Below, one piece after another: positions 1 to 64,000 of a DNA stretch of 64,000 bases. How positions within the stretch are numbered: the first letter of the stretch is position 1; every line of letters begins with the position of its first letter. The DNA is taken from IMG/VR virus record IMGVR_UViG_3300020733_000010, positions 32,001-96,000 of that record. One strand, written 5' to 3'. Under the pieces are notes generated by a model that was given only the letters and a program-made list of their open reading frames with translations, searched no databases and was not told the origin of the DNA. A program made the translations under genes and the position numbers. This stretch comes from a virus.

Positions 1-42
1 AAAATTAAAGAACTTGTATTGTATGTTTGATTTGATTTTTCG

Positions 43-501
43 TCAAGCATTTTTTACAAGTTTGTCAATGCGTTTGACCATTTGTTTTTCAACATAGATC
101 ATTGCACGGGTAGCTAAGAGGCGTTCACGGGCGAACGCTTCCTGTTCCCAAGGACGCTCATGGTATTCTTTTAGAATACGCTGACCAAACCAGAGATTTT
201 TGTTTCGTTTGCTCAATGATAGTTGACCTTTTGCAATTTGTTTAACATGAACCATTTCATGTGCGAGGCACAAGATCAAGTCACATTCACTAAGACCACC
301 ATCTACAAACATTTGCATTTCACGGTCACCTGTTTTGGCAACCATTCCATTGTTGCCCTCACGCTTGCGTAAGCCTGGGGCATTATAAATTGTTAAACCG
401 TAAGTGCTATTCTCTAACTTCAATTCTTTGGTCAAGAATGTAGTCACGAGGTCAATAACGATTCGGCGTTTGACTGAACTAGTTACGATTTCAATTTTCA
501 T
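43..501 (-). CDS. putative zinc metallopeptidase (HExxH), early gene
   Basis: LAHEMVHVKQ zincin motif plus downstream PWEQEA; ATG lies 6 nt after a sigma70 -10 box. Confidence 0.7.
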   Translation of the reverse strand: MKIEIVTSSVKRRIVIDLVTTFLTKELKLENSTYGLTIYNAPGLRKREGNNGMVAKTGDREMQMFVDGGLSECDLILCLAHEMVHVKQIAKGQLSLSKRNKNLWFGQRILKEYHERPWEQEAFARERLLATRAMIYVEKQMVKRIDKLVKNA

Positions 502-507
502 ACTGTA

Positions 508-536
508 AGTATAGCAGGTGTTGGATTATTCGTCAA
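508..536 (-). promoter_or_regulatory. sigma70-type early promoter
   Basis: Minus strand TTGACG-N17-TATACT, immediately upstream of the ATG at 501. Confidence 0.75.
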
Positions 537-537
537 G

Positions 538-1059
538 TCAGACAAAAGTATTAACTAATTGAGTAACATATTCCTCACTACTGTCACCCAAATCTTTTTC
601 GTCTGTATAGACTGCAACATCGCCAAACTTTGCTAGTTTATGACCTGCGGCATCGTTGTCACAAACTGCAACAACTTTTCTATTCAAACAAGTAAGCCAG
701 TTGCGTAAGTCAGGGCTGGGGTTGTTACTTAGTACTGCTAAAGCACTAACACCGCGACTTGTCAATCTTGCGGCGTCAAACAAGCCCTCTGTCAAAAAGA
801 CAACATGTGGGGTTAAATGTAAACTTTCAACACCCCAAACTGCCAATGTGGGTTGTTTTCTGTATGTATAATACTTACCTAGCTTGGGATTGTTGCTGGG
901 CTTTTTCTCGCCGAACCGACGATACTGCTGGTATCCACAAAAATTTCCTGACAAGTTCCAAAGGTAAAAGGCGGCAACATCGTTCTCAAGATCCAGCATA
1001 GGACGATGGAGTTCAAGATCCAAATGTCGCCTTTTCAGATGTTCAACTAAGGTTTCCAT
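538..1059 (-). CDS. stand-alone Toprim-domain (DnaG primase-like) protein
   Basis: VFLTEGLFDA...VCDNDAAG Toprim motifs. Start reassigned to ATG 1059 (METLVEHL), which follows the promoter at 1087-1115. Confidence 0.75.
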   Translation of the reverse strand: METLVEHLKRRHLDLELHRPMLDLENDVAAFYLWNLSGNFCGYQQYRRFGEKKPSNNPKLGKYYTYRKQPTLAVWGVESLHLTPHVVFLTEGLFDAARLTSRGVSALAVLSNNPSPDLRNWLTCLNRKVVAVCDNDAAGHKLAKFGDVAVYTDEKDLGDSSEEYVTQLVNTFV

Positions 1060-1080
1060 GTGCTTTTTACTCGCTTTTGA

Positions 1081-1086
1081 TAAATA
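1081..1086 (+). promoter_or_regulatory. T4-like late promoter (TAAATA) for the homing endonuclease
   Basis: GATAAATA, the same motif found upstream of structural genes in this window. Confidence 0.6.
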
Positions 1087-1115
1087 ATTATAGCACAAAG
1101 GGTAATTTGTGTCAA
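1087..1115 (-). promoter_or_regulatory. consensus sigma70 promoter for the intact Toprim gene
   Basis: Minus strand TTGACA-N17-TATAAT. Confidence 0.8.
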
Positions 1116-1177
1116 TAAAAATGTCCTTCGCGGTGGTGGAACACCCAAGGACTCTAACGCTACGAGGAGCAATCAGC

Positions 1178-1711
1178 ATGAATATTTATTCAAAATCAAA
1201 TCCGCCTATTGGATTTTATGTTTACGCATATCTAAGAGAATCCGATAATACCCTTTATTATATTGGAAAAGGTTGTAATACCAGAGCCACTGAAAGACAC
1301 TCAGTTGCGGTTCCTAAAATAGAATCAAAGATAATCATAGTAGAACAAAATCTAACTGAAATAGGTGCTGTGGCTATTGAACGCAGGCTTATTAAATGGT
1401 ATGGTAGAAAAGATTTAGGGACAGGTATATTACAAAATAAAACAGACGGTGGGGATGGTGGCAAAACAACATCTACTGAACGCCGAAAAGAAATCAATAA
1501 AAAAATGTGGGCAAATGGTGTGTTTGATAATAGACCAAAGCCAACTCAACAAACTATTGATAAAATCAAAGCAAAAAGAGCATTGCAGGTTATAACAAAA
1601 GAATCAAGAGAAAAATCAGCGGCTAAACAGCGTGGTCAACGAAGGACTCCGGAACAAAAAGAAAAAATGCGAATCGCTGCGTTAAACAGAAAATCCAAAG
1701 TCTCTAGATAA
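1178..1711 (+). CDS. GIY-YIG-family homing endonuclease with NUMOD3-like basic C-terminal repeats
   Basis: FYVYAYLRE...YYIGKG...R...ERRLI...[10 protein letters not shown]; basic helical tail; GAGGAG RBS before ATG 1178. Confidence 0.8.
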
Positions 1712-1823
1712 ATTGACCACTCAAGTTATACAAGTAAAATGTAGCCAAACCCTCATCTTCGTCTAGCATAGGACGATGCAGTTCTAAGTCTAAATGACGA
1801 TTGAGCAGGTGTTCTCTTAACAT
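1704..1823 (-). pseudogene. orphaned 5' fragment (39 codons) of the Toprim gene
   Basis: Hand translation [39 protein letters not shown] aligns with METLVEHLKRRHLDLELHRPMLDLENDVAAFYLWNLSGNF. Confidence 0.85.
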
Positions 1824-1829
1824 AACCAT

Positions 1830-1858
1830 ATTATACTATGTTTGGGCATTAGTGTCAA
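1830..1858 (-). promoter_or_regulatory. consensus sigma70 promoter of the orphaned Toprim fragment
   Basis: Minus strand TTGACA-N17-TATAAT, 6 nt before ATG 1823. Confidence 0.8.
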
Positions 1859-1896
1859 CCTTTCAGCTAAATACAAAAGTACTAAGGAATTTCACT

Positions 1897-2994
1897 ATGG
1901 CATGGCCTGCTAATCCAACGAACGGACAACAAACAACAATCAACGGAACTACATTTCAATATGATTCTGCAAATGCGGCATGGAATCGTGTTTTTACATC
2001 TATCAATAACAACTTGCAATATGTAGGACAGATTTCAGCAAACGCACAACCTAACATTGTTTATGCCAATAACTTAACTACATTGGGTACACTAACAAGT
2101 CTTTCATTAGCCGGCAATGCTACAGTTAGTGGGGCAAACGTTATTACTGCTAACATCTTTACAGGTGCATACGCTAATGGAAATAGCAATATCAACATCC
2201 CAGCAAGTAATGGCAACATCAATTTCACTAGCGCAGGTAATGCTAATATTTTGATTGTTACTGGTACAGGTGTAAACGTAGCAGGTACGTTGAACATAGG
2301 AACAAACACAGCAAACGTAGGTAACTTGGGTGTTACAAGTAACGCAACTGTAGGTAACTTATTGTTTGGTACAGGTGTTGTGTCTGGTACAGGTAACGTT
2401 GTTGCTGGTAACTTATTGGGCCCACATGCTAATGGAAATAGTAACGTTAATATTCCCGCAGCCAACGGAAACATCACATTCACTAGTGCAGGTAACGCAA
2501 ACATTCTTGTAATAACTGGCACCGGTGCCAACATTACAGGCACTGGTAACATTACAGGTAACGTTGCAGTTGGTGGCAACTTAACTATTGCAGCAAATAC
2601 AACACATAACAACTGGGCTGGATTCTATTCTTCACAAGATAGAATGGTTCCATTAACAGGTGCTACTGGTGTTGTCAACCATGATATGAGCCAAGGTGCA
2701 TTGTTCTATCATACAAGTCCTGCTGCTAACTTTACACCAAACTTTACTAATATTGCAACAACATTTAGTAACGTAGTCACTGTTGCAACATTGTTGATTG
2801 TGCAAGGCACTACTGCATACATGCCACAAGCAGACGCTACTAACGTACAGATCGGTGGAAGTAACGTTGCAGTAAAATGGGTATACGGTGCAGCACCAAC
2901 TGGCACAGCAAGTTCTACCCAAATTGTTGCATACTCAATCATCAACAACAATGGTACTTACGCAGTACTAGGACAAAGTTCATTCTATCAATAA
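1897..2994 (+). CDS. virion structural / tail-fibre protein, Gly-Asn-Thr rich
   Basis: Late promoter at 1868-1873 and AAGGA RBS; MAWPANPTNGQ start; internal duplication ANGNSN(I/V)NIPAxNGNIxFTSAGNANILxxTGTG. Confidence 0.65.
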   Translation: MAWPANPTNGQQTTINGTTFQYDSANAAWNRVFTSINNNLQYVGQISANAQPNIVYANNLTTLGTLTSLSLAGNATVSGANVITANIFTGAYANGNSNINIPASNGNINFTSAGNANILIVTGTGVNVAGTLNIGTNTANVGNLGVTSNATVGNLLFGTGVVSGTGNVVAGNLLGPHANGNSNVNIPAANGNITFTSAGNANILVITGTGANITGTGNITGNVAVGGNLTIAANTTHNNWAGFYSSQDRMVPLTGATGVVNHDMSQGALFYHTSPAANFTPNFTNIATTFSNVVTVATLLIVQGTTAYMPQADATNVQIGGSNVAVKWVYGAAPTGTASSTQIVAYSIINNNGTYAVLGQSSFYQ

Positions 2995-3046
2995 TATTTG
3001 GGTAACATAAATCTCTGATACATAAATGTATTATATCGGAGATATT

Positions 3047-3388
3047 ATGCAATTAGAACAAGGTAATTTTTGCCCAATGCTTAAAAAAGACTGTGTGGGC
3101 TTAAAGTGTGCATGGTTTACAAAAGTTGAAGGTTATGATATCAATACAGGTAAACGTGTTGATGAATGGAACTGTGCAATGAAATGGTTGCCAATGCTAT
3201 TGATTGAAAACTCAGGCATGCAACGTCAAACAGGTGCAGCAGTTGAAAGTTTCAGAAACGAAATGGTCAAAGCAAATGAGGCATCACAAGAGTTATTCAA
3301 GGTAGCAGTTGCAAAGACTGCACAATTAGCACTTGATCCTACAAAACTTTTATTAGACAACGATGACAACCAATCAACAACTCAGTGA
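3047..3388 (+). CDS. conserved phage protein with 4 Cys, tail-fibre-locus associated
   Basis: CPMLKKDCVGLKCAW...WNCAMKWLPMLLIENS; GGAG RBS before ATG 3047. Confidence 0.6.
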   Translation: MQLEQGNFCPMLKKDCVGLKCAWFTKVEGYDINTGKRVDEWNCAMKWLPMLLIENSGMQRQTGAAVESFRNEMVKANEASQELFKVAVAKTAQLALDPTKLLLDNDDNQSTTQ

Positions 3389-4544
3389 AAACAATTATAT
3401 ATATCTTCCTAATTTCATTGATTCTACTGAAGCCAAAGCTCTTGCAAAAGAATTCAAAGACTTCTGTAAGAAACAACAATCAGTAGGTGATAGCCAAGTA
3501 CCTGAGAGTCAATCAGAATATAACTATATAGGCTTCTTAGAGTTACTGTGTGAAAAGACTCCTGAGATTACAAAGTTCTTGGGTGAGAAAGTGTTGCCAA
3601 CATACACTTACGCTAGAGTATATAAGAAAGGTGCAACACTAGAACGTCATCGTGATCGTGAAGCATGTGAGATAAGTTTAACATTACACTTAGATGGTGA
3701 CAAAGATTGGCCTATCTATATTCAGAAACCAAACGGTGATGAAATTAAACTAAGTTTAAAATCAGGTGATGCAATGATGTATCAAGGTATTATTGCCGAT
3801 CACTGGCGTGATAAGTATACTGGTTCTGATTATGTACAAGTGTTTATGCATTATGTACGCAGCAGAGGTGACAATGCTTGGGCAGTGTTTGACAAAGAGA
3901 AAAAGAAACCTGATGACTGGGTCAAAGCAGAAAGTGTAGAGCCTGAGGTTAAAAAGTTAGAAGCACCTAACATTATCACAGGATTACCTAACCTAGATGA
4001 CTATGTAATTGAACTAGAAAACGCAATTGACTTAGATTTGTGCAATGACATTTTATCAGAATACAACAATGCTAAAGACTGGGCACAGACTAGAATTGGT
4101 AATGGAGAAGTTGATACTAAAATTAGAAATGTAGACAGCATTTTACTTTCTGCAAGAAGTGTTATATCTAATAACCCTGAAGTTAGAACACAACTTGATG
4201 CTAGATTGTTCCAAGCAGCAAATAATGCAATACGTGAATACAATAAACGATTTCCCGATTCAGTAATTGAGCAAGATTCAGGATATGAACTATTGCGTTA
4301 TACTGAAGGTCAATTCTATAAAAGACACACCGATCATTTTAAAGCACAACCTAGAACAGTATCATGTAGTTTTTCATTAAATGATGACTATGAAGGTGGT
4401 GCTTGGAATTTCTTTGATGGTAAAATGATAGTTAGACCGTATGCTGGATCAGTACTTATGTTCCCGTCAAATTTCATGTTCCCTCACGAGATTTTACCAG
4501 TTACCAAAGGAACACGATATAGTGTAATTACTTGGTTTATCTGA
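3363..4544 (+). CDS. tandem two-domain 2OG-Fe(II) oxygenase (prolyl-4-hydroxylase/PKHD-like)
   Basis: Domain 1 HRD...HWR; domain 2 HTD...LNDDYEGG...HEILPVTKGTRYS. Confidence 0.85.
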   Translation: MTTNQQLSENNYIYLPNFIDSTEAKALAKEFKDFCKKQQSVGDSQVPESQSEYNYIGFLELLCEKTPEITKFLGEKVLPTYTYARVYKKGATLERHRDREACEISLTLHLDGDKDWPIYIQKPNGDEIKLSLKSGDAMMYQGIIADHWRDKYTGSDYVQVFMHYVRSRGDNAWAVFDKEKKKPDDWVKAESVEPEVKKLEAPNIITGLPNLDDYVIELENAIDLDLCNDILSEYNNAKDWAQTRIGNGEVDTKIRNVDSILLSARSVISNNPEVRTQLDARLFQAANNAIREYNKRFPDSVIEQDSGYELLRYTEGQFYKRHTDHFKAQPRTVSCSFSLNDDYEGGAWNFFDGKMIVRPYAGSVLMFPSNFMFPHEILPVTKGTRYSVITWFI

Positions 4545-4557
4545 CGATAAATATAGT

Positions 4558-5163
4558 ATGCCAAGATTTAATTCTCAACAGACTTTTGACTTTTACTTTG
4601 GTCAAAGTTTACAACCAGAAAACGAATACAATGGTGCAACAATGTTGTTCGCTATGTCTTCACCTCCACCTGGTTGGACAAAGGTTACTACATATAATGA
4701 TTATGCATTGAGAATTACTAATGGTACTCCTGGTACCGGTGGTTCAACTGCTTTTTCAACTGTCTTTACAACACAACCAGTATTCAATGGTGGTAACTAT
4801 GCAACTGGTCCATATCCAATAACTGTTGCCCCTCATACTATATCTGTTGCTGAAATGGTAACACACGATCACACATGGGGCCCTGGTGCTTATTTAGGTC
4901 CTGCACTAACTAGTTCATCTTCGGGAAGTCCATATAGTGCTCCGTTTAACCCGGGAGCACCATCTTGGACAGGTGTAGGTGGTTATTTTTATGGCATAGG
5001 TAATCCTTCTCCATATGTAAATTATTTAGGTGAGGCCACTGACTCCAATGGCATAGGTGGTGGGCATGTACATACTGCAACTGTATCCGGGGTTTCATTA
5101 TCATTATCAGTGAATTTCAACGTTAAATATGTTGATACAATTTTAGCAACTTACGTAGTATGA
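4558..5163 (+). CDS. tail collar / fibre-tip-like protein, paralog 1
   Basis: F...PPPGWTK...NDYALR N-terminus, HxH motifs, FNVKYVDTILA C-terminus. Confidence 0.6.
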   Translation: MPRFNSQQTFDFYFGQSLQPENEYNGATMLFAMSSPPPGWTKVTTYNDYALRITNGTPGTGGSTAFSTVFTTQPVFNGGNYATGPYPITVAPHTISVAEMVTHDHTWGPGAYLGPALTSSSSGSPYSAPFNPGAPSWTGVGGYFYGIGNPSPYVNYLGEATDSNGIGGGHVHTATVSGVSLSLSVNFNVKYVDTILATYVV

Positions 5164-5660
5164 CAACTCCTTCTATACCAAGCACTAGCATCACACTTTT
5201 TCGAAATAGTACTCCTCCTACTGGCTGGACAAAATTAACTACTAATAATGATTGTATGTTGCGTGTAACATCAAATGCTAGTATCACAACAAGTGGCTCA
5301 ATTAGTTTTAGTTCTGGATTGGTTAATAGTATTGCTACAAGTGCTACAGCATCTTTTCCAACAGTTACTCTATCCACTACTGTATCTGATGTTGCTTCTC
5401 ACAATCACAACGGGGGTACTCTTGTCAGCTATACGAATCGTTACACTGGTACTACTCTTGGACCAACACAGCAAGGTGTGTTTGCAGCCGGCGGTGCCCA
5501 AACACAAACACAACCCACTTATGGTCTTTTTAGTCCTTCTGGTGCGGGACACTCACACACAGGTTCAATGCCAGGAACCTACCCATCATTTCCGTTCACA
5601 GGTTCAACACTAAATTTTGGTGTTAACTATATTGACCTAATCGTGGCTCAAAGGAATTAA
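5160..5660 (+). CDS. tail collar / fibre-tip-like protein, paralog 2
   Basis: PPTGWTKLTTNND; HNH/HSH; FGVNYIDLIVA. Confidence 0.6.
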   Translation: MTTPSIPSTSITLFRNSTPPTGWTKLTTNNDCMLRVTSNASITTSGSISFSSGLVNSIATSATASFPTVTLSTTVSDVASHNHNGGTLVSYTNRYTGTTLGPTQQGVFAAGGAQTQTQPTYGLFSPSGAGHSHTGSMPGTYPSFPFTGSTLNFGVNYIDLIVAQRN

Positions 5661-5661
5661 T

Positions 5662-6132
5662 ATGGGTGCATTTAATGCCGGTTCAAAAACATTTTTTAAT
5701 CAAGCAACTGCTCCATCTGGTTGGACTAAGGCTGTTACTAACGATGACTACACATTGAGATTAGTTAATACAGGAACAGGTGGAACATTAACAGGATCCA
5801 CTGGTGTTGTTAGTGCGTTTAAGGACTATACAAGTTTAGTTACTTTTCCAGGGACAATAAGTTCAACTGTTTCGTCAGTATTAGGTGACACACCTAGTCA
5901 TAGTCATCCTTATAGTGGATTAGTAATGGGATCTCCGACTACTTGGAGAACTACTGCAACAACACCCGGCGGAGGATTTATTAACGGCGCAACTATAGGT
6001 GGCTATCCATCAAGTACATACGGTAGTGGATCAACTCATACACACAGTATAAGTGTTGCCGGAACAGCTACCGCAGCTAATGTTAATTTTTCTATAAAGT
6101 ATGTTGACTTTATTTTAGCTACTAAAAATTAA
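5662..6132 (+). CDS. tail collar / fibre-tip-like protein, paralog 3
   Basis: APSGWTKAVTNDD; HSH/HTH; FSIKYVDFILA. Confidence 0.6.
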   Translation: MGAFNAGSKTFFNQATAPSGWTKAVTNDDYTLRLVNTGTGGTLTGSTGVVSAFKDYTSLVTFPGTISSTVSSVLGDTPSHSHPYSGLVMGSPTTWRTTATTPGGGFINGATIGGYPSSTYGSGSTHTHSISVAGTATAANVNFSIKYVDFILATKN

Positions 6133-6141
6133 GGAACAACA

Positions 6142-6396
6142 ATGACTACAAGCAATAGAGTTTCAGTAACAGTACCGGATAACACAGTATACCTTGATAA
6201 CATAACAATGATTAACCTTGATTTAAGTGGTTGTGGTATACCCGAAGATGTATATGCAATTAACTTTAAAGATGGTGTTGGTGATATCGAATACAAAAAT
6301 CATTATAAGTTCAATGATACCGTTAATGTATTGCCTGATTGGGCTAGTAATTGTGCTAGTATATGTGAGTTAGCTTATGCAGCAAGACAAAAATAA
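6142..6396 (+). CDS. small protein, possible tail-fibre assembly chaperone
   Basis: Position after the fibre-tip genes; AAGGA RBS; function inferred from context only. Confidence 0.4.
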   Translation: MTTSNRVSVTVPDNTVYLDNITMINLDLSGCGIPEDVYAINFKDGVGDIEYKNHYKFNDTVNVLPDWASNCASICELAYAARQK

Positions 6397-6408
6397 TAAG
6401 GGTAGAAT

Positions 6409-7998
6409 ATGAGTTTCTTAACTAGTATAAGTTCAATTATGGGTCCATCATCAATTTCAGTAAAACTGAATAATGCATCTGTGCCAGGGGTTCCTAGCAT
6501 TACTGGTGTAACTGAAGCATCACCTACTAGTGTTACAGTAACTTTTACTGCACCAAGTAGTAACGGTGGTTCACCTATTATAAGTTATACTGCGGTTAGT
6601 AGTCCCAATGGTTTAACTGCAACAGTCACTCAATCGGGTTCTGGTTCAGTAACGGTAACTGGACTAACAACTGGTACAGCATACACATTTATTGTATATG
6701 CCACTAACAGTGTGGGCAACAGTGCAAACAGTACACAGAGTAGTTCCATTACACCTATATCACAAGGATGGGTGGCTGCTGTTACTACATCCGCACCTCG
6801 TATAGTGTCTATTGCAGTGGATAGTGCAAACAATATTTTGTCTACAAGCGGAAACTCAGCTTACACTGGGTGGTATACACAGTCATTTACTTCTGCAGGC
6901 GCGGTGAATTTTGCATACAATTATCCAGCGTATACTGATTATTGGCCAGAAACTGTTGCACTTGAAAGAACAAATAGTAGCACACCTAATACTGCCGCAG
7001 TATATGTTCAAGCAGCCACTGGTCCAAACAGTACATTTTCATATTCAGATATAATTAAATTGAACAATAGTGGCAGTAGTGCTACACTAGCATGGCATGT
7101 TAGAATTACACCTACTTCATTATTAGGAACCTCAGGTGATTATTATTCTATGTCAGCAGATCACACTGGTCCTGCAGTAATAACTGTATCAACTAACCCA
7201 ACTGTTCATAAATTTACAACCGCAGGTGCATTATCGTGGCAAAAACAAATTACAGGATTAGCCAGTGAATATGCGTATTCAGTGTGTCAGCGTGAATCAA
7301 ACACTTACTTTGGGGTTATCAGCTTCGCAAGCAATCCGGGTAATGGTTTTGTGATGTTTAATTTTAGTTCCAGCGGTTCTACTAATTGGGAAAGACAAAT
7401 TTCAGCACCTACTTCCGGAACATATGTTGTCCCAGAAGCAATAGATGTAGATAATAACGCCAATGTGATTATTGGTGGTAGGTGTACTTACATAACGAAT
7501 GGATCAACAATTATCAGTCTTAGTGCTTCAGGTTCTACTACAAATTGGGCTTACACAATTGCCGACATGTTTGTAGCTACTGTGCATTACTCAAAATCAC
7601 AAACAGTAATTTATCTTGCAGGATATCAGTACTCAGTGGGTACCGGGGCATGTATTATTATAAAAATGGATACGAGCGGAAACGTTTTATGGAAAAATGT
7701 TCTGAGTAGTGTTACAGCATTTAACAGTTCCTATGAAGTGTACACCGGAGTTAATGATACTACATACTTCTATTTGTGTACTGGAGGAGGTAGCATCTTT
7801 AAATTACCTGCCAGCGGAGCACAACCTACTATTAGTGGATATACATATGCATCGGCAACAAACACATTTACCTCATTCACACCAAATAACACTGCAGGTG
7901 GAGGTACAATAAGTGCAGGTGGTAGTAGTGTTTCTGGTGCAAACACATCGCCTGCACTATCCACCGTATCAATATCAACATCAGTGACTAACTTCTAA
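6409..7998 (+). CDS. FN3 domain + beta-propeller-like virion protein (possible receptor binding)
   Basis: PGVPSIT...VTFTAPSSNGGSPI.SY...GLTTGTAYTF.V.ATNSVG fibronectin III motif; repeated G...W blades. Confidence 0.7.
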   Translation: MSFLTSISSIMGPSSISVKLNNASVPGVPSITGVTEASPTSVTVTFTAPSSNGGSPIISYTAVSSPNGLTATVTQSGSGSVTVTGLTTGTAYTFIVYATNSVGNSANSTQSSSITPISQGWVAAVTTSAPRIVSIAVDSANNILSTSGNSAYTGWYTQSFTSAGAVNFAYNYPAYTDYWPETVALERTNSSTPNTAAVYVQAATGPNSTFSYSDIIKLNNSGSSATLAWHVRITPTSLLGTSGDYYSMSADHTGPAVITVSTNPTVHKFTTAGALSWQKQITGLASEYAYSVCQRESNTYFGVISFASNPGNGFVMFNFSSSGSTNWERQISAPTSGTYVVPEAIDVDNNANVIIGGRCTYITNGSTIISLSASGSTTNWAYTIADMFVATVHYSKSQTVIYLAGYQYSVGTGACIIIKMDTSGNVLWKNVLSSVTAFNSSYEVYTGVNDTTYFYLCTGGGSIFKLPASGAQPTISGYTYASATNTFTSFTPNNTAGGGTISAGGSSVSGANTSPALSTVSISTSVTNF

Positions 7999-8249
7999 TT
8001 CATCAATTGAGCAATCAACAACAACTTTTCCAAGTGGTCAATTGCTTTATTGATTTCGTCAACTTTAGGTTGAGTATATGTAGTTTTGTTAGTACGTCTT
8101 GCATTAACTTCTAATATACTCAACTCGTCAACTAACTTGCTTATGTTAGCAACCATCTTACCAAAGTCTGGGTGATAGTCAACTTTAGTAATCTGACTAA
8201 TCAGTTTAGATTTGACCTCAGCCCAGTCTAGTGATGTTTCTATTTTCAT
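7995..8249 (-). CDS. hypothetical helical protein
   Basis: Overlaps the upstream stop (ATGA); the only complete gene I found ending in TAG. Confidence 0.6.
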   Translation of the reverse strand: MKIETSLDWAEVKSKLISQITKVDYHPDFGKMVANISKLVDELSILEVNARRTNKTTYTQPKVDEINKAIDHLEKLLLIAQLMN

Positions 8250-9055
8250 GCAAAGATTTCAAGTGATGTACCACACTCGGTGCAAAACTTTGCTGTTGCT
8301 TTGTTTTGCTTACCACAAGTAGAGCATTTAGGTTTCATCTTGACATTGACAGGTTGTAATACAGGCTTGTTGTCTGCTGTCTCACCTAGCAATTTCAAAA
8401 CAATAGAATGTTTCTCTGCTTCTAATGGACCCATTGTAGTCGTAGTGAATGACTGTGTACTCTTGCTACCTGCTACTGTGATACCAACATCATTTGCTGG
8501 CATTGATTGTGCTTGTGCTGAGTTAAGACTTGCACCTGATGCAGTGATCCAACTACTATCCATTGATGCACTGCCACTGATATTAGTCGCACTATATGTT
8601 GCGCTCATTGGGCCAGCCCAATCACCGGTTGAACCACTGATACCACGCATAAGATTCTTACTATATCGTTCCATGTTATTGTCAAAGAATGATTGCATTG
8701 GGTGATACATTTCAAACTGATATTCAACACGAACTAATCCGTCTTCTAGTTTGACACCGCGATGATTTTCAACTGCACCGGTACGTTCAATGAACTTGAA
8801 CTTGTTACCTTCACGAAGATTACCGTTTTTGATTGAGCGTTCCAAGTCAATCTCTTGACCTGCATTGAGAACAATACCGCCAGGGGTCATGTCTTCACCG
8901 TCAATGAATACATTGACTAATGCTCGTTTTGTGTTGAGGTTTTTCATATACACTGTGTATTCAGATCCGAAGTTAACGAATACAGTGTCTTTAAATTCGC
9001 GGAGAATTTTACCATTGGCTTTTAGGCTCGACACGAGCTTTGATTGATACATCAT
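8246..9055 (-). CDS. hypothetical protein with C-terminal zinc ribbon
   Basis: CSTCG...FCTECG; AAAGGA RBS; late promoter at 9129-9134. Confidence 0.7.
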   Translation of the reverse strand: MMYQSKLVSSLKANGKILREFKDTVFVNFGSEYTVYMKNLNTKRALVNVFIDGEDMTPGGIVLNAGQEIDLERSIKNGNLREGNKFKFIERTGAVENHRGVKLEDGLVRVEYQFEMYHPMQSFFDNNMERYSKNLMRGISGSTGDWAGPMSATYSATNISGSASMDSSWITASGASLNSAQAQSMPANDVGITVAGSKSTQSFTTTTMGPLEAEKHSIVLKLLGETADNKPVLQPVNVKMKPKCSTCGKQNKATAKFCTECGTSLEIFA

Positions 9056-16639: not shown

Positions 16640-16934
16640 CTACCAACCCGTTGCTATGCCTATCTCTATGACCATCTAGGTCTTGAAACAAGCGATGTTC
16701 TTGTGCTGTGAGTTTATCTTTATGTGTTTTGCGTGGGTTACCACACATATAACACTTTGGATTACCACAATCCATAGCATGATGCTTAGCCAAACGATGA
16801 GGTTGTTTCTCGCTGGGACTACGCATTGTACCTGGAATATGCGCTGCTTTAGCAATCTTTAACTGTCTTGCGATTGCTACGTCGGTCTTATGACGGCGAC
16901 GGCTATTTAGAAATTTTGCTTGTTCGTTGCTCAT
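16623..16934 (-). CDS. basic hypothetical protein with a Cys/His cluster
   Basis: HHAMDCGNPKCYMCGNPR. Confidence 0.6.
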   Translation of the reverse strand: MSNEQAKFLNSRRRHKTDVAIARQLKIAKAAHIPGTMRSPSEKQPHRLAKHHAMDCGNPKCYMCGNPRKTHKDKLTAQEHRLFQDLDGHRDRHSNGLVDESEE

Positions 16935-16970
16935 ACTATATTATATATATGACAATATATTTATCGCAAG

Positions 16971-16994
16971 AAAAAAGGCTACCGAAGTAGCCTT
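16971..16994 (-). terminator. intrinsic terminator of the tmRNA
   Basis: AAGGCTAC-TTCG-GTAGCCTT followed by a T run (cUUCGg tetraloop). Confidence 0.9.
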
Positions 16995-17255
16995 CTTAAG
17001 TAGCGTTTGGTTATAAGGCGCTACTCAAACCTCATTTAGGCTGCAAGAGCCCAAACAGCATCATTGGCTGCATTTACTTTGTTTTCTTCTTTTTACATCG
17101 TTGCTGATGTGCTGTCCAGTCAAATACTGATTACCCAATCGATCACCATGTCCGCCCCACTAAAAAACTCTTTTTCAAAAAAAATCTTTTGGTGGAGCGG
17201 GGGGTTTCGAAACCCCGTCTTGAATACTTTTCTTTTTCCTTCATACAGCAATAAC
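16995..17255 (-). ncRNA. ssrA: circularly permuted (two-piece) tmRNA
   Basis: The acceptor piece ends GACGGGGTTTCGAAACCCCCCGCTCCACCA at 17190. A 31-nt intervening segment follows, then the coding piece starting GGGGCGGACATGGTGATCGAT at 17158. Acceptor stem GGGGCGG/CCGCTCC has G3-U70. Tag frame 17071-17036 is AANDAVWALAA*. Outer ends approximate. Confidence 0.9.
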
Positions 17256-17258
17256 TTA

Positions 17259-17264
17259 TATTTA
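17259..17264 (-). promoter_or_regulatory. late promoter in front of the tmRNA
   Basis: ATTAAATATA on the minus strand. Confidence 0.55.
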
Positions 17265-17302
17265 ATCATAATTGACAATACCTGTCAATTAGTTTGGGTA
17301 AG

Positions 17303-17866
17303 TTATTTTGCTAATGGGTTATCCATTGCTTTCTGTATCTTTGAATCAACTTCTTTACGAACTTCTTTTAGTGATTGATCTACTTCTTTGCTGTTGCGGC
17401 GTAGTTCTTGTTGTACATCTCGTACTGCTTGATCTGTTTCACGAGCACTTTGTTTTTGACTGCGCTCTACATTTTCAACAACACCTTCTAGACGACGGAT
17501 ATCGCCTTTAAGATCGTTTTTAATGTCACGAGTATAATCCGCTGTTTTGTTTGCACTGTCTTGAACCGCGGCTGCTGTTTCGTTTTGATTCTTTTCAATT
17601 ACTGACAAACGCTTGTCAAACTCGCTCAAGTCTGGGGCTACATATTCGGCAATCTTTTTCTTCATGCCCATGTAGTCATTGTAAACTTGAAAGCATCCAT
17701 ACAAGCCACCTATGATTGAACTTGCTAATGTAAATGCCACCATTAGTTTAGCTGGTGTGAATTCGTAGCCGCCAATACTGATTACAGTATCAGCACTTGC
17801 GTACTTCTTTACTGCTGCTTCTGCTTCGTCAATTTTTTGATTGACATCTTTAATTTCTTCTGTCAT
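17303..17866 (-). CDS. membrane-anchored coiled-coil protein
   Basis: One hydrophobic helix (LMVAFTLASSIIGGLYGCF) followed by heptad-rich helix. Confidence 0.7.
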   Translation of the reverse strand: MTEEIKDVNQKIDEAEAAVKKYASADTVISIGGYEFTPAKLMVAFTLASSIIGGLYGCFQVYNDYMGMKKKIAEYVAPDLSEFDKRLSVIEKNQNETAAAVQDSANKTADYTRDIKNDLKGDIRRLEGVVENVERSQKQSARETDQAVRDVQQELRRNSKEVDQSLKEVRKEVDSKIQKAMDNPLAK

Positions 17867-17867
17867 T

Positions 17868-19853
17868 TTAGTTTCCTAGTTTATATTGGCTCTCAACCAT
17901 TTCTTCCCATTTGTATTCGCTGGGACCTGCTAACCTACGCTGTGCATTGCGATTGTCTGTGACTGGTTTACTATATTGTCTTGCCATTTGCAATGCATTC
18001 GTATCTGGTACAATTGAATTCTGATATGCAGTGAATCCTGGTACATAGCCCATTGCTGCTACTACTGCACCCTGTGCTGCAACTTGTGCTTCTAGTGTAG
18101 CTGCCTTCTTCATGTTTTCTGCTGCTGCCTTAGCTTTTGCACCTGCTTCTTTCTTTTGTTCTTCTTTACTTTCAGATTTGCTTGCTGTTGTAGTTGAACT
18201 TGAAGAACTAGAACTATTAGTTGTTGAACTAGTAGGGGTTTGTGCTAAACTTGTAGCACTTGTTGGGCTAGTTGCATTTGGTGTATTGATAACGCTAGTC
18301 ACACTGGTTACGCTTGTAGGGCTAGTTGTACTTGGTACAACTGTTGCACTTTGCACTGGTGTCTGAACTATAGTAGGTGTTATCGTATTGTTTGTAGTTG
18401 TTACTACAGTTACTGGTGCCACATAATTACTACATCCAGGTTGTGGATTAATTTTACAACTATCTGTAAATTGTTTGGCTTGATACGCTGCTTGATATCC
18501 GGGACAATTGCTTGCAAATAATGGACTAATACGACATTGTTGGTCATGGTATGCTGCTTGATATCCTGGACAACTTGTTGAATATAATTGACTCATGCTA
18601 CATTGCTGTGTCAAGTATGCTTGTTGATATCCAGGGCAAGTTACACTATACAATTGATTTTGGTTGCAACTTTGTGCAAACGCAGCCTGTTGGTATCCAG
18701 GACATGCTGTATTATATAATGGGTTAGCTGTACATTGTTGATTAAAGTATGCTTGTTGATAACCAGGGCATTGTGTACTATACAATTGATTTGCTGTACA
18801 TTGTTGTGTTAAAAATGCTTGTTGGTAGCCGGGACAATCACTTGCAAATAATGGACTGATATTGCATTGTTGAGCATGATATGCCACTTGATACCCGGGG
18901 CAACTTGTACTGTACAATTGATTTGCGTTACATTGTTGGTTAAAATATGCTGTTTGGTAACCAGGACATCCAGTATCATATAACGGGTTAGCCGTACATT
19001 GTTGATTGTAATATGCCTGTTGATAACCGGGACATGCTGTTCCATATAATGGATTTATGCTACATTGTTGTTGAACATACGCTGCTTGATAACCAGGACA
19101 TGTTGAAGCGTACAATGGATTGGAGCTACATTGTTGATTGAAGTAAGCAGTTTGATATCCAGCACAACTTGTACTGTACAAGGGGTTTGCGTTACATTGT
19201 TGTGTTAGGTACGCTTGTGCATAGCCATTGCAACTTGTTGAACTCAATGGATTGCTTGCACAAGGATCGCTGCCATAGTTTAATCTAACGTCAATGTTTT
19301 GTACTGCTGGTCCGTAGTAGCCAGCCCAACCTCTATTGTCATGCCCACTAAAGCTGATGCGTAGGCCACTGACCGCACTGAGTGCATAAGGGTTGGTGAA
19401 TGTCTGTGTGCCACTCATGGGCGTCCATGCTGCCGCTGTTGCGCCCATTGAGTAGTTATAGCTCTGTAGTGTGGCACCATTGGGTGCTGTCAGTGAGATA
19501 TTGCCAGTCAAAGTACCAGCATTGTAGCCATTGTTCCAATAGTTCCAGTAGTAGTTGTAGCCGCTGATTTGCACACCACTGCCTTGTAGCGCATTGTTGA
19601 TGGCGATGGTTTGTTGAACTGTGGCTTGGTTGTAACTGAAATAGATTCCGCCACCCGCCTGCAGATTACCGGTATCCACATAGGCAGTATTGCCAGTACA
19701 GCACCCAAGCACATTGCGTGGGTTGTTATTGATTGCCCCGCTCATTGCTTGTCCAGTCCATGCTGTTGGATTAACTAAGTTGTTGGTAGTTTGTGTCTGC
19801 GCTAAACTGATTGATACTACCAACGCTAATACTAGCGCAAATAGTTGCTTCAT
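17868..19853 (-). CDS. secreted protein with 12 Cys-rich 22-aa tandem repeats and an S/T-rich stalk
   Basis: Signal peptide; repeats C.xNPLYxxxCPGYQxAYxxQQ. Confidence 0.8.
   Translation of the reverse strand: MKQLFALVLALVVSISLAQTQTTNNLVNPTAWTGQAMSGAINNNPRNVLGCCTGNTAYVDTGNLQAGGGIYFSYNQATVQQTIAINNALQGSGVQISGYNYYWNYWNNGYNAGTLTGNISLTAPNGATLQSYNYSMGATAAAWTPMSGTQTFTNPYALSAVSGLRISFSGHDNRGWAGYYGPAVQNIDVRLNYGSDPCASNPLSSTSCNGYAQAYLTQQCNANPLYSTSCAGYQTAYFNQQCSSNPLYASTCPGYQAAYVQQQCSINPLYGTACPGYQQAYYNQQCTANPLYDTGCPGYQTAYFNQQCNANQLYSTSCPGYQVAYHAQQCNISPLFASDCPGYQQAFLTQQCTANQLYSTQCPGYQQAYFNQQCTANPLYNTACPGYQQAAFAQSCNQNQLYSVTCPGYQQAYLTQQCSMSQLYSTSCPGYQAAYHDQQCRISPLFASNCPGYQAAYQAKQFTDSCKINPQPGCSNYVAPVTVVTTTNNTITPTIVQTPVQSATVVPSTTSPTSVTSVTSVINTPNATSPTSATSLAQTPTSSTTNSSSSSSSTTTASKSESKEEQKKEAGAKAKAAAENMKKAATLEAQVAAQGAVVAAMGYVPGFTAYQNSIVPDTNALQMARQYSKPVTDNRNAQRRLAGPSEYKWEEMVESQYKLGN
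18471..19262 (-). repeat. 12 x 66-bp coding tandem repeat
   Basis: CASNPLSSTSCNGYAQAYLTQQ through CRISPLFASNCPGYQAAYQAKQ. Confidence 0.9.
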
Positions 19854-20314
19854 CTTTTCTCAGTTACAACTTTAGGTTGACGCTCTGGGTGTTCTTCCCA
19901 TGCTGTTTTTGCTTCTTGACCGATCTTACCATCAATAGGACATGGTGTGCCTGCTGCCATCATAGCATCAAATACACGACGGTCTTGACACATTGTAGCA
20001 ACTGCTGCAACTTTCATACCCATATCAAATAGTGTCTTGCTTAGTTTTAAGCGTTCACAGTTCCAGTCTGTTGTTGTACCGCCAAAGCTGATACCTAGAA
20101 TCTGTGTTTGTGCTGCACCACCAAAACCCACAGCACAAACATCACTATTAATGTTGGTAATAGTTGGACTGATTGCGCTAGGTGGAGGACTTTTAACCGT
20201 AGTTGTGGTTTCTCCGTTAGTTGTGGTTGTGCTTGTAGATTCTGTTACGATAGGTTGCGATAGCGCAGCCGTAGTAACCAAAAGGAATGTCAGGCTTGTT
20301 ATTATTTTTCTCAT
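19850..20314 (-). CDS. secreted Cys-containing protein
   Basis: Start MRKIITSL at 20314 after a late promoter (20334-20339) and GGGAG; signal peptide; four Cys. Confidence 0.7.
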   Translation of the reverse strand: MRKIITSLTFLLVTTAALSQPIVTESTSTTTTNGETTTTVKSPPPSAISPTITNINSDVCAVGFGGAAQTQILGISFGGTTTDWNCERLKLSKTLFDMGMKVAAVATMCQDRRVFDAMMAAGTPCPIDGKIGQEAKTAWEEHPERQPKVVTEKR

Positions 20315-20371
20315 TATTGTTGACTCCCTAATATATTTAGTATTGGGTAGTGTCAAATAATGTCAATATAA

Positions 20372-20467
20372 TTACTCGCCGTCTTCATGTTGACTTTTCC
20401 AATCCATAATCCAATAGATTGCTGCGCCGACAACTAATAAAAATAGTATCCAAAATAGTGTTGTCAT
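20372..20467 (-). CDS. 31-aa single-pass membrane peptide (missed by the track)
   Basis: MTTLFWILFLLVVGAAIYWIMDWKSQHEDGE*. Confidence 0.5.
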   Translation of the reverse strand: MTTLFWILFLLVVGAAIYWIMDWKSQHEDGE

Positions 20468-20471
20468 ATTG

Positions 20472-22193
20472 TTATTTATTGTAGTGTTCACTCAACCAAG
20501 CCCAGTCATAACTTAATTTCAGTTTTGTCATGTCCCCACCGACTTCATTGAAATAATCAATTGCATCTTTTGCACCTTTAACACTTGCTTGGGCAAAAGG
20601 ACCTTCTGCATTGTTTATCCATACTGATAAACGCTTTGCTGACTCTTTATCTGTTGCGTTTCTAAGTTTGATGCATTCTCTAAAAGTAGTACGCCAAACA
20701 TCCCACTCACTATTAAACACTGCGGTACCGGACAACATATCGACCACTTCCGTTTTGCTATCCATTGTAAAATCTAATCCTTGTCCTGTGGTTGCAAGTG
20801 TTAGTTTTTTATTGTTTGCAACCATAGCCATATGACCATAAACTAAGCCATTGATAGGATTCTTTGCTTTGAAAATATAATGTCTACGTGATTGCATGAT
20901 GTTAGGTTGCCAATTAAAATCAAAATCACTGTTGACTTTAAGTTTAGCATTGACAAGAAAGTACCAAGGTGTATCCGAACTGTTTGCTGCTGCATATTGA
21001 CTAGCAATGCGACCATTAACCTTGTCTACTCTAACAATTCTATTTGGTAAGTTAAGACTTAGTAAATGGTTGTAATTATCTTCTGCACAAGTTTCACCGT
21101 TGCTAAAGAATACAATGTCCAATGGTTTACGATAACCCATGAGTTTGTCTGTGATTATGTAAGGATAGTCTGTTAATTTTTCAACTAAGTGAGATTTGAT
21201 TGTATTAGGGACAATTGCACAATCTTCATATAACAATGCGTACTCACATTCAGGGTTGCGTTTATACAAAGCTGTGTTGTAATCTAATACGTGCTGTGTA
21301 TTTTGAAAGTGAACATATTTGGTTTTAAACTTATGTTCCATGACAGCATCAAATATAGAATCTTCAAAAGATAATTTTTCTATTTCAAGTTTTGCTTTTG
21401 GATAATCAACGTACTTTGTTTCTGTTGCACCCTTGACTCTATGCATAACCGTAGGCATAAACTCAGGTGTATGGAACTCGTTGCCAAAGATATAGGTGTA
21501 GGGAGGGTCATTAGGATTAGGTCTCCAACTATAATCAAAGTCAGTAATTGCTTCTAATCCTCTAAATTTTTTGTTATTGAGTTTGATGATCGCAAACATA
21601 TCATCAACATATTTTGTATCACCGTTAGTGCCTTTATACTTTAATGTAGGCATTGTTTTGCCGTCATACCACTGATTACCAAACACAAAATTCATAGGTG
21701 GCTCATGGTAACTAGGTATCCAGCTATAATCAAACTCTATGTCATCATCTACTAATATTTCAAAGTTATCTTTGTTGGGTAGTAGCGTTGCTTTTATTTC
21801 TGTAACAAACTTTTTCTCCGTTGCACCTCTAACTCTATATTGGTATGTGGGCATATCATCATGCCATTGATTACTAAACACATATATGAAGGGTGGCTCA
21901 GTATCATCTGGATGCCAACTATAATCAATTGTTGCATTAGAGACTAATGGTCTCCAGTTGCGATTATTAGGATCAGGTAGTTTCTTTACACGTTGACATG
22001 ACTGATACTTAACACCGTCATGCTCTTGTACTACAAATCTTGGTCCACCTGTCTTCTGCCACTGTGTACCAAACTGATGAATATAGGGAGGATCGTATGG
22101 GTCGGGGCGCCATGAGTAGTCAAACCCAATTGAATCTATATAATCAGGTACTTCCCAATAATTATCATCTTCAACATAAATTTTATGTAGCAT
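20472..22193 (-). CDS. glycosyltransferase-like protein with four N-terminal DYSWxP...QW repeats
   Basis: C-terminal DIVFFSNGE...RVDKVNG...AAA.SDTPWY resembles ORF 25653..26597. Confidence 0.55.
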   Translation of the reverse strand: MLHKIYVEDDNYWEVPDYIDSIGFDYSWRPDPYDPPYIHQFGTQWQKTGGPRFVVQEHDGVKYQSCQRVKKLPDPNNRNWRPLVSNATIDYSWHPDDTEPPFIYVFSNQWHDDMPTYQYRVRGATEKKFVTEIKATLLPNKDNFEILVDDDIEFDYSWIPSYHEPPMNFVFGNQWYDGKTMPTLKYKGTNGDTKYVDDMFAIIKLNNKKFRGLEAITDFDYSWRPNPNDPPYTYIFGNEFHTPEFMPTVMHRVKGATETKYVDYPKAKLEIEKLSFEDSIFDAVMEHKFKTKYVHFQNTQHVLDYNTALYKRNPECEYALLYEDCAIVPNTIKSHLVEKLTDYPYIITDKLMGYRKPLDIVFFSNGETCAEDNYNHLLSLNLPNRIVRVDKVNGRIASQYAAANSSDTPWYFLVNAKLKVNSDFDFNWQPNIMQSRRHYIFKAKNPINGLVYGHMAMVANNKKLTLATTGQGLDFTMDSKTEVVDMLSGTAVFNSEWDVWRTTFRECIKLRNATDKESAKRLSVWINNAEGPFAQASVKGAKDAIDYFNEVGGDMTKLKLSYDWAWLSEHYNK

Positions 22194-23475
22194 GTTTGTC
22201 TAGTATATCTGCTAACCACGGTAGTACATCACGTAGTTTTTGATTGCGTAGTGCATCAATTGTTTTAGTTGAGTTATATAATTTTGGTAATAAAGCAGTC
22301 TTGTCTTCGGCAAACATGAATGTCAATATACCTGAATAGGACTGTCGTACTCCATCTGCCCAGTCTTTACCCATACAATTTTCAATCTCAATATAGAATT
22401 GTTCATATTGTTGTTTAATATATTGTTTAGTTTCATAAGGTAGCACTTGGACACACATTTCATTTGGTCCTACTAACATATGATAGCTTGGTATTCTTCG
22501 TAGTCTAGGATATCCTTTATCTAGTAACCACTTTGACATATTTAAAAAATCTAATATATTGTATACGTTAACCGTAGTTGATATAGATCCATGTATATGT
22601 TTACTAGTGTTATATCCTAGTTTATCTACGTTCTTTTGAACAACGTCCCATGTGCTAGGATTTCTCAAATAGAATGCTAGTTCTCCTGTGCCATCCAAAC
22701 TACAGCCAATTCCAACTTCTTTAAAGTTTTCCCATAGGTCATATAGTTTATCAGGTACTGCAAACATGTTTGAGTTGTATTCAAGCATGACTTGTTTACT
22801 GTACCCCATTTCAATTATCTTTTCTAATAACTTGAAGTGTGTTTTGTTGACGGTTGGTTCACCGCCGGTGAAGTAATATCTGTCAACGTATGGTATAACT
22901 TTTTCAATCTTGTTCCAAAATTTAGGATTTTCATACCAACTAAAGTCGTCTGAATCAACCTCATACTTGTTGTTCGTTTTTGATATTTGATATGTCTTTG
23001 AATTATAAAAATTCATAACTGCCGGTTGTTGACCAGACAGTAATGCATATTCTTCATACCACAAACTGCTATCAGTAGGTCCACAGTAACGACAACGCAA
23101 ATTACATAAATTACCAAATCGTAAGTCTAAGTATCTAACAGGAAACTTAGATGTATCAATAGTTCCATCAGTTAGTGTTTCTTCATATTTTACATCAGAA
23201 TATGCACGTAGCATGTGATTACGTTTACTATGTAATCCGTGACTTTCTTCTTCATAGCACAAGTTACATGTTGGATTCTTAATATCATTCAACATATCAA
23301 CACGTAGTTGTTTGAACTCAACTGAATTCCTAACATCGTTAATTTCAGTATTGTTGATTGTTGCTCCTTTGATCTTTCCAAAAGGAGGATGAACTGCTTG
23401 GCAACATATTCTATAATCACCGTTTTGTTGTACTGCTGTGTGTACCCAAGGAATAGGACAAATACTACTGTTCAT
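22183..23475 (-). CDS. radical SAM protein with twitch/SPASM-like N-terminus
   Basis: CNLRCRYC; YFTGGEP; N-terminal CPIPW...GDYRICC...CNLC. Confidence 0.9.
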   Translation of the reverse strand: MNSSICPIPWVHTAVQQNGDYRICCQAVHPPFGKIKGATINNTEINDVRNSVEFKQLRVDMLNDIKNPTCNLCYEEESHGLHSKRNHMLRAYSDVKYEETLTDGTIDTSKFPVRYLDLRFGNLCNLRCRYCGPTDSSLWYEEYALLSGQQPAVMNFYNSKTYQISKTNNKYEVDSDDFSWYENPKFWNKIEKVIPYVDRYYFTGGEPTVNKTHFKLLEKIIEMGYSKQVMLEYNSNMFAVPDKLYDLWENFKEVGIGCSLDGTGELAFYLRNPSTWDVVQKNVDKLGYNTSKHIHGSISTTVNVYNILDFLNMSKWLLDKGYPRLRRIPSYHMLVGPNEMCVQVLPYETKQYIKQQYEQFYIEIENCMGKDWADGVRQSYSGILTFMFAEDKTALLPKLYNSTKTIDALRNQKLRDVLPWLADILDKHAT

Positions 23476-24704
23476 TGATATTTAAATTTCTCTAGTTGTT
23501 CTTCTGTGTATTCTACTAACTTTCCGCCATCAAGTAATGAACGAATTGGAACTAGGCTTAACATTCCTTTTATTCTATTATTTGCTCCTGGTTTATTTAG
23601 TGTACCTAAACTTTCAATCTTTGATTTTAAGTTAACTGCCCTATCGACATACTGAGGCGGAGCCATAAGTTTAATCTCTAGCCAGTGGTCATCGTCATGT
23701 TCATCAAAGTGTTTGCATATTGCTTCAATGTTTCTTACAAACCTATCTTCTTCTTTTTCAGTTGTCAATCCATCAAAGTGTGCGCTTAAATTGATACTGT
23801 TCATGTATTGAACTAACTCACCCCAGTACTTGTAATCTCTAGTTCCATTACTAGTAACCATTGTCCATTGATTTCTATTCTTTAGATGTTTCATTAGTTC
23901 TAAAAATTGTGGGTGTAGTGTAGGTTCTCCTCCACCAAAATTCCAACGTATTGATTCTCCGTGTGACCAATCATCTATTATTTTATCCACTGTATTGACT
24001 AGCACAGAAAAATCTTTATGTTCTTCAACTCTATTGTGTACTCCTGCCCAACAGTAACTACAATCATAGTTACAACGTCTTCCTATATCCCATAATATTT
24101 GATAAGGTATAGGAAAGTTCATTTCAACTGCGACTTGCTCATCTATTGAATCTACTAAATCATTCATGGTTTGTTCTTTGCCTTCCCATGAGTTATTGGT
24201 TACTACTAGTAATTCTTGATGTTCCGAAGACTTTGCTTTACTAAGTACAACATCTGCACCACATCCGCAATTATCCCAAACACAATTGAACCATTCTTTA
24301 GGTAGATCATATCCGTCAAATATATTACCCAAAAATCCCTGATACTTCTGCTTCATTTCGTCTGTATTTGGAATAAGAAACTTATGTGCATTAATAGTTT
24401 TCTTATATGCTTTGCCTAACAACTTACGTTTTTCCCACCAAGATGCATCAGGAATCTTTGGTGTTAATGGAATTATAAATTCATTCCAGCCTTTATAGTT
24501 AAATCTATCAATAACTGCACCTGCGTTATTACAAGCCCACAAATTACCATCATAGTCAATATATAGACCGCGTACACCTGCACTGCATGACCAATCTTTC
24601 CAATGATTATATCCTCTAGCTATAGTTTCATCTACCGACAGTCTTATATACTTTTTAGAACTGTCATAGATTCTAAACTGCTTGTTTGTGTTTGCATCAT
24701 CCAT
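23472..24704 (-). CDS. radical SAM protein, SPASM-like domain N-terminal
   Basis: CNYDCSYC; NFGGGEPT; N-terminal WKDWSCSAG...IDYDG...C...C.CGAD; start reassigned to 24704. Confidence 0.85.
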   Translation of the reverse strand: MDDANTNKQFRIYDSSKKYIRLSVDETIARGYNHWKDWSCSAGVRGLYIDYDGNLWACNNAGAVIDRFNYKGWNEFIIPLTPKIPDASWWEKRKLLGKAYKKTINAHKFLIPNTDEMKQKYQGFLGNIFDGYDLPKEWFNCVWDNCGCGADVVLSKAKSSEHQELLVVTNNSWEGKEQTMNDLVDSIDEQVAVEMNFPIPYQILWDIGRRCNYDCSYCWAGVHNRVEEHKDFSVLVNTVDKIIDDWSHGESIRWNFGGGEPTLHPQFLELMKHLKNRNQWTMVTSNGTRDYKYWGELVQYMNSINLSAHFDGLTTEKEEDRFVRNIEAICKHFDEHDDDHWLEIKLMAPPQYVDRAVNLKSKIESLGTLNKPGANNRIKGMLSLVPIRSLLDGGKLVEYTEEQLEKFKYQ

Positions 24705-25653
24705 TAACATACTCTTTCGTTGACATAATATCAAAATTACAATGGCACATTGTTTTATCACAAATAACTGGTTCTGATGGAAGTTTCAAATCAGTGTCAT
24801 CAATATATCCAATATGTTCACCTACTTTACACCATCCTCGATGGATGCTACCGTCCATATCAACAATCAACTGCTCTACGCCTGAATAGCATTTCCATCC
24901 AGACCAATCATTTATTTTACCACTTATGAATCTATGTGCCGACGCAACTTGCGATATGCCATCAGGAAAAACAACACGCATAGCGCCGCGATAATAGTCA
25001 AAAGATTTCGTAAACTTGATATGTTTTGTAATCAAATCATGTTGTTTATCAAACACTTCCTTTTGTTCATTAGTGTAGTCATACAGTACTTCACCAAAGT
25101 CATGTATCAAAGGTTGTAATGCCATTGACAAGTTACCTAAGTCTTTGATTCTATTTGCAACTTCAAAACATTCATCAAACTTTTCTGGGCTCATCATAAT
25201 ATTAACGTGAGTACGAATGTCATTGTGACAAATCTTTACTACTTCAATAAAATGTTCAACGTCAGCGAACTCAGGATGATAACTCAAACATACATGGTCA
25301 AAGTATTGTTTGTTTTCTTCCCAGTATCTTAATGTACGTGATCCATTTGATATTAATCCAACTTTAACACCTAACTCAGTACAGTATTGACATATTTCTA
25401 AAAAGTGTTTGTACAATGTAACTTCACCACCGGTAAATTCAAAATACAATTTCTTTTCTGGATGTTGTGTCTTTACTTTTAGTATAAAGTTTTTGATTGA
25501 TTCTAAATCAGGCCAACGTTTTGAACCATCATGCAAACCTGAAGGACAATAACTACATGCAAAGTTACATGTGTTACCTAGACACCAGTTAACAACGAAC
25601 CAATCGTTGTGTACAGGATTGCTGTGTTCTATTCTAATATATCTGTGTTCCAT
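24697..25653 (-). CDS. radical SAM protein, SPASM-like domain C-terminal
   Basis: CNFACSYC; EFTGGEVT; C-terminal WSGWKCYSG...VDMDG...C...C.CNFD. Confidence 0.9.
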   Translation of the reverse strand: MEHRYIRIEHSNPVHNDWFVVNWCLGNTCNFACSYCPSGLHDGSKRWPDLESIKNFILKVKTQHPEKKLYFEFTGGEVTLYKHFLEICQYCTELGVKVGLISNGSRTLRYWEENKQYFDHVCLSYHPEFADVEHFIEVVKICHNDIRTHVNIMMSPEKFDECFEVANRIKDLGNLSMALQPLIHDFGEVLYDYTNEQKEVFDKQHDLITKHIKFTKSFDYYRGAMRVVFPDGISQVASAHRFISGKINDWSGWKCYSGVEQLIVDMDGSIHRGWCKVGEHIGYIDDTDLKLPSEPVICDKTMCHCNFDIMSTKEYVNG

Positions 25654-26597
25654 TACCATCCCTCTATTTTTCTAATTACATCAATCTCTTTAACGAGAGG
25701 ACCCAAATTATGTTTATCTTTGTTATAATGTCTTTTAAAAAACTTTGATTGTTCACGATCAAGTGTATTGATTGGCAAGTCTAACTTATTGCGTAAACTA
25801 TTACCAAATAACTCTGCATTAATTCTTGGGTCGTTATCTTTATGGTCTTGCCATAACTTTTCTAAGTTGTCGAACCATTGAACTTGTATTGGATCAAAGT
25901 CTTGTGTCATTGTCATGTGTGTGCCAAGTCTTGCACCGTAAATAGCCCACATACCATTTTCTATATCCGCACCTACGTTATGCCAAATAGTTAAATTGTC
26001 TAAGTTACGACTTGGGATACGTTTAAATTCACTTATATTGGGGACTAGACCGCCTACTAAACACATCTTTACACCCTCACGAAATCCTGCACGCCATGCT
26101 TGAAAGGGTGTATAGTTAGGATATGTTGTGCTATAGCAATCATGCATTGCCCAGTATAATCCATCGTTATAATCTAAACAGAAGTCAACAGTTGTTTTAT
26201 TGTTGCCTTCACTGTTTTCGTGTGTCTTCATGTTCATCACATATTCTTTTGTCCATGAACTGATGCCACCGTTACCATACACCAAACCATTGATATTGTT
26301 TTTTGCTCTCCACCGATATTGTGCTTTGGTATATGATTCTTCTTTGTCTGTATAGTCTAGTGTTAGGTTAAAGAACTCAGGATCAGGTAAGTTGTCACCG
26401 TCGATTAAAATAAATCGTTCAGTATCAGACTCTTCCGCGGCTGCTTTATGAGCTGCATCACTGCCCTTAACACCGTCGACACGTCTGGCCCAGGGTACCA
26501 TGTTTTTAATCTTTAGCCAAAATTCTTCTTTTTGTGGTTCGTCATAGCTTAAGTAGATGCAATCTAAATCTTGTACATCAATTTGGTTTGAGTTCAT
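25653..26597 (-). CDS. GT-A-like glycosyltransferase
   Basis: DCIYLSYDEP; RVDGVKGSDAAHKAAA; FILIDGD (DxD). Confidence 0.65.
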   Translation of the reverse strand: MNSNQIDVQDLDCIYLSYDEPQKEEFWLKIKNMVPWARRVDGVKGSDAAHKAAAEESDTERFILIDGDNLPDPEFFNLTLDYTDKEESYTKAQYRWRAKNNINGLVYGNGGISSWTKEYVMNMKTHENSEGNNKTTVDFCLDYNDGLYWAMHDCYSTTYPNYTPFQAWRAGFREGVKMCLVGGLVPNISEFKRIPSRNLDNLTIWHNVGADIENGMWAIYGARLGTHMTMTQDFDPIQVQWFDNLEKLWQDHKDNDPRINAELFGNSLRNKLDLPINTLDREQSKFFKRHYNKDKHNLGPLVKEIDVIRKIEGW

Positions 26598-26877
26598 ATG
26601 TTTTTATATCCCATGTAATTGTTTTACCTATATAACTGTTATCTACTATAATACACGCATCTTCACTTGCACAACGAATGCCGGTAGTGCTAGGTGCGAG
26701 TTTTGAAATGGTTACTAAATCGTTTAGTTTAACTATCTTGCCATCAATGACTTTGATATCATGTCTGCATTCTGCAAACGTCATTGCATCAATCACAATA
26801 TAATTGCCCGGTAAGTCTTCGCCTGTATAACAGATAATAGCACCGGTGTCGTCATAATATAATCTGAACTCAGCCAT
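26578..26877 (-). CDS. hypothetical protein
   Basis: Tightly coupled within the operon. Confidence 0.6.
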   Translation of the reverse strand: MAEFRLYYDDTGAIICYTGEDLPGNYIVIDAMTFAECRHDIKVIDGKIVKLNDLVTISKLAPSTTGIRCASEDACIIVDNSYIGKTITWDIKTYELKPN

Positions 26878-27658
26878 AAAATGCTTTCAATGTTTTAGCA
26901 AAATCTTTTACATAGTAATGTACAGGATTCCATTGTGGTATTGATTGTATTCGTAGTGGATTACCATACTCACATACCAGTTCTTGTGTCCAATCATCAG
27001 TGAAGGTATCATTGATATATTGTTTAAGATGTGCCATCTTAAATCCATCAATACTAGTTGTCTGTTCAACGCCCATGATATGACATGCGATACTATAAGC
27101 CCAATCAGTTGTTATTAGTTCGTCAACGTTGCAAATAAAGATTTGCTTATACCTATCCCAGTTTTCAAATACATCACGTACAATTTGAAAGAACTGTTTA
27201 CTATAATCACTTTTATCAAAATAGGTTAATGCGTTATAAACATCAGGTAAATCGTTGTCAGTTATAAACTTACGATATGCTTTTACTGTAGAAACGTTGC
27301 CTTTATAATCTGTTATAGTGTTGCAGACATTTACATTCACATTACTAAATTTAGTAAAGAAGTGATCCATGTTCATGGGTATATACATGTCAGCTTCTAG
27401 TTTGATAGTGTAATCGTATGGACTAGCGTCAAACACTTGCCAATCATTGATTAGTTTCCAATCACTGTCAGGGGCTAAGTCTCCATAAGGTAGTTTAACT
27501 AATTGATTGAATGCCGAACAATCACTATTGTCATTACTAATCAACGTGATATCAGCATTTGGATTTGCAACTTTCAATGAGATAGCCAATGCTTCGGCAC
27601 ACTCAACATAATTAGTTGTTGAGGTGTTCTGTGCTAGTACTACATAACCTTTAGTCAT
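26870..27658 (-). CDS. GT8/mannosyltransferase-like glycosyltransferase
   Basis: KGYVVLA; SPYDYTIKLEADM; PDVYNA; paralogous to 27651..28427. Confidence 0.65.
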   Translation of the reverse strand: MTKGYVVLAQNTSTTNYVECAEALAISLKVANPNADITLISNDNSDCSAFNQLVKLPYGDLAPDSDWKLINDWQVFDASPYDYTIKLEADMYIPMNMDHFFTKFSNVNVNVCNTITDYKGNVSTVKAYRKFITDNDLPDVYNALTYFDKSDYSKQFFQIVRDVFENWDRYKQIFICNVDELITTDWAYSIACHIMGVEQTTSIDGFKMAHLKQYINDTFTDDWTQELVCEYGNPLRIQSIPQWNPVHYYVKDFAKTLKAFYG

Positions 27659-28427
27659 TAACCAAACTCATAAAAACATTTTTATCCATACAGTGAAAGT
27701 CAGTGTTAGATATTGTGATATACTCAGGTCTTTTACCTGTTTCTTGAACCACATTATAGCATGTGTCATTGATTTTGTAAATCCTAGTATCAGTCATAAG
27801 ATGCACAAGATTCCAAGGAATGTACATACTATTATCTTCGACTTGCCCATTTACTATTCTTGTGGCAATTGTTAATCCATAATCGTTGCGATACATAGCA
27901 CCCATAATGTTATATAGTCTAACATAGTGTGGATAGTTCTCCTGTACCATTTTCAAACATTCAAAGATTTGTTGTGTTCTATCTGTTTTACGGAATGCAA
28001 TCACTGTTGCCCACAATGTTTGAAAACTCGTTGGACTAACCATTTCTTGTCTAGTATCAGGTTTCATCAACAAACTTGTATTCTTGTGGCACATAAAGTC
28101 GTCATACAAATCAAATATATTGTTCAATGCATTGCTATTGATTAGATAATCAGTATCCAATATGATTGTCTCATCATATGGAGTATATTCGTATGCACGA
28201 TATCTACCCTTGTTATACCATGGATTATTATTTCTAGTGTTTGTTGTTTGTGCATCGGTAAGTATAACACTATCAAACTTATAGTCTGTATTGGTTATAC
28301 TATTTGAGTCAGTTACTACAGTTACAGGTAGGTCTAAGAAACGGTTCGCTCTTTTTGCCGTAGCGACTGCCATTTCATAGTAATTTGTAGTGTCGTTGTT
28401 AAACGCAAAAAGCAATATGCCTTTCAT
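27651..28427 (-). CDS. GT8/mannosyltransferase-like glycosyltransferase
   Basis: KGILLFA; TPYDETIILDTDY (DxD); YRND. Confidence 0.65.
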   Translation of the reverse strand: MKGILLFAFNNDTTNYYEMAVATAKRANRFLDLPVTVVTDSNSITNTDYKFDSVILTDAQTTNTRNNNPWYNKGRYRAYEYTPYDETIILDTDYLINSNALNNIFDLYDDFMCHKNTSLLMKPDTRQEMVSPTSFQTLWATVIAFRKTDRTQQIFECLKMVQENYPHYVRLYNIMGAMYRNDYGLTIATRIVNGQVEDNSMYIPWNLVHLMTDTRIYKINDTCYNVVQETGKRPEYITISNTDFHCMDKNVFMSLVND

Positions 28428-28729
28428 CTTTTATTCTGTAGTTCTGTGAATTCAGTATGCCATTGTTCCATTACTTCTAAGTAGATACCATTGGCTTTTA
28501 ATAATAGTGCCACACGATCAACCTTTACAGGATTGTCATAGTCATCAAGTAAGATAAGCATAGTCGCAGTTGAACTTGCTAGACTAGAAAGAAATGTAGG
28601 CGTAATTGTCCACATTCCACCTTGATCGGCAAATGTGAGTTTTGCTTTATATTTGTCTTTAAGTTGTTGTTTAGATTTTGTGTGACCAAAACGAGCTTTA
28701 ATGTCACTTAGTAATTTGTCTGTATCCAT
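28424..28729 (-). CDS. hypothetical protein
   Basis: Late promoter at 28745-28750 and GGAG RBS. Confidence 0.6.
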   Translation of the reverse strand: MDTDKLLSDIKARFGHTKSKQQLKDKYKAKLTFADQGGMWTITPTFLSSLASSTATMLILLDDYDNPVKVDRVALLLKANGIYLEVMEQWHTEFTELQNKR

Positions 28730-28776
28730 AAATACTCCTGAAAGTATTTAATGAACACAGACACTGCCCGTTAATT

Positions 28777-29736
28777 TTAACTGCCTGTTACTGAACCAAC
28801 AACTGTTACTGTTCCCCAGCTTGCAGTTGCTAAATAACCTGTTGCAGGTGGTTTGATTGTAACCGCGGTAGTTGTACCTGAAGTCATAATTAACCCATTA
28901 GGAACTTGATCCCATACTGTAACAATAGTAATTTGACTACCATTATCACCGTTACTACCGGTGGCACTATTAGTATTTACTTTAACAGTGATATTAGAAC
29001 TATCATAGCCTGTTGGGTTACCTGTTGCTAATTGACTGAATACTGCGGTACTAGTTGTTGTTAAACCATAATAACCATAACCAGTCGATAATGTCTGAGG
29101 TGTTCCTGTGTTACTCAAATTAGTAATACCAGTATATGACACACCAGCAATAGTAACGCTTCCTGAATTTGGACTACTCAATATAATAGTACCACATGCT
29201 GTTGCCAAACTGCTGAATAATGCATTGATACCAGTTCCAGTAGGGTGACTAAATGTAAGTGCAATTTGTCCGCCTGCGTTAAAGAAATACCTAGCCTGAT
29301 CACCTGAACCAAATGTTACAGTGTGTGTGAATGTTACTTTATCTACCCAAGTTGAACTATTTGTCGTTGTAGTTGTACTTGTTGTACCTACTTGACCTGC
29401 TGCTAGGTTACCTCTACCGTTATAAATGTTAGAGATATTAGTTGACAAACTACTATTATATGTAATGGTTCCACCTGCTGATGGATTAGTTAGTGCAGTA
29501 ATTGCAGTACCTTGCAGTGATGCAATATTTGTAATTGTTGTATACAACGCTGCCCAATCACTTGCTAAAACTTTGTTGTTTTGTGTTACTTGAGGAACAG
29601 GAGTTTGACCATAGCCAGATTTACCATTGCCTACAGCCCAGATTGTGTTTACTTGGTTAGCGACACTGCTTGGGCTAGTTCCATCTAAACCATTGAAATC
29701 TGCTGCCGCAATCGTACCGTACTGTGCGTATGTCAT
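28777..29736 (-). CDS. virion structural protein (tail/baseplate fibre-like)
   Basis: Thr/Gly/Ser-rich beta-type sequence in the structural operon. Confidence 0.6.
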   Translation of the reverse strand: MTYAQYGTIAAADFNGLDGTSPSSVANQVNTIWAVGNGKSGYGQTPVPQVTQNNKVLASDWAALYTTITNIASLQGTAITALTNPSAGGTITYNSSLSTNISNIYNGRGNLAAGQVGTTSTTTTTNSSTWVDKVTFTHTVTFGSGDQARYFFNAGGQIALTFSHPTGTGINALFSSLATACGTIILSSPNSGSVTIAGVSYTGITNLSNTGTPQTLSTGYGYYGLTTTSTAVFSQLATGNPTGYDSSNITVKVNTNSATGSNGDNGSQITIVTVWDQVPNGLIMTSGTTTAVTIKPPATGYLATASWGTVTVVGSVTGS

Positions 29737-29745
29737 TTCTAATCC

Positions 29746-30963
29746 TTATTTTGTGATTGATACAACAGCAAGAACAGTTCCTGTTGCTGCATCTGTTTTA
29801 TTCTCTAACGCACGACCGATAACGTTGAATGCTGTCATTTCATCTCTCTTAGCAGCACGAGCATATCCTTTGATACCTGCACTGACTAAACGTTGACCCT
29901 TCTTAACTTTACCAATGACTTTAACTGGTACACGACCTGATACAGCGATTGCAGGGTGTGTATCGTTTCCGCCGGCAGCTCCGTTCATTGTGAAGCCAGC
30001 TGTTGTAGAAACAACACCAAATACTTCTTCGCTTGCATCGTCTGATACAGCAGTAATTTCTTTGTCACCGCCAATTTCAACAACTGTACCAGCATCATAG
30101 ATATCATCAGCTTCAAAACGTTCTGCCAAGTCAGCGTATGTTGCATTCAATTGAGCACCTGCTGCTAATGTCCAGATACCACTTATAGTACCGCCACCTG
30201 CGATGTAACCGGTTGTAATTTTAGTTGGGGCGATGTTACCTGTAAATTGAGAAACACTGTTTGCACCAGTTAAGTAATCACTTACATTAGTATTTGTATA
30301 TGTTCCTGATGGGTTAAAAGGTGCACCGTTACCATACATGTAGTTGTCACAACGAATACCATAACTTGCACTACCAAATGCCAAATTACCTTGAGCAACA
30401 GTAAATGCTGCACCAGCAGAGTTACCTGTAACTGACCATGAACCAGTGATTGAACCTGATGTTGTTGCACCGCCTGTACTAATTGTACGTGTGTTCAATG
30501 TTGCAATATTAGCTGTAGTAGCAGTAGCAAGGTTCATTGTTGTATTTGCTGATACTGTTGCATTAATTGCAACAATGTTTGCAGTGCTAATATTATTAGA
30601 AACTGTTAAGTTTGCACCAATTGACACACTACCTGTAACTGTGATGTTACCTAATGTTGCACTACCGCCAGAAGTTGCTGTTGCAACTGCTACCCAATCA
30701 CCCGCATTTGTAGTACCATCTGCTGGGCAGATATTCATTGTACTGTTAGTTGTGTTGTACCAAAGTTGACCTTTTAATGGGTTTGCAGGTGGTGTTGAAG
30801 ACGCAAAATTCTCCAACATTCTTACAAAGTTTGTATCTTGGATCTGTCCGTATCCTGCATAGTTTCTACCAATCAACCCTATAGACGTACTTGTTGTATT
30901 GATTGTCCCGTCCTGAATGGTTGTTAATGTAGTACCATTAGTTCTAATAATTTGATATGCCAT
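29746..30963 (-). CDS. tail fibre/spike with a C-terminal intramolecular-chaperone (Peptidase_G2-like) domain
   Basis: YADLAERF...GVVST...PAIAVSGRVPVKVIGKVKKGQRLVS...IGRALE. Confidence 0.7.
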   Translation of the reverse strand: MAYQIIRTNGTTLTTIQDGTINTTSTSIGLIGRNYAGYGQIQDTNFVRMLENFASSTPPANPLKGQLWYNTTNSTMNICPADGTTNAGDWVAVATATSGGSATLGNITVTGSVSIGANLTVSNNISTANIVAINATVSANTTMNLATATTANIATLNTRTISTGGATTSGSITGSWSVTGNSAGAAFTVAQGNLAFGSASYGIRCDNYMYGNGAPFNPSGTYTNTNVSDYLTGANSVSQFTGNIAPTKITTGYIAGGGTISGIWTLAAGAQLNATYADLAERFEADDIYDAGTVVEIGGDKEITAVSDDASEEVFGVVSTTAGFTMNGAAGGNDTHPAIAVSGRVPVKVIGKVKKGQRLVSAGIKGYARAAKRDEMTAFNVIGRALENKTDAATGTVLAVVSITK

Positions 30964-30992
30964 CGTGTTACTCCGCTATTCTTATATTTATC

Positions 30993-31610
30993 TTATACCG
31001 TTACCAAATTCGTTAGACTTTGGATGCGAATCGTGTAATCCACTTGGATTTGACGGTTCAAGCTCTTTTGTACAGGGTGAAAAATCACATGAGTCAGTAG
31101 TTTTGTGATTTCATTACCCGCAGTGTCAATTCCATAATATCCTAGCAAACCGATTTCATCAAATGTGTAGCTGCTAGTAATTTGAGAACTGTTGTCAAAC
31201 GCCGTTTGACCAGCTGGTTCGCCGTAATCTAATGTACATTGAATAACAATATCAGAATAGACTTTACCAGCAACGTGCCCTACAGTCATTTTGTTTTTCG
31301 TAGGATTTGTGTTACTGATATTTGTGTCGTCAACCAATTTTGCATAGGTTTGATTGTACAAATTAGCACTTTGACCAGTACTATTTGGTGGTAAATAGGT
31401 GACAATTCCGGTTTGGTCAATGCTTGCACCACCGTTACCAAATGCCATTTTATAGATAGAACCGATACCTCGGTTACTTAGTGCATCTGCTAGGGCAATA
31501 CTCATATTCTCATAGTGAATAGCATTGCATTTGTCTACAAAGACTTCTTTGGTTTCTGGATCATAGACTTTTAAAAAGCCAAGAATCTCAAATGGGATTA
31601 AGTTTGTCAT
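30993..31610 (-). CDS. tail-collar / baseplate fibre-anchor protein
   Basis: MAFGNGG...FDEIGLL...LTHVIFHPVQKSLNRQIQVDYTIRI. Confidence 0.6.
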   Translation of the reverse strand: MTNLIPFEILGFLKVYDPETKEVFVDKCNAIHYENMSIALADALSNRGIGSIYKMAFGNGGASIDQTGIVTYLPPNSTGQSANLYNQTYAKLVDDTNISNTNPTKNKMTVGHVAGKVYSDIVIQCTLDYGEPAGQTAFDNSSQITSSYTFDEIGLLGYYGIDTAGNEITKLLTHVIFHPVQKSLNRQIQVDYTIRIQSLTNLVTV

Positions 31611-31759
31611 TATTCGTCGCCTCGTACTTGGACCAAGACTTGCTGTGTGTCCGGGTCTGTTATTTTTACCATAGAACTGAAGTAAATTCCACCGATTTCG
31701 TTCGGTTTCTGTGTTACTTCAGTTTGATCGGATTTCTTATCTTCAGGTTTTGATTGCAT
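31610..31759 (-). CDS. 49-aa late protein (missed by the track)
   Basis: MQSKPEDKKSDQTEVTQKPNEIGGIYFSSMVKITDPDTQQVLVQVRGDE*; TAAATA-N4-ATG; stop overlaps the next ATG. Confidence 0.65.
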   Translation of the reverse strand: MQSKPEDKKSDQTEVTQKPNEIGGIYFSSMVKITDPDTQQVLVQVRGDE

Positions 31760-31773
31760 AATTTATTTATCTC

Positions 31774-34700
31774 TCAATAATTCTGGTCTGATAAGAATAG
31801 TGAAACAGGTGAATCACTGATTTGCAATGGATCTCCGTAGCTTGCGCTGAAGACATTAGTGTTCCAAACTTGGTTATAATAAACATCTGGTACTTTCTTA
31901 GTAATGTTAATTCCATAAACAATTTCATATTGTGCATGGTCCACTACCGGAGTTCCTTGAACACCCCTGATTAATCCAGAAATTGTATTATTTACTAAAT
32001 CCACTGAACTAAACTTGACACGTTCACTACCGATTAAGATAATGTCACCTGTACCTAATGTGATTGTAACTTGATTACCTAAATCAACACTGTCTAAGAA
32101 CACTACTGCCGGTTGACCGTCAATAATCTCAAAAGAGTAAGATCCTGAATCTAATTCAACTTGTCTTGATACATCATAAACTGTCAGATATTTCACATCT
32201 TTTGGGTTACATTGAACATAAGCTAATAATGTACCATTACTTGAAACTACTGGTATTGTTTGTACTAATGTTGAAATAACGTTACTTACATTATTCAAAT
32301 AGATTGTATTATCTGTTGCAACCAAGTCTTGAACTAACCATGTTCCATCACCTGGATTAGTTCTATAAACTTCTCCCATGTTTTGCTTATCTACTGTCAA
32401 GATGAAACTTGATTCTCTAGGAGAAGCACCAGTCACCATTGCAGTTACAACTACAACATCATCATATTGAATATCAGTCAATATTGATAACTTATTACCT
32501 GCATTGAATACTAGTAATGATGGATCAAGACGTTTACCGTTTACTGTTACCCATGTTCTATTACCATCTTGATAAACAATACTTGGCATAGTGCTTGGAA
32601 CAGATGGGCTAGAAATAACAAGACTGTTACTGTCTAACCAACCAAAACCACCACCTAAATATGTGCTGATTGAATTACCTTGAACTGGTGTATTGAAGGT
32701 GCTATCATGGTATAGATAAACGATTGAACTATCAGTTCCACTAACTTTTACATAGTACAAACTATTGTTCATTTCAATTGATCCATTCAATCCATTGAAA
32801 CGCAATTCATTACCATTAGAGAATGAAGTGGTTCTATCAAATTTAACTTTTACCGGAGTAACTGTGTTATCAACATAAGTAATACCCCATACACCTACTG
32901 TGACTGAGTATGTTGTTGATAGCCATTGTCTACTTGTACTATTGAATGTAGTCACGGCAATCAAGTCGTCAGCAGTTGCAAAACCAATTGTTAAACGTTG
33001 ACCGCTCAATGAATAATCAACACCCGGTACTAATCTTAATCCATTACGTTCAACAATCATGTTATTTGGATTAGCACCACCCACATAACCACTTAATGTA
33101 TATGGACCTGACCCAGTGAATACTTGTGTTTCAGGTATAGAATAGAAGAATTCTGTATTGTTTTCCGCAGTAATAGATGTTGTTAATATAGCAAACGTAA
33201 TATATGTTGTTGCGTTGTCATATACGGTGTTGAACACTAACTTCATTGAGTTATCCTCAGTAAAATCAATGTAATAATCAGTTTGGTAAACTTGTTTTTC
33301 ACCATTGATATACACTACAATATTTTCACGTCCAGTTGCATTGTCTGTGACAATTTCTTGATATTTGAAATCAAAGATAAAGCAAGAGTTTCCAGAAGCA
33401 GGATCTATTTGTAGTGGTAACAATTCATTGCTATTTCTAATCAGTTGACGACCGTCACCCACTTCATAGGCTTCAATCATAACTGATTGTGTTTTTGATA
33501 TACTAATACTCAATGTAACAACTTTTGTAACCCAATTCACACTATATGAGATTGTGCTATTTGCAGTAGTTACATTTTCATATATACGAGTTGCTAACTT
33601 TGTAGTGTCATCAATGATATATACACTGATTTGTGCAGGTGTGGCTGTAAGATTATCAAAATTTATTGACAAACTATTGTCCAATTTACCTACCATTGAT
33701 TGCATTAAGAAACCAGTATGACCATAATAGAAATGTGAAACTGAAGGAGCTAAGTCCCATGCACCTGCATTGTCTACATACATGTCCCAATAGCTTCCTG
33801 GACTAGTTTTAACTTTCATAGATAGGTTGTCAGAAATTAAACCTGCAACCATTTCTTCTGGTCCATAACCATATAAGAAGTCGCTACCTTGAACGACAAA
33901 ATTAGGTTCAGCATATTGTTGATTAGATACAATTGTCCATTGCGTTGCATTACGTGAACGCATTACTAAACCATAATCACCTGTTACATAGAAGTACGTT
34001 CCATCAAAATATACCTTAGTAAAGTTATATTGAGTCACATCACCTTTAATGTTATGAGTAGGAACTCCTGTAGACATTACGGTATATGAAACTCCGTCTA
34101 AACTGGTTAGAATAATTCCGTTATCACCTACAAGAACATATGTACTCAATCCATATGCAGCAGAACGGATAGTTTCTGTAGTGCTACCTGAAGTAATTTG
34201 TCCAGTTCCCCAGTTACTTCCATTCAAGCTGTAATATATACTTGCGTTTTCTCCAGCAACAATGATAGTAGAATTTGAATTTGTCACACAATATAATGTG
34301 TGTGAAGTTATATTAGGTACAAGTTTATTCCAAGTACCACTATTGTTGATTACAATTCTACCAAATTTTGTAATTGTTGGGGCGGCAGTTCCTGCGCCAC
34401 CTGTAACTTCATAACCAACACCAACTGCAATATAACCTATAAAGTGATTACTATTGATATATGCAATACCAAATAACTCATTGTCAAGTCTGCTACCAAA
34501 GTCAAACACACTATTAAATGTTATACCATCATTTGCATAGTAAATCTTTTTACCAACTACATAAATGTCAGCTCCATTAGTTGCAGTTGCATTCAACTGT
34601 ATTAGGTTTTCGATACTAATTGAACTATCGTCATATTCAATTCTGTCAAAGCCAATGTCGTCAAATTTAATCTGAGAACCCACAGTATTCCAAGAAACTC

Positions 34701-37700
34701 CGTCAAAACTTATGTATATTGGGCTACCTGTGTTTCGTGTTGTAATTGTATACTGAGCAAGAGAAGGTGAGTATGAGATATCAGTAATATTCAATAGTAT
34801 TTCTGATATCACATGTGATGTCCAATTCATACCATCACTGCTGATCCATATAACAGCATTTGTTTCACCGTTACCAACAGCAAAATAGTTGTATCCATTA
34901 TATACTATTGAAGTAATATTTGCATCACGTGGGAAGAACTGTGGATCTTTAACAATATAGTCGATAGGAATTTGTTCGTCGGGTGCAAAACTATTACCAT
35001 AATAGGTATCGTGAGGATAAGTAATGCCGTCAACTAATTGATATAAATCTTTTGCAGGCATGCTTGTAGTAGGAGCATAATATGCTACAATTCTGTCTAG
35101 TGCGTTTAATGCTCTATCATCACTGAACACAAATTGCCATTTGTTAATGTCAAATGTAGCATCATTGTTGCTTGATGTACATTTCCAAACTTGATTTTGA
35201 TAACTGACATAAGATGTTAGGTTATGTCTGTATATAATCTCACTTGTGAATGGCTCTGGAATAAAGAAATAGTCAGTTCCATATTGTCCATTGTATGCCA
35301 ATTGACTATATAGTAACGGGATATTGAATTCAGGGTCTGTGTATAACAACACTGAATCATTTTCTATCACACTCATATAATATTCGTCATAGCTCTTAAT
35401 AGCAACACCTTGCAAGTTATACAAGTATACGCCACCGTTAGAATCAGCACGTTCAATATTGATTGTTAAGTCGTTTACCCCAGAGAAGCTACCCAATAGT
35501 GATCCATCAATTACAATTGAACTACCGTCACTATAGATAGTTCCGGGATCAACAATCTTAATTGAGTATTGATTGCTCAAACGTTGGATATCAAATCTTG
35601 GGTAGTATACTTCAATCTTTGCACCACCTGCATTGTTCAGTGCAATAGGTGAAGATGATGTTGCTACTGTTTGTGTGTTATTAATTGTATATGTTCCAGT
35701 ACCACCTGTGCCCGTACCAAGACCAGTAATCTTGGTACCGGATGCAACACCAATACCATGAACTCCATCATTAATTGCCAATGTGCCATTAGTGACAGAT
35801 GTTACATATAATGTTGTTCCAACAATATATCCAGCAAAATGTTTAGTACCAGTATCATCATAAACATACGGATCTAATACACGATAGAAATATGCTTTAC
35901 GACCTTGAATTTGTCCTGGTTTAATTCCAGTAGTACCATAATCAAGTGTAACGACTGCATTATCATTATAGTTAACTGCACCAGTAATAGGTATTTCAAG
36001 ACCGTTACGACTGATTACGATTGGTGTTGGTTCTACCGCAGTAAATGATACTGTGTGTATTCCTGCAGTTAATGCCGGAGTACCATTTATATTAAATGTG
36101 GTGATTGCTCCTATACCTGAAACTGCGGTAACGGTTATAGTTGCATCGTTTGTACTTGCAATTCCACCTAAGTTAACACCATTGTATGTAATAATGTCGC
36201 CTACCTGATATCCAGTTCCAGCAGAGCCCGGTGCAATGATTGCAGTATACACAGAACCGTCAGTTGTTATATCAAAGAATGCTCCAGTACCTGTACCAGT
36301 TTGTGTATCACGGTTCAATCTATAATATGTAGTAGAAACAGCCGTAACCGTAATAGTCATATTATATGTAGGGTCTGTAGTTATATCTTGACCCAATTGT
36401 GAACCTAATATAGTAATAGTATCATTAACTTTATACCCAGAGCCTTGAGTCTCAATCACAATATTGTATTGACCGTTAGTTACTTGATATGCAATTAAGA
36501 ATTTCGCATTTTGTCCAGAACCACTGGTTGAATGTTGAGTCACCTCATATAGTATTGCTTCAGACAACGAATCAATTGCACTTGATGCATTTTTGGTATC
36601 ACTGAATACACTTGAATAATATGTGTTAGGTTGCCATGGTTGAACTAGTGAATTATAACTTGTGCGGTCAAAACGCAATGTTGTTGTTAATCCACGAACA
36701 CGAGAGTTAATCATTGAAACTTCTGCACGAACTGTTACACTGATTGTATATGAACTTGGAACACCATTAGATAACAATGTTAGTGGGTGCAATCCACTGA
36801 TACTTTCATGGTATACTTTGTGTAGTCTAATTAATGAACCGGTTGTGTCAGTTAAACCAACATTAGTAACTATGTGAACGTAATAGAATCCATCAGGAAC
36901 AACAATATTATTGCCTAGGTTAGCAAATTTAATCACATCACCTGTATTCAACGCTTGACTATAAACAAAGAATGTGTTACTGAAATAATCAATTTGTGCA
37001 TCAGTTACAGTTAATACTAAGCTAGGATCAACTATAATTTCAGGGGCAGTTACATATCCTTCACCTGAATCAATCACGTTAATAGCAATAACATTATCAG
37101 AACCTAATGTTGCAGTTAATATTGCTTCACGAGTTGGTGCTGGGTACTTAGTTGTATCAATATACGCTTTGACTTTTGGAATGTCTTGGTAATATTTGCC
37201 ACCGTATATAATAGTGACACCAGGAATATCCATATAAACATTAGAACCAGCAAAGTGTTCTGTTTGTACTGTGTTGTATAATGCACGAGATAAACCAGAT
37301 ACTTCACCAGTCTGTCTATTGACAGCAGTATATCCAACAAGCTCCTGATCTATTAACATTACGCCAATAGTTGGAAGACCAAACGCATTGTCAACAAACA
37401 CAAATGTGCTTACCCTTGATAGGTATGAAACTGTAGTACATACATTTACGAACGGTTCTGTAGAAATAGTTAAACCATAATTTGAGTACCAATCAACATA
37501 TGAACTATCATTCCACACTGAATCTGTTGGTAAGAATGTTGATGTTTCATCAGCATTTTGATACACTAACTCAGGAGTAGTATATTTGTAGAGGCTAGTA
37601 TTATATTTTGCAGGTAAGTCAAAGTCTGAAACTGCTGCACCTTCAACATCAATACCAGTGTAACGTTGATTGAATGACTTAATCACTGCACGGTATGGTT

Positions 37701-40700
37701 TAACTTCGTCAATATACCCTTCTAAGAACTGAATGTTATCAGTTTGGTAGTTAGGGTATTGAATCAATTGACGAACAGTATAATCTACGTCAACTAAACT
37801 AGTTTTAGTCAACCATGGAATATAGTTACCATTATTTGCTGCTTCACTTTGAATGTATTCAAACAACAATATCAAACCTTGATTGCGATATGTTAATAAC
37901 TCACCAATAAAGATTTGCTCATTGATAGCACGTAAAACATAGAATGTTTCAACACTTGGATATGCATCAAATGCAATATTATCAAAGAATGTATCACCGT
38001 ATCCAACTTGTGCAGTAGGGTAATCATACAATAGACTTGAGAACTGTATTGTTCCATTTTCTACACCAATACGAGTCCATATATTTGAAGTCATTGAGTA
38101 TTGATATACTTCACGAAGACCTACACCGTTTTTAGTTACACCCACAATCAATCCATCTTTTAATTTAGTGATTGCAAGTAAATCAGTATGTGTAGGAACT
38201 TCATATGCAGTTTTTGTTGTGTTATCAAATCCTGTTGCCCACCAGTAAGTGTAACTCCAGTAATTTGTTGTGTTTCCTACAGACAAGAATGAAAGTGTGT
38301 CATATTCAGTGATAGGATATTGTGCAACAATTGAATTTACGAATTCAATGTAATTTTTCAACGCGGATAATCTATCAATAAACATGCTTTGTCTTGGGCG
38401 AACACTTGTACCAAACTGTGCTATTTTAGGTAGCGATGGATCAGGAACTGTGTTACCGTAAACGTCAGCACCGCACAAACTATCTAAAAGTTTACTGTAT
38501 AATCCATCAGGATCTGTGTACCCTTTAACTGCGTCAGGGAAACCAGTCAAGAAATCTTCATCATATCCATCACGTATGAGTTTAAATGATTGATGTGGTA
38601 CTGTTTCTGCACTACCGCTACTAAATGATAGATATAAGTTGCTGTTAGTACTATTGATATAACTACTTGAATTATACAATCCAAAAACACTAGAACTTAA
38701 TCCTGCAAAGTATGAAACACCTGAACTTTGCGGGTCATTAATATATTGTTCTAATGTAGAATCAGTTAGTCTCTTACCTTGTTCACTGAACAAAGTACTA
38801 GTGTTTCTCACCCAAAAATAATATCTAGGAACAAGAACTTCATTTGCATCAACACCATACACAATGCTGAATTTACCAAAGTCATATGGTGTTCCTGGTC
38901 CTGAATAGAATGCCGGTAGAACATCACTCTCAGCCCATGAGTAAACCGCAACATTACTTCCTGGGAAAACTTTACCCCAATATCTGCTGTTGTAGATTAA
39001 ATCTGTGTGGTGATAGTAAAGGAAACGAACATTAGAAATGTCGAACCAAAGTTTTCCAACCATTGATTCGCCCCAATAACCACTTCCGTTACTTATATTA
39101 GGGATATTGTATCCTGCAGGATCAACGCTTGTGATGTAGTCTAAGTTTTCTCTAACCACACCCATTATCTTACCTTGTAGAGGATCAAAGTAGTCTAATG
39201 GAGCTAGATCAGAATTGGTGATGTTATCATATATTTGAACTTTTTCAATCTTGTTGATGTCAACAATATCACCGGCATGTCTATAAACACTCCAGTCTTG
39301 CGTGTTAGATGTTGAATTTTCAAAGATATACGCAGTACCAGCAGTTGTTGATGGTTTATAGTTAGGTGCACCAACAATGACTTTTGAAGTATTGAAGTCT
39401 AACGCCATACCATAACCTGGACTTGATCCATAATTCAAATCATTGTCACTCAATGCTTGTGCAAAGATATATTGACCCATTTGACCAGCGCTTGATAATG
39501 TCTCGTTATAACTTGGCAAATAGTCAAACATATAAACACTGCCTGCTTCAAGTAATGAATCTTCAAACACTGTAAAGTTATTATCAAACACAGTATTATT
39601 GTGACTGTTATCACCGGTATAATCAAACAATGTTCCCAACATACGATCATTTGCAGGAGCACTTACTACCAATGATGTATACTCATTGTGAGCCATTGCA
39701 AGACCAAATTGTGAACGTTGTTGTGGGTACGGTGACTTGATAATTTGTGTCTTGGTATATAACTCTAATCCCAAGTATGTTAATAAGTTAGGAGTAAATG
39801 TTACAATATCAAGTTTGTCATTAATTGTGCCCAATTCATTTTTCAACAATCTAATAACTAAACGACCGTCATTGGTCACATATGCTAAAACGTTAGGAAC
39901 ATTTGTATTATTAATACTATTTGCAATAGCATAAACATCACCTGCCGGAATAGGTACTTGATATCCGTTCAATAGTACATATGTATCACTTTGAGTTGAT
40001 GTGTCGGCTCCAATGACACCGGTCAATGTTCCAAACTTTTTACCTTCACAAGTAAAGCGATATACGGTTCCTTCATTAGTATGATCCAATGAATCAAATG
40101 GTGCTGAAACAAAGAACTCACTTCCTGAGTTGTTTGACACAATACTATATCCAAATTGTGAACCAGCAATAACTTGGCTTGAACCACCTACATCATAAGC
40201 AGAATATTCAACTGCAAGTCTAAAGTTTACTGAACTTAATTTAACAATGTCACCTGCCTTTAATGTCAATGCTCTACTGTTCAAGAATATCATCTTGTTT
40301 GCAATTATTTCATAATGGTTAGTTGCAATTTCAACATCATTGATGTATACCTTGCTTCCAGGATATACTGTGCCACTATCTGCTGTATAAACAGTGACTG
40401 GGTCAAATGCATAATAGAAGTTTGCAAATAGACCCGGTACTGCATCATATTGCATTGAAATATTTTCAACTACTCTATCATATACAAACATAGTACCAGT
40501 ACTTTGAATTGTATGTGACTCATCAACAACATAATTGTATGTTGGTGCACCTACAAACAATCTACTACCATCATAATTTGTTGCCAAACTATAACCAAAG
40601 CTCATTGATGGACCTGATTGTGCTAGTCCACTCATTTGTATCCAGTTAGGGACATAAGCAGCATCAACTATTTCATATGTAAAGTTAAAATTAGTATATG

Positions 40701-43700
40701 CAGCATAGACTTCTGATCCAGATGTGTATGAGGCTGTAATTGGTTCAACAGTATAGAATGTAGTGTTTGTACCATCATATGAACTTGTTATAACTGTGTA
40801 AACAGTTTGATAGGGTGTGTTGTTAAACGCAACTCTTGTTCCTGAAGCAATCGAATCAACATGGTCTCCTAATGCAATAAATTGTTTTTGTCCAACAGTT
40901 GTTGCACTTGCTAATTGAATACCTTGATCCATGTATACAAAATCAGGTTCTTTGACGTATGGTATTATTAAACCGTAGTATATTAGGTTCGTGTATAAGA
41001 AGTTGTTGTCACCTGAAATTGCCATCGCTTGACCCAAATGACTTTGACCACCTGTACTGGTTGCTGCCGGGTCATCATCAGGTGTGTCCGAGACAAGTAT
41101 AACTTGTTCTTCAACTAATACTTTTGAGCCATTCAAATCAGCAATACGGTAAATATAAACCTTACCATTGTATGTGCCATTGTCACTTATTACAACAAAA
41201 TCATCACTATGAACAATTGTATATCCAAATTGTGAAGTATTAGTAAATGTGTGACTGTGACCAACACTGTCTGTTATAGTTTCAGGTGCATCAGTTGTTG
41301 GATGTATAATGGTCTGTGTTATCGCAAAAGCGCCAGGACTAATTTCTGTTTGTACATAAATTTTACCTGCGTTTGGATCACCAATAATATATCCTAATCC
41401 ATCAATATACGCAACACTTTTACCAAAGTTGCCATTAGCAGCTCCCGGTATCAATTTAGTGTATGCAGCTTTTTGATAGTTTAATTCCTTTTTGTATGTG
41501 ACCCAGTTTCCATTTTGATCTTGATCTACCCATACTGTGTCGGGTACATAACTGTTGTTCAATAAAGGTAGATACGGAATTGCGTTTGCTTTATCAACAC
41601 GGTGTGATTGCATCTTACACAATATACCATTACCTAAAATAGAAGTTACACTTGACGCTAATGCTGAACCTACAATAACTGTGGTTGTGTCAGGGATACT
41701 ATTGATTGTATAAAAACCATCAATTCTGCTATCAAAATTGATAATACTGATTGCATCAGTTTTAGACAAGTTATGGTCTCCACTGAACTTCAACGCAATA
41801 GTACCATTCAAATTATTAATGACAACGGTCAGTGTAACATTCGCTGAGATAGGTGTATACACTTGCCATTGATTATTTTGATTTGCTACCCAAATATAAT
41901 CATTCTTATAGATAGCATTAGGGTTTGTTGTTGCATTTAAGTTAGCTACAGTGTAACCTAACGAGTACATGTCATTCAAATGAACATATCCTGCACTTGG
42001 TAAACTTTCTAATGAGTCAGATGCCAACACTGGCAATACGTTTGGACTAGTGATAGAACGACTATAGTTTGCTAAGTTAGTTAACGGAACTGCTTGCTGA
42101 ATACTTGCGTCTTGTGTACTTTGTACCAATCCAACAATACTAGGATTACCACTTAGTTTAGTCTCATCAAGAGTGACCTCAACAAAGTTTTTGTTTAGAA
42201 TACCACCAAACTCACTATTCTTAATTCCCCAGTTTTCATAAATGTTGTATGCAACAATATTTTTTTGTAGTGTTGCACCATTCAACATATCAGCACCTAG
42301 GGCAGTACCTTTGGTGGTTAGCATGTTTTTATAAACATTTACCTGTGTATCATCATCTAAACTTGCACTTGCTAAATAGTCTCTTGGTCTATAGCCAATA
42401 ACACTAAAGCCCAACAAGTCTCCATCACTTTCTAAGTTGGCTTGATGTACATCTCCATACTTAAGAGCTTCTGCGGATTTTGTACTTGGGTTGGCTAGTA
42501 GTCCTTTGTGAATCTTGTTATATGGATTTTGTATCCAAAGTGATGCATCAAACGTAGGTGATGGTAAGATAGTTTGAACATTTGCAAGATAATAATTGTT
42601 CTTGTATTTGACCATGTCACCTTTAGTATAACGTTGATTAGATTGCCATTCAGTTACATTGTCTTGGTTAATCATGAAGCCAGGAGCATTCATTGTACCA
42701 TCCCAATTAGCAGTCTTTGTTCCCTTAACAATCAATCGTTGTTGGCGTAATCCTGTAATAGGATTAAAGATAGTATCATTAAAAATTGTAGTATTATCAA
42801 AAATTACCACATGCTCAATGTTGCTGATATTTCCAGTAAAGAATGCAACAGTATCACCGGCATTCAATGGTTTGGCACTGAACAATGAACCTTTACGGTA
42901 AATTGCTAAATCTTTTGTTTGGATAGCTATCAAATTTTGATTCAGAATATAGTTCTGTTGTTTGTTTGTTAGTGGTTGAACTACAAAATTTGGTTTGTTA
43001 ATAGTGATAATATTAGCGCATGGGTTAACGTTAACCGTGCTACCCACTTCCCAATCTGACTGTGTCCAATATAGTAACTCAGCAAGCATCTGATTCCAGT
43101 TTAGTTCTAAACTGTTTTCGATATCAGTGAATTGCATACCTTGATTAATTAAATATTGACCATAACCCTTAATAAACTGACTTAGTGTTTCAATCGAATC
43201 AAATTCAGTTGCGTAGGGGGTGACAATGATACTGTCAGTAAAGTCTTTACTAACAGCTAGTGTCTCGTTATTAACTGTGATATTATCATAGTTACCGTTA
43301 AACTTGGGAACTAAACTTAAAAAATATGCCTTAGTTTGACTATTGCCAAATACTTTATATCCAGCTTGAGATTTTTGAACAATGATAGAACTATACGTAA
43401 TTGTATCTTTAGGTTGGTTAGTGTGTAATTTAATCTTGTAACTATCGTCGGGTATCAATAATGAGTTACTAGTACTGTTTGGGCTTGCTTTTTCTGCATA
43501 GAATCGTAATTGATTTTGGTCACTAAATCCAGCAAGGCGATATGTTAATCTAACATCAACACCTAAGAAAATATTCTTAACAACTGCACTAGCATCAATA
43601 CCTTTTTGGAATTCAAAATCAATGATCCAATTCATTAAACTATGTTGTGCTGAATTTTCACTTGCACCATATAAATTTATGTTACTCAATGATCCTCTAA

Positions 43701-46700
43701 ATCTATTATAAACCAAATATTGATTAAACTCAGTGTTGTAGCGATAAACATCAAGGTCAATACCCATAGTAAAGAACATTGCAGGACGAGTCAAAGCGAA
43801 CAGACGCATCAAGTCAAATGCCCATGTGCTACTCTTACGATATGCATACTCAGCAGGTCCAACATCACCATAGTTCCATACATTATTGAATGTGGTTCTG
43901 TCATAATTTGCAACAACTGTTTCAAAAGGACTTAATAATTTACCTTGATTATCTACTGGAAGAATATCAAGTAATCCTGGACGGACACGTTTTGTGTTGA
44001 TGTAAGGATTACCATCATTGTAAACATAACCATTACTGATATCTGTCCACAATACTGTGTTGTCGCTTGTATATGGTGCTGCACCGTAACGACTATCCCA
44101 CCAAGTTGGTTTATCAGCAAAGCCTAACATTTCCCATGGACGTGTGTCTGGATTCGCAGTGTCATAGTACCATAGATAGATACCACGCCAGTTACCTTGT
44201 AAAAACTTTGTATCATCTAGTTTATTTGTGCAACTACTATAATTCCATGTATATTCATTTGTACTACTGTAGTTTTGACTTACGTAATTGATACGATTCA
44301 ACCCAACCCAGTTCAAGAATTGAATACTATACATTTGCATAATTTGATCTTGTGTATAGTCTGTTGTTCTAAATGCACCCGGCATAATATCATCAAACTC
44401 TAGTGGAATCTTAGCGTTGACTTTAATGTTATTATAGACACGTGTTTCAAATTCAAACAACGCACGATCACGGAAATCTTGTAGATATCCATCAATGTAA
44501 TCGCCGTATAATTTACTGTATGATCCATCATGTCCTTTAATAAAGTATGTTGGATTTTGATATGTTGTATCATATACAACTTCTGGTTTAAACTTTGGAT
44601 ATAGTCCAACTTTACTTGGTGTGTTTGGTACAAAGTTACCATAAGTTTGATAATATTCTTTGACAGTTATAGTATCATTAGTTTGTAAAGGTGTTGTTAT
44701 TGTTAAACTTGCAGTTGTATCTGAGATTTCATAATCAACACCGAGGATCATTTGTATTGTTTTTGGATTATTATTTACAGTTCTTGTAACGTATACCAAT
44801 ACACTGTTGTAGTTTGCGTTGTTGAAATCATAGATTTTTGATAAAGGAAACAATGATTTGTCGATTCCAATTTTAAAGTTATATGATTTGGTTACGCTTG
44901 CATTCTTGCAAGGCAACATGTCGCTCCAAAAGAAAGGAGTTCCATTGCTCTTAACACTTGTAATGATATCCATTGCGGTATCAAGTATATCTGCGTCTGA
45001 TTGCAGTATATCAAAGTCATTGTCATGTACCGTGTTAATCAATAATGCCTTAAATTTTTCGTATTCGATTGCATTAAAACGCAATGAATCAAATAGGTTT
45101 GTATCTTGTTGGCGTAAAAATCCAGCAACAGCGGCAAGCGTTGAACTGTTCTGGATTATCTTTGTTCCATAAGGAACTCTATTGCCTAAATCTCTAAAGT
45201 TATTTGGACCAAACGCAATGCCTGATAACTCAGGGGTATTGTTACAAATACTCTTATAATGACTTCTAATATCTCCTAAGTTAATAGTAGTTATTTCACT
45301 ATTGAATGGGTTCTGATCCAAATTAGATGGAATTTCATAGTATCCAGTTTTACTTACTTGGTCACTATAAATCATAACAGTGACTGGAATGTTTGGCGTA
45401 ATTTGATTTGAACTAAATGTAATTGTTGTAGAATTACTAGAAACTACGTATGTGTATTGGCTACTATCAAGTCTTGCATTATCTAAGTAAACAACAAGTG
45501 ACGGCCATTGTGTATCCATTTTGGCTGCAATATCAAATGTATATGACAACTCACCTAAGCTAGTTGAAGGTGTGAAAATTTGATATTGGAAGCTTTCTTC
45601 AGTAGCAGTTTGCCAACCAATTTCTCTTACATAGTTTGTTCTATCACTGTAGTTATACACGTACCCTACATTAACTGCCTGATTTGTTGCAGCATTGTTG
45701 TATACAAAATTAAAGGTGTCAGTGTTGATACTAACGCTAAAATTAATATCACCTATGTTGTTTACTGAACTATATGAGATTGGAAATCCTAATACAGAAT
45801 CATCAACTCCTGTACCAGGTGTATATTCAAACAATGAACAACCAGTAAAGTCGCTTGCATTATAATAGTCGGTGTTTCCAAAACTGATACCATTTGAGTC
45901 AAACAAATCAAACTTTGGTGCTTGATTAATTTCAGTTTTTGACTGTCCTAAATTCCAATTAGAGCCGTCAAAGTATATAGTAGATCCAGTATATTGTGAA
46001 CCTTTCATTACTACAGTTTGTTCGTCAAACACGCTATCACCATCGTCTGCTTTACTCAACGAAATGAATGGTGTAGTTATAGTAGAAGTAGTTATGAACT
46101 TGACAACATAAATTGTCTTACGTACATTAACATCATTGTCGCCAGCAAAAATAACTCTTGCACCATCAAACAATGAACTTGCATCTCCGTCAGGAGCAAA
46201 ACTAGTTTGACCCGCAACTTGATTGAATGCATCTGTTACCGTAAAGTTTACGTAATCAACTGGGCGTTTGCTTTGAGTGCCTGATTTAAATAATCTTAAG
46301 TTTGGATAGAACTCAATGATAGGACGTTTTGCTCTACTATTGATATCTGCTAATGCTGCACTTGAGATTGGACTAGAAACTGTATTTGCAATAGTTGTCT
46401 TCAACACATCAATGTGGAACCAACGATTGCTACGACTCCAACTGTTTCTGTTGATGGCGTTTCTATTGATAGTCAAATAGTCAGGATATAATGGAACGTT
46501 AGTTGAATCATTATATTGCTGTGTGTCAAAGGCAGTTTCATCAAATGTGTTATTATAACTTTGACCATATGTTTCAGGAACTGTCAATTCAGTTGTAGGT
46601 ATTAAGTTGATACTTGTACCAACACCTTCAACATAATAAGTACCTTGAATAAATTTTTCAGGGTACACATCGCCAATAAATTGAACTTTCAATCCATTGG

Positions 46701-48012
46701 TAAATTTAATTCCTCCAACAGTTGTAGTATACTCTTTTTTACTCAAAATTTCTTTTTCAACATCAATGCTAAACTGATTTGTTTGGTCAACAATTTTTAT
46801 CTTACCAACTTTGTATGGGTCAGATCCGTCTTGATAATATAGTGTATCTAAGTTTGCAGTTGGTAATGGAATCAAAATGATTTCACCAACTGAATTTTTA
46901 ACAAAGTTTCTACCAGCAAATCCTGTACCATACTTGATGGTAATTTTTTGATTATCAGGAATAACGCCAGCTTCAGTTAATGTAATAATTGGATCTGCAG
47001 GATTATCTCGGTTATCAATATATGTAATGGTATAGTAATGGTTGTTGATTACAGTAGCTTGTGATGATTCATATACATCATTGCTTGTTGTATCAAACAA
47101 CTGTGACATATATCCAACTTCTCCGGGAGCTGTTCCATAAAACAATAGTGTTTTTCCATTGTACGCTGCAAATCCATCTATGCCACCTATCTCACTCAAC
47201 AGTTTACCTTCAATTTCAGTAAACATTTTTGTTGTTACTAAATCAATCTGAATATTTCCTGGGTAGTTGAATGCATCTTGTGCGTCTGATAATGGAACAT
47301 TAAAAGTAATAATGCCGTCGTTGGTTCCGTTATTATCTAAACCATAAATTTCTCTAGTGCTATGGTTTTTGTTGTTTAGATCGTATCCACTTAAACCCTC
47401 TTGTGTTTGGATATAGAAGTTGGTATTTTGATTAACATTGAATGTGTAAACACCACCACGAACAAGTGTGATGGTGGGGTTATTACCCGGAATATTAATT
47501 CTGTCCGCAGTAAGTTGATAACTTGTTGCACCAGAAATAACAGTATAATCCAAATGTTTGTATGGAGTTTCAGTTGTAACTAGTACTGGTTCTGGCCCTG
47601 TAGGTAACCAGTAATATTGTGTATAGTTGATAAGTTTATCTAAGTCAGCGTAGCTATCCCAACTATAGAACTGATTTTTAAACAATGATGTATTGTTATC
47701 AGGGATACCACCTTGAGAATACAACGCATCAATGATTTCGTTGTATGACATCAAATCATTAATTTCATGTGTAGATGGATCAGTGAACACAACTGTAGGT
47801 TCAAGTTGATAATTGTTTCTGTTGTCAAAAATTTCAGGCACATACTTATCGCCTGCATTAACGCCGTAACCAAATTTACTTCCAATATAACCTTGTATCT
47901 TTTGATAATCAGGTTGTTGAATTAATTGATCCAACGTTGCAGACAAGAACTGATCGTTTGAGTTTGTCTGAAAAATCTCTGGAAGAAAATCAATTGTGCG
48001 AATTGTTGCCAT
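31774..48012 (-). CDS. giant (5412 aa) baseplate wedge/fibre virion protein
   Basis: Uninterrupted ORF right after gp6-like; FG-GAP-like FGxS...VGAP repeats and BNR-like W.S.DG.W propeller segments. Confidence 0.75.
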
Positions 48013-48025
48013 TATTTTACCTATC

Positions 48026-51000
48026 TTAACCTATTTGCAATTGTGCTGCTGTCAATGCTGTGATGACTGAAATATCTGATGCTTGTGCTGCGTTAACAAA
48101 AATCTCGTATGGTGCTGAACGAATCTCGTACAAGTCACCAAACTTCAATGTTGTATCATTTGGAACTAGTACTACTGAGCTTACTAAATCACCTAATACT
48201 GAATGCAAGTATGCACTTAGTTCACTGAAATAGAATGTGTCTCCAAAGTTCCAGTTATCAATTGCAAAGTAATTGTTCATTTCTGCCAATACATTAGAAA
48301 TGATTTCACTATCACTTGCGGTAGTTGTACTTGTTTTAATAACTTTGATTGTTGCACGTAACAATGGATCAGCTTTCTGTCCAAACAAAGGTTTGAACTG
48401 TACTGTATTTAATATCACATTATCAGTCAACATCTTATAATCATTAATCTTATTGTATGCAGTTGCTAAATCATTGATACTTGGTGCTGCTGGTTTACTT
48501 ACAGTACCCGTCGTATCTTTGATCCAGTTTTGATAACTTGTATAATAGCTTTGTGTGACCAAATACATATCAATGATGTTACTTGTTCCTGGATCAATAC
48601 GTGTTGTATTGTCGCTGATATGTTTATATTGGAAGAACAAACCTTGTCGACCAATTTTTACACTATATCCAGAAACAGAACCAACGTCAACAATATGTGG
48701 TTTGATAGGATCATTGTATGAATAGTAGAACAAGTTTTCACGATATGCATAGAACACGGTTCCTACTACAAATTCATTTTTGATTGTGTTGATTTCACTC
48801 AAACTACCATATTGATAAATGATATCATTGCTTGATACCATTGTATATCGTGTTAAATTGTTTGCATCAATAATTTGTTGGAAGAAAACAAATGCATAGT
48901 TGTTATAGACACCCAATTGATATCCAGTTACAACCGTAAAGAAGTCTGGGTCTTTGTAAGAGCCCGGAACAGTTAAGTCACCTATTGCAACTTCAATTGC
49001 ATAATCATCAACATACCCATCACTCTCAGTTGTTTGTCCTACAACGTTCAACGTAACATCTTCATACATTGGATAGTTACCATATGGTTGATTATTTGTT
49101 TTTAGTATCTTTATATGGTCTTGTAGCGTCTTACCGCTCAATGGATCATAGATAACTTTATCACGGTCAAATGTGAAACGAACATTATTAACGCTACCAA
49201 AATAGTATGCAGTTGATTTATATGTAATAGTATAAGTTCCGTTACCATTGCTTTGAAACTTAGCAAAATAATATGGGTCACTAAATGTTGAAATACTCCA
49301 GCGATTTGGATCATTAGCTAGTTTGCTATTATCATAGAACAAGCTAAAGTTTTGTTGCAACACAACCAAATTAACAATTTCTTGTATCAATGTTGATGAC
49401 AATTCATTAGTAAATGATGGGATCACTGCATTCAAAAATGCTCCCTGTGGCACTGCATTTGTTAATGTGACTGGTCCCAAACCATTGTCTAAGTTTCCGT
49501 AACCACTGTTGTACCCGTCTCCTACAACACTATCAACACTTGTCCAAATACTAATCTTATTGACTTGTGTAGGTAATCCTGCAACCAGTTGGTTATGTTC
49601 ATTGAAGTAAAATCCAGACGGAGCAGTAAAGTTTAGTAATGCACCTGGTGTGATATACTTTACGCTTCCGCTAGCGTTGACACCAACTTGTACGGGTAAT
49701 CCATTGATTGCTGAATACAAGTATCCTGTACTATTTAAGTTATTGAATGTAGTTTGGTGCCATAAAATTATTCCATCACCGCTTTCATTATCAACTAGAT
49801 AACGATTATAGTTTGATGAATAGTATTGAAATACCCTGTTTCCACCTAAAACATCTGCAAACGGACCTGTTAAGAAGTTAATGATTGTATTAACTGTGTT
49901 TGCGTTAAACGTTAAGAACCCATCATTGTAATCTTCAAATAATCCACCATCATCAGTAATGTCAGTAACACTTGAGTAATTTGCACTAGGATCAGTTAAA
50001 TCATAGTTACGACTAACACCTACACTAGTTCTATTAATGGCTTTACTTTTAATAATAGAACTATACAATGTGTATGGGAAATTGTTGTAGTCTTCTCCAT
50101 TCACCATTCTATTTTGAGAGTAGAAAGTTTTTGGTGCTCTTTCTTTAATATTTTGCAATGATTCACGTGCTTGTGCATTCGTGATTGGAAGTGGTAAATC
50201 TAGTGTCAATGACAATGTTTCAGTACGACCTGTTCTGCTTACATACGGTATAGAAATTATCACGTTTTGCATTTCAACTGGGTCAATGCTATATGTTAAT
50301 GCATTGCCTGCACGTAGATATGCCACATAGTTTCCAACAGGAATATCAGCAAATACACCGTCACCAAACGTGTAACTTACTTGGTCATTGAATCCGCTCA
50401 CAACAGAAAACAATTTCTTGTTTCCATTGATATTTTGTAGGTTGGCATTAGAATATAAATTCTCTACTTGATTCCATTGAAGGAAAGTTCCACTACTAGC
50501 TACTTCATAAAGCCATGTATCATCATTATTGATACCCTGAATATTGACATCAATGATGTTGTTACTAATTTGTTGAGAAATAGTGAATGGATAAGTTTGT
50601 AATGATCCTTGTTTAAAATACAAGAAGAATCCAGTATTTGGGCTACCGTATCCTAACTGGTCATTACGATAAACCATGTTAAATTGATTGTTTGGTCCTG
50701 GAGGAATTTCATACAGTGATTCGCTATTGACGCTAGTTACACTGACACATTCAAAATTCATAGATGTTCCGTTAACCACACTACTGAAGGGGTAAACAAG
50801 TGCAGCACTGGGAGGAACACTTATTCCATATTCGTCGGTTTTGACATTTAAAATAGATTGGCTGTGACCGGGTTTACCAACACGTTGGGTATCCACTAAG
50901 CAAGCATTGATAACACTGTTAAATTGTTCTTGCCAATTAGGGTTAGCAGTATCATTCCACAAAATAACTGCATTACTTAAATTAATACCATTGATATCTC

Positions 51001-51388
51001 TTACTTGCTCAGTTGTTTGTACGCTAGTAATCTTTAAAAAACCTTGACCAGCAAAATTTCTTTTTGGGTTATAGTTAACTAAGTTAGCTAGTTTGATAAC
51101 ACTATCTCTACGTTCAGCAGTGTCGATAAAGTTCTCACGCGCATTTAAGTCGCTACGGAAAGCGAGTGCTTGTCCCATAAACGCAATAATATCTAACAAA
51201 GCGATGTATTCGCTAGATTCAGTATAGTCATTAAAGGTTTCAGGGTAGTAAGTGCGTAGGTAATCTACGAAAATCTTGCGTAGTGTTTCATAGTCATAGC
51301 TTTGTAGGTCGGCTTGACTGTAGGTTTGATAGATTGATTTCCAATCGTTAACCCCAAATATATTAGATTGTCTTGAACTTGTAGCCAT
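48026..51388 (-). CDS. gp6: baseplate wedge subunit, T4 gp6-like
   Basis: YDYETLR...[18 protein letters not shown]...[13 protein letters not shown]; [23 protein letters not shown]. Confidence 0.8.
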
Positions 51389-51432
51389 ACGTAGTCTCTT
51401 TTATGTATTTATCATAAAGAAATATGGCGTTT

Positions 51433-51882
51433 TTAGACTCCCAGTGCCTTGTTTGTTGATTGGTCAAAGAACACTGACAATGATTGTACATCATTGAATG
51501 GTGCAATAGAGAACTCAGCCTCTAATTGAATTCCTGAGTTATATGGAGTACAGTTTATAACCCCTAATGAGATTCTTGGGTCTTGATTACCCACTCGTCT
51601 TACTTCATTTTCAAGTAGTGTTTGAACGTCGGTTGTGTTAGGTTCAAATACAAAGTCCCATAATGTAGTTCCATAATCAGGGCGACCTGGTTTCTGACCT
51701 AGAGGAATGTTCAACGCATTTAAAAAATCACGTATCACTAAGTCTGTATCGGTCATGGTAAACTTTTTAGCATTAGTGATTTGATTATTAAAAGTTCCAC
51801 CACCCCCAGCGACACCACGGGTCACGTTATTTTTACGTACCTGATCTACGTTTATTGTGCTGAATCCAATGAATGTTGCCAT
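51433..51882 (-). CDS. gp25: baseplate wedge / sheath initiator, gp25-like
   Basis: DLVIRDFLNALNIPLGQKPGRPDYGT.LWD.VFEP...DPRI. Confidence 0.85.
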   Translation of the reverse strand: MATFIGFSTINVDQVRKNNVTRGVAGGGGTFNNQITNAKKFTMTDTDLVIRDFLNALNIPLGQKPGRPDYGTTLWDFVFEPNTTDVQTLLENEVRRVGNQDPRISLGVINCTPYNSGIQLEAEFSIAPFNDVQSLSVFFDQSTNKALGV

Positions 51883-51908
51883 GACTTTATCCTATAGAAT
51901 ATTTATTC

Positions 51909-54900
51909 TTATCCTAAACCGGGTATTTTTAGACCGCCCAAATTGCTAGGTAACCCAGATATATTTGTATTTTTAGCGATACTAGCAATATCGGGACCAT
52001 TTGCCGCGTTTGTTGAACTAGTACTTGCACTTTGTGTTGGTGCATTAGTTATTGATTTGTTTTGTAAATCTGAAAGTGACTGCTGAGTTGCATTAATTTG
52101 TTGCAATTTTGCTTGATATGCCTGTGATGCTGCTTGTGTCTCGGGAGCGGAGTCACCATACTTAAGTTTTGCATCAAGATATGTTTTACGCAATGGCCAT
52201 TGTTCATCTTGCTGTGTATCTAATTGTTTTTTCAATTCATCGTATTTTGCAACATCTGCTGATGACAATGGAGGTGGAAGTTTGAATGATCCAAACGGAA
52301 TAGATGGAATCTTACTGTCCCCTAATAGTGATTTTGCTTGGCTTGCCATGTCAGTAGCATCAAATGTATTTGAAGCGACTGTTGGTAATTGAACTGGAAC
52401 TGGACCACCTGCACCAAGGGAGTTTATTGCACTTGATAGTTTTGCTGCGTCTGAGCTGCTTAATCCTGCGCCAGCAAGACCTACTAGTCCACCTGCATTC
52501 TGTGCTTGATTTTTCAAATCATTTAATGAAGACAAACTTGGAATCCCTCCCGCAAGAGATATCCCACTTATTGCTGAAGTAATTGACCCTATACCGGGAA
52601 TATTAGGAAGTTTTCCTGCAATGTTTGATTTACTAGAATCAACTATGTTAGACACTGCCGATGCACCTCCTGGTAATGCATCAATGCCAGGAACACTTGA
52701 GGTTGCATTGTTTACAATATTGTTAACGGCTGCACCTGCAGTTTGAATTGTTGATCCTGGATCACTTGTATTTGCTGTTGCTGATTGTACTGCTGAATTA
52801 ACTGCGCTATTTGCGGCATTAATTGAGTTAGTTCCAATATTATCAGCACTTGATAAATTATTGATTGTTGTTGTTAACCCGGTAGTTGCTTTATTTGCTA
52901 AACCTGCAGCAATATCAGGTGATAACCCTACTTTTGATATTACCGAACCAATTAACCCTGCACCAATTGATCCTAGTCCTTTTAATATACCTGAACTATT
53001 ATTACCAGGTGCTTGAGAACTACCAGAGCCTGCATCTGCTGCTGCTTGTTCCTCTGATGCTTTTGCTTTTATCTCTGTTAAGTTTTGAGGTACTCCGGCA
53101 GATAATGGTTTGAACGTTGCTTTTATTTTTTCAAACGCTCCGGCTGCTGCACCTTTAATCTGATCGGTCAGTGATAGGTTAGGTGCTGCACCTGCAGTCA
53201 ACCCGCTTAATGATTTGTCAGACAAATTAGCAGCAAAATTACCACTTGATATCAAGTCCTTTGCTTTTCCCAAAAGATCACCTGCACTAGTAACACTTCC
53301 AGATGAGCCTAATGAGGTTAATCCTGCAACAACAGTTGCCGCCGCTGCTACACTTGTTACAGATGCTCCACCTGGAATAGAGTTAATATTTGTTTGGTTA
53401 TTTAATATAGCTTTCGCTGCATCGGCAGTAGGACCTGTACCTACAGTTGCTCCGCTTAATACTAAGCCTGCAGTGTTAGTTGGACTTTCATTATTACCAA
53501 TTACACCTGCTGTTTTTAAGTCACTTTCGCTCTTTGCAAGTAATACAACTGCTGTGCCTGTTTGTGCATTGACATTATTGACAAACTGGCTTACATTAGT
53601 TATACCATCTTTACCTGTAAAAAATGCTGGTGCCATTGCCTTGTCAATAGGTACACCTGATTGAATCATGTTATTGATTGCAACATCAGCTCCCGGTTTA
53701 AGAACACCTGATTGCGCCATTTGACTTGGATTTATTGCAAGAGGACCAAAAACTGCTGTTTTTGTTCCGTCTGTTGCAGTAACTACACCCGCACCTTGTT
53801 GAATAATACTTTGCGGAACTGCAACAGTTGCATTTGTTGCCATTTGAGAGACTAAAGTACTTGTCGTTGCTTTGTCGAGTGTTGCACTTGCTGCTGGTAT
53901 ATTAGGTACAGTAGATGCTAGTGAACTAGATGTAGGCGCAGTTGGGGTTTGGGGAACTGCACTGTTTACCGCAGAAACTGACGGTGAGGGTGCTGCTGGT
54001 AAATTTGCAGCCGCCGTCAAATTAGATTTAACGTCAACACCCAAGTTAGCACTTGCCCATGGTGCATGTGCTGGAGCACGACTTACAATACTTTGTAGTT
54101 TAGCTGGTGCAGGGATATATCCTCTTTCACTATCAAATAATGTATCAACATGTGGTTTAACTACTAATTGTGATACGTCATTTGGTACTAGTGAACTTGA
54201 CCCTGTGTTCAATTTAACGTCAGGACCACCATTAATATATGCAGTGCCTCCTGCTTTGATACTAGTATCTCCTGCAGCACTGCTACTCATTCCACCACCA
54301 ACTTTGTTTGTATAGTTACCCTTTACTTGTTGATTATAATCTGTTCCAGAAAACATTGTCGTTTGTTTACTAGATTGTAAATGAATGTTTTCAGCATTAA
54401 TGTTTAAGTCTTTGGTAGCATTGATGTTGATGTTATTATCAGCATGTAAGTTCAAATCACCTTGTGTTCTAACATTAACTGAGTTGGTTGAGTACATGTC
54501 AATTGTACCCTCTTTACCAAACTCAATATAACTTTGACCACTACTATGCATAATCATCAACAATTGTGCGGTGTCATTCATCATGACCATATGACCGCCC
54601 GTAGTACGAAAACGCATCAATTGATCTTTACCAACAACATCACCGTCATCCATTACTAATGTATGTCCACCGGTACGTCCTACAACTTTAAAATTAGTAT
54701 TTGATTCTTTATTAGCGATTGCTGCACCAAGTGTGCTATCATCATATCCACCTTGATAGATTGGACGTCCTGGGGTACTCATACCAAATACTCTACTTGG
54801 ACTTTCACGTTGTGCGCTACTACTGATAGTTCCCCTATCACTATCTCTTATTAACCCCTGTTTGTTTAATATAGCTGCTTGATAGCTATGAACAACTTTA

Positions 54901-55445
54901 GGTTGTTGTGTTAACGTAGTTGATTGGTCTTGTTTAGTGTTTGCGTTATTAATTTCACTAACTGGCAATCGTGTTGAGCCGCCATATGATTTTGCTTCAC
55001 CCTCATTTGCAACAATTGAATCACTTGATCCTATTGCAGGGACCATGTGATTTAATCCTGCTCTTGGTAAAGAACCAACATAATAACCTTGATTAGGTTT
55101 ACCATCAACAAATATACAAATAACTTCTGTTCCTATATCAGGTGGAGTAGCCCAAAATCCATAACTTTGGGGATTGCCTACATACTTACCATAATCACTT
55201 GACGATGATGTATTATCAGTATAACCAAAGAAAGGACTCATATAACTTACAGTAGTCCACTTTCTTGCGTCATTTTCATTTGGAGATCCTGTTTGTCTTA
55301 AGAATACTTGAATTTTTCCTGAATGTGTAGGATCAATGTTGTTCTTCACAATGCCAATAATAGGATGCGAGTATAGTACGGCACCACCACGATCATCTTT
55401 AGTGCTTTTAAGTTGCCCTTTGACTTTTGGTATATTATCTGCCAT
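51909..55445 (-). CDS. gp5: baseplate hub spike, gp5/VgrG-like, with a long C-terminal extension
   Basis: OB-fold IVKNNIDP..SGKIQV...W.TPPDIGTEV; GHTLVMDD...RTTGGH beta-helix; about 700 aa A/S/G-rich tail. Confidence 0.75.
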   Translation of the reverse strand: MADNIPKVKGQLKSTKDDRGGAVLYSHPIIGIVKNNIDPTHSGKIQVFLRQTGSPNENDARKWTTVSYMSPFFGYTDNTSSSSDYGKYVGNPQSYGFWATPPDIGTEVICIFVDGKPNQGYYVGSLPRAGLNHMVPAIGSSDSIVANEGEAKSYGGSTRLPVSEINNANTKQDQSTTLTQQPKVVHSYQAAILNKQGLIRDSDRGTISSSAQRESPSRVFGMSTPGRPIYQGGYDDSTLGAAIANKESNTNFKVVGRTGGHTLVMDDGDVVGKDQLMRFRTTGGHMVMMNDTAQLLMIMHSSGQSYIEFGKEGTIDMYSTNSVNVRTQGDLNLHADNNININATKDLNINAENIHLQSSKQTTMFSGTDYNQQVKGNYTNKVGGGMSSSAAGDTSIKAGGTAYINGGPDVKLNTGSSSLVPNDVSQLVVKPHVDTLFDSERGYIPAPAKLQSIVSRAPAHAPWASANLGVDVKSNLTAAANLPAAPSPSVSAVNSAVPQTPTAPTSSSLASTVPNIPAASATLDKATTSTLVSQMATNATVAVPQSIIQQGAGVVTATDGTKTAVFGPLAINPSQMAQSGVLKPGADVAINNMIQSGVPIDKAMAPAFFTGKDGITNVSQFVNNVNAQTGTAVVLLAKSESDLKTAGVIGNNESPTNTAGLVLSGATVGTGPTADAAKAILNNQTNINSIPGGASVTSVAAAATVVAGLTSLGSSGSVTSAGDLLGKAKDLISSGNFAANLSDKSLSGLTAGAAPNLSLTDQIKGAAAGAFEKIKATFKPLSAGVPQNLTEIKAKASEEQAAADAGSGSSQAPGNNSSGILKGLGSIGAGLIGSVISKVGLSPDIAAGLANKATTGLTTTINNLSSADNIGTNSINAANSAVNSAVQSATANTSDPGSTIQTAGAAVNNIVNNATSSVPGIDALPGGASAVSNIVDSSKSNIAGKLPNIPGIGSITSAISGISLAGGIPSLSSLNDLKNQAQNAGGLVGLAGAGLSSSDAAKLSSAINSLGAGGPVPVQLPTVASNTFDATDMASQAKSLLGDSKIPSIPFGSFKLPPPLSSADVAKYDELKKQLDTQQDEQWPLRKTYLDAKLKYGDSAPETQAASQAYQAKLQQINATQQSLSDLQNKSITNAPTQSASTSSTNAANGPDIASIAKNTNISGLPSNLGGLKIPGLG

Positions 55446-55453
55446 GTTATTCC

Positions 55454-58057
55454 TTAATCTCTTCCGTCATTTGGATCGCTACCGTAAACAGTTTGTCCAT
55501 TTTTATTAGTCCACTTTTTGATAACGACTCCGGTGTCTTGTACTGCACGTTTGACACTATTTCCAAAGTTATTCTCATCATCATCAGCAGAAACACCTGT
55601 TGCTGCTTGTTGTGTACCTTTAATAGCACCTTGACCATTGTCACCTTGGTCAATTCTACGAGGGTCCGTTTCTGCAAAACTTGCGCCTCCTCTGCCTGAG
55701 CCACCTTTGCTGTCAGTTTTATTTTTAGAGAAACGTGGACTAGATCCATTGTCACCTGACATTGATAATGTACCGTGCCCATTACCATTGCCGTTCTCAG
55801 AAGGTTGTTCTCTGCCGCCTGCAGTAGATGTACTTGAATTTGAATTTGAAGGTGCGGTGATGTCTGTTAATTGCTCCCATATAGGCATCATTACATGAAA
55901 TTCTTGTGTGAATGATCCTTTAACGAATAAGCTCTTTACTGCAATTACAATATAAATTATACCTGAAGTCTTTGGTGCAACATCAGCTGGGTATTTGTAG
56001 AAGTCAATATTACCATTTGGACCAATATCACCCGGTTGTCCACCAGTCAATAGTCCTATACTATTATCATAATCACTTGCTTGTTTGAAATTGATTTCGA
56101 TAAAAACCTGTCCATGATTGGGGTTGACTGTAAAATCTTTGCCATACCATTTTGAATACGCTGCACCTATCGAGTCATTTACTGTTGGCATTAAAAAATC
56201 AGGATCACCCATTATTTTAATATGTGCCTTAACTTGGTCATCCATTGAATACAAAAACGATTTAACAGAGTTAATTTGCTCCATTGCACCGCTAAACAAT
56301 GATGTTGGATCTTCGTTTTGTGCGTACACTGGATTATTGGGAACTCCTCTTAGTTTGTTAACTACAGAGTTGTTGTTTATAGAAACAGCATTATAATATA
56401 GAGAGTTATAGTTCACTTCATAACTCAACACGCTTGTATTTTTTCCTGTATACCAATAGTCATAAATTTTGTGTGGGCCATAATATTTTGATGTGACTCC
56501 TGCACCTGCTGCTAACAGGTATGGTACTTCATACTTGCTTATTTTGTAGGTTATCTTATAAGCATACATGTTCCTCACTTCATCAAAGTCAATTACTTCG
56601 GCTGATGTGTTAATGTTAAACCATGATAGAACTTTTGGTGAGGTATTGTCAACTGAGTTACTATCAGCATCATTAATTTGTGCTAGTTGTTCTTTATCTT
56701 TAACTAATAATCTATCACGAATATAAGAACTTTGCAAAATGATAGTTTCTATTGCTTGAATCACAGGTGTTCCGGCTGGGAGTTCAATTGTCCTCATTGC
56801 TTTTTCAATAGCAAGTGCATTCCCCGATTCACTTGCCTTTACATTAACATCAGCAGTTGTTTTTGCCGGGTACAATGGAGTTCTATCTTTGTTATAGTAG
56901 CTTTGGTCCACTAACAATTCATCACCAATTCCACTGCTAGGATCAATTTCAATAACAAATTGATCCGCAATACCTATCTTTCCATATTTTTCACCTGGCT
57001 TTGGTTTAGCCCATTCTTTATATTGATCGTTAAGTAGTTGCTGCAATCCTTGAATATTGTTTGATCCAGTATTAGCATTTGAACCAATCAGTGCTTCAGA
57101 TACAGTAGATGCATTGACTGTCATCTTTGTATGTACTGCACCCTTCATTACACCAGTTGCTTCTACTTCTGCAGGTGTATATGCATCTACATGATATATA
57201 GATGTTTTGCCATCTAGTTTGAATTTTATATTTTGAAATTTTATAGGGAACGCTCGTTCAAAAACAGACTGTGAATCATATCGAGTTGTATCCGGCTGTG
57301 TATAATCTTCACCAGTCACTAGTTTTCCATTTTTATCGTATCCATAAAACTGCACTAACAATACATATTTGATAATATTTGATGCTAATAACCCTGTCCC
57401 AGCTGAAGGTAATTTATTTAGATAGTTCTTAAGAATATTACTCTTTGATATCATTTGAGTATAAGCAGCACCTATTCTTGAAACCAGACTAAACCCATAA
57501 GGTTCAAATATTTTAAATTTGAACATCTGTGTCATACTAGCAGCTTGGTTGCTTTTTGTGTAAATTTTACTGTCAATTTCCAATTCATCTAGGAAAAAGT
57601 CCAACTCAAATCCATCAGCACGTTTATTATCTGCACCACTGTTATTGATACCACCTGATGCACAAATTAAGTTCATACTTGATAGTGGTACATATCCACC
57701 AATAGCTAATTTATTGTAATCATCAGGATTAACAATGAACAAACTGATCTTATATGTGTAACTACTAAAATCACCTAAGGGGTTATAGGTTCTTCTTCCT
57801 GGCAAACCCTCAAAAGGTGTTGCTCCTGTTTTATTAGATGCCCCGCCCGGAACAAAAGTATTTGTATTTGAGTTATCACCTTGAGACAAATTATTTGCTC
57901 CGGCGTTCTGTGTCGCTAATCCAGCATTGGTATTAGGAGTAGAAGTAGTACCCTTTTGACTATCTTGCTTAATCTGTTTAGTTGATACATCACCGGTTTG
58001 GTCGCCGTCTGCAACTGTTTCAACTGCTTGTTTTGATTGGTCAATTGTAGCTGGCAT
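55454..58057 (-). CDS. baseplate hub protein (gp27-like)
   Basis: Between gp53-like and gp5-like; IKIMGDPDF...Y.V..VKS.F.KGSFTQE. Confidence 0.55.
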   Translation of the reverse strand: MPATIDQSKQAVETVADGDQTGDVSTKQIKQDSQKGTTSTPNTNAGLATQNAGANNLSQGDNSNTNTFVPGGASNKTGATPFEGLPGRRTYNPLGDFSSYTYKISLFIVNPDDYNKLAIGGYVPLSSMNLICASGGINNSGADNKRADGFELDFFLDELEIDSKIYTKSNQAASMTQMFKFKIFEPYGFSLVSRIGAAYTQMISKSNILKNYLNKLPSAGTGLLASNIIKYVLLVQFYGYDKNGKLVTGEDYTQPDTTRYDSQSVFERAFPIKFQNIKFKLDGKTSIYHVDAYTPAEVEATGVMKGAVHTKMTVNASTVSEALIGSNANTGSNNIQGLQQLLNDQYKEWAKPKPGEKYGKIGIADQFVIEIDPSSGIGDELLVDQSYYNKDRTPLYPAKTTADVNVKASESGNALAIEKAMRTIELPAGTPVIQAIETIILQSSYIRDRLLVKDKEQLAQINDADSNSVDNTSPKVLSWFNINTSAEVIDFDEVRNMYAYKITYKISKYEVPYLLAAGAGVTSKYYGPHKIYDYWYTGKNTSVLSYEVNYNSLYYNAVSINNNSVVNKLRGVPNNPVYAQNEDPTSLFSGAMEQINSVKSFLYSMDDQVKAHIKIMGDPDFLMPTVNDSIGAAYSKWYGKDFTVNPNHGQVFIEINFKQASDYDNSIGLLTGGQPGDIGPNGNIDFYKYPADVAPKTSGIIYIVIAVKSLFVKGSFTQEFHVMMPIWEQLTDITAPSNSNSSTSTAGGREQPSENGNGNGHGTLSMSGDNGSSPRFSKNKTDSKGGSGRGGASFAETDPRRIDQGDNGQGAIKGTQQAATGVSADDDENNFGNSVKRAVQDTGVVIKKWTNKNGQTVYGSDPNDGRD

Positions 58058-58058
58058 C

Positions 58059-58364
58059 TTAGAATCCTAGCGATTGTTGCAGTGTTGATAATTTTGGAAT
58101 ATAGATACCCGTACCCTCAACAAAATCAAACAAAGGATCTTTCAATCTGTTTGGGTTACGTTGTGCAAACACCCACCATAATTTACTGCTACCGTATAAA
58201 TCATATGCTAACATATCAGGACGCATATTGTATGTTGCAGTGATTGTCCAATAATCATCGGTTGGATCAACTGTGACGGGTCTATTGACCATAAAATCTA
58301 AGAACTGATTGTTATAGACTTTTGTTAAAAAATAGGGACTAGTTTGTGAATATGCCATTACCAA
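58059..58364 (-). CDS. gp53: baseplate wedge gp53-like (LysM-like)
   Basis: RPDMLAYDLYGSSKLWWVFA..N...DPLFDF..G..IYIP. Confidence 0.8.
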   Translation of the reverse strand: MVMAYSQTSPYFLTKVYNNQFLDFMVNRPVTVDPTDDYWTITATYNMRPDMLAYDLYGSSKLWWVFAQRNPNRLKDPLFDFVEGTGIYIPKLSTLQQSLGF

Positions 58365-59749
58365 ATACCTCCGCCATTGCGTGTTGAACCTTTAAGTAAC
58401 TCACCTGTTGCATATTTACCCAAACTAAATGTGTTGCTAATATCATTTCTTGAAATGATTGGCAATGCTGTTATTTGAATTTGCATTTTTGTTGGAACAT
58501 ATGTTGCTTTTTCATTTGCTAATGCGGCAACAGTAGAAGTTAAATCAACTGGCTTGGCTTTTGTTATACCGTTGTTTTTTAATCTTGACTTGATTGCGTC
58601 AATGATTGATCCACTTAGTGCAGGCTTACTTGCAACTGAACTTGCTGTTATAGTTTGTCCACTCCATGTGTTACTTGATCCAGCACGAATATAATCTACT
58701 TCGTTTGGTAAGTTCAAGTTAAAAGATGTGATTGCTAGTGGATGGTTATCAAACTGAAATTGTCCAAGACCAGTTAAGTAACACAATGGTGGAGGTGTAC
58801 CTCCCCTTGGCTGATCGGCAGAGATAGGATCTTGACCATAAAACATTTTAGTCACGCTTTTGAAGAAATGTATTACTGCTAATAGATAGTTTGCTTCTTG
58901 TGTATCTTGTGCTGTAAATTCACATGTAATTTGAACTTCATCTACTGAACTTCCTTTGTATGCATGTGATTTATAATTTGAATGAATCAATTCAGTTGTA
59001 TCATAGTTTGCACGATAACCAACTGTAATGTTAGGCGTATACGGGAATATGACCCCTCCTGTCGCCCTCAATGGGTATAATAAGTCAGTTACTTTAATAT
59101 TCGGGTCATTGTAAAAATAATTAGAGCTTGGAGCCAAACTTAAACGAACACGCCAATCATCAGCCGCACGTACTGATTTTTGCTGAAGAACTTTTGAACC
59201 CCCTTGTGCTGCATTAACTGATGTTGCACTTGTAGGAGTGTTATTTCCAGGAGTGTTTTGTTTTTCTAACCTTTGTGTTTCTGAGTTTGATTGACTTGCA
59301 GCAAACTCAGAATTAGTTTTATTTTGTTGGTCAGTTACAACTGATGGTGGTGCATATGTATTATCAACTGTTGCTGTAACCGGTGTTACTGTCGAAACTG
59401 CTTGTGTACTAGAAGTAGTATCTGACACCACAGGGGTCAACTGTGAAGCGGGAGTTGGCGTAATAGTTGACTGTCCGTTACTAACATATGGGTCGGCCCC
59501 GTTATCAGCGTTTGTTTGTGCCTGTGCTGTTGGTGTTGGGTTAGCTGATCCGGTTATTGCAGTCAACACACTTTGTTGAGTTTGAGCTAACGTAGCTGCT
59601 GGTGTATTTGTTGTTATAACTAGGTTTGCTGCAGGATCACTGCTTGAAACAGGGAAATTTTGTGAGATGAAGGCAGCGGCATTAGCCCTAGTATCATTAG
59701 TTATATTTTGATTTTGCCCAACGATGACGTTGTTATCTATTGTTGCCAT
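58358..59749 (-). CDS. tail tube initiator / baseplate cap (gp48/gp54-like) with a low-complexity N-terminus
   Basis: GGVIFPYTP...FTAQ...AVIHFFKSVTKMFYG...PPP.C.L.G.G..QF...P..I.SF. Confidence 0.65.
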   Translation of the reverse strand: MATIDNNVIVGQNQNITNDTRANAAAFISQNFPVSSSDPAANLVITTNTPAATLAQTQQSVLTAITGSANPTPTAQAQTNADNGADPYVSNGQSTITPTPASQLTPVVSDTTSSTQAVSTVTPVTATVDNTYAPPSVVTDQQNKTNSEFAASQSNSETQRLEKQNTPGNNTPTSATSVNAAQGGSKVLQQKSVRAADDWRVRLSLAPSSNYFYNDPNIKVTDLLYPLRATGGVIFPYTPNITVGYRANYDTTELIHSNYKSHAYKGSSVDEVQITCEFTAQDTQEANYLLAVIHFFKSVTKMFYGQDPISADQPRGGTPPPLCYLTGLGQFQFDNHPLAITSFNLNLPNEVDYIRAGSSNTWSGQTITASSVASKPALSGSIIDAIKSRLKNNGITKAKPVDLTSTVAALANEKATYVPTKMQIQITALPIISRNDISNTFSLGKYATGELLKGSTRNGGGIW

Positions 59750-59772
59750 TGCATTTATACCTTTACTAAATA

Positions 59773-59778
59773 TATTTA
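59773..59778 (-). promoter_or_regulatory. late promoter of the baseplate operon
   Basis: GATAAATA on the minus strand. The same motif occurs at 51406-51411, 51900-51905, 31764-31769, 30985-30990, 28745-28750 and 16958-16963. Confidence 0.7.
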
Positions 59779-59813
59779 TCGCATCAAAAAACCCCCATTT
59801 TTACCGTAATCTG

Positions 59814-59842
59814 TTGCATTTCTGCAACAAAAGTATTACAAT
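59814..59842 (+). promoter_or_regulatory. sigma70-type promoter of the late sigma factor gene
   Basis: TTGCAT-N17-TACAAT, overlapped by the inverted repeat TGTTGCA-N4-TGCAACA. Confidence 0.65.
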
Positions 59843-59867
59843 ATCTACATCATAATAACGGAGAACT

Positions 59868-60761
59868 ATGAGCCTCATACCACATAAAAAGCCGGTTAAC
59901 TACCTCAATAACAAAGACATTCTAAAAGAGATTCACACAAGTAAAAACGCATATTGTTTATTCAAAGACCCATCGGATCATAGATATGACTATATTGTTG
60001 ACATGCCCACTGAAACTCTTGAAAAGAGTTTTGAACATATGCAGAAACCTGAAATTATTCAGGAAGCAAAAGAAACTCGTGCCACACGACTAAGTGTTGA
60101 AACTGGTGAAAAGGTAAACCCAGAAGATATCAAAGACACAGACTTAGTATTTCGTGTCATGACCTGGGATCATATTCCAGTCGCACCAAAAGCACCACGT
60201 AAAGTTGACAAAAAGAAAACAGCAAAAGATATCTTTTCATTTGATGAAGACACCGATGAAATCTTTGCTGACCTAGAAGATACTACAACCAAACAAGAAA
60301 TTGACGATATGGTTCATGTCAAAGTAAACTTCCCACCATTTCAACATTTCAAGTTTACCCGTGGTGGCAACATCAAATGTGTGGGCAAGAGTCATTGGAT
60401 CGGTGATTTGAAAACAGGCGAATTTTCAAAAGATCACGGACAAATCACTAACAAACTAGCACGTATGTACATTATGATGTGCGAGAAATATGCTATGAAA
60501 TTTAACTGGCGCGGATATACATACAACGATGAAATGCGTAACAGTGCCATTCTACAGCTTACGTATGTTGGCTTACGCTTTAACGAAGCTAAATCTGCTA
60601 ATCCATTCGCATACTATACCGCAGCTATCACAAACAGTTTCTGCCGTGTATTGAATAGTGAGAAGCGTAACCAAAACATTCGTGACGATATCTTAGAACT
60701 AAACGGGCTTAACCCAAGTTGGACTCGTCAAGGTATCACTGCCGGTTCATACGAAGAATAA
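59868..60761 (+). CDS. gp55: late-transcription sigma factor, T4 gp55-like
   Basis: NYLNNKDIL; NWRGYTYNDEM; FNEAKSANPFAYYT...NSFCRVLNSEK. Confidence 0.85.
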   Translation: MSLIPHKKPVNYLNNKDILKEIHTSKNAYCLFKDPSDHRYDYIVDMPTETLEKSFEHMQKPEIIQEAKETRATRLSVETGEKVNPEDIKDTDLVFRVMTWDHIPVAPKAPRKVDKKKTAKDIFSFDEDTDEIFADLEDTTTKQEIDDMVHVKVNFPPFQHFKFTRGGNIKCVGKSHWIGDLKTGEFSKDHGQITNKLARMYIMMCEKYAMKFNWRGYTYNDEMRNSAILQLTYVGLRFNEAKSANPFAYYTAAITNSFCRVLNSEKRNQNIRDDILELNGLNPSWTRQGITAGSYEE

Positions 60762-60813
60762 ATTTAACCATAGGGATTGCTTTTGTAGTCCCTATTCCTT
60801 TATACTAACACTT

Positions 60814-61827
60814 ATGAGTAACCTTTTTAAGAAGGCTGCTATTTTTACCGACATTCATTTTGGTCTAAAAAGCAATAGCCTACAACATAACACTGACTGT
60901 TCCGATTTTGTAGATTGGTTCATACAAGAAGCAAAAAAAGAAAATTGCGAGACTTGTTTCTTCTTGGGCGATTACAACCATCATCGTGCAAGCATTAACA
61001 TTCAAACACTACAGTTTGGTCTACGAGCACTGGAAAAATTAAACGATGCATTTGCTACTGTATATTTTATCCCCGGAAATCACGACTTATATTATCGTGA
61101 TCGCCGTGATATTCATTCTATTGAATGGGCAAAGCATTTACCGAACGTTAAAATTATTAATGACTTCTTCAGTGAAGGTGATGTAGTAATTAGTCCTTGG
61201 TTAGTTGAAGAAGATTACAAGCGTGTTCAAAAACTGTCAGGCAAATATCTGTTTGGTCATTTTGAACTGCCACACTTTTACATGAACGCTATGGTTGAGA
61301 TGCCTGACAATGGTGAAATCTCAATCAATCACATGACACAGTTTGACCAAGTGTTTAGCGGTCATTTTCACAAACGTCAGTCAAGCAATAACATCTGGTA
61401 CATTGGTAATGCATTCCCGCATAACTATGCAGACGCAGGTGACGATGCACGTGGTATGTGTATACTAGAATGGGGAGAAGAGCCTGCTTTCCGTAGCTGG
61501 CCTAAACAACCACTATATCGTGTTTATAAATTAAGTGATGTGTTAGAGAACCCACAGGGTTTGCTATTACCTGACAGTCATGTTAGGGTACATCTTGACA
61601 TTGATATCAGTTATGAAGAAGCAAACTTTATTCGTGAAACACTTATTCCCGAACACAAATTGCGTGAAATGGCATTGATACCTATGAAGGTTGAACAAAC
61701 TGAACAACAAGGTCCCGATGGATTACACTTTGAAAGCGTAGATCAAATCGTCATCGACCAAATCAATAGTATTGAGTCAAATAGTTTTGACAAAAAGATT
61801 TTGCTAGACATTTACAATAACCTATGA
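60814..61827 (+). CDS. gp47: recombination nuclease subunit (gp47/Mre11/SbcD-like)
   Basis: TDIHFG; FLGD; PGNHD; FGHFE; FSGHFH. Confidence 0.9.
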   Translation: MSNLFKKAAIFTDIHFGLKSNSLQHNTDCSDFVDWFIQEAKKENCETCFFLGDYNHHRASINIQTLQFGLRALEKLNDAFATVYFIPGNHDLYYRDRRDIHSIEWAKHLPNVKIINDFFSEGDVVISPWLVEEDYKRVQKLSGKYLFGHFELPHFYMNAMVEMPDNGEISINHMTQFDQVFSGHFHKRQSSNNIWYIGNAFPHNYADAGDDARGMCILEWGEEPAFRSWPKQPLYRVYKLSDVLENPQGLLLPDSHVRVHLDIDISYEEANFIRETLIPEHKLREMALIPMKVEQTEQQGPDGLHFESVDQIVIDQINSIESNSFDKKILLDIYNNL

Positions 61828-63893
61828 TCCTACTTAAAAACATAACATTACGAAACTTTCTATCAATTGGCGCAGTAACACAAGCAGTTGACTTTAACAA
61901 ACAAGATTTGACACTTATTCTAGGTGAGAACTTAGACTTAGGTGGCGACGGTGCTCGTAATGGTACAGGTAAGACAACATTGATTCAAGGATTAAGTTAT
62001 GCCCTTTTTGGCGTTCCTATCAATGATATTCGCAAAGATAACTTAGTCAATAGGACCAATGCTAAAAACATGTTGGTTACACTTGAATTCAGTGTCAATG
62101 GCATTGACTACAAGATTGAGCGTGGTCGTAAGCCCAACGTGCTTAAGTTCTATGTCAATAACAATTTGAAAAAGACTGACGATGCACAGGGTGAGAACAA
62201 AGAAACTCAAGCAGAGATTGAACGAATCATTTGTATGAGTAGTGAAATGTTCAAGCACATTGTTGCATTGAATACCTACAGTACTCCATTCTTAGCATTG
62301 AAAAATAATGAACAGCGTGAAATCATTGAGCAATTGCTTGGTATCACATTGCTTAGTGAGAAAGCAGAAGCAGTCAAAGAATTGATGAAGAATGTCAAGG
62401 ATGAGATTCAAATTGAAGAATTCAAAGTTAAAGCAATTGAAGAAGCCAACAAACGTGTTAGAGAACAAATCGAGAGTTTGAAACGTAGGCGTAATCTTTG
62501 GAAAGCAAAGTATGATAGTGACTTGGCTTTCCTTGCCGACACATATGAATCACTAAGCAAGATTGACATTGAAAAAGAATTACTAGCACACAAAGATTTA
62601 GTGATTTGGAATCAGAACAAAGCTGCATATGATTCACGCAATAGGTTACTTGCATTTCAAACTGAGTGGCAAGACCGCCATATCAAAGACATTGAAAGTC
62701 TACAAAAGCAACTAACTAAACTTGAAACAATTGACATTGTTGAGGAAATGAATGCACATCGTCAATTGGCTGACTATGCTATCAAAAGTAAAGAATTTGA
62801 AGACAAGAACAAAGAATTAGCTCGGTTGACGAAAGACGTTGACAAAGAGAATAAACTAATTCAAAAACTAACAGGTGAGATTGCTACATTGCATGACCAC
62901 AAGTGTTATGCATGTGGACAAGAGTTCCATGATGAACAACATCAAAAAGTCTTGAATGACAAAAAACAGATGTTGGAAGATGCACAGTTCCATGCTACTA
63001 CACTATTGAATCAGTATAACGAATTGAACGATAAAGAAATTATCGTAGGTAACAAGCCCAATACATTCTACAAATCAGAAGCAGAAGCAATTCGTCATGG
63101 TAGCGAAGCAAGTAACTTGCAAAACAAGATACTAGAAAAACAAAAAGAAGTTGATCCATATAGTAAACAATTATCAGATCATCCTGAAGTTGTGCTAGGC
63201 ACACAACCTAAAACAATTTATGATACAGAAGAAAAGGCAGTTGAGCACCGTAGCAAACTAGCAAGTGTTGAAAAACAATTAGAAGACAAAGCGGTTGAGA
63301 CTGATCCATACACTGAACAAATCAATGAGATGGAAAGTGATGCACTACAAACAGTTGACTTTAATAAAATCAATGAGTTAACTAAGAAACTAGAACATCA
63401 AAAGTTCTTGCTTGACTTATTGACCAGCAAAGATAGTTTTGTTCGTAAAAAGATTATTGACCAGAACTTGAGTTATCTCAATAGTCGTTTGACACATTAC
63501 CTAGACAAGATGGGCTTGCCACATAGTGTTGTGTTCAAAAACGATTTGCAAGTTGAGATTACTGAACTAGGTCGTGAGTTAGACTTTGACAATTTATCTA
63601 GAGGTGAGCGCAATCGTTTGATTCTAGGTTTGTCATGGGCTTTCCGTGATGTTTGGGAAAGTTTATATGTTCCTATCAATGCACTGTTTATTGACGAGTT
63701 GATTGACAGTGGGTTAGACACAATGGGCGTTGAAAACAGTATTGCTATCTTAAAAGACATGGCTAGAACTAGAAACAAGAGTATCTGGTTAGTCAGTCAC
63801 CGTGAAGAATTAGCAGGACGAGTGCCCAATGTGTTAAAAGTTATCAAAGAAAACGGGTTTACAAACTACGCAAGCGCGGTTGAAATAGAATAA
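61824..63893 (+). CDS. gp46: recombination ATPase subunit (gp46/Rad50/SbcC-like)
   Basis: Walker A GARNGTGKTT; Zn hook CYAC; signature LSRGE; Walker B LFIDE; H-loop LVSH. Confidence 0.95.
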   Translation: MILLKNITLRNFLSIGAVTQAVDFNKQDLTLILGENLDLGGDGARNGTGKTTLIQGLSYALFGVPINDIRKDNLVNRTNAKNMLVTLEFSVNGIDYKIERGRKPNVLKFYVNNNLKKTDDAQGENKETQAEIERIICMSSEMFKHIVALNTYSTPFLALKNNEQREIIEQLLGITLLSEKAEAVKELMKNVKDEIQIEEFKVKAIEEANKRVREQIESLKRRRNLWKAKYDSDLAFLADTYESLSKIDIEKELLAHKDLVIWNQNKAAYDSRNRLLAFQTEWQDRHIKDIESLQKQLTKLETIDIVEEMNAHRQLADYAIKSKEFEDKNKELARLTKDVDKENKLIQKLTGEIATLHDHKCYACGQEFHDEQHQKVLNDKKQMLEDAQFHATTLLNQYNELNDKEIIVGNKPNTFYKSEAEAIRHGSEASNLQNKILEKQKEVDPYSKQLSDHPEVVLGTQPKTIYDTEEKAVEHRSKLASVEKQLEDKAVETDPYTEQINEMESDALQTVDFNKINELTKKLEHQKFLLDLLTSKDSFVRKKIIDQNLSYLNSRLTHYLDKMGLPHSVVFKNDLQVEITELGRELDFDNLSRGERNRLILGLSWAFRDVWESLYVPINALFIDELIDSGLDTMGVENSIAILKDMARTRNKSIWLVSHREELAGRVPNVLKVIKENGFTNYASAVEIE

Positions 63894-63928
63894 TATTTTG
63901 AGGGGGTATTTCTAGCATAAGTATCTAT

Positions 63929-64000
63929 ATGCCAAGTCCACAGAAAAACAAAGGTTCAGGTTACGAACGTGACGTAGCCAAGTTTCTATCAGAATTATAT
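63929..64000 (+). CDS. 5' end of a probable Holliday-junction resolvase (truncated by the window)
   Basis: MPSPQKNKGSGYERDVAKFLSELY matches the K.KG...ER start of Hjc-type PD-(D/E)xK resolvases; TAAGTA upstream. Confidence 0.55.
   Translation, partial: MPSPQKNKGSGYERDVAKFLSELY

Follow-up and report, generated by a model that had tools for sequence, protein, structure and literature searches.

Candidate one-sided homing of a phage endonuclease gene that carries a new promoter and 5′ end for a primase-like gene

An uncultured phage carries, within a Toprim/primase-like gene, a free-standing gene for a predicted homing endonuclease (HEG), accompanied by a second promoter and an apparently foreign gene start. 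The DNA analysed, called the window, is a stretch of 64,000 nt covering positions 32,001–96,000 of the 178-kb IMG/VR virus record IMGVR_UViG_3300020733_000010. The arrangement of a relic 5′ end (the stub), the HEG, a second promoter and an intact gene is confirmed. Comparison with related contigs (given L-numbers, such as L003 or L004) establishes a mosaic gene, its linkage to the HEG, a recurrent break point and derivatives that have lost the HEG. The preferred reading, held with a probability of about 0.8, is HEG-driven replacement of the 5′ end by one-sided homing. The three main points of the interpretation offered in an initial annotation of this DNA are supported by the sequence comparisons.

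The two perfect promoters of that annotation are both present, P1 ahead of the stub and P2 ahead of the intact gene (Table 1). Both are predicted from matches to a sigma-70-type consensus. The stub frame runs from 1829 to 1704 on the minus strand (41 codons, of which the first 39 match the start of the family), and the intact gene from 1059 to 538 on the same strand (173 aa). A fragment of the Toprim 5′ end, formerly placed from 1823, exists, with its start moved to 1829 because relatives also begin MVML. The break described after NLSGQF is also found there, except that the F and I of the stub are junction-derived, so that the native end is NLSGQ and the F is not native. This break had been said to fall exactly at the endonuclease stop codon, which holds to within 1–4 nt: the TAA at 1709–1711 is 1 nt away from 1713, where the homology of the stub ends. 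The stub meets the 3′ end of the plus-strand HEG head-on, and P1 would now read only the stub and then continue antisense into the HEG. The −35 box of P2 overlaps the position where related HEGs have an ATAAATA box.

Table 1. Features of the locus in window coordinates
Feature	Position	Strand	Remarks
P1, native promoter of the primase-like gene	1830–1858	−	TTGACA-17-TATAAT, 12/12 sigma-70-type consensus
Stub, relic 5′ end of the resident L004-type allele, codons 1–39 ending NLSGQ	1713–1829	−	
Junction; stub frame continues F-I-stop, the reverse complement of the last HEG codons	1704–1712	−	
HEG, predicted free-standing GIY-YIG-type homing endonuclease gene, 177 aa, short form	1178–1711	+	
HEG 5′ leader, conserved	1119–1177	+	Common to ~50 loci of the HEG family
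P2, cassette-borne promoter	1087–1115	−	TTGACA-17-TATAAT, 12/12 sigma-70-type consensus
Segment A, apparently foreign nt 1–147 of the working gene	913–1059	−	Contains the presumed cleavage-resistant block NLSGNFCGYQQYRRF
Crossover zone, gene nt 148–163, cassette-type to resident L004-type	897–912	−	Base-by-base alignment
Resident body of the Toprim/primase-like gene	538–896	−	95–98% to L004 (nt 180–480); PHROG 849, sub-threshold Toprim_2

The intact gene matches PHROG 849 (‘DNA primase’) with an E-value of 6.6e-37 over profile positions 148–338 of 435, and the stub matches the same profile at positions 149–197. The Pfam Toprim_2 score of the intact gene, 18.6 bits, is below the 22.1-bit cut-off, and no zinc-finger part of a primase was found in the 178-kb record. 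The middle reading frame is a predicted GIY-YIG-type homing endonuclease gene. Its protein matches PHROGs 15526, 10829 and 314, with ‘homing endonuclease’ among the annotations. In a 29-member HEG alignment, all members have Y14, Y16, Y27, Y28, G30, R36, E68 and N87, and at least 90% have H41, the motif reading FYVYAY...YYIGKG. Pfam GIY-YIG (PF01541) matches neither this protein nor any of its 29 relatives; a PDB profile search returns GIY-YIG proteins only, weakly (E 0.018). The AlphaFold model (pLDDT 79) is helical in its C-terminal half, and its top 10 Foldseek matches are GIY-YIG domains, such as PD-T4-3 and the UvrC N-terminal domain (probability 0.84–0.98, weak E-values of 0.02–0.1). A NUMOD3 motif occurs in 20 of the 29 relatives and not in the window protein. 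A free-standing paralogue, 41% identical, adjoins the gene for the single-strand DNA-binding protein of the phage. The INPHARED phage search gave only weak, short cyanophage matches and no annotated relative.

The leader of the HEG consists of a degenerate late-promoter box, a hairpin (1123–1152), an invariant CTCTAACGCT (1152–1161) and a ribosome-binding site. Seven of the 10 stem pairs of the hairpin show compensatory changes. An Rfam search gave no family for the leader. The HEG lineage of the window is without the ATAAATA box of its relatives.

The stub is supported as the native 5′ end of the gene: its 117 nt match the start of the HEG-free L004 allele at 97% identity, and it is collinear with the upstream neighbour and promoter of L004. 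The initial annotation had called for comparison with endonuclease-free alleles, and L004 and L005 are such alleles: without HEG and without P2, they have upstream neighbour, P1 and one single intact gene in collinear order, and this gene begins with the stub-type 5′ end. Sister phages with flanks 96–97% identical thus differ in having or lacking the HEG. The sequence of P1 is the same in L003, L004 and L005, and the window differs in 2–3 bases upstream of P1. Stub and L004 are homologous as far as GGTCAA (window 1713, nt 117, codon Q39). An exact-sequence look-up of the 41-aa stub returned no record. The insertion looks young, the divergence of stub and L004 being about equal to that of the flanks.

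An assembly artefact or chimera is rejected on the evidence of two contigs. L193, an independent ENA contig of 880 nt, is 99.9% identical over window 1026–1905 and spans P2, HEG, junction, stub and P1. L003, from another sample, has the same stub (96–97% identical), junction and P2, with the HEG frame deleted. At the junction itself, the HEG 3′ ends of the window and L183 diverge 1–4 nt after the TAA, and both read TAA-N-TTG, with TTG at +2 to +4. As TTG is the complement of the terminal CAA of the stub, a 3-nt microhomology with the donor flank is possible.

The intact gene had been described as a diverged copy of the same ~40 codons fused to the rest of the gene, which agrees with the comparison of the two copies: 26 of 40 residues are identical, and the DNA identity is ~60–63%. 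Upstream of the two ATGs, the copies share nothing except the promoter hexamers. In successive 60-nt bins, the intact gene is 66, 58, 76, 98, 98, 95, 96, 98 and 73% identical to L004; to L019 it is 96, 91, 81 and 75% identical, then lower. Segment A by itself is 92–100% identical to L101, 96/91% to L019 and 58–66% to L004. The switch to L004-like sequence falls at nt 148–163, at the conserved GEKKP codons. Since the working gene is a mosaic with its switch there, the inserted block can be taken as window 913–1711, which holds the HEG with its leader, P2 and 147 nt of coding sequence of foreign origin. Substitution is dense at nt 106–147, where 22 of 42 positions distinguish the cassette allele from L004. 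Within this block NLSGQLVGYQQYRP becomes NLSGNFCGYQQYRRF, with amino-acid changes at otherwise conserved positions; codons 39–40 and 48–49 are unusually variable across the primase-like family.

Linkage of this 5′ segment to the HEG extends well beyond the window. HEG relatives were collected at 87–100% identity from metagenome and ENA/JGI/Logan contigs, and all are placed divergently to a 173-aa homologue, 117–118 nt upstream of it. L101, L181–L193 and L197 have the same P2 spacer and the same 5′ segment beside the HEG. Among HEG-linked alleles the first ~150 nt are 83–100% identical, with gene bodies of merely 33–86% identity that belong to at least four lineages (window/L004-like, L101/L182, L181/L019 and L183–L189). 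The P2 spacer is near-identical in L101, L181, L182, L190–L193 and L195, homologous (>85%) in L183–L189, and absent from L004 and L019; an exact search of viral contigs for P2 gave one match, the L003 contig. Gene nt 1–147 are donor-type in four backgrounds, as in a co-conversion tract. These comparisons support the conclusion that the HEG brought in foreign DNA, namely P2 and the opening ~147 nt of the working gene, as had been proposed from the window. The A-type N-terminus is found in 43 of 120 cluster representatives of the primase-like protein and, mapped on the gene-body tree, takes at least 11 changes, compared with 33–40 for five shuffled label sets. None of the ~160 more distant loci of the HEG family has a primase-like gene beside the HEG. 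A donor with exactly the HEG and flank of the window was not found; the best stub-free relatives are 88% identical.

Stubs recur, and they break at nearly the same place. In the window, L003 and L193, an L004-type stub breaks after GGTCAA (nt 117) and is joined to the HEG stop codon. L181 and L192 have an L012/L006-type stub that breaks after the same GGTCAA, at nt 117; here the join is to the leader of a 123-aa gene, which separates the stub from a long-form HEG. The stub end of L192 is decaying. In L182, a further stub type breaks ~7 nt earlier (~nt 110), after AATCTGAC, and is joined to an 89-aa gene, in the order stub, 89-aa gene, 165-aa gene, HEG. That recipient alleles of different types, with different joints on the donor side, break at one and the same target position speaks for a defined DNA end, i.e. 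a cut site. At least two, and probably three, independent one-sided events would be represented; the L182 junction might stem from an L181-like one by later insertion, which would leave two rather than three. No stub is found in L183–L189, L190 and L197. There, a short-form HEG adjoins a 156-aa gene (L183–L189 and L197), or a long-form HEG adjoins the gene family seen in L181 (L190), and these loci look like donors or clean replacements. The fit of the stub break to the HEG stop is specific to the lineage of the window. Given the extra genes of L181 and L182 and the stub-free state of L183-type loci and L195, the architecture looks like a recurrent by-product of one-sided break repair with co-conversion, not a purpose-built or fixed cassette.

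Three loci have either an unrelated HEG or no intact one. L195 has the same P2 and leader, an unrelated 185-aa HEG frame (PHROG 314) and no stub; its primase-like gene is cassette-type over the first ~93 nt and has the ordinary QLCGYQQYRPEG site. The substituted block thus tracks the window-type HEG, co-occurring with it and being absent when another HEG is present. L003 carries a 498-nt deletion between AAAATC repeats at window 1192–1197 and 1690–1695, which leaves an in-frame HEG remnant (MNIYSKSKVSR*); by its sequence this is a later HEG loss through microhomology deletion, with stub and P2 kept. L019 corresponds to L181 minus 1,260 nt between the two start codons, its P1 leader being joined at CATG to the cassette-type 5′ end. 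After this loss of the whole insert, the gene is HEG-free and presumably resistant.

The same architecture is also found elsewhere, as a check suggested with the initial annotation: at other primase-like loci and in a glycosyltransferase gene (L103/L104). A flank-versus-flank tblastx comparison at each locus of the HEG family (176 loci, 10 matches) recovered the primase-like cases with both flanks (the window, L181, L182 and L192) together with L103/L104. Weaker flank-to-flank matches occur at L144 and L075/L076. In L103, an HEG with NUMOD3 and 52% identity has a GT2 glycosyltransferase stub of 74 codons on one side and an intact GT2 gene on the other. Compared with the HEG-free L198, the L103/L104 stub is 83–100% identical per 30-nt bin, mostly 96–100%, and the intact L103 gene is 41–76% identical for ~290 nt and then mostly 80–100%, with 93–100% in the first 180 nt after the switch. 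As at the window, a TTGACA −35 box abuts the late-promoter box of the HEG. The comparison of L103 with L198 supports the view that the HEG there, 52% identical, gave rise to the same architecture in a GT2 gene. The initial suggestion of an intron-less way to invade a gene gains support from the HEG-free L004, the mosaic gene, the recurrence and this second target in L103.

The following course of events would produce these structures; we infer its cut site, the immunity of the substituted block and the repair pathway from sequence. The starting state would be an HEG upstream of, and divergent from, a primase-like gene, linked to P2 and to a variant of the first ~147 nt. In a mixed infection, the enzyme would cut an HEG-free L004-type allele near nt 110–117, between NLSGQ and LVGY. 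The downstream end would lose ~30 nt of mismatched sequence and invade the donor at GEKKP (nt ~148), and repair synthesis would copy the donor 5′ segment, P2 and the HEG, sometimes with further DNA beyond the HEG. As the donor has no homology to the upstream side of the recipient, the new strand would be joined illegitimately to the unresected upstream end, 1–4 nt past the HEG stop and possibly via CAA/TTG. The old promoter and codons 1–39 would then be a dead stub, with P2 driving the working gene, whose substituted block (Q39N, L40F, P48R and the following residue) should escape cutting. With a stub in place, the cassette would have homology on its second side too and could spread among close relatives by ordinary homing. 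The window and L003 would agree with this, their cassettes being 98–100% identical and their upstream flanks only ~90% identical. Read most simply, the process would be Seg-type intronless homing with co-conversion, homology being found by the downstream end alone. Counting against it, the shared boundary at nt ~148 could partly mark where homology permits any recombination.

That boundary also speaks for an HEG-independent origin, in which ordinary recombination at the GEKKP stretch exchanged promoter and 5′ segment and the HEG is a passenger. The same downstream boundary, at a conserved stretch, in all backgrounds would be expected from it, and L019 and L195 do have the A-type 5′ end without a window-type HEG. 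Such an exchange leaves unexplained, however, why the stubs of different allele types break ≤8 nt apart within the most substituted block, why this block co-occurs with the window-type HEG and is missing when another HEG is there, and why a second HEG of the family has the same architecture at an unrelated gene; it appears unlikely. Two ~40-codon copies, each with a perfect promoter, might also suggest that promoter and 5′ end were duplicated locally in tandem and then diverged, the HEG inserting later between the copies. This origin, which the initial annotation had named as one that would overturn its reading, is not borne out and is considered extremely improbable. The copies are merely ~61–63% identical, and each is 96–97% identical to a different intact allele lineage (the stub to L004, the working copy to L019/L101); moreover, the sequences upstream of the two ATGs are unrelated.

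A different matter is whether the stub is a mere scar or is useful, either because antisense transcription from P1 damps the HEG or through some function of the 41-aa peptide. In the window, L003 and L193 alike P1 is intact, and the HEG lineage lacks the ATAAATA box of its relatives, as might suit a useful stub. All four differences between the window and L003 stubs are synonymous, which recombination with intact alleles explains as well as selection on the stub would. The decay of the L192 stub end, the existence of L183-type loci, L195 and L019 that manage without a stub, and the apparent youth of the insertion, with stub and L004 having diverged about as much as the flanks, make a useful stub quite improbable.

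Several known systems resemble parts of one-sided 5′-end replacement. The closest phage parallel is intronless homing by the free-standing T4 endonucleases SegB, SegF, SegG and MobE (PMC2988022, PMC2330249). As there, a free-standing GIY-YIG-type HEG lies between genes and varies in presence among close relatives, the presumed cut is in a conserved neighbouring gene, and the flank is co-converted, with the donor site substituted (PMC2988022, PMC2330249). Unlike in the T4 cases, the upstream side is apparently joined without homology, the target promoter and 39 codons are duplicated rather than converted, the co-converted tract has a complete replacement promoter and start codon, and the window-type 5′-end duplication is repeated in nature. 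For T4 introns, passages of PMC2988022 describe experimental one-sided illegitimate break repair at microhomologies during homing, and put such repair forward as a route of mobile elements to new sites. Homology on one side and junctions at microhomologies would be common to both; the T4 case described in those passages is an engineered plasmid–phage system with an intron, whereas the phages studied here present a natural, free-standing HEG with products fixed in genomes. HEG-split phage genes, i.e. mobE in Aeh1 nrdA and mobA in T4 gene 39/60 (PMC2988022), likewise have a free-standing HEG inside what relatives have as one gene. Their halves are both expressed and reassemble, unlike the present locus, where a duplicate completes the gene and the old piece is redundant.

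The initial annotation mentioned organellar homing endonucleases that carry a duplicate of the disrupted exon; comparable are the mitochondrial mobile-ORF hybrids of Allomyces macrogynus atp6 and of Glomus atp6, atp9, cox2 and nad3 (PMC3630166). In these, too, an endonuclease ORF enters with a diverged foreign copy of the gene end that it displaces, and the native end is left behind, near-identical to that of a sister species (PMC3630166). Even the divergence is similar, the Glomus atp6 copies being 63.5% identical (PMC3630166) and those of the window ~61–63%. In the hybrids it is the 3′/C-terminal part that is exchanged, frequently in the reading frame of the ORF, and no promoter is required (PMC3630166). 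The phage locus instead has its 5′ end and a promoter replaced, with the HEG encoded on the other strand. The literature searched contained no phage precedent for an HEG-linked 5′ duplication.

These loci would provide a natural, multi-genome record of a free-standing HEG reaching genomes that offer no homology on one side, previously mainly a laboratory observation in T4. They indicate that, with neither intron nor intein, an HEG can give a replication gene a different promoter and N-terminus. They also predict a cut site at nt 110–120 of the HEG-free allele, for which presumed sensitive and resistant alleles exist as natural pairs. For annotation, such events may account for phage genes with mosaic 5′ ends and for short pseudo-starts that have a promoter. 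It is tempting to go further, at roughly even odds, and to propose that 5′-end replacement regularly gives this HEG family access to coding regions without an intron. What moves would in effect be the HEG with an outward promoter and a cleavage-resistant start, entering with one-sided homology and leaving promoter-bearing stubs; an arms race would run at the target codons, and other HEGs might take over through the shared structured leader. Finally, the parallel with the C-terminal hybrids of fungal mitochondria suggests a general solution for selfish nucleases in coding DNA.

The homing endonuclease genes (HEGs) of this family share a structured 5′ leader, present in the window and at ∼50 related loci. 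Its elements follow in the order ATAAATA late-promoter box, hairpin, CTCTAACGCT, ribosome-binding site and ATG; the 10 bp hairpin has compensatory changes in seven pairs, CTCTAACGCT is invariant and the leader has no match among Rfam families. In the primase-linked HEG lineage, TCAATAAA replaces the ATAAATA box of the relatives, and its C completes, on the opposite strand, the TTGACA −35 box of P2, the promoter linked to the HEG. At the glycosyltransferase locus L103, an intact TATAAATA is immediately adjoined by a TTGACA −35 box. The same leader also precedes a 41% identical HEG paralogue, which is free-standing between genes for a single-strand DNA-binding protein and a virion structural protein.

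The architecture of the window recurs in another phage at a GT2 glycosyltransferase gene, where a stub, an antisense HEG, a promoter and a mosaic gene follow one another. Another HEG of the family lies inside a small gene, flanked by a 17-residue duplicate (D-I/F-YL..LKQQLF); this duplicate may stem from the same process in a 3′-end version. The related locus L195 has the same P2-plus-leader spacer, but the homing endonuclease ORF behind it (185 aa; PHROG 314) is an unrelated one; the stub is absent and the 3′ end of the HEG abuts the expected start of the −35 box of the native promoter P1. Apparently, one HEG was exchanged for another behind a common leader.

Coordinates of the leader, HEG loci, losses and neighbouring genes
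Feature	Position	Further examples or counterpart
HEG leader	window 1119-1177	L025:2929-3006; L043:2917-2994
TCAATAAA and P2 −35 box	window 1106-1122	L103:2893-2918 (TATAAATA)
GT2 glycosyltransferase case	L103:2164-3948; also L104	L198:2989-3702 (HEG-free allele)
HEG with 17-residue duplicate	L156:177-1070	
Unrelated endonuclease ORF	L195:2324-3003	
HEG paralogue	G000:C1:14616-15098	L002:1486-1995
128-132-aa gene	L004:4519-4905; also L005, L019	window 501-538 (absent)
Repeat-rich gene (plus strand)	window 1897-2994	
Gene convergent with long-form HEG	L181:4698-5069	L182:4641-5138; L190:1109-1765
HEG remnant	L003:3845-3885	
Loss of whole insert	L019:3990-4010	L181, rc 3512-4771

In L004, L005 and L019, the 128-132-aa gene lies between the primase-like gene and a 152-aa gene; the window lacks it. 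Over its final ∼48 nt, the primase-like gene of the window is also distinct from that of the HEG-free sister phage L004 (73% identity). The repeat-rich neighbour has 365 aa in the window and 670 aa in L004. Directly after its first ∼110 nt (beyond window 2006), it departs abruptly from its counterparts in the sister phages; it is a hypervariable, fibre-like gene. The gene family convergent with the long-form HEG, overlapping its last 14 nt, is conserved at both ends (IRDYINLIENAQ...EAIAKINQITR) and varies in between.

Losses take two forms. In L003, a 498-nt deletion between AAAATC repeats has left of the HEG only an in-frame 11-codon remnant. Compared with L181, a relative with the long-form HEG, L019 lacks 1,260 nt, precisely between two start codons, at CATG; the missing segment comprises the stub, a 123-aa gene, the HEG and P2. 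After this loss, the cassette-type gene of L019 would now be driven by P1, a predicted promoter.
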